Source: Eledone cirrhosa (lineage: Eukaryota). Taken from it: a stretch of DNA of 64,000 nucleotides. Each line of letters starts with the position of its first letter. The first letter of the stretch is position 1. The stretch is taken from NCBI GenBank assembly GCA_964016885.1, contig OZ024740.1:75082001-75146000 (forward strand), written 5' to 3'. The notes under the pieces were generated by a model. It had not been told where the DNA came from. It was given only the letters and a program-made list of their open reading frames with translations, and ran no database searches. The position numbers were made by a program, and so were the translations under genes. This document shows positions 1-64,000 of the stretch, piece after piece.

Positions 1-1199
1 ACGTTGTTGTTTGACCTGTTAAATATTCTGGTCTTTACTTTTAGTTGGTCTTACATGCTTAAGTTGTGTCTCTTCATGAAACGATAATACCCAGATGCAT
101 GATAGAGGTGGGTTCGCTATCATTAATACACCCGAGAAACCTCACATGAAATACAGCCTCATAGGAAGTCGATCAAACCTACATAGCTGCAAGCCGCAAC
201 AACAACTACAATATGAATAATAACATCAAGATCATGATCATGATGATCATGACTATCATAAACAACGACAACTTTTAGACTACTTGTATATACTGAAGTC
301 TATCATTCATAGAAGGGAAATAGGGTTGCCCAAAAGAAACTTTGTACTCCCTGATAAAATTCTCTTCAGTTGCCCTCACTAGGACTGAAGGGGCTCTCTT
401 ACCATATGTATATTGGCTATATTAATAAAAAAAAAACATTGAATAGTAAAAAATAGAAAACAAGGCTGCTATGAAATAAAATAAATTGTTGGTTCACCTA
501 GAACTGATCAACCAATATATATATATTTAGACGTTAATAAACGAACCGTTTCATATTTATCATCTTCTATTATCTTCACTAATATACTCAACATTTGGTG
601 TTCGAACTGCTGGAATACTCGATTTGGAACTGACGGAGGACCAGCACATACCGGCACCAGGTTCGACCATTATTGTATGCTTCTTCTTCTTCTTCTTCTT
701 CTTCTTCTTCTTCTAATGTCGTTGACCTACCGTTCTCATACACCCCTTCAAGAAGTTATCTACAACAACTTCCCTATAAAAGTCTGTGTTATTGTGATAT
801 TTCTATTTTGGTGGGGGGATTGCTTTCGGTGATATGATTTTTTATTGTTTTCAATCAGATAATTTACAATTTAGTTTGAAGATGTTCTGTGAGTATGCGT
901 GTTTGAATGATTGTGCTTGCATACGTGCGAGTGCCGTTGTGTGATATTTGTTGGATGAGGTCTCTCTGGAGGCCCGTGGAGGCCCGTGTTTTTATTTCAT
1001 AGGTGTGTATATATCTGTGTGTCTGTATGGATGTGTGTATTGGTGTTATGCAAGGAAAGTTTTAAATAATAGACATTTTTATTAATATGGTCTTGCTCAG
1101 TTCTTTGAGGATATTTGCATGAATTTAGTAAAAGATGCATAAGTCATAAAAGAAGGGCATGAATAATCTTGACACTTTCTTGAGGCCTCTTCTCAATTA

Positions 1200-1515
1200 A
1201 TTCACCGTTAACATCGATGACTGCTTCAATACTAGGTCTGGCATGCTGAATTAGTGTTATGGAGGCGTAGTAGACCAACGCTGGAGAGCTAGGAGGCCAT
1301 ATGTTTAAAGTTACGTGATCGTGGAATTTGCAACTCATCCTCTGATGGGTCGTCTTGGCCTTATGAGACGACACAGAGTTATGCTGGTATGTGTACGGTC
1401 TTCCGTCGTTCAGACTTTCTATCCAAGACCTCACAAGCCCCTTATTGTCAGCAGCATAGATCCTTAAGCTCTGACGAAAGAAATGATGAGGCATGACATC
1501 TCCCTCGCTGCTCCA
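1200..1515 (-). pseudogene. Tc1/mariner-superfamily (maT/DD37D-like) transposase fragment, catalytic region
   Basis: ORF 1144-1494 reads MPHHFFRQSLRI..VRSWIESLNDGRPYTYQHNSVSSHKAKTT..FHDHVTLNIWPPSSP. This is a decayed version of the FQQDSAPxHKA...WPPxSPDLNP motifs of Tc1/mariner transposases. Confidence 0.75.
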
Positions 1516-2319
1516 TCACATTTGCCGAAAACCTTGTGGTTTCTGCATAACTATCCGTCATTCCTTTGATCGACCTTTTGACCATGATCAAAGTTTTTTT
1601 CTTATCAGAGAAAAAAAGCAAAGCATTTTAGGCTCTTGATGTTTCATTCACTCAAGAAGCACTCTGTGTAGATCAGACGGTTATCTTTTGTCTTTGCAGA
1701 CATGAATTGTCCTTTCTGTTTCACATATGACTTTCATTACAGAACAACCAAAGGCATTCTTAAAAGACAAATAGGAGCAATTGACATACTGCATGCTATA
1801 TTACATTTCTGTAAATTTGGTATATTGCTCCATCGCATCTCCCTAAAATTAGAAAAAAATCATCCTAATTATCTTTTGCTAAAGAAAGTTTTTTTTTCAT
1901 TTTGTCAGGCAGTGTAATCTATTAGCTATATAGTTATATTATTGTTGTTATTTGGATCATAATCGCCAAATCCAGTTTCATTTCAATATCAAAACATGTC
2001 ATTTTTACACACAGCAGGTATTTATGTAATTAGGCATTTGATTTCTATTGAGATCTATACTGATGTATATAAATTGTGAATAAAATCGTTCCGAGAAGTG
2101 TTAAGATTCCAGCGAATATGGAATCTCCCTATGTTGATACGAGACATAGTATTATATCTTCTCATGTATTTTGCAAAACATTAGATAGTTTTGGCTCATT
2201 GTCTCGGTGGACAGAACTGCATATGCATTCCTCGGAGGATTGCGAGGGATATGTGCTAAAAGAGCCAGTCAACACACGGGATTCCTTCTTCCTACTGAAA
2301 TCTAATACCAACAATTTAC

Positions 2320-2490
2320 GGGGAGGGGAAACTCATTTATATCGACCATAATACGTAACTGGTACTTTATTCTATTGATCAGAAGGAGGAAAGACAAAGT
2401 TGACCATGGCGGCATTTGAACTCAGAACGTAAAGGGCCGTAACTAAATGCTACAAATCATTTTGTCCTGCACTCTAACAATTCTGTCTAC
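2320..2490 (-). mobile_element. SINE family A copy
   Basis: The motif ctggtactttattctattgatc..aggaaagacaaagttgaccatggcggcatttgaactcagaacgtaaag recurs throughout the window. Its reverse complement has a B-box-like gagttcaaat. Confidence 0.75.
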
Positions 2491-2502
2491 TGCCCTTCCC
2501 CT

Positions 2503-2820
2503 TCGGTTCCGGCGACGAGTGTTCTAGTTATTCGAAACAATAACGGAACTGCCTGCACATGAAATCAACGCACAAGTGACTGAGCATTCAATAGACACGT
2601 GCACCCTTAACATAGTTCTCAGGGTGAACCAGCAAGACACAGTGTATGACGTGGTTGGCCCTTTGAATTACAGAGACAATTCCTTTTTGCCAACTGAATG
2701 AGCTGGTGCAATTTGAAAGAAAATGATTTGCTCAAGGATACAATGCGTCGCTCGGTGCGGGAATCGAACTTACAGCATTACGATCATGTGCGAAACACTA
2801 TGACCATTAAGCCACGCACT
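2503..2820 (-). mobile_element. tRNA-derived SINE family B copy
   Basis: The minus strand has an A-box-like tggcttaatggt, B-box-like gttcgattccc and a central ccttgagcaa domain. Related copies are at 20610-20760, 25672-25940, 47500-47675, 59180-59490 and 62325-62460. Confidence 0.7.
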
Positions 2821-2884
2821 CTTACGGGATGATATTAATCTATCTAATAATTTATCAGCCCGAAGAACTGATTGAAAATAATGG

Positions 2885-3100
2885 TTTCTTATATAGGCAC
2901 AAGGCCATCAATTTGGGGGAGGAGAAAGTCGATTAAATCGACTCCAGTACATGACTGGTACTTTATTTTATCGACCCCATAAGGATGAAAAGCAAAGTTA
3001 ACCTCAGCGGGATTTGAACTCAGATCATAAACGGCCGTAACTCGATGCTGCAAAGCATGGCGTCCGGCCCTCTACCGATACTACCAATCCACCACCCTTA
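2885..3100 (-). mobile_element. SINE family A copy (near complete)
   Basis: Contains ggcacaaggcc..gactggtactttattttatcgaccccataaggatgaaaagcaaagttaacctcagcgggatttgaactcag. Further copies lie at about 9280-9420, 13340-13470, 14340-14500(+), 15930-16090, 20080-20200(+), 21640-21800(+), 24190-24360, 30590-30730, 41325-41460(+) and 45430-45697. Confidence 0.8.
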
Positions 3101-3559
3101 CTGATTGAAAATAATAAAACTCAAAGTAGTATACTCACTGTGCTAAAATTTAGCTTCACAGTGTCTTGTGTATCATATGGGGTAACGCATTCTCTATTCT
3201 GTTCACTGGGACTATGATGCGGAGAGACATTGACTGGTTCGTGATGTTACCGTTGATCTTTATATACACATATGCGTGCATACACAAGACAGTACTAAGC
3301 TAAAAAAAAAACAAGTTTTACATACAAATACATGAACACCTCCTTCTCAAACTAACCTACTAACCAAAATAACAATCTCACAATAACATCAACAAACATT
3401 GAAGCTATAAAAGAAACTGACTCTGACCTTAATGCATAGTCTAACGAGCTCGCATAAGGGCAAGGATTCATTTTTTGTATTTATATGCTCATATTTTTAA
3501 TATGCTTCTTCTTCCTTTGCTATCTTCTCTTATATGAATGTTAATACTTATACTCATTT

Positions 3560-4435
<876 letters not shown>

Positions 4436-4573
4436 CAATTATTACTATTATATATATATAATAGTAATAATAATAAATTTCAAGACTAAAATCCAAAGAG
4501 GGCTCGATAAGGATAAATATATTTCAAATATATAAGAACCCTAGAGCAAATACTTATTAAAATAATAGATTAA

Positions 4574-4624
4574 AGTTTAAACAAAGAATCGTTACTTTCA
4601 CCCTTAATGGGATCTTCTGAAACT
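4574..4624 (-). ncRNA. Type I hammerhead-like motif in the PLE pLTR (core CAGAAGA)
   Basis: Minus strand reads agttt-CAGAAGA-tccc attaa gggt-GAAA-gtaacgattctttgt-TT-aaact. Stem I is agttt/aaact. The relative at 61455-61500 has stem III agca/tgct. Confidence 0.6.
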
Positions 4625-5507
4625 AAAAATATCAATCTGTGAACGCAGAAGTAAATATTTCGAAAAGCGTTGCAACCGAAGGAAAACAGGAAGACGATAC
4701 TTTGGTTCGTGAAGATGTCCCCTGGTAATGAACGGAAAAAGGGAAGATAATACGTCGTTATGTGGAGCGGTGAGAACAATTACACGCAAAGACAAAACCA
4801 CGTTTATGGTATAAATGAATTCGTAGACTAATATTCTATTTAGGAAACCGAATGATTCTCGGCTTCAGAGTTAATAATAATGTAAATAAATTAGTAGAAC
4901 GAAAATGACAGAGGTTATTAAAATCAATAATAATTAAATATATACATACACGCATCGATATACGTACATACACGTGCATACGCTAAAACACCCGCCTTGC
5001 ATGTACGTACACATAAACACGCGCACGCATACATAAACCCGCGCGACACCTGTACCCTCACCCATACGAACGTATACACCAAATACACATAAAAAGAAAT
5101 ATGTGTGTGCGTGTGTGTCACACATATAATTATATAAACGTATATAAATATACACACATAAATACGTATATAACGCAAGCACACACATACCTACAGGTAA
5201 ATACACATATGTTCATCAAACGTACGTCAACCAAAATACAATGTATACACGTGCAAACACGCATACACGCATACACACACAAAACCAAAATACACAAATA
5301 CACATAACCATATACACATATATCAGTATATATAATATAATATATACACCTATAACAAATACAAACATATATACGTACGAGAGAGTATACGTACCTTCAC
5401 AAAACACATGAGTAAGGTATACTTACCTATATAAATAAGTAATGGTATAAACATAAAATATACTTAGCTACCACATCAAGACGTAAATTATCCGCGTATT
5501 GTTCGTA

Positions 5508-6686
5508 CTATCCGTTAGGGTATAATGTGGGGCTGTAATACAGGAAAGTTTTATGCAATTTGTGTTTACAAGCCGAAAATGCCTCAGATTTTTTGTTTAA
5601 GATGTGGTCATTAGCGTAGAGTATTTCCAGGGCTTCAGCGACGCAAAGATCGCATGGTCTTTTATTTCCGTTATACGATCTAGCTCTAGCTAGGATCTTC
5701 CAGTGTGACCTATATTGGGTGTGGTTGTCTTTTAGACTCCAGATACAAGCTGAAAGTGACGTCATATTCCGTTTTAAAGAGTTAAGAAAAGAATGGGTGT
5801 GCATGTAAAGACGCTGCTTGATTCTATTGGCAGTTAACCCTATGTAGGCCCTACGGGACGTGGGTGTTTCGACCTTACATTTGTAGACAATGTTACTGGA
5901 GAGGCATTTCCCGGATAGAGAACAGTCAACCCCATTCCTACAATTATATTTAGTACTAGCTACAGGATCGCACGTGTTCCTATGGCTAGGTAATTTAGCT
6001 AAAATTGAAGCAGCGATGTTATGTGCAAGGTTAGGAGTCGTAGAGTAAGATATTTTAATGGTATTTCTATTAAAAATGTTATTATATTTATATGCTGAGG
6101 CGAAATGCTTCTTAATAAGGGAGAGAAAGATCTTAGCTAATGGTGTGGTCATCTCAATATTATATGGTGGGTTATACCATATAGTGCGTCGGGATCTATT
6201 TTTCCTTGGTCTATGCTCATACTTAGTATATGCTACCTTATCGACAAATCCACTCGGAGCGAGAGCTTCATTGTAATATGTGGAATGGTCAGTGAAAATA
6301 TGCTCGTTTGTAGATAGACGGGAAAACCTCAAAGAAACGTTACTTACCAGGTTCTTGATTATGCTGGCAGGATGGTTAGAATGCTTACTTATGTAATCAA
6401 GCGTATCGTTCAGCTTTCTATACGGGTAGTGCAAGCCATTCGACAAATTGAGGGTAACGTCGAGGTAATTAACGACCGAGAGGTTTGCCTCAACCTGTAT
6501 GGTTAAAGAAGGCTATGAGTTCTTTTCTGAACCTGTCGCAAGCGCGTGGACAGCACTTTGTCATGGTCAAAAGCCCGCCATCGCGGTACAAACCATCGCC
6601 CATATTGGGGAATTCTTCCTTGATAGAGAAAAGAAGGAAAAGGCCAATAAGATCTGTAACCTCCGCCGAATCGCTGGCGCCCTTTC
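5508..6686 (-). pseudogene. PLE polyprotein remnant: RT C-terminal part, Cys-rich linker and GIY-YIG endonuclease (frameshifted)
   Basis: Upstream frame reads SDSAEVTDLIGLFLL..GLYRDGGL (decayed YxDD). It is followed by VNYLDVTLNL, HSNHPASIIKN, WYNPPY, NCRNGVDCSLSGKCL, NIVYKC..AYIGLT..RLYMH and CDLCVAEALEI. Confidence 0.9.
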
Positions 6687-6945
6687 CTAAATAGAATATT
6701 AGTCTACGACTTCATTTATACCATAAACGTGGTTTTGTCTTTGCGTGTAATTGTTCTCAACGCTCCACATAACGACGTATTATCTTCGCTTTTTTCCGTT
6801 CATTGCCAGGGAAGGTCTTCATGAACCAAAGTATCGTCTTCCTGTTTTCCTTCGGTTGCAACGTTTTTCGAAATATTTACTTCTGCGTTCACAGATTGAT
6901 TTTTTTAGTTTCAGAAGATCCCGTTAAGGGTGAAAGTAGCGTTTC

Positions 6946-7290
6946 TCCCCTTCTCACTTCCTCCCGTTTGGCTAGTAGTGGGTTCTCTTCTTGCTCACAT
7001 CTCACTCACGTCGGACGGTCTGTATCTTGATCGCTCATGAAATCCACCCAGCTTATGCTGACCGGACAACCATGTTGCTTGTTTATTTTCCTATCTTTGG
7101 TTTGCTTTTATCCTTCTATGTTGTTTACTTGTCCCCCTCGCTTTACGCGATTTACTGGTCCCAATAACCTTTTTTAGTTATTGCTCGCACCAACCTGAGG
7201 TATATGATTTTTAATGCGATGAAATATCAATGATGGTTGGCTAATTTTATCATATGTAACCCATGTGCAACCACGCAGTATTCTTCTTTC
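6946..7290 (+). mobile_element. Diverged, internally deleted copy of the 10419-11356 permuted-hammerhead family
   Basis: Shares gctcacat, tcgcaccaacctgaggtatatg..gcgatgaaat..ggttgg and atatgtaacccat.tgcaac..cgcag with 10419-10729. It ends in (TA)n. Confidence 0.7.
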
Positions 7291-7298
7291 TACTCATG

Positions 7299-7407
<109 letters not shown>

Positions 7408-7970
7408 GTGAATGGGCCCATTGCCGTTCCTGCATGGTTTGAAATTTCACGCATGCGCAAACACATACATGTTTATGCACAGGACAAAGATGAGTATAGA
7501 TGCCGCTAGACACCAGATATATATCACGTCTATCAACTCAACAGTAAAGGAGTAGCAAATATCAAGCAGAAGGTTATTTGTCACTGATGTACAGAAAATC
7601 ACAATAAAAGATAATTAAAAATGCCACTTAGAGAATCATTTACATATATAGAATAACTTTTACAAAGTTAGTTGTAGGAGATTGTTTAGAATCTACCGTT
7701 TATCTCGTCATTACTGCAGTTTCATCCAATAAGAATATTGGCCAAGCTATTATATGAAAGGGACAATATCCAAAATATTCGGAATCGTCAGGTGGCTTCT
7801 GTAAAAGTATAATTGAATATCTACCTGTTAGCGGCATTTATACTCGTCTTTGTCATATGTACAGATATTTATTTGTTGGCTTAGTAGGTAATAATTGTGA
7901 TAGATTTGAGGATAGATATGATGCTAGAAAACATATACAATAAAAAACAAAAACATTATCCCTCCCTACC

Positions 7971-8002
<32 letters not shown>

Positions 8003-8008
<6 letters not shown>

Positions 8009-8694
8009 TATACCACTTGATAGCGTGTGGCTTCTCTCATACGCTGTGAACCTGGGCGGACTGGCAGTACCGTTGGTAGGGGTCAAAACTGCCAAAGCCC
8101 ACCGCAACGGCCGATGACCCTGGAGTTCTGTGTCCTTCGTTTGTATCTTTACCTTTAAAAAATAATTTTTAAAAGTTTCCTCTTAAAAAATTATATTTCG
8201 TTGCCTTGTCCTCTCTTAGTTAATTTTCTTAAGTTTATCAACACTATGTGACGAATGTATTATCTCTTCTCCCCCCATTTATTGCAATGGATTACACATT
8301 TTAACACGATATATTACTTTTTTCTTGTTGCTTTTTTCTTCTTTTCTTTTTTTTTCATTCATGACTCTCGTGCTATAAGAGGCACCACACTTTTTCCTTG
8401 ATTTCACATAAAATTCTATGTCTACTTGTTGCTTAATTGCTATAAATCAATGTTTTATCTCTCTTCTCTTACTCCACTGGACAGTGTTTGGCTCGTGTCA
8501 GACGCTGTGGCCCCATACAGACTGGCTGTACCGCTGGTAGGGATCAAATGCCAAAGTACACATCAATCACCGACGACCGTGGAATTCTGTGTCCTTCGTT
8601 TATATTTGCATTTTCAAAAAATAGCTTTTTAAGGTTTCTCCTTAAAAAATTGTTTTTCGTTCGTTGCCTTGTTCTCTCTTTGTTAATTTTTGAA

Positions 8695-8696
<2 letters not shown>
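8003..8696 (+). mobile_element. About 1.5 tandem copies (unit about 460 bp) of a non-coding element carrying a permuted hammerhead-like motif
   Basis: 8003-8235 is similar to 8463-8695. Further copies are at 34453-34937(+) and 59540-59850(-). It is flanked by (TC)n and (TA)n. Confidence 0.8.
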
Positions 8697-8760
<64 letters not shown>

Positions 8761-9759
8761 ATATATTGTGATTGAACATGTGCCATATGTATATACTGTT
8801 TGGAATATCCGAAATCTGGTGTGCTTCAAATGAGTCCTTTGCGATATTCGTTCTGCACCAAGTTACAGACAACCTTTTGTCACTTTAGCTGTCATAAATG
8901 TAATGGATCAATGAGTAACCCATTGGAATTTTAGAAATCTATCACCAATCACGCAATTATTTGCCGCTTGCGTGATAGCATCAATAAATATTTGTTAGTT
9001 TCGTTTTGTTGTAATTTGTTAACATGTATTCATCATTCAATCCTTTGTTTATATATAGTAAATGTTTTTTTATTTATCGCTTAATCGAGGTGGGGGTGGG
9101 GGGTGGAGGAATAGTACCTATGGTTCTTTATTTTTGGGGGTATGCTTAATTGGTGATAGGGAAGGGAAAGGAATGATCAAACCACGGTCATGGTCTAAAT
9201 GCTTGTCACAGAGTGGAGTCTTTTAATGACACCCATGAGCTAGATGACGACAGATTGCATCTACCACTTAAGCAAGCCATAGTGGGATTTGAACCCGAAC
9301 GCAAAGGATTAGAAGTATCGCAAGGCATTCAGTCTCCCATCATACACTGGTTTTTATGTTACCCAACCTAGAATGATAAAAGGCAAAGTTGATCTAAGAT
9401 TGCAAGAAGCCCGAATAAATTGGTCAAACGAATTTGCCTCATTAAAGGTGAAACTTGTAGAATTGTCGAATTTATAAATGATTCAACGTCAAAATGTTTG
9501 TGATGAGTTGTTATTAATAGTGTCTAATTTAGACACAAGTCCAGTGTATATAGATCACAGACATCCACATATATATACACACACACATACACACGTATAT
9601 ATATATACACACATACACACGTATATATATATACACACACACACATTTATATATATACATACACACACGTGTATATATATGGGCCTTCCAGTTTCATTTC
9701 ACATTATATACATGTCTGTGTATATTTTAATTATTTAAAAATTATTTTTAAGTAAACAT

Positions 9760-9816
9760 AATTTTTAGAAAATATTTTGAAGTGAATGTGACCCAACGGG
9801 TCAGGTGTGGTCTAGT
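9760..9816 (+). mobile_element. Helitron-type 3' terminus (GC hairpin plus CTAG|T)
   Basis: tgaccc-aac-gggtca hairpin about 8 nt upstream of CTAGT. A similar end, gtgacccaacgggtcac, lies at 11399-11415. Confidence 0.55.
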
Positions 9817-10010
9817 ATATTACTAAAACTCTGTGATTGATTGCTTGCTTGCTTGCTTGTCTATAATGTAAAACAGCCAAAAGGGCGCATAATGGGAAAG
9901 TACCTTGAAAGGAAGTTGACCCTGAAATGGGAATACAAATAGAATAAAACAAGTTTCGATTAAATCGGAGCACGGGTTCCTGAGATATGGGGTTTTCTGG
10001 GTACCTTAAT

Positions 10011-10063
<53 letters not shown>

Positions 10064-10214
10064 TAGTGGGTGTGAGAGAGTAGATTGAAAGAGAAACATA
10101 GAGAGAGAGAGAGAGAGAGAGAGAGATGGTGGTGTTGTTGAATGAAATTATAACCGGTGACTTCAAAGAAACGAATACACCATTACTGTATCCTGATAAA
10201 TAGGAAGGGGTTCT

Positions 10215-10299
<85 letters not shown>

Positions 10300-10418
10300 T
10301 ATATATATATATTGGCAAAGTAAAAAATAAAAACAACAACAAGGAGTGCAGTAACGAACAGTGTTAGTATGTATATATATGTATACACACGCACCCACAC
10401 CGCCATATATATATATAT

Positions 10419-11350
10419 TTGCTCACATTTCAACCAGGTCTGATGGTCTTTATTCTCTAGTTCACGATTTTATCGAGTTTATATTCATAGAAATCTGGGA
10501 CTTGTCTCTTTCCTCTCACTTTCTGTTGCTTAAACCATTTTGTTTGTTCACCCTAACGTTCTCTTTATTTACGTGTCCCAACGACTTTTTTTAGCCGTTG
10601 TTCGCACCAACCTGAGGTATATGGCCCTTAAAGCGATGAAATGCCTGGGACGGTTGGAGGGTCACTGATGAAGGATTCACTTTTTTATATGTAACCCATT
10701 TGCAACGCCGCAGCTCCATTATTATCATATTTACACATATTTTTTCCTCTGCTGCCACCCGTCTGTTTCTCTCTTTGTATCTTTACCCTTTCTAGCAGTC
10801 TCTCTCTCTGTTAGCCTCTTCCTCAACTTTCACTCACTCATACCCTGTCACTACCTCTCCTCCACTCCTCTTTCTTCCTGCTTGACCTGTCCGATTTCTT
10901 TTCTCGCGCACTCTTGGCCAAGCCGGTATGAATTTTTTTTCTCTCTCTCTCTCGTCTGCGTCTTCACAGAACTTATGTTTACCGAATTCGCAGACCAGAC
11001 CCCTTCTTCTTCTTCCTCCCGTTAGACCTGTGCGAAATTCCTTCCTTGCTCACATTTCAACCAGGTCTGATGGTCTTTATTCTCTAGTTCACGATTTTAT
11101 CGAGTTTATATTCATAGAAATCTGGGACTTATCTCTTTCCTCTCACTTTCTGTTGCTTAAACCATTTTGTTTGTTCACCCTAACGTTCTCTTTATTTACG
11201 TGTCCCAACGACTTTTTTTAGCCGTTGTTCGCACCAACCTGAGGTATATGGCCCTTAAAGCGATGAAATGCCTGGGACGGTTGGAGGGTCACTGATGAAG
11301 GATTCACTTTTTTATATGTAACCCATTTGCAACGCCGCAGCTCCATTATT

Positions 11351-11356
<6 letters not shown>
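10419..11356 (+). mobile_element. Non-coding retro-like element: two near-identical 310-bp direct repeats (period 627 bp) around a CT-rich spacer, each with a permuted hammerhead
   Basis: 10419-10729 matches 11046-11356 almost exactly. (TA)n lies on both sides. Confidence 0.85.
10573..10680 (+). ncRNA. Candidate permuted (non type I/II/III) hammerhead ribozyme; second copy at 11200-11307
   Basis: Reads aggtat-A-tggccct-taaa-gcgat-GAAA-tgcct..ggttgg-agggtca-CTGATGA. Stem III is aggtat/atgcct, stem I is tggccct/agggtca, and the core is canonical. Confidence 0.7.
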
Positions 11357-11387
<31 letters not shown>

Positions 11388-11816
11388 TTTAAGCGAACGT
11401 GACCCAACGGGTCACGGGTGCTCTCGAATTAATAAAATTATAATTACTTTCGGATTTATAATCTTATATTTAGACTGTTTTTGATCTATTAACTTCGCCT
11501 CCAAAGATAGAATTAATAATCCGAAAAGTATAATATAAACTAATAAAATAATTTAAACATCGTGAAGAAAAGAAGTTGAATAGATTTAAAGTTGAGTGAA
11601 AGTAAGCTAGGTTTGCAATCGACGTCAGGATTGGGCGTGTGATGTTAAAAATATTGTAGTGTGATATTTCTTATTGTTTAGCTACACGTTAATAATCCAA
11701 CATTGAGGAGATATATAGTCCAAGCTGTTCCAACCTTGACCATTTTATTATTTCAAAAAGTTAGAGTGTAATTTGAGAGATATTTGGTTACTGTTTTTTA
11801 GTGCGCTTTTTTAGTG

Positions 11817-11945
11817 CAGGTATGGGCAACCTTTTTTGAACAGTGGGCCGCATAGGATGTGATTCATCATAAGGTGAGCCGCACTACTAAAAAAAATCAG
11901 CGTGCCATTCAGAAATCCAAACGGGCCGCAGTTTGCCCACGACTG
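11817..11945. mobile_element. hAT (Charlie-like) MITE
   Basis: TIRs caggtatgggcaa / ttgcccacgactg, internal gggccgca motifs, and an 8-bp TSD-like ttttagtg/ttttagag. Confidence 0.65.
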
Positions 11946-14639
11946 TTTTAGAGACTCATTCATTTGTTCGCGTATTTTGTAAAGAGAACAGTGAATGGCG
12001 GTTGTGTCAGTTTTACAAATGAATGTTTCAGTTGTTCGATCAACAAAGCTATACTGAGTAATCAACAAGGAAGTGCTTTTTACAATAACCTTGTGTCAAC
12101 AAAAATATTGTGCGTGAAATTAGGTTGAAACTGAGTGAAATCCAATCGTCATACAGAGTGTAACGATGAGTAGGTCTAAAGTTTATATTGTAGATACTCC
12201 ATTACATGGGTCATTACTCATGAAAGTGTTAATTTAGAGACGTTATTTCCAGTTCAATCATGACTCAGATCCCGAACTGTTCTTGTATGTGGACTAATAA
12301 TATTTGTTCGTTTCGATGTATTCAAAATCTAAAAGTATGTAAACATGTGATTTTTTTTCGTAAAAGGCACGGGTTACAAAGAAATAAACAAACGCAAACA
12401 GACCGGTATCTGATCTTGCTCTGTGTTTCGGAGTTCAAGCCCCTCCTCCTTCTTCCAATAGTTGCGATCGGCAGATAGTATCAACATCTATAGAAACATT
12501 GTTTCCTTGGTCCAATCTAATAACTGGATCCTTTTTTTCTATATTCCTTATGGACATATCAGAGGTTTTGTAAAATTAATATTGCCAGGCATAACTTGTC
12601 GAGCGCAGAAGAGAAAAAATAATTACCAAGCAAGTGAAGACCGACATACGGTTTCAATTCTTAGTTATAAGAGAGAAATGTTTCGTCTAATGATTAGTCC
12701 AACATACACTATGTCTGAAAAAATAAAAGGTAGAATGTTCATGTGTGGAATCCTTCATCAAATGTCTGCTCAACCACAATAACATCGACAAAGAGAGCAG
12801 TGCCAGCAACAACAACAACAACAACTACATCAGCAGCAATAGTGAGGTGACATCAACAACAGAGCCAACGAGGGACTCTTTACGTGGTTATTTGACGCGC
12901 TCGAAATAGCAGCCAAATATCCTTCAAGTCATATCGTCTTCTTAAAAATAATAATAAAAAAAGAATCACTGGGCAATGTATGTTAGATATATAAAAATAC
13001 AGGTTTTCTCATACAGAACTGACACCCGGGGCTAAACAAAAGCAAGAACACCATGGAAATGAACGCATCACATTTTCCTTCCTAAGTATATAGGGCATTT
13101 CATAGAGAAATGAAACAAACATTACAAGGTTAAGGGGTTATTGATTTTTTTTTACCATTTAGTCAAGAAGGGAAAGGTAGCACCCTTCACCCTTTTTCTT
13201 TTATGGCCGTCGTGATGATGGGAAGAAGGGACGAAAATATTTTCAAACTGGATCCTAGGGAACTCTGTTTAAAGCACTCAAGTACCTGGTGACAGTGTTA
13301 CATCGGGAGATGGATTAAGTTTACTACCGAATAATTCATATCTTAAAGAGTCAGAACAAAATCCACAAGGCATCCTGGTCGACACTATAACAGTTACGCC
13401 AACCCCCGTCACCGATTGGTACTTTATTTTATCGACCCTAAAAGGATTAAAGACAAGGTCGACTTAAAAGAGATTTTCACGGCTTTATAAACTATAATTT
13501 GGTTAGATTCACAAGTGATATTAAATGTTTTCACAAATCTCTCTGTTGTTCAATGAACGCTTGAGTAAGGTAAATGACAGAGAGACAACGAGAAAAGCTT
13601 ATATATACTCACAAGACACAATAACCAAATGTCTCTTAAAATACACATTATCAAAGTAAAACAGGAAGAACACATTGAATTATATAGCCTTAGATACACG
13701 ATGTCTGACAAAAAAGTTGGAGTAAACATAGCTGGAACATTTTTGATCATATATTTGCTTTTTCAGTGATGACTTGCGGTAAATATAATGACCATAATAT
13801 ACATGAACACTCAAATGCATACATAGTCACCCTCGTACACAAATACACACATACCCACATACACACATACACACATACCCAAACACTCATATACACATAC
13901 ACAAACACATTTTATTAATATAGATATATGCTGGAAACTAATATGCATGCTGATGTTGGCTTGGGATAATCGCGTAATGAATTGGTACACACACACTACC
14001 CCCCCCCCCAAACACACATCAAACAATGTTACCAACGAGTTAGGTCGAGCCAATGACCGCGCTTCTACGTGGTTGTACAGCCGGCTAGCAATAGCAGTCA
14101 AACTCTCAAGCATCACTCTCTTAAATAAATAATGAAGAACATTTGAGAATGCAGTTCTAGATATACACCTAAAAAGACAGGGCTGTCATGGCTGGAATAC
14201 TTTTTATCATAAGTTTGTTGGATCAGGATCGACCTAGTAGTAAACAACAACAACAGCTTGATCTCTCATTACTCCGATCTATAAAATCATTCGTCAGTAT
14301 GCCAGAGCTGTTTGGGTATTGACAGAATCGTAATAACGCTAGAAAATACATTGTAGCATTTGTCCCAAGCTGTTTACGTTCTGAGTTCAAATCCTGGAGA
14401 GGTCAACTTTGCCTTTCATCCTTCCAGTGCCAATAGAACAATGTGCCAATCAAGTACTGTATTAGATTGATTCCCTCCCGGAGTCTTAAGGCCTTGTAAC
14501 TATCTATAGCATCGTTATTACAGCAGCCAGTTGTTTCTATTGTGCAGTAAGAATTTATAACTAGGGGGGATTGGACCATTTTAGAGTTAAGTGCTTAGTC
14601 ACAAATTACGAATCACCGACCTCGGTTTTTGTTTCAATT

Positions 14640-14955
14640 TTCTACATTATCCACTATACCATCTTGTATCCTCACAATTACACCATCACGGACTCTGTCC
14701 ACTACGTCATGTACATTATTTACTACGCCATCTTGTATCTACCCAATACATTAAGCCACTTTGTACTTTATACCATCATGTACTCTATCAATTACACAAT
14801 AATTTGCCTATCCACTACGTTATCTTGTAACTCCACAAATACAATATCTTATATGTACCCTATCCACTACGCCATTTTACACTTTATTTATTACACAACC
14901 TTGTACTTTATCCACTATGCCATCACGTATCTAATTTTGTATTCTATACCATTAC
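14640..14955. repeat. Degenerate tandem minisatellite (unit about 23 bp, tatccactacgccatcttgtact)
   Basis: Repeated tatccactac..ccat.ttgta units are visible. They explain ORFs 14571-15002 and 14591-14830. Confidence 0.75.
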
Positions 14956-17252
14956 AGCGTCAGTACTTTCGGTTTCACAACTCGAAAAGACAAAAGGATT
15001 AAAAATAGAAACTGAAGGATTTATGGGTTTATCGAGGGTTTTGTCACTGATCCATATATGCAAACAATCGTGGGAATGAGACCGACGCCCATTTGTTGTC
15101 GACGTAACATAAGGCTTTTAGATACGTCACAGATCGTCCGCGTAGAATTACCCGATATACAAACCTATCTACTCATGTATTCGTGTATAACTACACACAC
15201 ACGCATATACACACGCACACATACGCGCACTCACACACACGCGCGCATAATTACACATACACATATATTTACGTACCCGTAAAGGCATACTAGCATACAA
15301 ACAAACATACATATATAAAGCAGCATATATGAAACACATGGAGAGAATTACATTACATACTTCAACGCAGACAAGGGCATATAATAAAATAACATGGCTA
15401 GCACATGCGTGGTGGACTCCGAGCCACATTTCACGTTATTTGATGCCAAAAATGTTGTAAACAATAATATTACTTCATTTTTCTTTTCATTTTATGTTTT
15501 CGTTTAGTTTAATACGTAGGATAACAATCTATCTATTTAGCCAACCATTTTACTAGCTAGCTTTCTGGCTAGCTGTCTATGAAGCTATTAGCTATTAGAC
15601 TAGTGTTCAACGTACATACAACACAAATACACTGACACCCACAATCACGCGTATACCACACATAGGCATTTAAATAGATAAACAAAAACCATTACAACAA
15701 ACAAACATTCAATAATGTACTTACAGAAGGAAACATAGAACATACATACGTAATACGTAATAACATTGAAATTCTCTCAAATTTTCTCAGGAATAATACA
15801 TATATTTCGTTTGACGGATTGCAGATGATTGATTATCTCTATGAAAAGCAATGTTTTTTGGTTTTGCTTTTACAATTTCACTATTCTGCAGCAAATATTA
15901 ACTTTTAACTGTGTCAAAAAGCCATTAAGTTTGGTGGAGAGTATAATCGACTAAATCGACCTCAGTACCTGACTGGTACTTCATTTTAATCAGCCCCAGA
16001 ATAATGAAAACAACGTTGACTTCGACAGGATTTGAAACCAGAATAAAATGCCATAACTAACAATCTACTGATTGTGTCATTCCACTGCCATACTGTGCTG
16101 CAAATATTTAATGTCTCTGTGTATCCCAGATTACATTATTTAGTGTATCTTTTCCTGCTTAAATATAACAATATATACAATCAACAATTAGTTTTTTTCG
16201 CATGTTATAAGAATATTATGTGAAAAATAATCTAGTTTACATTGCAGCTGGTTTAACACACTACATGGTCTATAGTTGGCTACTATTTCTTGCAGATCGG
16301 ATGATCATGTTGAGGCTTTCCTCTTGTCCCCTAGTGAGAATTCTTTTATGAATGGTAAGGGCAGTTCTTTAAAAGAAACAATAATTGTTTTTAAATCATT
16401 ACAGGCGACTTCAAAATTAGCTGATAGATCTATCAAATTATGATTATGTACTGTGTAAAGGGTTTGTACTCCGTGAAAAGGAAATATTCTGTAAACTGGA
16501 AAACATTTCAAGCGTTGACATAGAGATAAATTTGTCCTGCGTCGTTGGCTACTACATCATACTATATTGTGCATGATACACTACCTACGTATCGCAAACG
16601 ACTGCAAGGTAGATTATTTTTATCCGTTTTCCTGTTTGCGTGAAAACAATAATACATACAAAAAGCAGTTCTCTGCACATGTTATTATGTATTGTTTTGT
16701 TTCTAAAGACCCTGCAGACTTAATACGTCACTCGGTTTAACACCACTACCAGGTCTATGGCTGCCTTTTCAAGAAAGCATTTGCGTCAGGTTTCTGGCTT
16801 GCGGATAATTTTCTTCATCCCACACACCAGTCACTGGGCCCTTTATACTTAAGTCATAACACATTTTAAAAGTCTATTTTTGCCAGAAAGATATATAAAT
16901 GAAATACGTCACATTACATTAGGTAAAAAAAAAAAAAATTCAGGCTGTTATTGCTTTTGTTGTCCTCTAACCCCAAGTTATTCCTGTTTGATCTGACTTA
17001 CGATCAAAGGTATTCAAGTCACGACCTCTCCATATTATTTTCTAACAACTGTGACTACAGAGTTCAATGTAACCCTCCTTTGTTTCAGATGATAAAGTGT
17101 AATTTACTGGAAATTTCTGGTTCAGGTCGAACCACTATGTGTAGATTCAGTAATTGGCTGGCTTCGTCAGTGCAAGAAAACGATGATGTTTCATCTTATT
17201 TATTTAAGACTAAATAGCTGTAAGTAATATAAGTAAATTCTTTACTTATAAC

Positions 17253-17405
17253 CAGGACCGCCTTAACAGCATTATAGGCCCACAAGCAAAGTAATGCACT
17301 GGAACTCCTACTCACAACCACAGAATACATAGATCAACATTGTGCCCATAGACCCAGTAGCCCGCATGCAACTGTCTAAAGAGCTTACTCCTTAAGACAA
17401 TACTG
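17253..17405. mobile_element. Probable hAT-type MITE
   Basis: Imperfect TIRs caggaccgccttaa / ttaagacaatactg with flanks cttataac/cctataat. Confidence 0.4.
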
Positions 17406-17890
17406 CCTATAATTAAGGCAACAGAAATAAAAATGCAAATTTTGGAAACGTCTAGTGAGACTCTGTTTTAGTCGCAACAGCTGCACTAGTTGTATTATGG
17501 TAAACCCTTCATTGGAAACAATATATGGTGTCACCTTCTCTTGGTGTCACAAGAATGTGGTTATTTTGTTTAATTGTTACCCCGGGTGTGCTATGATAGG
17601 CGAAGCACCAAAACCAACCCACTTCACCTTACTACTTAACCTCATCTCCCACACATTGTTAATGCTAGAACCATAGCTCTTCCTTGTTACGCAATATTTA
17701 TACATAAAGTCGATACCTTTATTCGTCATCAATTTGGCCATTAAAAACTTTGTAGAAGTTGACACGCCTTTCTGCCAGAACAGTAACCGTCTCGTCTTTG
17801 TTTACCATCGCTTCTTTTTCTTTGCCTTCTTCTAAAGGAGTGTGATGGATTTTTATTTGTCTCTAATGATCTTAGGTACAATCACACAAC

Positions 17891-17994
<104 letters not shown>

Positions 17995-18699
17995 GACGCG
18001 CGCACACACATACATGCACACGCATATATATTCTGTGAGAGGAAGAAGATAGTTTTGTATTAAATTCTCTGAAAGTGACAACTTTTGTTTCCAGCATTAT
18101 GCACTACATGTGACTAATGTGACAGCTTTTCTTCTTACGCTCCCTGTTTTCTTTTTGCTGTTATTTTTATTATATTCTCCCTTTTCAGCATTACATATTG
18201 TGGCGTGGGATGAAACGTGCGATGATGCCTATGTGAGTTTTCTAATTGTGTGATGGCAGAAAGAATAGAATTATGTGAACACTTGGGATTGGTGCACAAA
18301 AATCCTTACGGGTCAATGTTTTGGTAATGTTTTGTAGGTTAATTACTGACGGCGATGGCGGGGTTGATGGGAAGAAGAAGTTCTTTTTCTAGAGAAAAAA
18401 AAAAATGATCGATACTAATTTTGTTGTTGTTTAGCCTAGATCAAAGGTGTTCATGCCATTGCTATTGTTGATATTTAGCTTCAAGTCAGTCCCGATTGAG
18501 CAAGCCTATAACAAAAATTGTTCAAGCTGTGACCATGATGTTTTTGTTTAGCCGCAGGTCGGACCTTACTGAGAATATCTGTGTTAAAAGTATGCAACTC
18601 GTAACCCTAATTTTTTCTTCAGTCATTTTGTAAACCTGGTCTACACTTCCTAGTTTTATTATTTAGACACAGTGTATTAAGAACTACAAAAGCACAGCA

Positions 18700-19890
18700 A
18701 GACAAAATTCATAGATAGATGTACAATTTGTATAATGATACTAAGATACCAATATTTGCTACAAACAAATAGCCTTCTATAGTAATAGCTTTTGAAATGT
18801 AGAATCTGCTTTACTAAAAGAAGGCATTCACTCAATACGATGCTACTGATTTTGAACTTCAATACATCAATGCTAGTTTTCACAATGAACAGTCAGTTAG
18901 AAGCTATTATCTAGAATAATCTAGATCGATTCCGACAGCAAATCTCCTGAGTCCAAGCTGCGTCCTTTAGATATAAAGAAGGTAGAACGTAGAATGACGA
19001 TAGAAACTCGAAAGACATCCAGTTTTTGCAGTCACAATAAAGAAGGCACAATTTTCTTACGAATTGATGAAGTAAACGTATATTGTGCAACAAAGCATGT
19101 GCGAACCCCTTTCAAAGTCGCAGAGTACTTTATACAGTTCAATGATGTTTTGAAAAGCATAAAACATACAACCTACCAATGTAACTAAGAAAGACATGGA
19201 GAAATAGAACGACATACGGGTTCAACTAGATCCTCTAAAAGAGGAGCTCCATAAAGAGTATGTGCAGTCAGTATGTGCAGTAAATACCATTTAAAGATGT
19301 CTGCGAGTCAGTCACAGAAAGTCAACATAAGGAATTGTCAGATTTTATTCTACTTGTCACCACAACAAACTCAAGTGCTGGAGCAACTGAAGCAACTGTT
19401 TTATTCCCTATAAAGCGACTTCTGTTATGCTTTGAACTCAGATGGGCAGAATTTGCTGTTAATATCGTAAAACGCATCAATTATACATTCACAATAATGG
19501 AATGCCCTAGTTACATATTCACAACAGAGTAATTCAAGCTAAGCTAAAGGCTTTTTTCGTATTAATGCCGACAATTTGTGACTGATGTACTTCACGGCAG
19601 ATTTCTATTTTGTTGAAATAATCGTAGGAGAAACTTCAGTTTGAAAGTATCCCAGGCATGGGCCTTGAACCAGAAATTCAGGTCTTTATTAAAAAATATG
19701 CTAATGCATTTTGTGGAGATACCATTACTAGAAAGTGGTGAGGAAGAATTGATATTTGAACTCAATAAAACAAGGCTAACACTGAAAAATGTGTTACCGT
19801 TGGTGAAAGAAAGGAGAACTGTCAAACAAAATCAAATCGACAACAAATTGATAACAAACAATGTACGAAGTCGAATTTTCGGGTTTTGAA
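18700..19890 (+). pseudogene. Highly decayed hAT-like transposase C-terminus
   Basis: LVTTTNSSA...IKRL..(LR)TQMG resembles the hATC dimerisation motif PATxxSAERSFSxLKRxKxxLRxxM. The region ends with NNVRSRIFG and has many stops. Confidence 0.35.
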
Positions 19891-21299
19891 GTGCTGAAAA
19901 TATACATGCATATATAAGTATAAAGAAAGTGCTCAAGCGCAGAAATGCTATAAAAATAGGGTGAAGACCCTTGAAATACCGAAAAAGAAGTTGCCATAGA
20001 CCAATAAAGCGAAATTATGAGGATACTGACGTTTTGAAAATCATAAATGGACAGAAGGTGGCAAATCATTTGTGTTTTTAGGACGTTGGATTAAAAATGC
20101 ATCGGTATTTGTTCCGGTTCACTGTGCTCTGAGTTCAAATACTGCCGAGGTCAACTTTGCCTTTCATCCTTTTGCGGTTGATAAATATAACACCAGTCCA
20201 GTAATAATCTCCATCCTTCCTCTATTCCCCTTTAACACTTTGCCTCTCCCCCTTTCCTTCCTTCTCTGAGATCCGACCAAGTTTATAATGCGCAGAACAC
20301 GCCCTGTGTCACCCATTTCATCAGATGCTTATTTACAAAATGTCCAAGATTTGGCGAAAAGTCTCGTGGAAAGGTCCTAATTAAGAGAACATTTTTGAAG
20401 GGGAGGTAACTCCGGGATGAATGTTTACCCGTTTCGTCTACTGGAAAAAAAATGGACACACATACATGCCAAACACAGAAGCCCGTAGCAGCAACACACA
20501 CGCATATGTGTTTATATATATATATATAAAAGGTACATATTGAGTTAGGAACTCAAAATAGTCTCTTACAATAAATATATATATAGTCTCTTACAATATA
20601 TATATATTACAGATACAACTCAGTTATTGCCAGCTGAGTTGATTGGAGCAACGTGAAATAATGTGTCATGCTCAAAGACACAGCGCACCGCCAGGAATCG
20701 AACTCATGACCTTACGACCATGAGCCGACTATACTAACCAGAAAGCCACACACCTTCACACGAGGCTTGACAACAAACTTGTTAATACACAACCTTGCCT
20801 AATATGTATTTACAAACAATAATATTAAAATCAACAATAAAATAATGTCTGACGTTTCTCTGCGGTAAATGTAAGTCGTTGTAGAACATCCTGGAAATTA
20901 TTGAAACCATATACTTACGAATAAATAATTCCCCACCCAGACAAATAAAGACCATTATCCAATTTCCTGTGATGTTTGAAGTTAGAGAATATTCTAGAAA
21001 AGAAATCATTTTTGGTTTGACTGTATAATTCAACCTTTGGTCGCTAAGTCAAAGTTTTATTATATAGAATTTCTGTGTTATAGAAGCCATTAACATATGC
21101 ATAACATTTCCATCTGTTGACGTAAGCGTTTGAGATTTTATGATAAAATTATTTTGGCAGGTGACGACGAATCACATCATAGAAGTTCTTACTGTTGTTC
21201 TTGTTGTTTTCACCCTCCACCAAGTCGAGCAGATATTCCAGCCGTGAGAATTCCATCATTTATTCCATGTAGCCACCATAGTGTAGTTATAATCATTTC

Positions 21300-22405
21300 A
21301 GCTATGCTGCAATTAGATTTTACAACTCACCGAGGATATATTCTTTGTTCTTGGCTCTCGTCTTTCTCTCACATGAATCTGCCATATTCATAGTGAAGTA
21401 TTTTCTCTCTCCATCTCCAATTCATGAATATGGCACTGTCAAGGAGTCTTTTCACGTAATCCTTGAAACGCAGTGTTTGGTTTGGTTTATGGTCTTGCAA
21501 TAGGTATTATTAACTCGCCATAAAGGACTAGCTTTGAGATTCTGCTGTCGTCAGATTTAAAAACGTGGCTTACCTATTGGTGTGGGTGTTTACTGACATC
21601 AAGTCATTTTGAAAACTTAATAGTGGTATTATTTCTGGGTCGGCCGCCATGCTTTGCAGCATAGAGTTACAGCCCTTTACGGTCTGAGTTTAAATCCCAC
21701 CGAGGTTAGCTTTGCCTTTCATCCTTACGGGGTCGATAAAATAAAGTACCAGTAATGCATTGCTTAATTGCTGGCCCTGTGCTTAAAGTAGAAACAATTA
21801 TTTATAGCTGCTGGCTTTATTACTAAATGTATTTTTAATCTTGTCAATCAGTGGTCAGTTGAGCACTCAGCACCTCGCATAGAACGGACACTACAGATAT
21901 TCTCTATGTCACGTTTGCAAACAATTAGATAATCGATTATGTGTGTGCTTGAGATATACAGGTTGAACTCAACACATAGTTCCAGTAGGAGCAGGCCGTT
22001 ACTAATAACGTTCCCAACGCCATACCTTCCAAGACAGCTTCAAGTCTCCCAATCTTTACACATACGCGCATTAAAATCTTCTAGAAGAATAATTTTGTCA
22101 CCATGTGGAACTGAATGCAAAGTGTTCCTTAACGATTCGTAAAACTGTGTCTTTTTTACTTCAAGTGTTGGAGCATATATACCAATAATAGTGACATGCC
22201 TGCCACTCGTGACGACTAGTTATTAGCTGGTCACTAATTCCACGTGGAAACTCTGTTAGTCCGTGGACCAGATTCGTGCGGAGAGCGAAACCCACGCACG
22301 ATTCTTTTGTTTCCTGAGCATTTCGCCTCTTCCAGAAAACTGTAAATCTATTACCTATCTCCTCCAGTTGCCCATTGTCACCATAGCAATACAGTTGTCT
22401 GGAAA
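21300..22405 (-). mobile_element. RTE (BovB-like) LINE fragments: endonuclease piece and 3' piece, with a SINE between them
   Basis: Endonuclease piece reads EEIGNRFTVFWK..CVGFALRTNLV..FPRGISDQL..IYAPTL..DKIILLEDFNAR. The 3' piece reads SHVFKSDDSRISKLVLYGEL..LRFKDYVK. Confidence 0.7.
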
Positions 22406-22411
22406 CTAATG

Positions 22412-22586
22412 ATCTTCTTCTTCTTCTTCTTCTTCTTCTTCTTCTTCTTCTTCTTCTTCTTCTTCTTCTTCTTCTTCTTCTTCTTCTTCTTCTTCTTCTT
22501 CTTCTTCTTCTTCTTCTTCTTCTTCTTCTTCTTCTTCTTCTTCTTCTTCTTCTTCTTCTTCTTCTTCTTCTTCTTCTTCTTCTTCT
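22412..22586. repeat. (CTT)n microsatellite, about 58 units
   Basis: Seen directly. It gives the poly-E/R/F ORFs. Confidence 0.98.
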
Positions 22587-22877
22587 TGGGAGACTACTTT
22601 TAATACAGTCAAATCGCTTCACCTACCCCCAGTGTCATAGGCACACCACAACAGTTTTGAACTCAGAATGATTCTCCTCTCAGATAGAATGCCACGCCAA
22701 TCTGATGAGTTCTGTTTACACGGAGCAACAGGTTTTAAGGCGCTAGTAACACGTCTTTGCCAATTATCCTTATTAGTTCCAAACATCTCCGTCACGGGAA
22801 GGCCAGGAGCAGGGCTTCTCTTGTCAGAGCCCATATGTGACGCAATCCGTTTGGGGCATTTTCGTAGAGAGTAGATT

Positions 22878-22879
<2 letters not shown>

Positions 22880-22942
<63 letters not shown>

Positions 22943-23068
22943 GTATATATATATATGCGTGTGTGTGTGTGCGCGTAGGTGTGTGTATGTGTGTGTATTA
23001 ACTGTTAATACATATATTATTTAACTTCCATATGTATTGATTGCTTTCTTCATTCGTCTGTACACACC

Positions 23069-23117
<49 letters not shown>

Positions 23118-23118
23118 G

Positions 23119-23188
<70 letters not shown>

Positions 23189-23472
23189 CGTGTGTGTGCG
23201 TGTGTGTGCACGTGTGTGTGTGTGTGCATCTTTCTCTCTCTCTATATATATATACATATATGCATACATTCATATATATATGTATATGTATGTATGTATA
23301 TATACATATATATATGTATATATATGTATATATACATATATGTATATATACATATATATATGTATATATATATGTATATATACATATATATATGTATATA
23401 TATATGTATATATATGTATATATATATGTATATATATATATATATATATACATATATTTATACATACATACA

Positions 23473-23546
<74 letters not shown>

Positions 23547-23555
23547 CACACACAC
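22880..23555. repeat. Compound (CA)n/(TA)n/(TACA)n microsatellite block
   Basis: Seen directly. Confidence 0.95.
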
Positions 23556-24969
23556 CTAAGGCTAATTAAATAGCGGATGTACGCACAAGTTTTGATCTCA
23601 GCAATAGTGTGATATTGTAAACAATCTATATAAGAACCAAATGATGACAGCATTTTCATGTCTGAAGAATGGGTTACTTAAAGTTTTGTGATTAGAAATG
23701 CTGAAATAGCAGAAGGGTGTGCCGAATAGAACTTTCAAATAGAATTGACCAACAATAAATATAATGATCAGGAGAAAGAGTAACCTGATCGACAGAGGAA
23801 AGTTCCTTAATTTATGACAAAACAGACTCATGCACGTATCTTTGGATTTGAATGTTGAAAGAGAATTTCGGAGTGTGATGGTTGTTAGAACCACGAAATG
23901 TCACAGTGTTGTTAAAAGCGTTTGAAGATTGACAGATATCTCTGTGTGGTTGGATTTGGTTTTGTGAGTATGACCACATACTCACAAGAGAATTCACCAG
24001 TTAAATCGTGAGTTCTCTTGTGAGCACGCTCGGGAAGCATTAATTTTTAGCTTTTCTTACTGTTTAATCAGAGAGAGAGAAGGGTAATGCACTTGGCTAA
24101 AAGGGAGCTAAGTAGATAACCTCAAACCGGAAACCTGGTATTGAAGTTTACAAGAGAGTGGACTATATTAAAGTTAGCTAAGGTTGAGGTGGTGGTATTA
24201 AATCGGTCGAAGAACTATGTTTACCATGTAAGTGTACATAGACACCATGTAAGTGTACATAGACTGGTATTTAATTTTATTGAGTCCAAAAGGATGAAAG
24301 TCAAAATTGATTTCTGCGAGATTTCAACAAATAACGGAAGTCATTTTATCCTACGTTCGAAATCCAGCTTTGTGGACATTTTAATTTAGGGATTTCAAAA
24401 CGGAAAGGAGTTGGAAACTTAACTATTATTTTTAGCTGCACAAGCAAATGTACAGAAGTTCCCTCGTTGACTCGCTTAAGATTTTTTTTTGTTATTGCTT
24501 TTGTTTAACTCCAGTCAGCACTGAAAATAAGCAAGTATAATAGCAAAAAGGTGTTTCGGCCATCCTATCTATTTACCTGAGGGTTCTACAAAAATCGGGA
24601 TGCTATTGTAAGTATACCATTATCAAAAAGTAGCAAATGAAATATTAAGGCTTCCTTGAAATAACACTATATATTTTTATGGAACCCCCTAAAGGTATCA
24701 AAATATTCCACACGAGTATGGAAGAGCAGCAAACAAAGGTAATAGAAACAGCAGTGTCTTTATATTTGTGATATAACTCTAAATGCTGCAAGTCTTTTGA
24801 CGTTATAAAGAGCAATTGGAAGACCTTGTTCCGATGTGGAAAATCGGGTTTTTTACCTTTTTTTTGTTATTGCTTTTGTTTAACTCCAGTCAGCACTGAA
24901 AATAAGCAAGTATGTTCCTGTCAATCTTCAAGTAGTCTTCAAATCACTTGGTTTTACATGCTTCGATCA

Positions 24970-25385
24970 CTGAGTATACTGTCTTGTTGAGAGACCAGTT
25001 TGAGTATGATGTTTTACTGAGACTAACTTAATTAGAGTGATCAGCTTCAGTATATTGTGTTGTTCCTGAAACTAACTTGAGCGAGTATTGTCTTGTTGAA
25101 AGACCGACATGAGTAAGCATCCTGTCTTGTTGAGTGACTAACTTGAGTGAGTAGTGTGTCTCGTTGAAAGACCGGCATGAGTGAGCATCCTGTCATGTTG
25201 AGTGACTAACTTGAGTGAGTATTGTCTTGTTGAAAGACTGACATGAGTGAACACACTGTTTTGTTGAGCACTCAGTTTGAGAGAGTATTGTGTCTCGTGA
25301 CCCTTTTGAATATCTTGTCATGATGTTGAGACCAACTTAAGCTTTCTTTTATTCTGCCTTTGTGGGAGAGCAACTTGAGGAGTAA
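24970..25385. repeat. Minisatellite with alternating 31-34 bp monomers (higher-order period about 65 bp)
   Basis: gagtattgtcttgttgaaagaccgacatgagt alternates with agcatcctgtcttgttgagtgactaacttgagt. Confidence 0.8.
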
Positions 25386-26352
25386 GTTTAGATACAAACT
25401 AACGCTAAAATCTCACACCTCTATCATAATTAACAACGGATTGTGCACTGAATATTAATGTGTATGTGAGTATATGTGTACGTGTGTGTATGTGTGTGTA
25501 TGTCTGTGTGTGTGTGTGTGTGTATGTGTGTGTATGTGTGTGTATGTGTGTGTATATATGTGTATATGTGTGTGTACGTGTGTGTATGTGTGTGTGTATG
25601 TGTGCGCGTGTGTGCGTGGATGCTGAAATTTGTTTATATGTGCTTGTGAGCGCTGAGGTTTTTTTTAAAGTTTGTGGCCTAGTGGTAAGGGTGTTGGACT
25701 TACGATGATAATGTCGTGGACTCGATTTCTGGGTTGTGTATTTTGTTCTTGAGCAAAACACTTCACGCTGCTCCAGTATACTCAGCTGAAAAATGAGTAC
25801 CAGCCTTAGTTGGTGGTTTAAGCCTGCGATGGACTGGCGTCCTGTCCAGGGGGGGGGGGGGGAGTCTTGTACTCTCAATCGCTTCACGCCACAAAACCAG
25901 GAAAAGCACAGGCCTGACGAGATCCCTGGCTCGAGACAGACATTATGTGCTTGTGTACACGTGTATGTGTTAAAGTTATTGTCCTGGTTTGGGAATGTAT
26001 TTGCGTTAGTGATTTTACAAGCGATAATGCGTTGTGTGGGCTTGTATTTGTGTGTATATGTGTTAGTATAATTGTGTAATAGAGTGTATATTTGTGAGCT
26101 AGATTAAGTCTCTGTATGTATATGCAATAGAATATTTATGCTGGTGTGATTGTGTTTGAGTGTGTAAGCGTTTGTATGTGTGTACTATGATTTATTTGTA
26201 TGTGTGTTCAGGTAAGTTGCGGTTTGTTTATGTGTGTCGGCTAGTGAGTGTATATGTGTACATCTTTGTGTATATTTGCGTGTCCATACGAGAATGTGTG
26301 TTCATCTGCGTGTAATTAAATGTATGTATGTATGTATGTGTGTGCGTGTGTG

Positions 26353-26457
<105 letters not shown>

Positions 26458-26670
26458 CAGAAAAGAAAACAATTATAAATTAAGTCAGCCTGAAGCAATA
26501 AGATGAGTGAGAAGAGAGAGAGAGGAAAGACGAGAAAGAGAAAGAGAGACAGAGTGAGAGAGAGGGTGGGTGGGTGAGTGAGAGAGATTGAAAAGCAGTA
26601 ACAATGAGAGAATAGGGGAAGATATGGAAGCAAAACATATGAGAAAAGGGTATTTCTTGTTATGATTTTC

Positions 26671-27220
26671 AAGGTATCCAGTCCATAACACATTCTGACA
26701 GCCGGGGGCTTATGAGTATCCCCACTCCCACATGTGCAGTCATTTCTGGCGTCACACCTGAATATTGGAGTTACCATCCTCCACCCAAATCTACAGTACC
26801 AGTGCCACAGAACTTTGTTGTGTAAACGCCGAATATATCCAGCGAGTAGAATTTAGCCTCCTCCACTAGTTCCTACTCCTTACCTGTAAGGGTTGTAATG
26901 TTTCAGGTTCTAATTTTCAAGGTTTGCTCCCTTCCGAACCTTCTTTGGGGTACCGGGAAACGCAATCTTTGTGCGTCCAATCCACCTCTCCCAAGACAGG
27001 TCACAGGCCTATCACCTGTTTTTACGGCATGAAATTAAAACTGCGATATATTTTTCCAACAGACTCCACTACCTAAAGTCTGAACGTGTCCTTTGTTAAC
27101 CCACGCGAAGGACGATGCAGTATGACTATTTCTACTACTTCTCACCATACTGCAGTTTTGGTAGTCTTATCGTACCAGTCACCGATCTGGTACTTTCTCA
27201 AACCAATGAAGACCTCCCTC
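26671..27220 (-). mobile_element. Inverted 5' portion (5' UTR plus endonuclease N-terminus) of the adjacent RTE LINE
   Basis: Minus strand reads NITTLTGKE*ELVEEAKFYSLDIFGV..GTGTVDLGGGW..SGV..AHVGVGILISPRLSECVMDWIP, an APE N-terminus. The protein continues on the plus strand at about 27228 (ERICFLKI). Confidence 0.8.
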
Positions 27221-27224
27221 CCAA

Positions 27225-29673
27225 TGGAGAGAGGATTTGCTTCTTGAAGATAGGTCTCTCTGGGTGGTGCAAGTTTATGCAAGAAATAAGGAGTCCAAAT
27301 ACAGATCCTTTCTTGATGAAGTCACTACAGCGTTAGATGTTGTTAAGACCGAGTCATATATCCCAATGGAAGATTTCAATCCGCATGTTGGCACTGACCA
27401 CATGATATGGAAAGAAGTGATTGGAAGGAAGGGCGATTCCGATCTAAATACGAATGGAGAGGCCTTACTAGTCTTCTGTTCTAGCAATGGACTTTCTATT
27501 ATGAACACTTTCTTCCAGCCCAGATACATCCATAAATAAACATAGTATAAGGGGAATCAGGGACAGAGATTAATAATTGATTTTCTTATTGTCTTTGGTG
27601 TCTTCGATTCTATGCTGGATGTTCGTGTTAAGTGAGGGGGCTGAGCTGTCAACTGATCACCATCTAGTTATATGCAACTTGCGACTACCCAAAGCCAAAG
27701 AAGCTACAAAACTGGCAGGTCTAGGTCAACGTACAGGATGAAGTGAAAAGCGTTTGTAGATAAGAAAGTCAGGACCAAGTATTCAGATACTATTGCATCC
27801 AAATTCAGAGGACTCCCTGCGCAAACTGACAACGTTGAAACGGAGTGGAGATTGTTCAGCTGAGCAGTTTCTGCTTCAGCTGTTAAATGGTGAGAGTGAA
27901 AGAAGCTTAGTGTGGCGCCGCATGGCATGAGGAACCCTTGGTTCAATCAAGAGGTCAAAGAGGCAATACGTGCAAAGAAGGAGCTCTACAATGCTTGGCT
28001 TGCAATTAAGTCCTCCTTCTTGCACTTGCAGTGAAGCAGGCACGACAAATTGCAACATAGACAGTAAATGCGACCAAAGTTAAGCCGTATGGGGATTTGG
28101 TGTTAAGCTTTAGATCAGAAAACATCTGCTGATGTACACGAGGTGCATCAGGGCGCGATGATTAATCTCTCGGAGGCTGAAGTCACAAGAGCAATTAAAA
28201 AGGCAAGGCCTGAGATGTTAAAAACTTTAAATAGAGAAGGTATTCTCTGTATTCTCTGGCTGACTCGTGTGTGCCGGGTGACCTGGAGTTCTGGAAAAAG
28301 ACTTAAGCAATGACAATCGGGAATGATTATCTCAATTTTCAAAAAGGGTGGCAAGAGAGATTGCTCCAATTATAACGGGATCTTCTTGTTAAGCCTCCCC
28401 AGTAAAGTCTAAGTAGCTGGCTAAGAAATGTAGGGAGATTGTCGAGTCGAAGCTAGCTGATGAATAGTACGGTTTTCTCCCCGAACACAGCACAACCGAC
28501 CAAGTATTCACACGGCATGTCTTTGAGAAATCTTAGAAATCCCACCAAGAGATGTATATTTGATTTCTATACCTCAAAAATGCATATGACCGCGTTCCTC
28601 GGGACCTGCTGTGGAAGGTTCTACAAGAGTATGGGGTCGATGGTCAGCTTCTTCCTGCTCTCATGTCTCTATATGAATACCCGAGCGTTTGTGTTCAGAT
28701 AGATGGTGTTAAATAGAAACCATTCAATATGGGTGTCGGACTCCGTCAAGGGTGCGTACTGTTACCCCTCCCGTTCATTATTTTCCCGAACAGGATTGAC
28801 ATGTGCAGCGGAGTTGGAAGTGGTAGATTCAGTCGGCTTGAATTTGCAGACGACATGGTGTTACTTAACTCGACAGAAGTTGATCTCCGACATGCACTTC
28901 ATAGGTTTGATGCTGAGTGCTGCATGGCTGGAATGAAAATCAATGCTGCGAAAACCGAGACACTCGTTCTTTCAAGGAAGCCTGTGCAGTGCACTCTACA
29001 TGAGAATGGAGTTCCACTGAATCTAGTGGAGAAATCGAAGTATCTCGGGGCCGTGTCCACGATTCATGGAAGGTAGGATGCTGAATTAAGTGCAAGAATT
29101 ACAGGAGCTGGTGCAGTAATGCGCCAGCTCAGCGTTCGGTAATCAGACGAAGGTAGATATGTGTAAAAGCCAAACTCGTTATCTTCAGTTCGGTATTCAT
29201 GCCAACTCTTACCTATGGTCATGCATCTTGGGTAATGACCGAAAGAACACGATCGCGAATACAAGCGGCCGAAATGGGGTTCTTCCGAAGAGTCCTTCGA
29301 GTAACTTTACTCGATAGAGTGTGTAGCTCGGAGATGAGAGAGCCGCTCCAGGTAGAGCTGTTACTTCTCCGAATAGATCGCAGCTCCGATACTAAGGGCA
29401 TGTGGTTAGAATCTCAGAAAATAATCGCTGGACAGATTTTACGGGCAAAACCAACTGGCAAGAAATCCAGGGGTAGATCCCGAAAAAGGTGGTTGGATAA
29501 CATCCATTAGCGTGGCTGGTCTCGCTTGGGCGTCTTTTTGGAAACAGTTACTTCTGACTAGACCAGTTGGAAGGAGTGTTTGAGGACTCTGGCCCCACGA
29601 CCTTCTCAGGAATAAAAAAAAGAAGAAAAAGAACAAAAACAATAAAAAGAAGAAGAAAAAGAAGAAGAAGAAG
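27225..29673 (+). mobile_element. RTE-clade LINE (Rex3/Expander-like), decayed APE and RT, with (AAG)n-type tail
   Basis: Motifs VVQVYA..DFNPHVGTD..FCSSNGLSIMNTFFQ, GLRQGCVLLPL, EFADDMVLL, KYLG, RSRIQAAEMGFFRRV and GKKSRGRSRKRWLDNI. The tail aagaagaag is at 29611-29673. Confidence 0.92.
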
Positions 29674-29679
29674 ATCAGG

Positions 29680-30130
29680 GTAGTGCTGGAATATTAATGG
29701 GTAGGGGGTGTATTGTGTTAGGCAGTGAGGTGAGATTAAGATGATGTTCAGCGATTGGGTAGAGGTGATATGGCGTTGATATTCGGGTGGAAGTAATTTT
29801 GATTAGACGTTGTGGTGCTATCGGTGGTAGTATGCTGGTTGTGATGATGGTGGTAGTTTCATTGGTAGTATGTTGGTGGTGGTGGTGATGAAATGTAGTG
29901 CGGAGGTGGTGAGCTATGGTTGAAGTGCTGCTAATGGTAGTGATGGTTGCGGTAGTGGTGAAATTTTAGGGAGTAGTGTCTTCGTGTAAAAATGAATGTG
30001 CTTCTAATGGTAAGATAGTGCTGACGTTTGGGTGACGGTGATGACAGCTAGGGTAAACTATTGGGGTGGATGTATGATTAAATTAGTTGTGGTGAGTGGC
30101 AGCATGTTTGTGGTATAGAACAAGAGTAGA
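29680..30130. repeat. GT-rich low-complexity region (degenerate ggt/gat/agt triplets)
   Basis: Seen directly. Confidence 0.7.
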
Positions 30131-30389
30131 TGACAAGGAGTGTTAAATTGCTTATTGTCATGCTTTATTCTATCGAATCATTCAATTGACCATATCTGGA
30201 CTTTATATGCTAATTGGTCTACTTATGAAACCCGGACACTATAAATTGCTTCACCTTAGGCACTGATAAATTATACATCTCATTTTTATGTACATATACC
30301 TACACATATACATACGTATGTATGTGTATATATACATATATGTACATGTATGTATGTATATATATATATATATTATATATATACACACA

Positions 30390-30460
<71 letters not shown>

Positions 30461-30466
30461 TATATA

Positions 30467-30517
<51 letters not shown>

Positions 30518-31253
30518 GGTGTAGCACGTAAACTGTCGTGTTCAATATACAACATCTTAAAGTTATGATTATACATGTTAGTGAAAAATAGGTGGAATTC
30601 AATTGGCATCACTATCCAGATCATGTTTGTCTAAATTAAGTTGACTGGCTTCGTCGGGATTTGAGCTAAGAATGTAAAGCGCTGTAACTAACAGTCACAA
30701 AACTCCAACGATTCTGCTAATCCGCCGCTCTAATGTGTATTTAATAATAAAAGCATTAGTATCATACTGTTTCATTTTCTGAAAATTCAAAATGTTATTT
30801 CAATTTATTAAGTATAAAAATGTAATTTCAAATGTAAACAGAATGTATTTATACACTTCAAACGCAAAGAAAATATATTTATATAAAAATAAGTACGTAA
30901 ACGCACACATGTCAAACAGAATGGAATGCAGCTGCAAATCCTCTAATGCAAAACAGTTTATGATGGAAAAAAAATTGAAAAGAAATGTTATGTAGATTCT
31001 GAATCCCTTATGTTCAAAACAAAAATCCTAAGACCATTTTGAAAAGAAAGGTATATAATATACAGATTACGGCGAGTTTAAATATTTACTCTGAAACAAA
31101 TAAATGCCGAAATTTTTCAATGTCTGTTATTATTTTAAAACAAATGTCTTGATAAAACATGCTTTTATTTTTTTATCATATATCAACAATTATTCAACAA
31201 ACTAATATATTTACAAAGTTTCAATGAAATTCTTTCGATGATAATTCATGGCA

Positions 31254-31298
<45 letters not shown>

Positions 31299-31299
<1 letters not shown>

Positions 31300-32165
31300 G
31301 AGGTGTGTCAGAAAAGTTCCAGGATTGATGTCACAAAAGATTTATTTCAAACCCAAGCTTCACACTAAGAGTTTTCTCCTTCAAAGTAATCCCCCTGGAG
31401 TCTAATGCACTTTTCCATCCTTTTCTGTCACGCTTGTATGCACTCCTGGAAGGATTCTTCCAGGATCCCCCGCAGTTCCATCGTCACGGCCTTTTTTATG
31501 TCGTCCACGTCTTCAAAACGGGTCTCCTCCGGGTCGTACACGAAGATCCATGACTCATCACCGGTGATGGCTGTCCCTAGCAAGTCTGGTTCGGTTTCAA
31601 GACGTTCGAGGATGTCCTGGCACACTTGCATGCGTTGACCCTTCTGGTCATCGTTCAGCAGTTTTGGCAACACCTTCGCGCAGACTTTCCCCATGGGCAA
31701 ATCTTCAGTGAGAATCTTCCAGACGCTATCCCGATTCATGCCCAGCTCATTTGCCATCAGTCGATCAGTCAGCCGACAATCGCTACGCACCATCTGCCTG
31801 ACGCGCTCAACGTTGACCTCAGTCCTGGTTGTTGAGGGTCTTCCGCTCCTCAAAAACACGTGAGCGTGACATCGTCTCATCTCCATACACTTGCTGCAGC
31901 AATGCCAGTGCTTCTGACGGAATTTTCCACAACCGTACCAGAAACTTCAAGTTTGTTCGTTGCTCTGTGCTCATGGCTTGACGACCTGAAACAGAGGACA
32001 TGTATATAAAATTATGAAGAAAAAAGTTTGATCGCTTCAGAGAGCTAAGATTACAGCTACATACTCCAGGGGGATTACTTTGAAGGAGAAAACTCTTAGT
32101 GTGAAGTTTGGGTTTGAAATAAATCTTTTGTGACATCAGTCCTGGAACTTTTCTGACACACCTCG
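31299..32165 (-). mobile_element. Mariner element with internal deletions, about 100-bp TIRs, TA target
   Basis: TIR cgaggtgtgtcagaaaagttccagga...ccctggagt at both ends. Transposase remnants read MSTEQRTNLKFLVRL, RSGRPST, AKVLPKLL (WVPHEL equivalent) and ITGDESWIFVYDPE, then jump directly to RFEDVDDIKK..CIRLQGDYFEG. Confidence 0.93.
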
Positions 32166-32211
32166 TATATATATATATGTACTCACACAGACACACATAC
32201 ACACATACGCG

Positions 32212-32251
<40 letters not shown>

Positions 32252-32291
32252 AATGGAAGTATGTTTAGAAAGCGCAGAGCGAAGTTTGAAA

Positions 32292-32627
32292 ATTGAAATA
32301 GAAATATAATTGTTCTACTTTTGGCACAAGGCCAGCAATTACCAATTACTGGTACTGATAGAAATATAATGCTTTGCTATAACATTTGAATAAATAAAAC
32401 AGTCTTAATAACGGGGCGTATAAACCCATTGAACGAAATAAAGATGGTATCAGCTTACATGGGAGTCGAACCCACTAGTGTGCTCATCGGGCAAACGAGA
32501 AATGTGGGTTCGACTCCCATGTGTGCTGATATCTATCTTGTTCCGTTCAGTGGGTTTATACGCCCCGTTATTAAGACTATGTTATTTAGTTAAATGTTAC
32601 GATGAAGCATTATATTTATATTTCAAT
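32292..32627. mobile_element. Fold-back element with tRNA-like core; left arm interrupted by a 47-bp SINE tail with 13-bp TSD
   Basis: Arms at about 32358-32476 and 32503-32627 are reverse complements, with gtgggttcgactcccat (T-arm/B box) at the inner ends. The TSD atagaaatataat lies at 32298-32310 and 32358-32370. Confidence 0.7.
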
Positions 32628-33019
32628 ACACACACACACACACACACATACAACCCCCCCCCCCACACCTACACCCCCACCCCACCCCCACACACATATA
32701 TAAATACATATATATATGTACGCACACACACATACACACACACATATATATATAATAGAGTATTGTAGTTTGCTTGCAGCATTGCGTTAGTGTATAAAGC
32801 AGTATGTTATTTGAAGGCTATGACAATGCAAAAGGTCAGCAGACTTGAATGAGAGAGTGGCTCGAAGTTCGTGCGTATGTTGTTTCGAGGCTCACCATTT
32901 CTGACAAAGGGTTTTTTGACCCGAAATATTAGGACAGGTAAATAACAGGTGACACACCAACATCATCGTTACCTTCAATTTTTCCGAAAATCTAGTCTAT
33001 TTGCATTGTCGTAGCCTGC

Positions 33020-33157
<138 letters not shown>

Positions 33158-33254
33158 TCTGTATGTATGTAAAAGGTAAACAGAAATAAGAACACAATCG
33201 GTACAGTATACGGAAGGAATATATTAGGTTAATACCTGAAAGAGCAGGAAGAGG

Positions 33255-33295
33255 GTCGTAACGTTTCGGACGCTAGTCCTTCATCAGAAGAAAGA
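33255..33295 (-). ncRNA. Minimal hammerhead-like motif (stem I decayed)
   Basis: Minus strand reads CTGATGA-aggac tagc gtcc-GAAA-CGTTA (palindromic AACGTT helix III). Confidence 0.5.
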
Positions 33296-33382
33296 ATAAG
33301 AAATAAGATAGATTGAAGGGACGGGTGGGGTGGAATTGGAAAAATGTCTTTAGATAAAAATGACAGGTCCATTCATGTTGAC

Positions 33383-33462
<80 letters not shown>

Positions 33463-33624
33463 AATATATATATATATATGATTATAACGTGCCAGTCAAT
33501 TAGATCGCTATAGATTTAGGGATTGCATTCTAAACGAACTAAAACTGATCACCATAAATGAAAGTGAATCGTTATATACTATTTCAAAGCTCTTAGAGGT
33601 TCATTCTGTCTTTACCACAACAGA

Positions 33625-33709
33625 AGTCCGACGAGCTTTTGATTCCAGAGTTAGGACAGATCGATACAGAACGAACCCTGAGCTGATCAATAGCGAAACG
33701 CGCGTCACT
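33625..33709 (+). ncRNA. Type I hammerhead (core CCGACGA) with palindromic helix III
   Basis: Reads agt-CCGACGA-gcttttgat...atcaatagc-GAAA-CGCGCG-TC-act. It lies in a ~270-bp element between (TA)n tracts. Confidence 0.7.
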
Positions 33710-33795
33710 ACTAAATAAACGCAATGAAGACATAACAAATCGTCCTTTTTATTATATATATATATATATATATATACAAGAATATATATACATAC

Positions 33796-34343
<548 letters not shown>

Positions 34344-34364
34344 TATATATACATACATACATAT

Positions 34365-34447
<83 letters not shown>

Positions 34448-34452
34448 TATAC

Positions 34453-34937
34453 GTTCGTTGTCTTCTCTTTGTTAATTTTTCTAATTTTATTATCATTACT
34501 CTGTGACGAACGTGTTCTTTCTTCCCCCCACCCAATAATTTTAATGGTTTACATTTTTTAACATAACATCTAACTTTTTTCTTTTTCCTTTTTTTTTCTT
34601 TCCCTTCCTTTTTTCATTTTTTACCTCGTTTTTTTTTTTGTCACTCTCATGAGAATATCGTTGCTATAAAAATCACAATACCTTCTCCTAACCGTCACAT
34701 AAAATTCTGTGTTATTGCTGTAAGTTATTGTTTGTCTCATCTTTTACTCTACGGACAGTGCTTTGGTAGTGTCAGACGCTGTGACCCTGGATGGACCAGC
34801 AGCACCGACGGTAGGGGTCGAAGCAAGGTTCCTCTCGCCGTCCGAAGATATTTCAGTTCTGTGTCCTTCATCTGAAGATTTTTGGCTTTTGTATTAAAAA
34901 ATTTAAGGTTTCCCCTTTAAAAGAAATTTTCGTTCTG
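34453..34937 (+). mobile_element. Copy of the 8003-8696 family (permuted hammerhead-like motif 34745-34855, decayed)
   Basis: Collinear similarity to 8200-8695 across ~480 bp. Confidence 0.75.
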
Positions 34938-34955
34938 CCTTGGTTTCGTTCGTTT

Positions 34956-35060
<105 letters not shown>

Positions 35061-35079
35061 TTCCTATTTCCTATCATTT

Positions 35080-35480
35080 GAAGGCTAAGATCTTTGATAC
35101 TTACATCCTACCAGTTGTGTTATATGGTCTTGAGTGTGTAAATTAGACGACAAGGTCACTTCAAAAGCTCTCTACATTCCAGAACCACACCATGAGACTT
35201 ATGACTAGCAAGGCTCAGCGACCATATCTGTATCAGTGAGCTGCTCAATATTACCAGACTTAGACCAATTACATCAAGTGTCAAGTCAAGAGTACTCAAA
35301 CTATACGGTCATATAAAAAGTGGGTGAGTAGGTTATGCCTGGAAGGAAGGTTGGCTGGTAAGAGAAGCAGAGGCCGGCAGCCAAAACGATGGCTTGATAA
35401 TATCAACTTATGGACTGGACTTTTTGAACTCTGCCGTTGGTGATCAAACTTTGTGGAGAGAGATATCACATGTTGATGCG
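35080..35480 (+). mobile_element. RTE-type LINE 3' fragment
   Basis: Reads KAKIFDTYILPVVLYGLECVN..LKLYGHIK..EGRLAGKRSRGRQPKRWLDNI. Confidence 0.75.
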
Positions 35481-35844
35481 CAGTCCGCAACTGGCGGAGT
35501 TTAGCGTCACAAAAGAGTCTTGAATAATCGTTCCCGCCCTTCACTTATTAATTTTTCAGATTTTTTTCCACCCCACGCTTTTATTCAACTTATTAAATTT
35601 TACTTATCTATCTCCGGCGAAATTCTTTTGTAAGTTATTCATATTGATACAGCAGCTGAAGAATCTAGTCATTTTATTTTACATTCAAAAAACATTATAT
35701 ATGAGAAAAATAGAACATTACAAGAAATTCCATATTTACGACCGTACACTATACAGTTACTGATTTCCCAACACCCCTATTATTTGGGACCAGAGAGTAT
35801 ACGTACATATATGTATACAGACACACACACACACACATACATAT

Positions 35845-35903
<59 letters not shown>

Positions 35904-35970
35904 ACACATATATATATATATGTATATATAAAAATATATACATATTCATATGTATATAAATACTTACGCT

Positions 35971-36029
<59 letters not shown>

Positions 36030-36040
36030 ATGTGTGTGTG

Positions 36041-36081
<41 letters not shown>

Positions 36082-36477
36082 TGTAGCTTTGAAATGTTGC
36101 CGCGCAGTAGCATTGAATTTAAAATAGTTTTACTCAAAGCATCAAATATTCCGCTCAGTGTTTATAAAAATAAGAGGAAAAGTTAGTGCCCACTTCATAT
36201 TCCTTTTCCAAATATTGCTTTGTTATTGCAATAAGGCTTGGAAATATGAACGGTTCCTTTAAATCTACCTGCATCTTCTAGTCATTAGCGCCACGCCGAA
36301 GTCTGAGTATTGGCTTCCTTTGTTTACGTTCCTGTGTTGTCCTTTCCCACCATCTATGTAGAAAAGGCACGACATTGTGTTGTTTTTCATTGCACTGTTC
36401 ATTTGTGCATCATAACAAGTATGTAGTACTTCATATATATATATATATATAAAGTACTACATACTATATACTATATA

Positions 36478-36533
<56 letters not shown>

Positions 36534-36535
<2 letters not shown>

Positions 36536-37457
36536 CGAAGGAAATGTGGTAAAGAACCAGGTGGACCATAACGCACCAAAGTACTCAATACTTAGGGTAG
36601 TAAAGTGGGTAATAGGAACGAGTAGGACCCCGACGGCTGAGCTCAAGTCGTTTCGACGGCTAATTCTGGACTAAATGGAAATTTTTATCCTGGTATATGA
36701 ATAGCCGAGTTTCTCAGGGGGCAATTCCATATATGGTAAAAGTGATTGTCACAAGGATTTGTCAAAAGTTTGTTGTTGAGACACATAATTCTATCATGGC
36801 AATTTGTGGAAGGAAGGGGTAGCTGAACCTGCCAGTAGAAGAAAGGGGGTGAGGGGGTGGAGGAAACCCAGTCGTGCGTTGATAGTTCCAACTACAGCAG
36901 GGCAGGAGGTCAAGGAAGTATACTAGGGAGGGGGAAGGGGAGGAAGTCGAAACAATAAGTAAAACAATATGGGGTAAATATATAGAAAATACCGAGAATG
37001 TTAAAAAAACAATTAAATATAAAAAAAACCAATTCTGGTTACTATTCCCTAAGGACAGCTATCAAGTCTCTCACTGGTACTGCTAGACTAAAGAAAAGTT
37101 TACTAGGTGGGACGGAATTATAATGAGACCCTTTTAAGAGGTAGTAGTAATCAACCGAGTATATCTTACGGTGGACGGGTCAACAAGTGGGGGGCCAAAA
37201 TACTAAAGAAACAACCACGAAATAATAAATCAGAGTCCCGAGACTATACGAAATAACTGTTTTCACCCCAGGCACAAGGCCAGGCAACCACCCAGTGCAA
37301 AAAATAAACTAATTACGAAATAATAATTCAGAATCCCGAAAAGAATACTAATACTATCTCTATGGGTGCCGCTACGATACAAAAATTCTAGTGCAAACTA
37401 CATAAATGCTCGTACGAAGTGTATGAAAAATTTGATACGGAAAATTAATCAGAATCC

Positions 37458-37488
<31 letters not shown>

Positions 37489-37860
37489 AAAATACTGATA
37501 TACGAGAAATTAAAGCAAAGATACCACTAAGAAATGTAGAAAGCTCGGAAAAGGGGCAGCCATCGATATTCCTTCTTCTATATTTCCTTCTTCCCCATCC
37601 CTTCCTAGTCCTTCCCACCCAGTCCTCTTTCTTTGTCGTCGTCCTTTTTACTTTCTCGCCCACCCTAGGCAGCCCCTCGGTCCTTTGTAGCCTCAGAACC
37701 CCCACCCCTTCCCCTATCCTATGATAGAATTGGCCGACTCCGCTTTTTATAGCAGATGTGATAGACCCCGGATACTTGCCTTCTTATCCGATGGCTGCTC
37801 CTTTTCCGAGCTTTCTACATTTCTTAGTGGTATCTTTGCTTTAATTTCTCGTATATCAGT

Positions 37861-37891
<31 letters not shown>

Positions 37892-38730
37892 ATTCTGAAT
37901 TAATTTTCCGTATCAAATTTTTCATATACTTCGTACGAGCATTTATGTAGTTTGCACTAGAATTTTTGTATCGTAGCGGCACCCATAGAGATAGTATTAG
38001 TATTCTTTTTCGGGATTCTGAATTATTATTTCGAATTAGTTTATTTTTTGCACTGGGTGGTTGCTGGCCTTGTGCCTGGGGTGGAAACAGTTATTTCGTA
38101 TTAGTCTCGGGACTCTGATTTATTATTTCGTGGTAGTTTCTTTAGTATTTTGGCCCCCCACTTGTTGACCCGTCACCGTAAGATATACTCGGTTGATTAC
38201 TACTACCTCTTAAAAGGGTCTCATTATAATTCCGTCCCACCTTGTAAACTTTTCTTTAGTCTAGCAGTACCAGTGAGAGACTTGATAGCTGTCCTTAGGG
38301 AATAGTAACCAGAATTGTTTTTTTTTATATTTAATTGTTTTTTTAACATTCTCAGTATTTTTCTATATATTTACCCCATATTGTTTTACTTATTGTTTCG
38401 ACTTCCTCCCCTTCCCCCTCTCTAGTATACTTCCTTGACCTCCTGCCCTGCTGTAGTTTGCACTATCAACGCTCAACTGGGTTTCCTCCACCCCCTCGCC
38501 CTCTTGCTTCTACTGGCAGGTTCAGCTACCCCTTCCTTCCACAAATTGCCATGATAGAATTATGTGTCTCAACAACAAACTTTTGACAAATCCTTGTGAC
38601 AATCACTTTTACCATATATGGAATTACCCCCTGAGAAGCTCGGCTATTTCATATACCAGGATAAAAATTTTCATTTAGTCCAGAATTAGCCGTCGAAACG
38701 GCTTGAGCTCAGCTGTCGGGTCTTACTCGT

Positions 38731-38735
<5 letters not shown>
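36534..38735. mobile_element. 2.2-kb fold-back non-coding element (about 950-bp inverted arms, about 220-bp spacer) with hammerhead-like termini, in (TA)n
   Basis: 36612-37565 is the reverse complement of 37789-38733 with few differences. 38626-38721 reads acccc-CTGAGAA-gctcggcta..tagccgtc-GAAA-cggc ttgagctca gctg-TC-gggt. Confidence 0.88.
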
Positions 38736-38809
<74 letters not shown>

Positions 38810-38864
38810 AAATTGTAGAGAGGAAAAAGATTTTTTCTGTAGAAAATACTGAAGAGATTCTTTC

Positions 38865-39100
38865 AGTATAATATCAAAACATTTATTTATTCATAAAATG
38901 GATATTTCCGCATTTAATAAAACCGGTTTTATCATTATATGCTTTTTCAACTGCGGATATGTATAATGTAGTTATGTTGCATATTATACGAATAATAAAA
39001 AGAGGAAGACAAATTATTAGTTTTTACATACATATTTAGAGAGGAAAGTTCATATATCTGTCTGTGTTTGTCCTTCATTCTCTGTTATAGTAGTGTATAT
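38865..39100 (-). mobile_element. Copy of the 59961-60350 family
   Basis: Shares tatcaaaacatttattta..tatttccgcatttaata..gctttttcaac.gcgga..gttgcatatt..aaattattagtttttacatacatatttagagaggaaagttcatat. Confidence 0.8.
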
Positions 39101-39721
39101 ATATAGTAGTGTTGTTAATACGAAGCATTATAAGATACGTTGTAAAAGACCAATATTTTCTATAAAAGACAGTATAATGCGGTAGTAAATGCGAAGGGCG
39201 AATGTTAACAAATGAAACGAAACAAATTAATGTTTTGCCCAGTTTATTTTAGCATTATATTTCAGGGCTATTAATTTCAGGTTGTTTCAAACGCCCGACG
39301 GCTCCTGTATACATATAGGTACTATATAGATACATAAAATAATGCGCCAGTATTTAAGGTCTTAAGGAATTCTGTGAGGTACGAAGATGGCAGTATTCAG
39401 AGCTACCAGTGGAAGTGAAATGTTGTGGGGCCGTAGCCAGATTCACTCTTTTATAATTAGTGCGCATTCGACGTATGAAAACAGCAGAGCAGTAATACTT
39501 AAAATGAATCAAGGATACTGTAAATAAAAATATTCGAGAAAGACCTCTAAGCAGGCCAACTGTTCAGCAAAATTGTATTTCACTACTCACTTCATATTTA
39601 TTTCCTGCACCTAGCCACGTCTTTCTCTAACAGGTGTGTGCATTATCCATGACGTAGCATTTTCTACTTACAATATTGCACTTCATGAATTATTGCCCGG
39701 CTGCATTTCCTACATCAAAAT

Positions 39722-39752
<31 letters not shown>

Positions 39753-39767
39753 GCACACACACACACG

Positions 39768-39891
<124 letters not shown>

Positions 39892-40310
39892 CCACACACA
39901 CACACATCCACCCTCCCTCTCTCCTTGTCACACACGCACACACACATATATATATATGATATGATATACAATTATTACCCACGCGGTTGACATTTCCCAT
40001 ATTATTGACGTGCAGTCTCCACTCTGAGTCATGAGTTTTGTATATTCTTACGTACACATTTTATGTCTCACTGAATGAGTAAGGGGAACGGGTGAGGTTG
40101 CAGGATAACTTTGTAAACTAAAACGATTTCCACTCCCAGTGGTGTTTGATTGTAAGGTGACCGTTTATTTTTAAATTTAATTTAGTTCGATTTATATAAA
40201 CTATATAATATTTATATATATATATATATATATAATAGGAATGAAAAAATGGCGGGCTGTGTTGTTGCAAATGTGATATACAAATTAAAATGAGAATTAG
40301 AAATGGAAGT

Positions 40311-40439
40311 CAGGACTAATCCATCATCAGTGGTCTACTAGCCATCATAGGTATTTCTTCGCATTAAAGACCATTTCGATACCTCAGGCTAGCGCGATAC
40401 CTATGATGGCTAATAGACCACTGATGATGGATAGTCCTG
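40311..40439 (-). ncRNA. Small fold-back containing a permuted hammerhead related to 10573-10680
   Basis: Minus strand reads ctagcc-tg-aggtat-cgaaa-tggtct-ttaa-tgcgaa-GAAA-tacct-atgat-ggctag-t-agacca-CTGATGA. Arms 40311-40354 and 40397-40439 are inverted repeats. Confidence 0.7.
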
Positions 40440-40504
<65 letters not shown>

Positions 40505-40589
40505 TGTATGTATGTTTGTATGATGACCCTGTAATAAACAGGCGAAACTCCAGAGTAACATGACTCACTATTCAGCCTAATAAATGAAC

Positions 40590-40668
<79 letters not shown>

Positions 40669-40965
40669 ACACACACACACGGACACACACACACACAATA
40701 TATATATATATATAAAACTAAATTTCATTATTTGTATTTAAGGGCTCCAAATCTCTTAACTTGTTGAGTTTGGTGGCTATATCCCCGCTCCTATTTCTAG
40801 CGGAGTTAACGTCCACCTTGTTGATATCTATTTGCCTTGGGTTTAACGTCATTTACCCATGTGCTTCTCAGCATGACGGTCCCGCTGGGCATCGGTGTGG
40901 ATATTGGCAAGTATATTGTCTTATTTACCATCTTCATTCTATATTTCCTTTAGAATGGTGAGACT

Positions 40966-41092
40966 AAACCTCTGATGAGTACCTGAGTCTCATGTGGTTT
41001 AATCGATTATACTGATTGATTTTTTCGATGTTCAATTACATAGATTGATTTTGAACTACACTCTCCAGGTATGAAATAGCGCTATAAGGTTT
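40966..41092 (+). ncRNA. Canonical type I hammerhead ribozyme with long loop II
   Basis: Reads aaacct-CTGATGA-gtacctg..(about 80 nt)..caggtat-GAAA-TAGCGCTA-TA-aggttt. All core residues are intact and helix III is palindromic. Confidence 0.85.
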
Positions 41093-41611
41093 CTCTTATG
41101 GTTCCACCTGAGTACATATTCTTCTATAGAATATGTATTTGGTATATATACAATATACCGTGTTTTTTATACGATATATGGCTCTTTCTCTCCTATATAT
41201 ACATATATCTTTTGAATTTGGTTATTATGGATCTAGATATTATCTATGGAGGTTGCTTATTGAGAAACACAAAATTCGAAACATATCAGATATGTTTGAT
41301 TCATTATTTGTATATATGCTTTCCAGCATAGAGTTACGCCCATTTATGGTCTGAGTTCAAATCCCGCCGAGGTTAACTTTGCCTTACGGGGTCGATAAAA
41401 TAAAGTACCAGTAATACACTGGGATAATTGCTGGCCCTGTGCCAAAAGTAGAAACAATTATTTGTATATATACTGTATATATATATATATAGATTTACAT
41501 ATACATAAACTAGACAGAGCCATAGATATATATATATCTGTGTTTTTGGCAACTATTCACGGTGTGGCTCAATGACGAATTAATTAATTAAATAATCAAC
41601 AATCAGAGCAA

Positions 41612-41924
41612 TATATAAGAAAGTAAGTCCATAGAATCATTTGATAAAATATATACAGTATTTCTTCTCCCAATCAGCATAATTAACCACACAAAAAATC
41701 AATTAAACGAGGCTATAAGTTTAAAATGTACCTATGAAGAAACATAGGAAACATGTGGCTGTTGATCGCAGATAAAATAGCTATCATTTATTTATCTACT
41801 GTTTCTTCATGGGTACATGTTAAACTTATAGCCTCGGTTAATTGAATTTTTGTGTGGTTAATTATGCTGATTGGGAGAAGAAATACTGTATATATTTTAT
41901 CAAATGATTCTATGGATTTACTTT

Positions 41925-41930
<6 letters not shown>
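41612..41930. repeat. Fold-back element with ~130-bp arms adjoining (TA)n
   Basis: 41612-41744 is the reverse complement of 41800-41930. Confidence 0.85.
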
Positions 41931-41970
<40 letters not shown>

Positions 41971-41971
<1 letters not shown>

Positions 41972-42280
41972 GATATTAAATAAATGGAAACTATATTTAT
42001 AAAACCATATTTATTTCATTATATATATTTCAGGGATATCATATTAAAAATATCTATTTATAAGACTGTTTATATTGTATTTTGTCTGAAGAAGGCATAC
42101 CATATTTTTAATATGATATCCCTGAAATATATATAATGAAATAAATATGGTTTTATAAATATAGTTTCCATTTATTTAATATCGTAAATATACTCCAAAT
42201 ACTTGTTGAGTACTTTTATATCAGTTATAAATATTTACTCGTTGTAACCCAACAATTTAAATAAAACTTTGCATATATAT
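41971..42280 (+). mobile_element. Short element with type I hammerhead (42081-42140) and inverted upstream partial copy
   Basis: Reads tttgt-CTGAAGA-aggcataccatatt..aatatgatatccct-GAAA-TATATA-TA-atgaa. 41971-42053 is the reverse complement of 42102-42184. Confidence 0.75.
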
Positions 42281-42306
42281 ATATAATAGTTCTATGGACT
42301 TACTTT

Positions 42307-42363
<57 letters not shown>

Positions 42364-42376
42364 TTGGTCGTTTTTA

Positions 42377-43715
42377 TGGCTGTGCGGATGATTGTATAAC
42401 CATCGTCTCAGTGTGTTTGGCCTTTAACGTATGTTGTAGCTCTGGTTCACCTGAATCATTGAGCGCTTGCCACACATCTCGGAAGTTGTTTTTCGTTAAT
42501 TCCTAAGCCGAAATACGATTCTCGCTAATTTATATTTGTATTAATATCCCGAGTCTAGCTATTGACCAGTTAATTTTCTTGATTTTTTTAGTTGATTCTA
42601 TTGACTGATGAATAGCTTATGTTAACTTTTAACCATTCTGTTGAGAGCTTAATTAGTTTTGTGATGTTTTGCATTCTTGCAATAATATACACATACTGAA
42701 ATTCATCCGCCTAAAATAAGGGTTGCCTCCCTCGCCGAGCCCCAGGTGGGGTCGGTAACAGTCATTCCTTAAATTAGCACTCGAACTAAAACCTGTTGAA
42801 AAAGTGGCTTCCTTGTTCAATCATCTTACCAGAAGCCTAGCATTATTTGTGTAAGCGGACAGTACTTGATTTAGGAGTAGCAGAAACCCAAATGCTGGAT
42901 TTTACCAACCATCCAGGGGTCCGGGTAAATTTTCAATCACATATATTTTTATTTGTTTGACCCGAATTACTTGGCTGTGCGGATGATTGTATAACCATCG
43001 TCTCAGTGTGTTTGGCCTTTAACGTATGTTGTAGCTCTGGTTCATCTGAATCATTGAGCGCTTGCCACACATCTCGGAAGTTGTTTTTCGTTAATTCCTA
43101 AGCCGAAATACGATTCTCGCTAATTTATATTTGTATTAATATCCCGAGTCTAGCTATTGACCAGTTAATTTTCTTGATTTTTTTAGTTGATTCTATTGAC
43201 TGATGAATAGCTTATGTTAACTTTTAACCATTCTGTTGAGAGCTTAATTAGTTTTGTGATGTTTTGCATTCTTGCAATAATATACACATACTGAAATTCA
43301 TCCGCCTAAAATAAGGGTTGCCTCCCTCGCCGAGCCCCAGGTGGGGTCGGTAACAGTCATTCCTTAAATTAGCACTCGAACTAAAACCTGTTGAAAAAGT
43401 AGCTTCCTTGTTCAATCATCTTACCAGAAGCCTAGCATTATTTGTGTAAGCGGACAGTACTTGATTTAGGAGTAGCAGAAACCCAAATGCTGGATTTTAC
43501 CAACCATCCAGGGGTCCGGGTAAATTTTCAATCACATATATTTTTATTTGTTTGACCCGAATTACTTGGCTGTGCGGATGATTGTATAACCATCGTCTCA
43601 GTGTGTTTGGCCTTTAACGTATGTTGTAGCTCTGGTTCATCTGAATCATTGAGCGCTTGCCACACATCTCGGAAGTTGTTTTTCGTTAATTCCTAAGCTG
43701 AAATACGATTCTCGC

Positions 43716-43721
<6 letters not shown>
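42377..43721. repeat. Tandem repeat, 595-bp unit, about 2.3 copies, between (TA)n tracts
   Basis: tggctgtgcggatgattgtataacc starts at 42377, 42972 and 43567. Copies are near identical. Confidence 0.95.
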
Positions 43722-43796
<75 letters not shown>

Positions 43797-44102
43797 TAGG
43801 TAAGTAACTACAGCTACAGGGGGAGCGCCATTCTAAGCACTCAATGCTGCAACAAGGTCCGTCACGTGTTGGATTGTATCCGAAATTTAAACAGCGACTT
43901 TGATCTCACTTAAAAAAATATATATATATATAAGTTAATTTTATAATTTTCTTATTTTACGTTTCTCATATTTTTGTTCTGCAACCCCATGCATTGAACC
44001 ACAATGTTACTAAGACAAAACCTATATATTTGCTAGCATTGATATGCATCTGTATGTATATATATGTTACTAGATATAAATTCTTTATATATATATATAT
44101 AT

Positions 44103-44523
44103 ATAAAATATTAAAAAAATAATGAATAAAACAATGAAACAGTTCCTTATATTAAACAAAAAAAGTTCATTATTTAACGATCGTTTCTAGGATATATATG
44201 TGTTAGAATTGGCATGCATATTCAACAGATCTATGTACAAAATTATAGAAAATTATACAAACTATCAAAATTAAATATACATACCAAACACATATATATG
44301 CCGTCTTCATTATTTCTGAAGACGGCATATATATGTGTTTGGTATGTATATTTAATTTTGATAGTTTGTATAATTTTCTATAATTTTGTACATAGATCTG
44401 TTGAATATGCATGCCAATTCTAACACATATATATCCTAGAAACGATCGTTAAATAATGAACTTTTTTTGTTTAATATAAGGAACTGTTTCATTGTTTTAT
44501 TCATTATTTTTTTAATATTTTAT
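44103..44523 (+). mobile_element. Near-perfect 420-bp palindrome containing a type I hammerhead (44306-44460)
   Basis: Arms are 44103-44309 and 44317-44523. The HHR reads ttcattattt-CTGAAGA-cggcatatatatgtgtt..aacacatatatatccta-GAAA-CGATCG-TT-aaataatgaa. Confidence 0.88.
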
Positions 44524-44655
44524 CTTGACTCTGTTTTCCGTTTATCTTTCACCGAAAGTGATTTTTCATTGCATCTCTTCTTTCCATGATATCCGGATTA
44601 CATTGAGTTCTTCATACGGATTGGACACTACCGTAAACTCTTGGTAGATTTATCT

Positions 44656-44794
<139 letters not shown>

Positions 44795-45990
44795 TACATA
44801 TATAACACACACATATATATATTTATATATAATAATAATATTAATGGTTTATATCGAAATCCAGTGATTTCGATCTCGTTGCTTACAGTATGCTCAACAA
44901 ATTTATTTGGAGCACACGCATAGGATTAATTGCAAGACAACATCCCAGCCAGGAGCCTAAGCTATGAAAACAATATAATGATTATATCGACAGATTTAAT
45001 ATATGAGAACCTGAAAGAACTCACAATTTCATCAATTGAAACAGCCAGTATCCTTCTAATTTATCACACAAAAATCTGCCGGAGTACAAAAATCCACGTC
45101 TAAGCTGGTGCAGTATTGTTTGAAATTCCGTTGAGAATCCGCTGGTTATCGATTAATAATAAATCCATAACCAACAAATTCCGGACAACGGAATTCTCAT
45201 TAGCCAGCACTCCTTTGAGGGGTTTCCGAAAATTGACTTTACAACTAAAGTTTCAAGTCGGTGCCGGTATCCCACGTGTGGCATTAACTGCTTCTCGGTC
45301 AGCAAACGACAGCATCAGCGTTTGACTGGTTGGGTTTGGCGGTAATGCTTAATATAGCAGCATGGCTTCCCCATTATGGAACACTCGACCATAATTAAAG
45401 AAACAAACTTTAGAAGTTAATTATAATAATAATTGTTTCTACTTTAGGCACAAGGCCAGCAATTACCCAGTGCATTACTGGTACTTTATTTTATCGACCC
45501 CGTACGGAGGAAAGGCAAAGTCAACCTCGGCGGGATTTGAACTCAGACCGTAAAGGTAAAGGGACGTAACTATGCTGGAAAGCATGGCGTCCGACCCTCT
45601 ACCCATACTGCCAATCCACCGCCCGTTAATTATAATAATAATTGTTTCTACTTTAGGCACAAGGCCAGCAATTACCCAGTACATTACTGGTACTTTATAA
45701 TAATAATGGTTTAGATTAATATCCAGTGATTTCGATACAAATGAACGTTAAGACGGGGTTTTTGTTATTTCATAATTAAATCTAAATTTATTTGTGCAAT
45801 AACACAACGCTATTTTAAAGTTAATTCGTATAACAATACTCGGTCGTATACTACATGATTCCATATCACTGTTGGAGGTATATAACCGACGTGGAGTGCT
45901 TAAAATTGCTCATACCGTAGGTTATGGATTGAGCTGGTGCAACACTCGCAATCAAATAAACACTTACATAAATACAACTATATATATATA

Positions 45991-46281
45991 TACAGTTACG
46001 TTTCTAGAGCACCCGCGAAGCGTGAAAAAACTGTGAATATTGGACGTGGTCCATAAAAATGCCTATAAGCGTCAAAACATGATGTAAAATATAGGTATAT
46101 TGTTATTAATAATTTAGTGTTAAAGCGTGAAAAAGTATAAGTTGCCACAAAAAAGCCATAAAAAAATAGCGGAAGAGATTTATGATTCCGCGAATATGCG
46201 GTAGTTTCCACGAATAATTATTAATTAGATTTGAGGAAAAATCCGCGAATAACCGGGACCGTGAATGCTGGGGTACACTCT
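45991..46281. mobile_element. Tc1/pogo (Tigger-like) MITE remnant
   Basis: TA-cagt start, repeated ccgcgaata subterminal motifs and a ggggtacactcTA end. Confidence 0.5.
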
Positions 46282-46437
46282 ATATATGTATTTATATATA
46301 TGGGCAATGTACGATCTTTCTTTTATACCTGTATAAAAGACGATTATGTTCGAGAGTTAACTTTTACTTTTAAATTTTACTTATACGATATTATAATACA
46401 TTAAAATCATACACACACACACACATACACACACACA

Positions 46438-46472
<35 letters not shown>

Positions 46473-47719
46473 TGGGCGGACCTCTGTACATTGTTTTGAC
46501 AACCATATTCCAATCACAAAATATTGGTCAACCGAAGGCTATTTTAAAAATCGTATATTTGTTACGACACTTAGTGGAATTGAGCTTGGAGCCATATTTT
46601 TGCGAAGGGAATTTATTTTACCATACGCCCATGGCTGCCATATCGCAATGGATATAGTTTATCTTATGTAATTCTGGTATGTTTTTAGTTTGAAATCTGC
46701 ACTCGATTACACTTACAATTATTTACAAGATATGAATTGCCTCATTTATCTGATATGAAAACTAATGTGAATGACGCTTGTTTCACGTCAGCCAATCTGA
46801 TGAGGTCTTCAGAAATCTGGGAATGTGAGCTAAGAATGATGCAGTTAATACGTATTTCACTTTATCATAAGCCATTCATAAACTATTTAAACATATAACA
46901 TCAATGCCTTCATTCGTTATGAATGACGTAAAGGTATTTTTTTTTCAACCAACCAGTGAGCTAATAATGTTTTGTTTCTCGATGTAGAAGAGGGAATAAC
47001 ATTTCTCATCACTGAACACATGTCATTTAGATGATATTCTTTTATTCTTTAAATAGAAACACGCAAATAAATAAATAAAGGGATAAATAAATAACAGATT
47101 TTTTAAGGTTAACGTGTAAGGAAGACCTTTGGTGCAGCACACACACACATTAGTTATATAACAAAATGCAAGTAAGGAAAACAAGAAAATATCGGGCAAG
47201 GCATACGCCAAAGCAACGAAATGTTTCTGTTAGTACAAAGGATTGAATGACAAAAAATACAAAGACTTTTGTCTACCATGTTACTAACGTTTCATGAAAT
47301 GTATCGTATGGAATCTCTATTTAAACGTACGCACACCCAAAATTGTAACAGAAATAGGCATTAAATCATATATATATCTATATAAAAGAATAGCTAAATA
47401 CTAGTCGCAAAACCCGAAGTATATTCCCCCCCCCATATATATATATATATCGACAGTCTACAGTCGAAGTCGATCGACTTTCCTCAAATCGGACCGAGGA
47501 AACAATGTTTCCGTTGGTCTTTCCAATTGCTAATACTATCTGTCGGTTGTAACTCCAGGTAGAAGGAGCAGTGTGAAATAAAATGTCTAGCTCAAGGACT
47601 TAACGCATCGCCCGGTCCAGTAATGGAACTCACAATCTCATGATTGCGAATCCAATTCTCTAACCACGCAGCTACATATAAATAATATATATAGAAAAAT
47701 ATATAAAATCCCGACTGCA

Positions 47720-47752
<33 letters not shown>

Positions 47753-47791
47753 ATTAAACACTTATCTCTGTGGACTTTTCTCTAAATGTTG

Positions 47792-49202
<1,411 letters not shown>

Positions 49203-49336
49203 CTCATATTTTATAAATTCACTATATCATATATTTATATATATAAAGTTATGAAACGAAAGGAGCTCTGTAGTTACTAAAAACAAGGTTTAGGATGGTG
49301 GTTAGGACGGAACAGGAGGACAAAGGAAGAAAGGAG

Positions 49337-49453
49337 TTTCCATCGTCAGCTGTAAATGTTTCCCGAACCGATGTTTCGGCGCTGAATTACAGTACATCGG
49401 TGTAGTTCGGGTGCGCCCGAGGCCTTTTATTAGTGAAAAGGCCAGGTGGAAAA
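49337..49453 (-). ncRNA. Permuted hammerhead candidate, third sequence family, within a ~750-bp purine-rich element (about 49245-49990)
   Basis: Minus strand reads ggcgc-a-cccgaac-taca-ccgatgt-A-ctgtaa-ttca-gcgcc-GAAA-catcgg-ttcggg-aaacat-ttacag-CTGACGA-tggaaa. Confidence 0.7.
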
Positions 49454-50242
49454 GGAGAGAGAAAAAAGAAGAGAGAAAAGGAAAGAGAGGGAAAGGAGGA
49501 AGAACAAGGGGGGGGGGGGGATGAGGAGAGAGGAAGAAGGGGAAAAAATAGGAAAGGAATAGAAGAAAAAAAGTGTACAGGTTCCATCGTGGGAAGACAC
49601 AGGTGAAAGAAACATGCAAAAAAGTAACCATGGAAAAATAGGGAAAGTAATTTTTGGCCAACCTGGGAGACTTTAGCCTGGTGGTCAGCTACGACTCAGA
49701 GCTGGTATAATCGTGCTGCCTCTCACATAGACAGGAAAAAGTGAGAGAGAGACACGGGCAACCAAAAGTGAGGAGAAGGGAAAGGGAGATAATCCAGAAG
49801 ATTTTTTTTACGACGGTGGTAAAAACGTGCTGCAAAGATTGCGGACAGAGAGGCCACCACGGCACGTGTAAACATGTCAACAATCAAAACCGAACGGATG
49901 GATAGAGAGAGAGAGGAAGAGAGAAAAAAAAAGAGAGTGAGGAGGAGAAGGGAAGAGAGAAGGGAGGGTCGATGCGAAAGTATGGAGGGAACACAGATCG
50001 ACCAAAGCAGTAATCAATAATAAAATAAAGTGGTCACGTGTTTAATAACGTCACAGCAGTGATTATCACGCCTGACCTCTTAATAATTCGTAGTATCAAA
50101 ATGGTGACAAAAGGATAGATAAATAAATATATAAATATGTAGACAGGTAGGTAAGTAGGAAGGTAGGATAAGAGCTAGTTAGAAAGAGATCGATATGCAG
50201 CTAGATAAATAGATAGGTAGGTAGGCGGGAAGATAGATATGT

Positions 50243-50313
<71 letters not shown>

Positions 50314-51557
50314 TGTTTCATAGATAGATAGATATCCTTGCATTACATGTTTCGGCTCTCTGGGATGGGCTAGTTACCAGATCTAGTTACCCCAAAAAAC
50401 ACGCCATATGTCATGATAGCACCCATCTGACTTTATTGAGTGCCCGAAGAAAGAAGAAAGAAAGAAAGGAATGAAATAGACAGATTGATATTGCTTATTA
50501 CATAATATGAAATTTTACACTTTATGTTTACGATAATATTAAATCAAATTTCAATGTTATCGTAATATGAAGACGTTGATGACTAAGAGATATTAACGGA
50601 GGAGTGTACACATTAGTCCATTCTTTTTTTTTTATTTTCAAGGTCTTTAATGACTTGGCAACAGTGATAAACGAATGACGTTATTGAGGTTATTGCGGTT
50701 AATAATCAGGCTGATTTCGTTAAAGGAAACTCTGAATATAAGGTGGGCAGGACAATGTTTTTGATTTTAATAGGGAATAATAGTCGGTGTGTTTTTTTTT
50801 ATCGTTTAACCAGGGCCTGCGGAACTAGTACGAAGGAGGGTGTTATCTTCAAAACGGAGACATGGCTTCAGAGTCGGTGCTGCCATTAGGACAGCTCAGC
50901 AGCCGACTAGTGTGCACAACTCAGGTAAACTTAAAGGGCCACATTTGTATAATTAACTTAAATATATGATAATTCTTTGCGATGAATAAATAAATCACGA
51001 AACATCTTTGTCGCGTAGAAGTGAACATATCTTAAGGGTGGTATAGTTTTTTGAGCTAAAATATGATTTAGCGTGAATATGGACTGTGAAGTAAAAAATG
51101 CAAGTTTAATAATGTTCTTAGTGTGGACAGAGTAAGGTTTGTTAACAACTAGGTTTTTCATCTTGCAATAATAGGGCGCACGTTATAGGGTTAACCTAGG
51201 GTGCTAAATACCAAGGCGTCGCCCCTGTCTCACCTAAATGTTTACAATGGTGTAGTTTTGTTAAAAGAACCTAAGGATCAGGTGTTGTTGTAAAGCAGAT
51301 GACGGATTAATGGTGCTCTTCATGCAAGCTACCGAGGAATTTATACTCAGAGACAAAGAGCCAGAACAAATACTGCAAAGCATTTCGTCCGATGCTTTAA
51401 AAATTCTTCTAATGCACCTCTTTAAACTGGTGCTATATTTTATAAATTCCAAAAGGATGAAAGATGTTGGCCTCGCATGGTGCCGGAACAAATATCCCAA
51501 GACATTTTGTACCAGGTTCTATTCAATATCTTTTAACACGATATACGAGGTTTGGGC

Positions 51558-51655
<98 letters not shown>

Positions 51656-51656
51656 A

Positions 51657-52582
51657 TCGAATGTGCTCAGGCGCTCACTGTCCTCTGGCAAACGGACCCG
51701 GTGATCAGTGGAGACTCCACTTCGACATTCTATAGAGGGTTGGTCCGCAGCAAGTGCGACGACGCGCTCGGAGAAACTCTAGGCGTAGAGGAGGACGAAC
51801 TGGCCAGTCTGTTCGGTAAGACCTTCCGCCCGGGACCAATGGACAACTTCCAAAAGTCCCTGGCCTGGCGGTGCTACCGAGGAGCTCTACCAGTTCGAGA
51901 CAAGCTCTACAGACACGGGCGCCCGGGTAGGGACCCTTCGAAAAAGATCTGTTCGAGATGCGTGCGCGACGAGGAAACCGTCGCACACGCATTTGTACAC
52001 TGCCCGGGCGTTACCGACCTGTGGGGCTATGTAGAACGACTATTGTCGCGGGTGGGACCAATCCAGTTGACCATCGAGTCCATTGTCATGATCAAACCGC
52101 CACCTCCTTCAAAAACGAGGGAGAGGCGGTTTTCCTATGTGTTATGGCTGTGGTGAAAGAGGTTATATGGTGGACGAGGTTAAAAGGGCTGAGGTCAGAC
52201 ACTTTTCTCTCCGGCGCGCAACTGATTCGTTTTTTAAAATATCATTTTGGAAGAAGAATCAGGATGGAGAGAGAGGTACTGTACCCCAGCAAATTTTATA
52301 AAAGGTGGGTGAATGTGGCAAGAATGGCCCGAGTGGTTGAGCCTTCTCTCTATATAAGCCTGTAGGTTGAAGAAAAAGAGGAAGAGAGGAAGGGAGTACT
52401 CACTCTTGGTGCTCCTGGAGAGGAGGGTTGTACATTTTTTCGGGGTGTGTACAACCCCTGTGTAACACCTCCCCACTATTGGGGATTTCAATTGTTATTT
52501 GTTGTGTTATTAATAGTTTTATTTTCATATACCTGTATGTAAACTCCCCTTCTTTTGTGCCCTTGTGGCTAATAAAGAAATG
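51657..52582 (+). mobile_element. 5'-truncated Tx1/L1-clade LINE in (TATC)n
   Basis: Homologous to 56704-57688, with zinc-finger CSRCVRDEETVAHAFVHC and a 3' aataaa. (TCTA)n lies on both sides. Confidence 0.9.
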
Positions 52583-52609
52583 TATCTATCTATCTATCTA
52601 TCTATCTAG

Positions 52610-52652
<43 letters not shown>

Positions 52653-54073
52653 ACTGCAAGGAAAACCCTCGAGTAACTGCCAGTAGATATAAGCAAAGCT
52701 AAGGAGCTACTTGCAGATGCCAAAAAATACGTAGTGTACGGGGAAAATGGATCATTTTCGATCCACTCTTCCCCGGAACTAAAAAGCCAGAAACTCCTAA
52801 ACACTGTCATGTTTAGGACAGTCTCAGACAAAACCAAAAAACCAGCTCAACCATCACAGAGTGAGATAGAGCTGGTTTTAAAAGATGTCATGAAAGACAT
52901 CATATTCATCTACGGGAGTCTATCCATTCTCATGAAGGACAGGGACACGGCAGCGAAACTGTCAATAAAACCAATCACATCCACCGCATACACCTTCTAC
53001 CCTACGTACATGAGTAGAAGGACACAAAACATAAAAATTCACACCATCCTTCCGATTATGGACATATAGTGGGTATTGACAGGTTTCCTGGACCTAGACG
53101 ACGACACATTAATATCCATGGGAAAGGCATCGGGTGACGCGTTCAGTGGAACGGGCCTCGAACTTTTAGTTCAAATGAGGCCCGAAAGGATCGCCCAGAT
53201 CCCTTCACTGAACGCGTCATACAGGATGACCAAACTTTTATTAACATTACCGTTGATGGTAGGCGGCCCTCGTGTTACCTCTGTGGAGCCAGAGGTCACC
53301 TGAGGGCTGTCTGTCCTCAACTTAAAAAGAAAACCCCAATCCTGCCTACACCACCAACAACTGCACAACCAACACAATCACCACAACCACCACTACAAAA
53401 CCAACAACCACAGCTCAAACCCAAACAAAACACTGTCCCCCCCCCACACACACTAAAAAAAAACAATTTCCAAAACACCCGGACCGCAAACACAACCCGA
53501 AAATCTACCTCTTCCTTCCAACACGGAAGATGACCCTCGTTCGTCGACAGACGAGGAGGAGCACTTCCACACAATCAAAAGAAAGAAAAGAAAACACACC
53601 TCAGACACACAAATAAAAACAACCAAAATATAACACAGACACCAACACAAAAGAGCACACAATAGCAAACAAAAAACACCACACAAAAACAAAAACATGC
53701 ATACATAAACACAAGAAATAAAAAACTGCTAAACATTGTATACAACAACAATTTAGTGAAAACCCAAGGGCCTAACTTCACCCAGGTAGGGGATTTCCCC
53801 CACCTCAAAATGATTAAGGCCCCAGAGGACACATATAAAACGCTAAAAAACAACTTTAAAGAGGACGTGGGTCCTCCCTGCGTCGGGCCCATTAACCGCG
53901 TCCTCCTAAAAAATTCCCCCACCTCCTCCCCATACACCCACACAACTCCAAACACCCCAACCACACAACACACTGATGCCCCTACACTTCCAAAAACCAC
54001 CACCCCACCCAACAACCCATCCCCCACCCTCATGGAAATTGTGCAGCCCGATATCCGGGACGCAGAGAGGTAA
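52653..54073 (+). pseudogene. Tx1-type ORF1 (gag-like) remnant
   Basis: Zinc knuckle CYLCGARGHLRAVC at about 53270-53315, followed by a P/T/K-rich low-complexity tail. Several stops and frameshifts. Confidence 0.75.
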
Positions 54074-54097
54074 GTGCCTTTTCTCTTCACCACCAAC

Positions 54098-57000
54098 ATG
54101 GCTATGCTGAGAGTACGTTGTCTAAATGCGCGTGGCCTGGGCTCAACTTGGAAGCAAGCAATGCTTCTAAATGACCTCAGGGCACAAGGTATAGATGTTA
54201 TGGTTATTTGCGAGGCCCGGATCAGCAACGTGCGACGGCTGGCCCCCACCTTTGGAATGCACGCATCGCTCTGTCAGCCCAGAGGTGGGAGTGGGGTTGT
54301 CGTTCTGCTGCAAAAACATCTGGGTCTCGCAATACAGACGTTACATTTGGACCCGGAGGGTCGACTAGTGGTTCTGGACCTTGGCAGTGGTAAAGGCGGA
54401 GCGTTTAGGTTGGTAGCCGTCTACGGCCCTTTCGGGTCAATGCGGCCGGACTTCTTCCATCGTCTGGAGACTTCTCTAGGGACGTCCCGCTCCTTGCTAT
54501 TAGTGGGGGACTGGAATGGTATCCTAGATGGACGTTGGGACTACGTAGGGGCCTGTCCCGATAGAGAGGGGTGTAACAGCCTCGAAGGGTTAATCGGCCG
54601 ATTTGACATGGCCAATGGATATCGACTAGATTTTCCGACTGCGCCAACCTGGACTTGGGCAAATCGTAGCGGATCATCTAGGTCGTACCTAGATAGGTTC
54701 TTAGTTAGAAATAAGGATTAGGACTTTTTAAGTTGTCCAGAAATGCTCATGGTTGGCTATTCAGACCACAAGTTAGTGACCTGCATGGTCAACCTTGACA
54801 GAACGCATAGACAGGGACCCGGTTACTGGAAGCTCAACTTGTCCTTACCGGCAAGTAAGGCTTACAAGTACCGGATTAGCACTTTATTTAAGGAGCGGTC
54901 GTCAACAGCAGGTGGTGGTGATCTCTCAAAAGAGAGATTAGAGTAGTCTCTATAGAATTTAGTAAGGAGTTAGCCTCAAATAGAAATAGGAAGGAAAAGG
55001 AGTTGGTAGATAGTGTAGAAGAGGCAATTAGAAGCGGCGACGTGGCCAGAGTGCTAGCGTCGAGAACGGCCCTGAGCCAGTTCTTCGACGCGAAACACGA
55101 AGGCTGCATCGTCCGAAGCAAAATACGTGCTCTGGGAAACAAGGGAACCAAAGCTGTTAGCTGGCCCGCGTGACAGAAGCCAAAAGAGGGAGTAGATCCA
55201 CTATCCGGTCTTTGCGAGGCCAGGATGGACGGGTGATCCTTGAACCTAAGCAGATGTGCGAGGCTTTTCAAAAGCACTTTGCGAGATTGTTCGGAAGTCC
55301 TGCGAGGAGCCGATTTCAGCCGCTGAGATAGAGAACGTGCTGAGCCAATGCGGCAAATGCAAATCCCCGGGTCTCGATGGTCTTCCATACGAACTATATC
55401 TAGCTATGCCGGACTTGTTCCCCGATCTCCTCGAGGCAGTCTACTGCAACTGGCAACAGAACGGGAGAATTCCCTGTGCTGTGACCAAGGGCGTAGTCAC
55501 GCTACTGAGGAAGGACGAGAACAAGGGGGACGATATAAGTAATTTCAGGCCCATAACTCTGCTAAATACAGAGTTACAGATTTTAGCCAAGGTGCTAGCA
55601 AAGAGGTTGGCGCTTGTCGAGGGCAACCTGGTGGGCAACCAGGTCCAACCTGGTGGACAACCTCCACCTCATGCGATACATCATAGAGAGGGTTAGGAAC
55701 GAACCCGGCTTTGGTGGGGCCCTGATCAACTTGGATCAATCTAAGGCGTTCGATAGGGTCGACCATGGTTACCTGGATGCGGTGCTAGCGGCGGCAGGCT
55801 TCGGACCCGTTTTCAGGAGCTGGATCACTGCCAAGCACAGCAGCCGCATCTGCTCTAGAGTCAAGGTGAACGGCTACTTCTCGGAGCCGTTCGAAATCGC
55901 GCGGTCCATCCGACAAGGGGGCCCTCTCTCCCCCCTTCTGTATGTAATGACTCTAGATCCACTGCTGCGGAAGTTGGAGTTGTTGCAGGGCATCCCGTTA
56001 GAACCGGGATTGCGGAAAGCGGTGTCGGCCTACGCCGATGACGTAACAGTAATTGTGTCGACGGCCTAGGAAATCGGGGCGATCGGCACCTTACTGGAAG
56101 AGTACCCAAGGTTTACAGGGGCTAAGCTGAACCGGGACAAGTCGATCGGTTTGCAACTCGGCACGTGGAGGGGAAAATCGATGCCCTCCGATGGCGTCGT
56201 CGGGCGTTGGACAGAGGGCCCGGTGAAGTTGCTCGGGGTCTGGTTCGGACTAGACCTCCAGGTGGAGAAGAACTGGAGTGAGGTAACGAAGCAGGGTGTT
56301 TGCACTGACCCAGAAGTGGGCCGCGTGCAAACTGTCCCTGAAAGGTCGGGCTGAGGTGGCGAACACTTATATAGCGTCCGTCATCTACTACCGCCTGACC
56401 GTCGTGCCTTGCCCAAGGGAAACGCTCGCGAAAATGGAGCGCGCACTCTTCCAATTCCTTTGGAAGAAGCGGGCTCCTATGGTGAGGAGATCCATCTGCT
56501 GTCAACACCCTTCGAAAGGAGGGCTGGGGATGCCGTGGCTGATGATGCGTAAACACACATTAAGGCTATGGCACCTCCAGGTATTCCTCACCGGTCAACC
56601 GGTGTGGGCCTCGTTTGTGAGGCGAGCCTTTCCCAGACTCGTCTCGCTCACCGAGCTGCAATCCTGGGTCAAGCAAAGACCGAGAAAACTGGGCGCCTGG
56701 AACACCGAGTGTACCCAGGCGCTCGCGGCTCTCTGGCAGGCGGACCCAGCTGTCAGTGGAGACTCCACCGCAACATTCTATAGAGGGCTGGTACGCAGAA
56801 GGTGCGACGACGCCCTCGGAGAAGCCCTAGGCATGGAGGAAAACGAATTGGCCAACCTGTTCGGTAGGACATTCAGCCCGGGACCTATGGATAACTTCCA
56901 GAGGTCCCTGGCAGTGTTACCGAGGGGCTCTGCCCGTTCGAGAAAGGCTCTACAGACACGGGCGCCCTGGTAGGGATCCCTCGAAAAAGATCTGTCCCAG

Positions 57001-57409
57001 ATGCGTGTGCGACGAGGAAACTGTTGCACACGCATTGGTACACTGCTCGGGCATTGCCGAGCTGTGGGGCTATGTCGAACGACTGCTGTCACGGGTGGGA
57101 CCAATCCGGTTGACCACCGAGTCTATTGTAACGACCAAGCCGCCTCCCCTCTTCAAAAACGAAGGTGAGGCGGTGTTTCTGTGCGTAATAGCCATGGTGA
57201 AAGAGGTTGTATGGAGGACGCGTCTGAAAGGACTGAGGTCAGACACCTTTCTCTCTGGCCAACAATTGGTCCGTTTCTTCCGATATCATTTCGGAAGAAG
57301 GATCAGGATGGAGAGAGAGGTGCTGCACCCCAGCCGTTTTTATGAAAGATGGGTGAAAGTGGCGAGAATGGTCCGTGTGAATGGGCCTTCACTCTACACC
57401 AGACTGTAG
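54098..57409 (+). pseudogene. Tx1-type ORF2: APE endonuclease, reverse transcriptase and C-terminal zinc finger (disrupted)
   Basis: Motifs CLNARGL, VGDWN, SYLDRF, SDH, WKLN, KSPGLDGLPYE, NFRPITLLN, LDQSKAFDRVDH, RQGGPLSPLLY, AYADDVT, KLLGV, GGLG and CDEETVAHALVHC. Confidence 0.93.
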
Positions 57410-57726
57410 GTGAGAAAGATGAAAGATCAAGGGAGAACATTCTCTCTGTGCTCCTGAGGAGAAGGGTTGCACACTTTTTTCGGGGCTGTGTGCGACCCCC
57501 CAAGGCGCCTCCTCCTTATTGAGGATTTTGTTTTTCAATTTATTTTTGTTATATTTTATATTTTTATATTTTTATATTTTGTTATTGCCTCCTCCTTATT
57601 GAGGACGCCTTTTTATGTAAACTCTCCTCGCATTGTACTTATCCCACGTCCCATTCTTTGATGCCCTGGTGGCAAATAAAAAGAAAGTTATCTATCTATC
57701 TATCTAGCTATCTAGCTAGCTAGCTA

Positions 57727-57787
<61 letters not shown>

Positions 57788-59539
57788 GTATATGTGTGTG
57801 TGTACAGAGGAACAGAGAACATTGTAATAGTTGTTTGATCTAAACGGCTGTAGTCCAGTAGTTATAGAATAAGTGAGGAGAGCGAAAGCTTGCCAAACTT
57901 TTATGTGAGCCAAATCCATAACTGTAGACAGTATTCCGAACGACCATCACGAGCATCAAAGTGTCTGTTAGTTACTATTAGATTCTCTAGTCCAATGGGA
58001 TTGTGTGAAGAAAAATAATAATACAAACTGTTATAAAAAACAACGTATCTTTTATATCCTAACTAATCAAGAAAGACAAATTTAATGAAACAACTGATGT
58101 CGCATATCAGGAAATGTTCATTAATATAGAAAGTTATTGGAGAAATAATATATGTATAACCATCGATTTTAAGACTGTTCTTCTATATTTATACTAGTTG
58201 GACGAACATTGGTGCTTATACTGCATCCATTAGGCGTTAAGTGACAGGTTCATCATAGGGCTAAGTGATAGCTGTTGTTGGAACACAAAGGGTTCCCCTG
58301 TCTTGAATTAAACTCATGACATTATAATTGCGACCCCAATACCCTAAAAGCTATGGCCTAAGAGAACATCGATTCCTTTTACATCTACTTTAAGGAAGAA
58401 AGACAAGATTAATGGACGCTTTGTACCAGAAAGGGCTTGTTGATATATAGAGCCATGAGGCAGTGAAATATGTTACAATGTGCTTAAGTAGTAACCTTGA
58501 AATGGTACGATTCATATTCATTCAATCTTTAGGTGGATAATTATGGGATAATATAAAATAACGTGATTCAACCTGAATCGTGCTCTATGAACTTTAAGTA
58601 TGTTTACAATGAACGAACTGTTTCCAAAATGTTGAAGCAGATATGAAAGCCACTCATACATAGTTATACACTTTCATTAACATTTATATATATACATACA
58701 TAATACATACATAATACATACATACACACATACACGCACACACGCACGCACACACACACGCACACACCCACACCTACCCACCAATATATATATGCAAATA
58801 CTCTGAAACGAGCAGCAATCGTTTTTAATCTAAACACAGTTTTCTTTATATTGTTGGGTGAATAGGTGGGACTTGACTTATGTATAATAGCCTACTGTGT
58901 AGTAATACTACTACTGCTGCCAGCGATAGCTGATATCACCTGATAATGAAGTATTGTCAGCACAGACAACTGACAGTGCTGATCCTTTCCAAAATGTTTA
59001 TATAAAAAGGCTGAAACTAGCAGTGGCTGTATTGATGATGACAATGATTAGTGGTGGTGAGTGGTGCTGGTGGTGGTGGTAGTGGTGTTTCGTCGTCGTA
59101 GGAAATGGGCGATTATGTTTATGATCATTGGTTTGGTGTTGAACTGGCTAATCACTGAATTGTTTTTTTAAACTGTAGATTTTCCGTCGGTATCGACGAC
59201 AAGCGTTCAGTTGTTCCACCAACTAAACGTCATACTCATTAAATGAACTTATACCTTTTAATTCTAGACAGAATCCGTGTATTAAATGTGTGATAACGCA
59301 GGCCATTTTAATAAGAAGTACGGTCCCTCTGATGACCTTCAACACATTTCTGTTTGTTCAGTTGCACTTACAAGACTTGGGTTTATCCGAGGCCATTGTA
59401 AAGCAATTGCAATTGCCCGAGATGCCACACAGTTGAATCGAACTCAGGACCTCATGACTAAGAATCGTACTTCTTAACCACTCAGGTGTGTACTCGCGTC
59501 CCCATTTTAAAAAAATATATTTAAAAAAAATATATAATC

Positions 59540-59850
59540 TTAAGAAAATTTACAAAACAAGGCAAAACGAAGCAAAACAAGGCAAAACGAAAAACAATTT
59601 TTAAAGGGGATATCTTAAAAAATATTAAAAAAAAAAAAAAATACGAACGAAAGACACAAAACATCAGAGTCAACGGCCATTGAGATGGACTCTGGCAGCG
59701 TCGACTCCTACCAACAGTCCTGCTGGCCCACCAGGGGTTACAGCGTTTGATACAAGTCAAAACGCGCCGTCCAATGGAGTAAGAGACGAGGGACAAAACA
59801 TTAATTTATAGCAATTAAGCTATAACAAGTACACATAGAATTTTATGTCA
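59540..59850 (-). mobile_element. Copy of the 8003-8696 family (permuted motif 59665-59780)
   Basis: Minus strand reads gcagg-a-ctgttg-gta-ggagtc-gacg-ctgcca-gagtccatct-caatgg-CCGTTGA. Confidence 0.75.
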
Positions 59851-59859
59851 CGCTCTCTT

Positions 59860-59933
<74 letters not shown>

Positions 59934-59960
59934 TTATATATATATATATATTTTTTTTTT

Positions 59961-60350
59961 TAGTATATCAAAACATTTATTTATATAGTGGGTATTTCCG
60001 CATTTAATAGTGGCACCCGTTTCAGCATTAAACGCTTTTTCAACGGCGGAAGTGCAAAGTGAAGTTACGTTGCATATTCGAATAATAATAAAATGGGGAT
60101 GAAAAATTATTAGTTTTTACATACATATTTAGAGAGGAAAGTTCATATTTCTGTCCGAGGCTATCCTTCGTTCTCTGTTAGTTGGTTAACAGAGGTGGTA
60201 GTAGTTTTAAATTTTTGGTTTTTTGTATAAATATGCAACTTAACTGCACTTTGCATTTCCGCCATTGAAAAAGCATATAATGCTGAAACCGGTACCAGTA
60301 TTAAATGCGGAAATACCCACTATATAAATAAATATTTTAATAGTAAAAAG
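59961..60350. mobile_element. Fold-back element with hammerhead-like motif (U3-A8 type core TTGAAAA)
   Basis: Arms are 59961-60078 and 60230-60345. 60259-60310 reads ccgcca-TTGAAAA-agcat ata atgct-GAAA-ccggtaccag-TA-ttaaatgcgg. Confidence 0.6.
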
Positions 60351-60443
60351 GAAAAAATCCCTCCAGAATTTTTTCCTTTTTACTATTTGTTTATATATAT
60401 ATATATATATGTGCGTGTGTGTGTATATATATATATATATGTG

Positions 60444-60518
<75 letters not shown>

Positions 60519-60985
60519 GGGGAGACAAATATCAATTATGTATGAAATGTGTGCTTCTCAATGGAAATGTGGGCTAAACGTTATTACACCACGCTGTATT
60601 TTGTGTTGGGATAGTTCGTGAATCCTACCAGATATAGACAGGTATTTTGTACTATACTGTATTGCAACTATATTTAATTGATTTATATAATAGATGTATT
60701 TCCTCTGATGATTGATTCGCGTCACCCATAACTTAACCAAATCGGTAGTTGGTGATAGATGATCGATTGCTTAAATCGATTTTAAGTTATGGTTTTCCTC
60801 GAATCAAGAAATGGTTATAAGGAATAGGACATTTTTCCATCTGAAATACTTATTCTTCCTAGATATATGCTTTTTGTGTGTTTACAAAATATTGTGAGTT
60901 CTCACAAGATATATGGTTCTTTCTCACTCTCTCTATATAAATATATCTATAAATGTGAAATATGTATATATATATATATATACAC

Positions 60986-61085
<100 letters not shown>

Positions 61086-61188
61086 GAGACACGCGCGCGC
61101 GTACACATATATACTGGCCAAAACCTATCAAAGTTATCAAAGATAAGTTTTATAACTTATCTTTATATATAATTTAGAACTTAAACTT

Positions 61189-61227
<39 letters not shown>

Positions 61228-61253
61228 CGTTTCTGACGCCCCTCCCAAAGCAT

Positions 61254-61343
<90 letters not shown>

Positions 61344-61347
<4 letters not shown>

Positions 61348-61540
61348 ATAATAATAAACGTGAAGACTAAAATCCGAAGAGGGCTCGATAAGGATAATAT
61401 ATATATCAAATATATAAAAACCATAGAGCAAATATTTATCAAAATAACAGATTAAAGTTTAAGCAAAGAATCGATGCTTTCATCCTTAACGGGATCTTCC
61501 GAAGATCCCGTTAAGGATGAAAGCAACTATTCTTTGCTGT
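61344..61540 (-). mobile_element. Solo terminus of the 4462-6945 PLE family, folded back at the hammerhead core
   Basis: Homologous to 4462-4620. The palindrome tgctttcatccttaacgggatcttc-c-gaagatcccgttaaggatgaaagca is centred at 61500. Confidence 0.8.
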
Positions 61541-61613
61541 TATTTTAATATATATATATATAAGAAGTTTAAGTCAACAGGTTAAAATTAACTTCGTTTA
61601 TTCATAGTTGCTG

Positions 61614-61689
<76 letters not shown>

Positions 61690-61719
61690 CTATATTTATC
61701 TATCCCGCTACCTATCTTT

Positions 61720-61815
61720 CTTATTCATCATTTTTTAAGATTTTATGTAAAACCCCCGCCGTCACGTCTTGTAATGTCCCATTTTTGTACACCCCTGTGG
61801 CAAATAAAGAAAGAT
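61720..61815 (+). mobile_element. Tx1-family 3' UTR fragment followed by (TATC)n
   Basis: ttttatgtaaa..tgtccc..ccctgtggcaaataaagaaag resembles 57610-57688 and 52535-52582. Confidence 0.6.
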
Positions 61816-62699
61816 ATATATCTATCTATCTACCTCTCTTTATATATAGATAATCAACCAATATATTGTTTGTATGTTGGTTGATTATCACCAGGTGATT
61901 ATTAAGTATGTGGTAACAAAATCAGGGAGTAGAAGTGAAGAGGGATGATTGACTCATAATATTGTAAACGAATTATATCCGGGAAACGTTGACAGGTTGC
62001 ATATGAGTTTCAGTATCCGATAACAGTAAGAGTCAGTGAAGCGCGTGCTCACATTAAATGTGGGGCGAAGACAAGATTATACTCCGCAATTAGGCTTGCA
62101 TGCATTTACTTTCATAGTTGAATAGGTTTCCAAAATTCAACAGAAACTTGCCGACGTGGCGATACCAGTTGAAAAACTCTGATCTTGTATTTAAATATTT
62201 TGGTGAGAAAATCCACACACAAACATACAGAAGAACGCACATAATACCCAATCACACACACACATAGATTCTCATACAATACACAAGTATTACATTATAC
62301 ATAATTGTTGTTCTTGGATCTCCGTCGGTTCCGATGACGAGTGTTCCAGTTGTTTGATGAACGGTACAGCCAGCTCCTAAAATTAGTATGCAAGTGGCTG
62401 GAAATTTCAAAGACACTTGTTCCCTTTACGTATTTCTCAGGAAGATTCGTGACATAGAATCAGACATGGTTGAAAATCGAAACCCCTAGGCTACATGTCT
62501 CCATGCGGTATGACATAGGATGACATTGGATTGCAGAAGTGGCAGTTGACAGACAAATAAATTTTTTCTTTTACAAGTTTCAGTTATTTGATTACGGCTA
62601 TGATGGGGCACCACCTTAGAGGGATTCATTCGATCATATCGATGGCAATACTTATATTTATTGTTCTCCTGTTGTTGAAGAGCTAAGTTACGGGATATA

Positions 62700-63700
62700 A
62701 AACACAGATATAAATACACACACGTTGGATCCTTCATTTCCTTGTTTTTCTTCTCAAATTTGTGTCTTCATTTTTTTCTCTTTTACTGGGATAATATCGC
62801 TATTACGATTAAAGTTAGGTTTTCTCGATACTATTACTGCTACTGAATAGATCAAATAATTCAGTTTGTTGATATTCAGGCAGTTTGTTACATCAGCAAT
62901 TCTAATAGGGCCCAGTTTAGAGCTGTTTATTCCTCTGTAATTTGGATAGGTGTTTATATGGATTCTTGTCTATTTGATTTTCGTACTGTTATAGTAAAAC
63001 CCTCAGTGTTATTTCTAGTTGATCTATTATGCTGTGTGTTTTTATTTTTCTTGAGGTTATGCGTGGGATTAAGGATATATTTCTGTGGTGACTCTTTATA
63101 TGGTAATGTGTTTCTAGGGCCTTCATCTATTTGGGTTTTGGTTTTTGTTTGTCTGTGTATGGGCAGTTCTGTAGAATTTACCTTTTGGTTTGGATTCTCA
63201 CTTATTGTATGTGTGGTTACCTCTGTTGTGTTCCTGACTTTTATAGAGTTTTATATGTTTTGTTCTATTCTGCTGTTTTTCTATGTATCATGTTATTTTA
63301 TGGGATAAATGTTTCATGATATTTTCACTGTGTATTCTGTCTATAATTTGTTTATTTCTAATTTTGTTTTTTCTTAAAATACATATGCTTGCTAGTGTGT
63401 TTGGTATAATGATTTTCCTTGCATAGTTGTTCTTTCCCCCATTGAACAAATATATCTTTTATAATGCTTGTGGAGTTTGGATACAGTGCTGATGTGTAGA
63501 ATGCGTTCACTTTTAATTTTGCTTTTCATTTCGGCGTGGATATTAAGAAACGAGCCCGTCTGTTTAGTTTTTAAATAGTCTCTATTTTTATTGTTGAGAA
63601 ATTTGCTTCCGAGTATAGTTGATTTTGAACAAATTTAAAGCAAAGCAACGTATAGCGAATTTTAAATTATTTCGAGATTGTGTCGTTTTGTTTTGTTTTG
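62700..63700 (-). other. Strand-biased, decayed coding-like region, possibly the N-terminal part of a non-LTR retrotransposon
   Basis: The minus strand is A-rich with short protein-like stretches (ALNWALLELL, NKLNYLIYSVAVIVSRK). No diagnostic motif was found. Confidence 0.25.
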
Positions 63701-64000
63701 AGAAGTTCGTATTTTTTTTATCCGTTTTGCTCATGTGGTTTCGTGGCGTGTATGTGTGCGTATGTGTGTATGTGTGAATGTGTATGCATGTGCGTGTTGG
63801 GGGGGGGGGGGGGGTACTCAAGTATGGGAGAGAGGCTATGTGCTGCAGTATTATCCCAGCAATTCGGAGGAGATAGAGACTTGAGAAGTGTGGTAACCTG
63901 TAGAATAGTGTACCAAAAGAAAGAAGGTACAAAACGTGAGTGAGCCCAGAAAAAAGGCCAGCAAAAGGATGTAAATACCCTAGGACGAGGGGCCAAATGC

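Follow-up and report, generated by a model that had tools for sequence, protein, structure and literature searches.

The 64,000-nucleotide stretch of Eledone cirrhosa DNA analysed here (the window), which is AT-rich, microsatellite-rich animal DNA, contains a family of repeats that, from its sequence, most likely encodes a working permuted hammerhead ribozyme of Naiad origin, predicted to cut the RNA of its own element. The evidence as a whole is best explained, we believe with good though not full confidence, by the terminal repeat of a non-autonomous Penelope-type element which is itself a non-circularly permuted hammerhead, and whose spread would combine cutting with copying in trans by an RT. 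BLAST comparison within the window detected four related places, 7158-7240(+), 10575-10676(+), 11202-11303(+) and 40397-40319(-), hereafter the 7k, 10k, 11k and 40k copies (Table 1). What 40311-40439(-) has in common with the other three is a hammerhead core in the non-circular block order S-G-C, part of which is deleted at 7158-7240. The first-pass annotation had proposed that 40311-40439(-) has the layout of the 10k copy in other helix letters, and each strand that it named was found.

Table 1. Ribozyme-bearing copies and associated elements, in window coordinates
Feature	Position	Strand	Basis or remark
40k copy: element insertion between (TA)n runs, 5'-truncated, with fold-back	40235..40442	-	
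40k 5' fold-back arm, reverse complement of 40311-40354, replacing helices e and P0	40397..40439	-	42/44 columns identical
40k strand a (5' supplied strand of stem II), partner 40363-40359	40393..40397	-	pair table
40k extension helix b, 5' strand 40392-40387, partner 40343-40338, 6 bp	40387..40392	-	pair table
40k block S: stem III strand 40384-40379, five nt 40378-40374, stem I strand 40373-40368	40368..40384	-	
40k block G: strand a' 40363-40359, position 11.1 = 40358, GAAA 40357-40354, stem III strand to 40349	40349..40363	-	
40k block C: stem I strand 40336-40331, CUGAUGA 40330-40324, next nt 40323	40323..40336	-	
10k copy, intact ribozyme candidate	10575..10676	+	pair table, six-order scan
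11k copy, second intact ribozyme candidate, 627 nt downstream of 10k	11202..11303	+	ribozyme identical to 10k
Non-coding element, partial tandem (1.5 x 627 nt) between (TA)n runs	10419..11353	+	
7k copy: ribozyme lacking the 18 nt of block C, P0 hairpin covarying	7158..7240	+	
7k element copy, 5'-truncated, (TA)n at end, directly joined to the inverted terminal repeat of the Penelope-like element	6947..7300	+	65% identical to 11000-11378
Hydra-clade Penelope-like element: RT C-terminus and GIY-YIG frame 5508-6512; terminal repeat 4847-4585, inverted copy 6683-6946	4449..6946	-	

The 10k copy reads, 5' to 3' on the plus strand, helix e, hairpin P0, a, b, block S, block G, b', block C and e'. 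Its nested skeleton consists of e (10575-78/10673-76), P0 (10579-85/10594-600), b (10607-12/10652-57) and stem III (10615-20/10641-46, with U16.1 at 10620), over which helix a (10602-05/10633-36, strand a reaching to 10606) and stem I (10622-28/10658-64) form pseudoknots. In the usual hammerhead numbering and under the NUH rule, A17 is 10621, position 11.1 is 10637, and GAAA and CUGAUGA lie at 10638-41 and 10665-71, respectively; the linkers measure 3 nt from the stem I strand to a', 5-6 nt before b' and one nt between CUGAUGA and e'. All core nucleotides adjoin proper stems in the 10k and 11k copies. GAAA with the A15.1-U16.1 pair opening a stem III of 5-6 bp is present in all four copies, CUGAnGA directly follows the stem I strand in three of them (10k, 11k and 40k; deleted in 7k), and a single non-G nucleotide 17 (A) separates stems III and I in the 10k, 11k and 7k copies, its place being taken by five nt in 40k. 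In stem II, 4-5 bp come from the 5' strand a, with no more than one pair contributed by the C block, which indicates that the chain is opened just after A9 and not at a stem loop. The pair at 10.1-11.1 differs from the usual G-C, and three registers (A10672, G10673 or the 5' side) are possible for its partner. Thus, of the permuted hammerhead first proposed, the S-G-C order stands, but the wiring is not that of the plain published SGC, most of stem II being contributed by a separate 5' strand.

A scan of all six block orders identified S-G-C within one RNA, in each repeat, plus cross-repeat combinations in the tandem; it found no circular-order hammerhead anywhere in the window and no C-G-S (type-I) core within one repeat. 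Because stems I and a cross nested helices, a nested partition function cannot predict them; unprompted, it gave probabilities of about 0.9 for III, 0.5-0.65 for e, 0.5 for P0 and 0.35 for b. Short linkers join helix b to stem III on both strands, a point against the proposed fold, which they may not accommodate in three dimensions. A predicted hairpin at 10666-10686, between the C box and a downstream U-rich stretch, can sequester CUGAUGA in the monomer fold and, according to this folding model, could turn the ribozyme off in the monomer. We regard it as quite unlikely that activity depends on a strand-swapped dimer formed in tandem transcripts, with S and C from one repeat and G from the next (S-C-G plus G-S-C). 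Such combinations across the repeats of the 10k tandem do form equally good pairings, and hammerheads of Penelope elements and retrozymes often act as dimers (PMC4209133, PMC6765202), but dimeric animal hammerheads have a tiny palindromic stem III, in place of which there are here 5-6 bp plus helix b, with a within-repeat probability of about 0.9; besides, the repeats lie 627 nt apart, and several Naiad consensus sequences with the same S-G-C layout are listed without a pseudo-LTR in PMC8557442.

No Rfam ribozyme was matched: there were no matches at the gathering score in the window, and the 48 weak matches at E<=10 over 4300-11500 included no ribozyme. A twister ribozyme has P1, P2, P4, two pseudoknots and a conserved AAGC loop. 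Comparison with the published consensus by eye did not find these features in the window family. That the copies form some other ribozyme, either a twister-like fold or a type-I hammerhead with the core CUGAGGU at 10612-10618, is scarcely credible: a helix followed by UAA and, in some variants, a stretch like U-ACC-AA do recall twister elements (consensus: PMC10085705), but P1, the GC/GC pseudoknot and P4 cannot form by eye, the AA is not conserved and Rfam is silent, and a type-I core built on CUGAGGU would be without A9, stem I and a valid cleavage nucleotide, in a window that holds no hammerhead of circular order. The CUGAGGU motif itself is invariant (10612-10618, 7195-7201 and 40387-40381(-)), overlaps block S and resembles a second, degenerate C box, which may hint at an origin from a duplicated type-I hammerhead.

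The 10k and 40k copies differ by 18 substitutions over 75 positions, 13 of which fall in paired positions, and 23 of the 24 pairs are kept, with survival of seven of the eight pairs touched. There are five double changes (two in b, two in stem I and one at 10.1-11.1), or four without the ambiguous 10.1-11.1 pair, together with two one-sided compatible changes and a single break, at the outer end of stem I. Under a null model of random placement with the same transition bias and the core fixed, both covariation figures were reached in 2 of 100,000 placements, a P of about 2e-5 that is optimistic, since the helices outside the core (b, a, P0) were picked from these sequences and 10.1-11.1 may be no real pair. 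Paired positions, whose independent variation the first-pass annotation had named as evidence against its reading, therefore do not vary independently between these copies. The comparison with 7k, weak alone, keeps 21 of 22 pairs with two double changes (P=0.011), and the covariation claimed for the upstream hairpin of that copy (P0) is borne out by two double changes and one repaired mismatch. By the pair table, G-U pairs outnumber A-C mismatches five to one on the ribozyme strand. A pair count from a MAFFT alignment (93% paired, nine double changes) was rejected for stem I because the deleted 7k copy is misaligned there, and the pairwise pair table was used instead.

A descriptor for the S-G-C order that required a stem I of >=6, a stem III of >=5 and pairing of 10.1 with 11.1 matched only the 10k and 11k copies in the window, the 40k copy being added when up to four extra nt were allowed, and its four versions gave 0, 2, 4 and 0 matches in 400 block-wise dinucleotide-shuffled windows, in agreement with the earlier opinion that the permuted structure is unlikely to be a chance arrangement. 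It is very unlikely that the double changes arose by template switching or conversion between short inverted DNA repeats, or by chance, instead of by selection on RNA. The 40k copy does contain a product of such switching, a 44-bp fold-back whose arm includes copies of b, III and I, but the one-sided G-U-compatible changes are strand-specific, the changes are in keeping with three helices that cross one another, fold-backs are absent from 7k and from the Naiad families, and the shuffles gave no more than those 0-4 matches per 400.

This fold-back, an inverted repeat of 44 bp between 40311-40354 and 40397-40439 with one mismatch and one gap (42 of 44 columns agree), has an MFE of -85.9 kcal/mol (z -13), and its arm, in which strands b, III and I are duplicated, would tie up the ribozyme's 3' half. 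On the minus strand, stem III (40384-40379/40354-40349), stem I (40373-40368/40336-40331) and the extension helix are each of 6 bp, as had been annotated, and GAAA (40357-40354) and CUGAUGA (40330-40324) are present. The five nt (40378-40374) reported in place of the single cleavage nucleotide of the other copies were also found, and for this reason 40k is not a functional member of the hammerhead family. Its suspected inactivity can be extended, as a prediction from sequence, to a doubly dead state, in which the 4-nt insertion and the 44-bp fold-back would each contribute to abolishing the active fold. The 40k copy would then be a dead-on-arrival or since-decayed insertion from a diverged subfamily, and its double changes would record selection on the source lineage, not on 40k itself. 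Selection on the permuted structure, as originally claimed, agrees with the 23 of 24 pairs kept and the five double changes, but would have acted on active source lineages and not on the 40k copy. Since the truncation point of 40k lies exactly at strand a, a snap-back of cDNA through helix a/a' could have made the fold-back, an origin that we propose with low confidence.

As to whether the insertion is private to 40k, a question raised with the first description, it is absent from the other three window copies and from the indels listed at >=4% in 917+32 contigs, and is likely to be private; this is not proven, since 40k-like paralogues (72% identical) mostly fall below the likeness cut of the contig set. 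The 44-bp fold-back of 40k, the 11k copy with its period of 627 nt, and helices a, e and P0 had not been annotated before. A 33-bp fold-back at the start and (TA)n at the end, as in 40k, are also seen in 61533-61340(-), a second fragment of the terminal repeat of the Hydra-clade element 4449-6946 that is unrelated to the ribozyme family.

Parts of the 627-nt unit were detected in 15 of 18 listed sequencing runs with 12 organism labels, more than half of its words being present in three runs. No RNA run is among those listed with the unit, a result that carries no information on expression. Alignment of contigs (DNA-type, unphased) to 10530-10735 at >=80% likeness recovered 917 contigs from run X1 (208 of them at >=99%), 32 from X4, and two each from X6 and X7. 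Of the 15 substitutions listed at >=4% in X1 and X4, none falls in GAAA or CUGAUGA, in the cleavage triplet, in helix III or helix b, or in the core of a (four pairs); nine occupy loops, linkers or flanks, and one of these nine, A10632T, extends helix a. T10676C (99.9% of X1 depth) turns the G-U at the end of e into G-C, C10627T (69%) can still pair whether G or A stands opposite, and G10659A and G10661A (26-27%) supply the letters that would pair with the stem I strands of 7k and 40k; six contigs clipped at 10623 have the 7k-type strand. In these unphased contigs the expected partners C10625T (of G10661A) and C10582T (of G10597A), and a repair of the P0 A-C mismatch, are not among the variants at >=4%. 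Loose contig ends at 10642 and a joint 10610-10679 represent family members with short-direct-repeat deletions that remove block C, like 7k.

These counts bear on the idea that the structure is a relic, conserved as RNA but no longer catalytic and kept as a binding or priming signal for the RT, which we consider unlikely. The non-standard 10.1-11.1 pair would fit such a relic, as would the reports that Penelope hammerheads are often slow (PMC4209133) and that in one Penelope element insertion in vitro did not need cleavage (PMC11167929); against it, no variants are listed at catalytic nucleotides in 949 contigs in which the linkers vary, and complete cores are seen by eye in consensus sequences of Naiads from several phyla. 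Outside the family, a pattern scan of metagenomes gave 51 loci, none of the 51 related by BLAST or helix layout, no pattern matches were found in viral contigs and no match in phage records, and none of 19 candidate stretches in viral contigs proved a relative of the Penelope protein. One pattern match in a prokaryote genome was discarded as chance in GC-rich coding DNA.

In the 10k locus the two 322-nt repeats show four differences, and the 627-nt unit is non-coding, without a credible frame, in a tandem with an intact core in each of the two repeats. The unit (10622-11248(+)) is strongly pyrimidine-rich on the ribozyme strand (424/627), and its fold is a little more stable than those of 20 shuffled sequences (z -2.8). 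Each of the three insertions runs into (TA)n 98-139 nt past the predicted cut, with a different amount of 5' sequence kept; such common 3' ends and variable 5' ends indicate that the ribozyme strand is the sense strand. A partial tandem, 5' truncation or inversion, and a (TA)n target are all present, and partial tandems, 5' inversions and (TA)n targets are signatures of Penelope elements (PMC8557442). The 7k copy directly adjoins, as a fusion, an inverted terminal repeat (6683-6946) that belongs to a Hydra-clade Penelope-like element truncated at its 5' end, whose clade was assigned from homologues and their motifs (RWK, DKT, CxCX5C, CxxC and CxH), since Pfam detected no families in the four frames submitted, the Penelope fragment included. 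Near 4870-4840(-) there is a CTGAAG followed by an 8-bp hairpin, which may be a remnant of the type-I hammerhead of the Penelope-like element itself. A Naiad coding frame (N-terminal GIY-YIG plus RT) is absent from the window, where the six-frame motif scan gave only a Hydra-type endonuclease at 5846; none is expected in a non-autonomous derivative. Elsewhere in the window, the fragmented endonuclease-RT frames at 52677-57409(+) and 51461-52365(+) resemble an L1/Tx1-type retrotransposon, and the fragments at 27210-29510(+) and 31428-32376(-) resemble an RTE-type LINE and a mariner-type transposase, respectively.

Naiads are described as having no canonical hammerhead, and in that description 'HHR_core' and 'HHR_half_core' motifs are flagged, with the second half on either side and no fold given (PMC8557442). 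By eye, and not by computed alignment, the 3' ends of Naiad_Obim and Naiad_Ovul contain the helix and linker series of the window family in other helix letters: P0 with a T-rich loop, a of 6 bp, b of 5 bp, the same 3-nt linker, stem III of 5 bp, A17, stem I of 6 bp, GAAA, a 6-nt linker (in Naiad_Obim identical to that of the 7k copy) and CUGAUGA. On this reading the window element and the Naiads have a 3' terminal structure in common. In the Naiad consensus file, inspected by eye at 19 CTGATGA, 36 CGAAAC and 15 of 103 TGAAAC places (the last uninformative, and motifs across line ends missed), non-circular hammerheads were recognized at these motif places in 16 of 54 consensus sequences, eight S-G-C and eight C-S-G; two further places gave ambiguous readings. 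The eight S-G-C Naiads, with stems I and III intact, comprise three from Acropora, two from Octopus and three known by file part only (12, 19 and 25); as the Acropora families are near-identical and the Octopus sequences form a pair, five independent S-G-C forms are represented.

In four of these five forms, C11.1 pairs by eye with a G of the 5' strand a, and three of the four have no G at either of the two nt after A9, which argues that stem II is detached from block C in those Naiads; in the fifth form (part 25) helix a is imperfect. Position 11.1 is C in the Naiads and U or A in the window, so the window family may have drifted. Complete type-CSG hammerheads can be read by eye in apparently all eight nematode Naiad families of File S5 (PMC8557442). 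On balance we lean towards the broader view that hammerheads of non-circular order are in wide use among Naiads, as C-S-G in nematodes and as S-G-C in corals, cephalopods and other hosts, that the S-G-C form has its stem II strand separated from CUGAUGA, giving a wiring of four blocks that the six permutations do not cover, and that the window family is a still-spreading non-coding offshoot.

We postulate that the copies represent the terminal repeat of a non-autonomous Penelope-type retroelement that arose from a Naiad 3' end and whose 627-nt unit resembles that of a retrozyme. Helix a would serve as stem II stacked on III, helix b would hold the tops of I and II, and the intact copies would cut after A17, that is, after A10621 and A11248. 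Cutting in read-through or tandem transcripts would free unit-length RNA, linear or circular, which may be ligated to a circle as is known for type-I retrozymes (PMC7229834). A Penelope-type RT acting in trans would copy this RNA into (TA)n, starting about 100-140 nt past the cut, and in an anole Penelope element copying is reported to begin about 100 nt past the cut (PMC11167929). The mobilising enzyme may be a Hydra-clade RT, given one chimera, or that of a surviving Naiad.

If true, non-circular permutations would occur at high copy number in animal genomes instead of being rare finds among environmental circular RNAs, the Naiad clade reaching tens of thousands of copies (PMC8557442). Non-circular hammerheads, so far known only from environmental sequences of unknown hosts, would be placed in animal genomes and in a named transposon clade. 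It would also account, in a form open to testing, for the apparent absence from Naiads of the ribozyme that other Penelope-like elements have, and challenge the stated assumption that CUGAnGA is inseparable from its stem II strand; the window family and the Naiads supply natural constructs and predicted cut sites. A full-text literature search, with most subscription journals outside its scope, found no report of permuted hammerheads in animal genomes or Naiads. In Eckert et al. 2023 (PMC10085705), all examples of types SGC and CSG come from metatranscriptomes and metagenomes, C-S-G being represented by two sequences; RefSeq 85 was searched there with descriptors that require CGAAA and stem II after CUGAUGA(U)G.

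Compared with type SGC as described there (HRIMA-1 and SGC variants; PMC10085705), the window family is alike in the S-G-C order, the complete core, the pseudoknotted stems, the length of about 100 nt and the 3-nt linker between the stem I and II strands. The additional helix by which the tops of stems I and II are linked in type SGC may have a counterpart in helix b, which occupies that junction and covaries but is formed by a 5' strand and not by a strand after block C. The family differs in being an animal genomic repeat, in taking stem II mostly from a separate 5' strand, and in having P0 and helix e at the opening. Since position 11.1 is U or A, the published SGC descriptor cannot match; judged by eye against it, the family lacks the unbroken block C (CUGAUGA(U)G plus at least two stem II pairs, with CGAAA), and the published SGC descriptors fail on both the window family and the detached Naiad form. 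The window family would thus work like SGC but is outside the published alignment type.

Like the minimal type-I hammerheads that Penelope pseudo-LTRs carry, those of the Hydra clade included, it lies some 100 nt short of the insertion's 3' end (PMC4209133; PMC8557442 File S2), and it shares the U at 11.1 and A at 17 that are common in canonical Hydra-clade hammerheads (PMC8557442 File S2), but the type-I forms have circular order, a short palindromic stem III and dependence on dimers. Similarly to the Naiads of Craig et al. 2021 (PMC8557442), it has (TA)n targets, 5' truncation and inversion and, by eye, the 3'-end helix series of Naiad_Obim and Naiad_Ovul, with the difference that the window element has no coding frame and other helix letters. 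Finally, the family resembles the non-LTR retrozymes of animals (PMC7229834; 10.64898/2026.07.22.740005) in being a non-coding tandem with one ribozyme per repeat that derives from Penelope terminal repeats, and its 627-nt unit is within the 51-972 bp reported for them; their hammerheads, however, are type-I (C-G-S), whereas that of the window family is non-circularly permuted.

Follow-up and report, generated by a model that had tools for sequence, protein, structure and literature searches.

A hammerhead ribozyme with a split block C is predicted on the minus strand of Eledone cirrhosa contig OZ024740.1, within a stretch of 64,000 nucleotides (positions 75,082,001 to 75,146,000, hereafter the window) that is part of a 3.0-Gb assembly. 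In the best explanation of the data, to which we assign a probability of roughly 0.7, a conserved hammerhead core in S-G-C order, supplied with its stem II strand from upstream and stabilised by six helices that are themselves conserved, is likely to self-cleave as a single molecule, 3' of position 49393 (H17). The motif, which sits in a retrozyme-like element, adds a new topology to the hammerheads, and its cleavage is a prediction.

Layout of the predicted ribozyme

The initial annotation had placed a permuted hammerhead at 49337..49453 on the minus strand, and the covariation among related lineages described below bears out this layout; all six helices that it had named are found in place, with every pair Watson-Crick. 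The predicted ribozyme (49337..49452, minus strand, as are all the parts that follow) reads X, hairpin, stem II (10.x strand), I-II helix, III'-UH-I, II(11.x)-GAAA-III, I-II helix, I'-CUGACGA and X'. The closing helix X pairs 49452-49447 with 49342-49337 and covaries in relatives, and its 3' strand (49337..49342) directly follows A9. The hairpin between X and stem II has 8 bp (49443-49436/49428-49421; whole 49421..49443) and shows two-sided change in 6 of 7 pairs in relatives. Stem II (49417-49413/49382-49378) takes its 10.x strand (49413..49417) from upstream and not from after CUGAnGA. The I-II helix (49411-49406/49367-49362), which corresponds to the "I" helix of type SGC and also covaries in relatives, is separated from stem II by a single base and from stem III by a 5-nt bulge (49401..49405), which occupies the place of the kink-turn (k-turn) found in most lineages.

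Stem III (49400-49394/49374-49368) has U16.1 at 49394, and its 16.x strand together with H17 covers 49393..49400. Stem I (49392-49387/49355-49350; 1.x strand 49387..49392) is linked to stem II by 4 nt, and its 2.x strand, which precedes CUGACGA (49349-49343; together 49343..49355), is linked to the 3' strand of the I-II helix by 6 nt. Block G (49368..49382) comprises the 11.x strand of stem II, GAAA from 49377 and the 15.x strand of stem III. The core letters CUGAnGA, GAAA and NUH are all present, and stems I and III flank the site with the A15.1-U16.1 pair included. In this copy the 10.1-11.1 pair next to GAAA would be G-C via the upstream strand, a pair that varies among relatives (see below). 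Cleavage is predicted 3' of A49393, the H17 of this copy; the site proposed earlier at 49393 is supported by the covariation.

A descriptor of the layout scores 83 for this copy versus at best 49 among 40 shuffled windows; because the descriptor was built around this very layout, covariation across families is the stronger test. No Rfam hammerhead model matches the locus at E<=1, as expected from the permuted order, and the Rfam scan of the rest of the window returns only microsatellite-driven microRNA matches and weak HH9 matches.

Covariation among related lineages

The alignment was drawn from 50 rows with equal G-to-C spacing, of which 26 were kept by eye for being intact; 17 rows truncated or inverted upstream and 7 out of register were dropped. 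The 26 lineages share one genome and common ancestry, and they exclude both the family of the 49337-49453 copy and a family with a CCGAUGA core, which have other spacings. In an unguided mutual-information analysis of 2,775 column pairs, in which cluster majorities stood for 9 of the rows, the top three pairs are predicted ones, from stem I, the I-II helix and stem III, and the stem II pair 10.2-11.2 ranks 13th. Several unpredicted column pairs also rank high, as is expected because the rows are kin.

When the alignment is made of 26 real copies, pairing is retained in 92.4% of 853 cells, and two-sided change is seen for 25 of the 33 predicted pairs. None of 500 shuffled controls reaches either the pairing or the covariation score, and slid controls pair at 29-49%. 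Pairing is high in every helix (X 83%, hairpin 92%, stem II 90%, I-II helix 94%, stem III 96%, stem I 96%), with two-sided change in 5 of the 6 pairs of the I-II helix, and the pair 10.2-11.2 occurs as UA in 15 lineages, AU in 7, GC in 3 and UG in 1. At least 33 switches from one Watson-Crick pair to another (stem I 11, stem II 3, stem III 3, I-II helix 16) are counted on a tree that was built from the same alignment columns. Two positions outside the search pattern are also constrained: 25 of 26 lineages keep U16.1, and at H17 every lineage has either A or C and none has G. From these alignments, the six-helix structure is almost certainly conserved.

A predicted bend between stem III and the I-II helix

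In the 26 lineages, the sequence that connects stem III with the I-II helix reads as a k-turn. In every one of them, a 3-nt bulge is followed by a G·A pair at 1b·1n; the 2b·2n pair is A·G in 15, A·U in 10 and A·A in 1, and the third bulge position is U in 18. These lineages fit the standard and the Kt-23-like definitions given by Huang and Lilley (2016, PMC5061560), the A·U pair being as in Kt-23. As described there, k-turns bend a helix to an included angle of 50 degrees and bind proteins of the L7Ae family. The family of the 49337-49453 copy is not of this kind, in that its 5-nt bulge lies on the other strand and is accompanied by the 6-nt linker, and in its closer relatives the G·A pairs have become Watson-Crick around a 3-nt bulge. 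The conserved need seems to be the bend and not the k-turn itself.

Eckert et al. (2023, PMC10085705) found it hard to reconcile a stem III that joins the I-II helix directly with the crystal structure, and a sharp kink is a suggested answer to this question, which that paper leaves open. The terms "k-turn" and "kink" are absent from the text of its supplement, and no k-turn in a hammerhead stem III is reported in the literature searched, which was that outside subscription journals. A reading as a box C/D snoRNA, suggested by a likeness of the motif, was rejected: terminal boxes are lacking, and the family of the 49337-49453 copy does not carry the motif.

In the proposed fold, stems I and II and the I-II helix would form a second junction, and the k-turn, or the 5-nt bulge in the family of the 49337-49453 copy, would bend the I-II helix back such that the ring closes. 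The closed ring may replace the usual contact between loop I and loop II, and the break beside A9 would be held together by X and the hairpin. After cleavage, four helices would still connect the two products, an arrangement that could promote their ligation to circles.

Covariation does not show whether the paired strands belong to one molecule or to two, and the same helices could form between two molecules or tandem copies, like the minimal hammerheads of Penelope-like elements, which a review reports to need dimers (PMC6765202). The copies often stand in tandem, and by a rough geometric estimate the stem III of 7-8 bp and the short I-II helix in the family of the 49337-49453 copy perhaps do not easily allow ring closure if no k-turn is present. 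However, stem III (5-8 bp) is not palindromic, X and the hairpin are local and stable (ensemble probability 0.64-1.0 in the 49337-49453 copy), and the k-turn sequence in the 26 lineages is the element required for a U-turn inside a single molecule. Because this sequence would let one molecule fold in most lineages, the evidence does not call for dimer formation, and pairing between molecules is unlikely. Cleavage as a monomer is reasonably likely and is the reading retained below.

The 49337-49453 copy is atypical

The initial annotation had regarded this copy as the cleanest one for experiments, a description that does not hold in light of a private C17A change, a competing local hairpin and the lack of a k-turn. 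The family majority at H17 is C: among 31 family copies, 29 have C, one has T, and A is found only here. In a later set of copies, the site triplet is GUC in 52 of 58, and the GUA of the 49337-49453 copy is a private change from it. The pseudoknot-free minimum-energy fold (-34.3 kcal/mol) includes a 5-bp hairpin at 49407..49420 that hides the upstream strands of stem II and the I-II helix, and the nested subset of X, hairpin, I-II helix and stem III reaches -29.0, with stems I and II left uncounted. The folding program has no pseudoknot scoring, such that the ensemble probabilities of stem II (0.0), the I-II helix (0.05) and stem III (0.27) are pseudoknot-free values only. For initial constructs, a copy with GUC and one from a k-turn lineage are preferable to the 49337-49453 copy.

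Prospects for catalysis

Self-cleavage is likely. RNAs with the same core order, those of type SGC, cleave in vitro at 0.007-0.19 per minute according to Eckert et al. (PMC10085705), and the NUH rule, which was not part of the search, holds in 25 of 26 lineages. Several observations count against catalysis and would suit a hammerhead-derived fold that has lost cleavage and acts instead as a signal for binding or priming, directed at a reverse transcriptase or a host k-turn protein, the k-turn being a known protein site (PMC5061560). The 10.1-11.1 pair is unstable: the partner of 11.1 can be the upstream base in 8 of the 26 lineages, the base after A9 in 14, and either of them in 17. A large insert is present at A9, and one old family has the core CCGAUGA. 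Additionally, the 5' ends of 155 copies, found without regard to the upstream part, show no peak at the cleavage site, with 4 ends within 1 nt of it and 8 at -10 to -8; 114 of these copies reach at least 75 nt upstream of GAAA. However, functional natural hammerheads with a single pair in stem II, or with U4C, have been reported (Perreault et al., PMC3088659), which together with the unsearched NUH rule makes a loss of cleavage improbable.

Split block C and comparison with type SGC

Eckert et al. (PMC10085705) divided the hammerhead into the blocks C, G and S, listed six orders of them and took the blocks as uninterruptible; their published search pattern closes stem II directly after CUGAnGA. 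The present layout is none of these six permutations because block C is split. The Eledone motif shares with type SGC (HRIMA-1), as that paper describes it, the block order S-G-C, a short linker between stems I and II (typically 3 nt there and 4 here), a helix that joins the free sides of stems I and II, and an I-II helix that can come directly after stem III. One extra base after CUGAnGA is likewise found in the SGC-1 construct listed in the oligonucleotide table of that paper. In type SGC, however, the strands of stem II and of the I-II helix follow CUGAnGA, whereas here they lie upstream of block S; as a result of this move, none of the three linkers is left open, and the chain instead enters and exits at A9 via X and the hairpin. 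Type SGC is described there from metatranscriptomes only, whereas the Eledone motif is chromosomal, with approximately 20,000 matches.

The blocks thus run S, G, C, with block C interrupted, and the stem II strand, which in a hammerhead begins 0-2 nt after CUGAnGA, is supplied from upstream. In all 23 lineages scored (of 39 planned), the strand after CUGAnGA pairs over only 0-2 bp with the 11.x strand. An ordinary type SGC, with a stem II of 1-2 bp right after CUGAnGA that the upstream strand merely reinforces, would draw on the 14 of 26 lineages in which the base after A9 can pair with 11.1 and on a GG after A9 that could pair with CC. The same G bases covary with the upstream strand of X, though, positions 11.2-11.5 covary or pair with the upstream strand, and the family of the 49337-49453 copy has a U after A9, opposite C11.1; this account is accordingly very improbable. 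The Eledone motif would work like type SGC yet is not a member of it.

The assumption of Eckert et al. that CUGAnGA and its stem II strand are inseparable is broken by this motif, and published descriptors and Rfam models would miss the whole class in animal genomes because the two are separated. In the literature searched, again that outside subscription journals, neither a split block C nor a non-circular hammerhead permutation in an animal repeat is reported, and "type-SGC" appears only in the original paper. A 2026 paper (PMC13725137) speaks of variants with additional helices and cites three references, among them Eckert et al. and Forgia et al. (PMC10162972); the available text of the latter shows no such layout. 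A fuller proposal is speculative and, taken as a whole, rather doubtful: a seventh topology beyond the six block permutations, a closed ring with stem III folded back by a k-turn and an entry helix inserted at A9. A host protein of the L7Ae/Snu13 type would bind the k-turn and so switch the activity, and the ribozyme would serve to process circular RNA from an animal retroelement present in about 20,000 copies. No ribozyme permuted in a non-circular way would have been known before it from the chromosomes of a eukaryote.

A superfamily with the same layout

A core pattern of blocks G and C gives 20,045 matches in the genome versus 77 for the reversed control; among the first 30 of these loci, 2 (L247 and L248) are unrelated, and many matches are 5'-truncated. 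When the letters of the site and of the k-turn are also required, 11,161 matches remain versus 0 for the control. The family of the 49337-49453 copy is a member of this superfamily of about 20,000 pattern matches, which by its sequences has the same predicted layout. Clustering of 197 distinct copies yields 83 clusters, many of them single decayed copies. The superfamily offers dozens of natural variants of a compact, multiply pseudoknotted predicted catalyst for structural work.

The window itself contains several other copies with the same layout. Two members of a k-turn lineage stand in tandem on the plus strand with a period of 627 (10560..10689 and 11187..11316); the second is identical to the first over the 146 bases compared, and the pair (starts 10555 and 11182) has a minority variant in common. 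An older family with the CCGAUGA core is represented by a decayed copy at 8014..8131 (plus strand) and a more decayed tandem copy at 8472-8590. In this family (L061-L090), the majority core is CCGAUGA (U4C with U7), the hairpin has 10 bp and stem II 6 bp, and a 2x4 loop replaces the k-turn. Further decayed copies lie at 7131-7245 (plus), 34762-34870 (plus) and 59656-59761 (minus).

A viral collection contains no match to a pattern tuned to the k-turn group of the Eledone genome, and 114 matches in a metagenome collection include none (0/114) with stems I and III; because the pattern is tuned to the group found here, these null results say little on other organisms. The absence of both stems from the metagenome matches, the compensatory switches on the tree and the retention of the layout by families of unalike sequence leave a negligible probability that chance complementarity was amplified by the copying of one repeat, the common ancestry of all lineages in one genome and the choice of intact rows by eye notwithstanding.

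Two side observations concern the copies of the superfamily. At 40306-40443 of the window, two broken copies of a k-turn lineage are fused back to back inside the ribozyme, and similar fusions are present at L238, L253, L290 and L434. Additionally, distant lineages at L415 and at 10960-11050 of the window have short motifs of 12, 10 and 9 nt in common outside the ribozyme, which are possible transcription or reverse-transcription signals.

The host repeat

The 49337-49453 copy lies in a host repeat at 49223..50010 (minus strand), which represents about one full unit of approximately 800 bp; it is non-coding and pyrimidine-rich, and its end adjoins (TA)n. Units of this repeat are 5'-truncated and partly tandem, with tandem copies recurring at roughly 775-820 bp, and no coding frame is present in the unit except low-complexity ones. 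A genome search with the 131-base motif gave 804 first-look candidates, of which 40 were scored, yielding at least 42 matches, and the 3' half has exact matches at 214 places. A tested set of 7 stretches contains no A or B box for RNA polymerase III.

The ends of the insertions were determined at 29 loci picked because the motif is complete in them. Relative to H17, insertions begin 96-617 nt upstream (5' ends) and stop 69-241 nt downstream (3' ends); an inverted piece abuts at 11 of the loci and a direct piece at 7. At the 3' end, (TA)4+ is found in 24 of 29 loci versus a background of 12.7%, a proportion inflated by the AT-rich tail of the unit itself. Nine exact copies of the 3' half lie on one strand at G000:C3:89389756-90268187 with a spacing of roughly 140-160 kb, which suggests a large segmental array. 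A 5.2-kb spacing of copies represents a segmental duplication.

Likeness to retrozymes and possible route of spread

The repeat resembles the non-LTR retrozymes of animals (Cervera and de la Pena 2020, PMC7229834; Li et al., bioRxiv 10.64898/2026.07.22.740005). As these sources describe them, those elements are also non-coding, dispersed and tandem, with one hammerhead core per unit and low G+C, and with Penelope-like elements in the same genome; the Eledone unit falls within their reported 51-972 bp. They are defined by a type I hammerhead, however, which the Eledone motif is not, and the type I descriptors used for them cannot match its layout; retrozyme-like elements need not use type I hammerheads. 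Circular RNA has been demonstrated for non-LTR retrozymes and is a prediction for the Eledone repeat. One study (Li et al., bioRxiv 10.64898/2026.07.22.740005) observed no cleavage for 8 of 9 dimers of frog retrozymes.

With the pLTR of Penelope-like elements the Eledone repeat has in common its partial tandems, its inverted pieces on the 5' side and its ends beside (TA)n, as observed for the ORF-bearing elements in the Eledone DNA. Unlike that pLTR, which has a minimal type I hammerhead, the Eledone repeat has no ORF, and its stem III is long and not palindromic. The ORF-bearing Penelope-like elements in the Eledone DNA examined have canonical type I hammerheads or none. Among 63 Penelope-type endonuclease ends, some of them counted twice, a canonical type I hammerhead lies downstream of 15 and the Eledone layout downstream of none; the same DNA, approximately 1.7 Mb of the 3.0 Gb, contains no ORF-bearing partner element. 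ORFs that adjoin copies at L109, L058, L073, L247 and L270 were rejected as autonomous partners and represent separate insertions, with (TA)n between the repeat and the ORF or with a type I hammerhead of their own.

The Penelope-like identity of the ORF pieces is based on reverse transcriptase (RT) and GIY-YIG motifs read by eye, and a Pfam search with five of them returned no family. A near-complete but frameshifted ORF at L109:4210-7862 (minus strand) carries RT and GIY-YIG motifs by this reading; a type I hammerhead lies about 250 nt downstream, and relatives are present at L270, L213 and L416. A Penelope-like RT end with GIY-YIG is also found at 5508-6512 of the window (minus strand). By a rule-based test, none of 39 related ends has a canonical hammerhead, and four of the 39 share a CUGAnGA motif about 230 nt downstream.

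Because the insertions extend well past H17 and most of them include both sides of it, a linear monomer produced by cleavage cannot have been the template, which must be circular or uncleaved; the data favour neither of these, and the identical tandem copies at 10555 and 11182 fit either. By analogy with non-LTR retrozymes, tandem transcripts would be cut to unit length and circularised, and a Penelope-type enzyme acting in trans could begin reverse transcription at an AU-rich point inside the unit. Such a route would produce the fixed 3' ends at (TA)n, the variable 5' ends, the inversions and the partial tandems; on this analogy, the chances of the circular/Penelope route are about even.

Other features of the window

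At 47939-49140, a repeat of 316 bp is present in both tandem and inverted orientation and contains a minimal type I hammerhead that has decayed; the weak Rfam HH9 matches are at 48029, 48345, 48624 and 48940, as well as at 34018. A minimal type I hammerhead of the Penelope kind, with a palindromic stem III, is located at 33240-33295 (minus strand). Fragments of a mariner-like transposase, broken and recognised by eye, lie at 31428-32376 (minus strand). Additionally, broken LINE-type ORFs extend over 51500-57450 (plus strand), in which endonuclease, RT and zinc-finger motifs can be recognised by eye.
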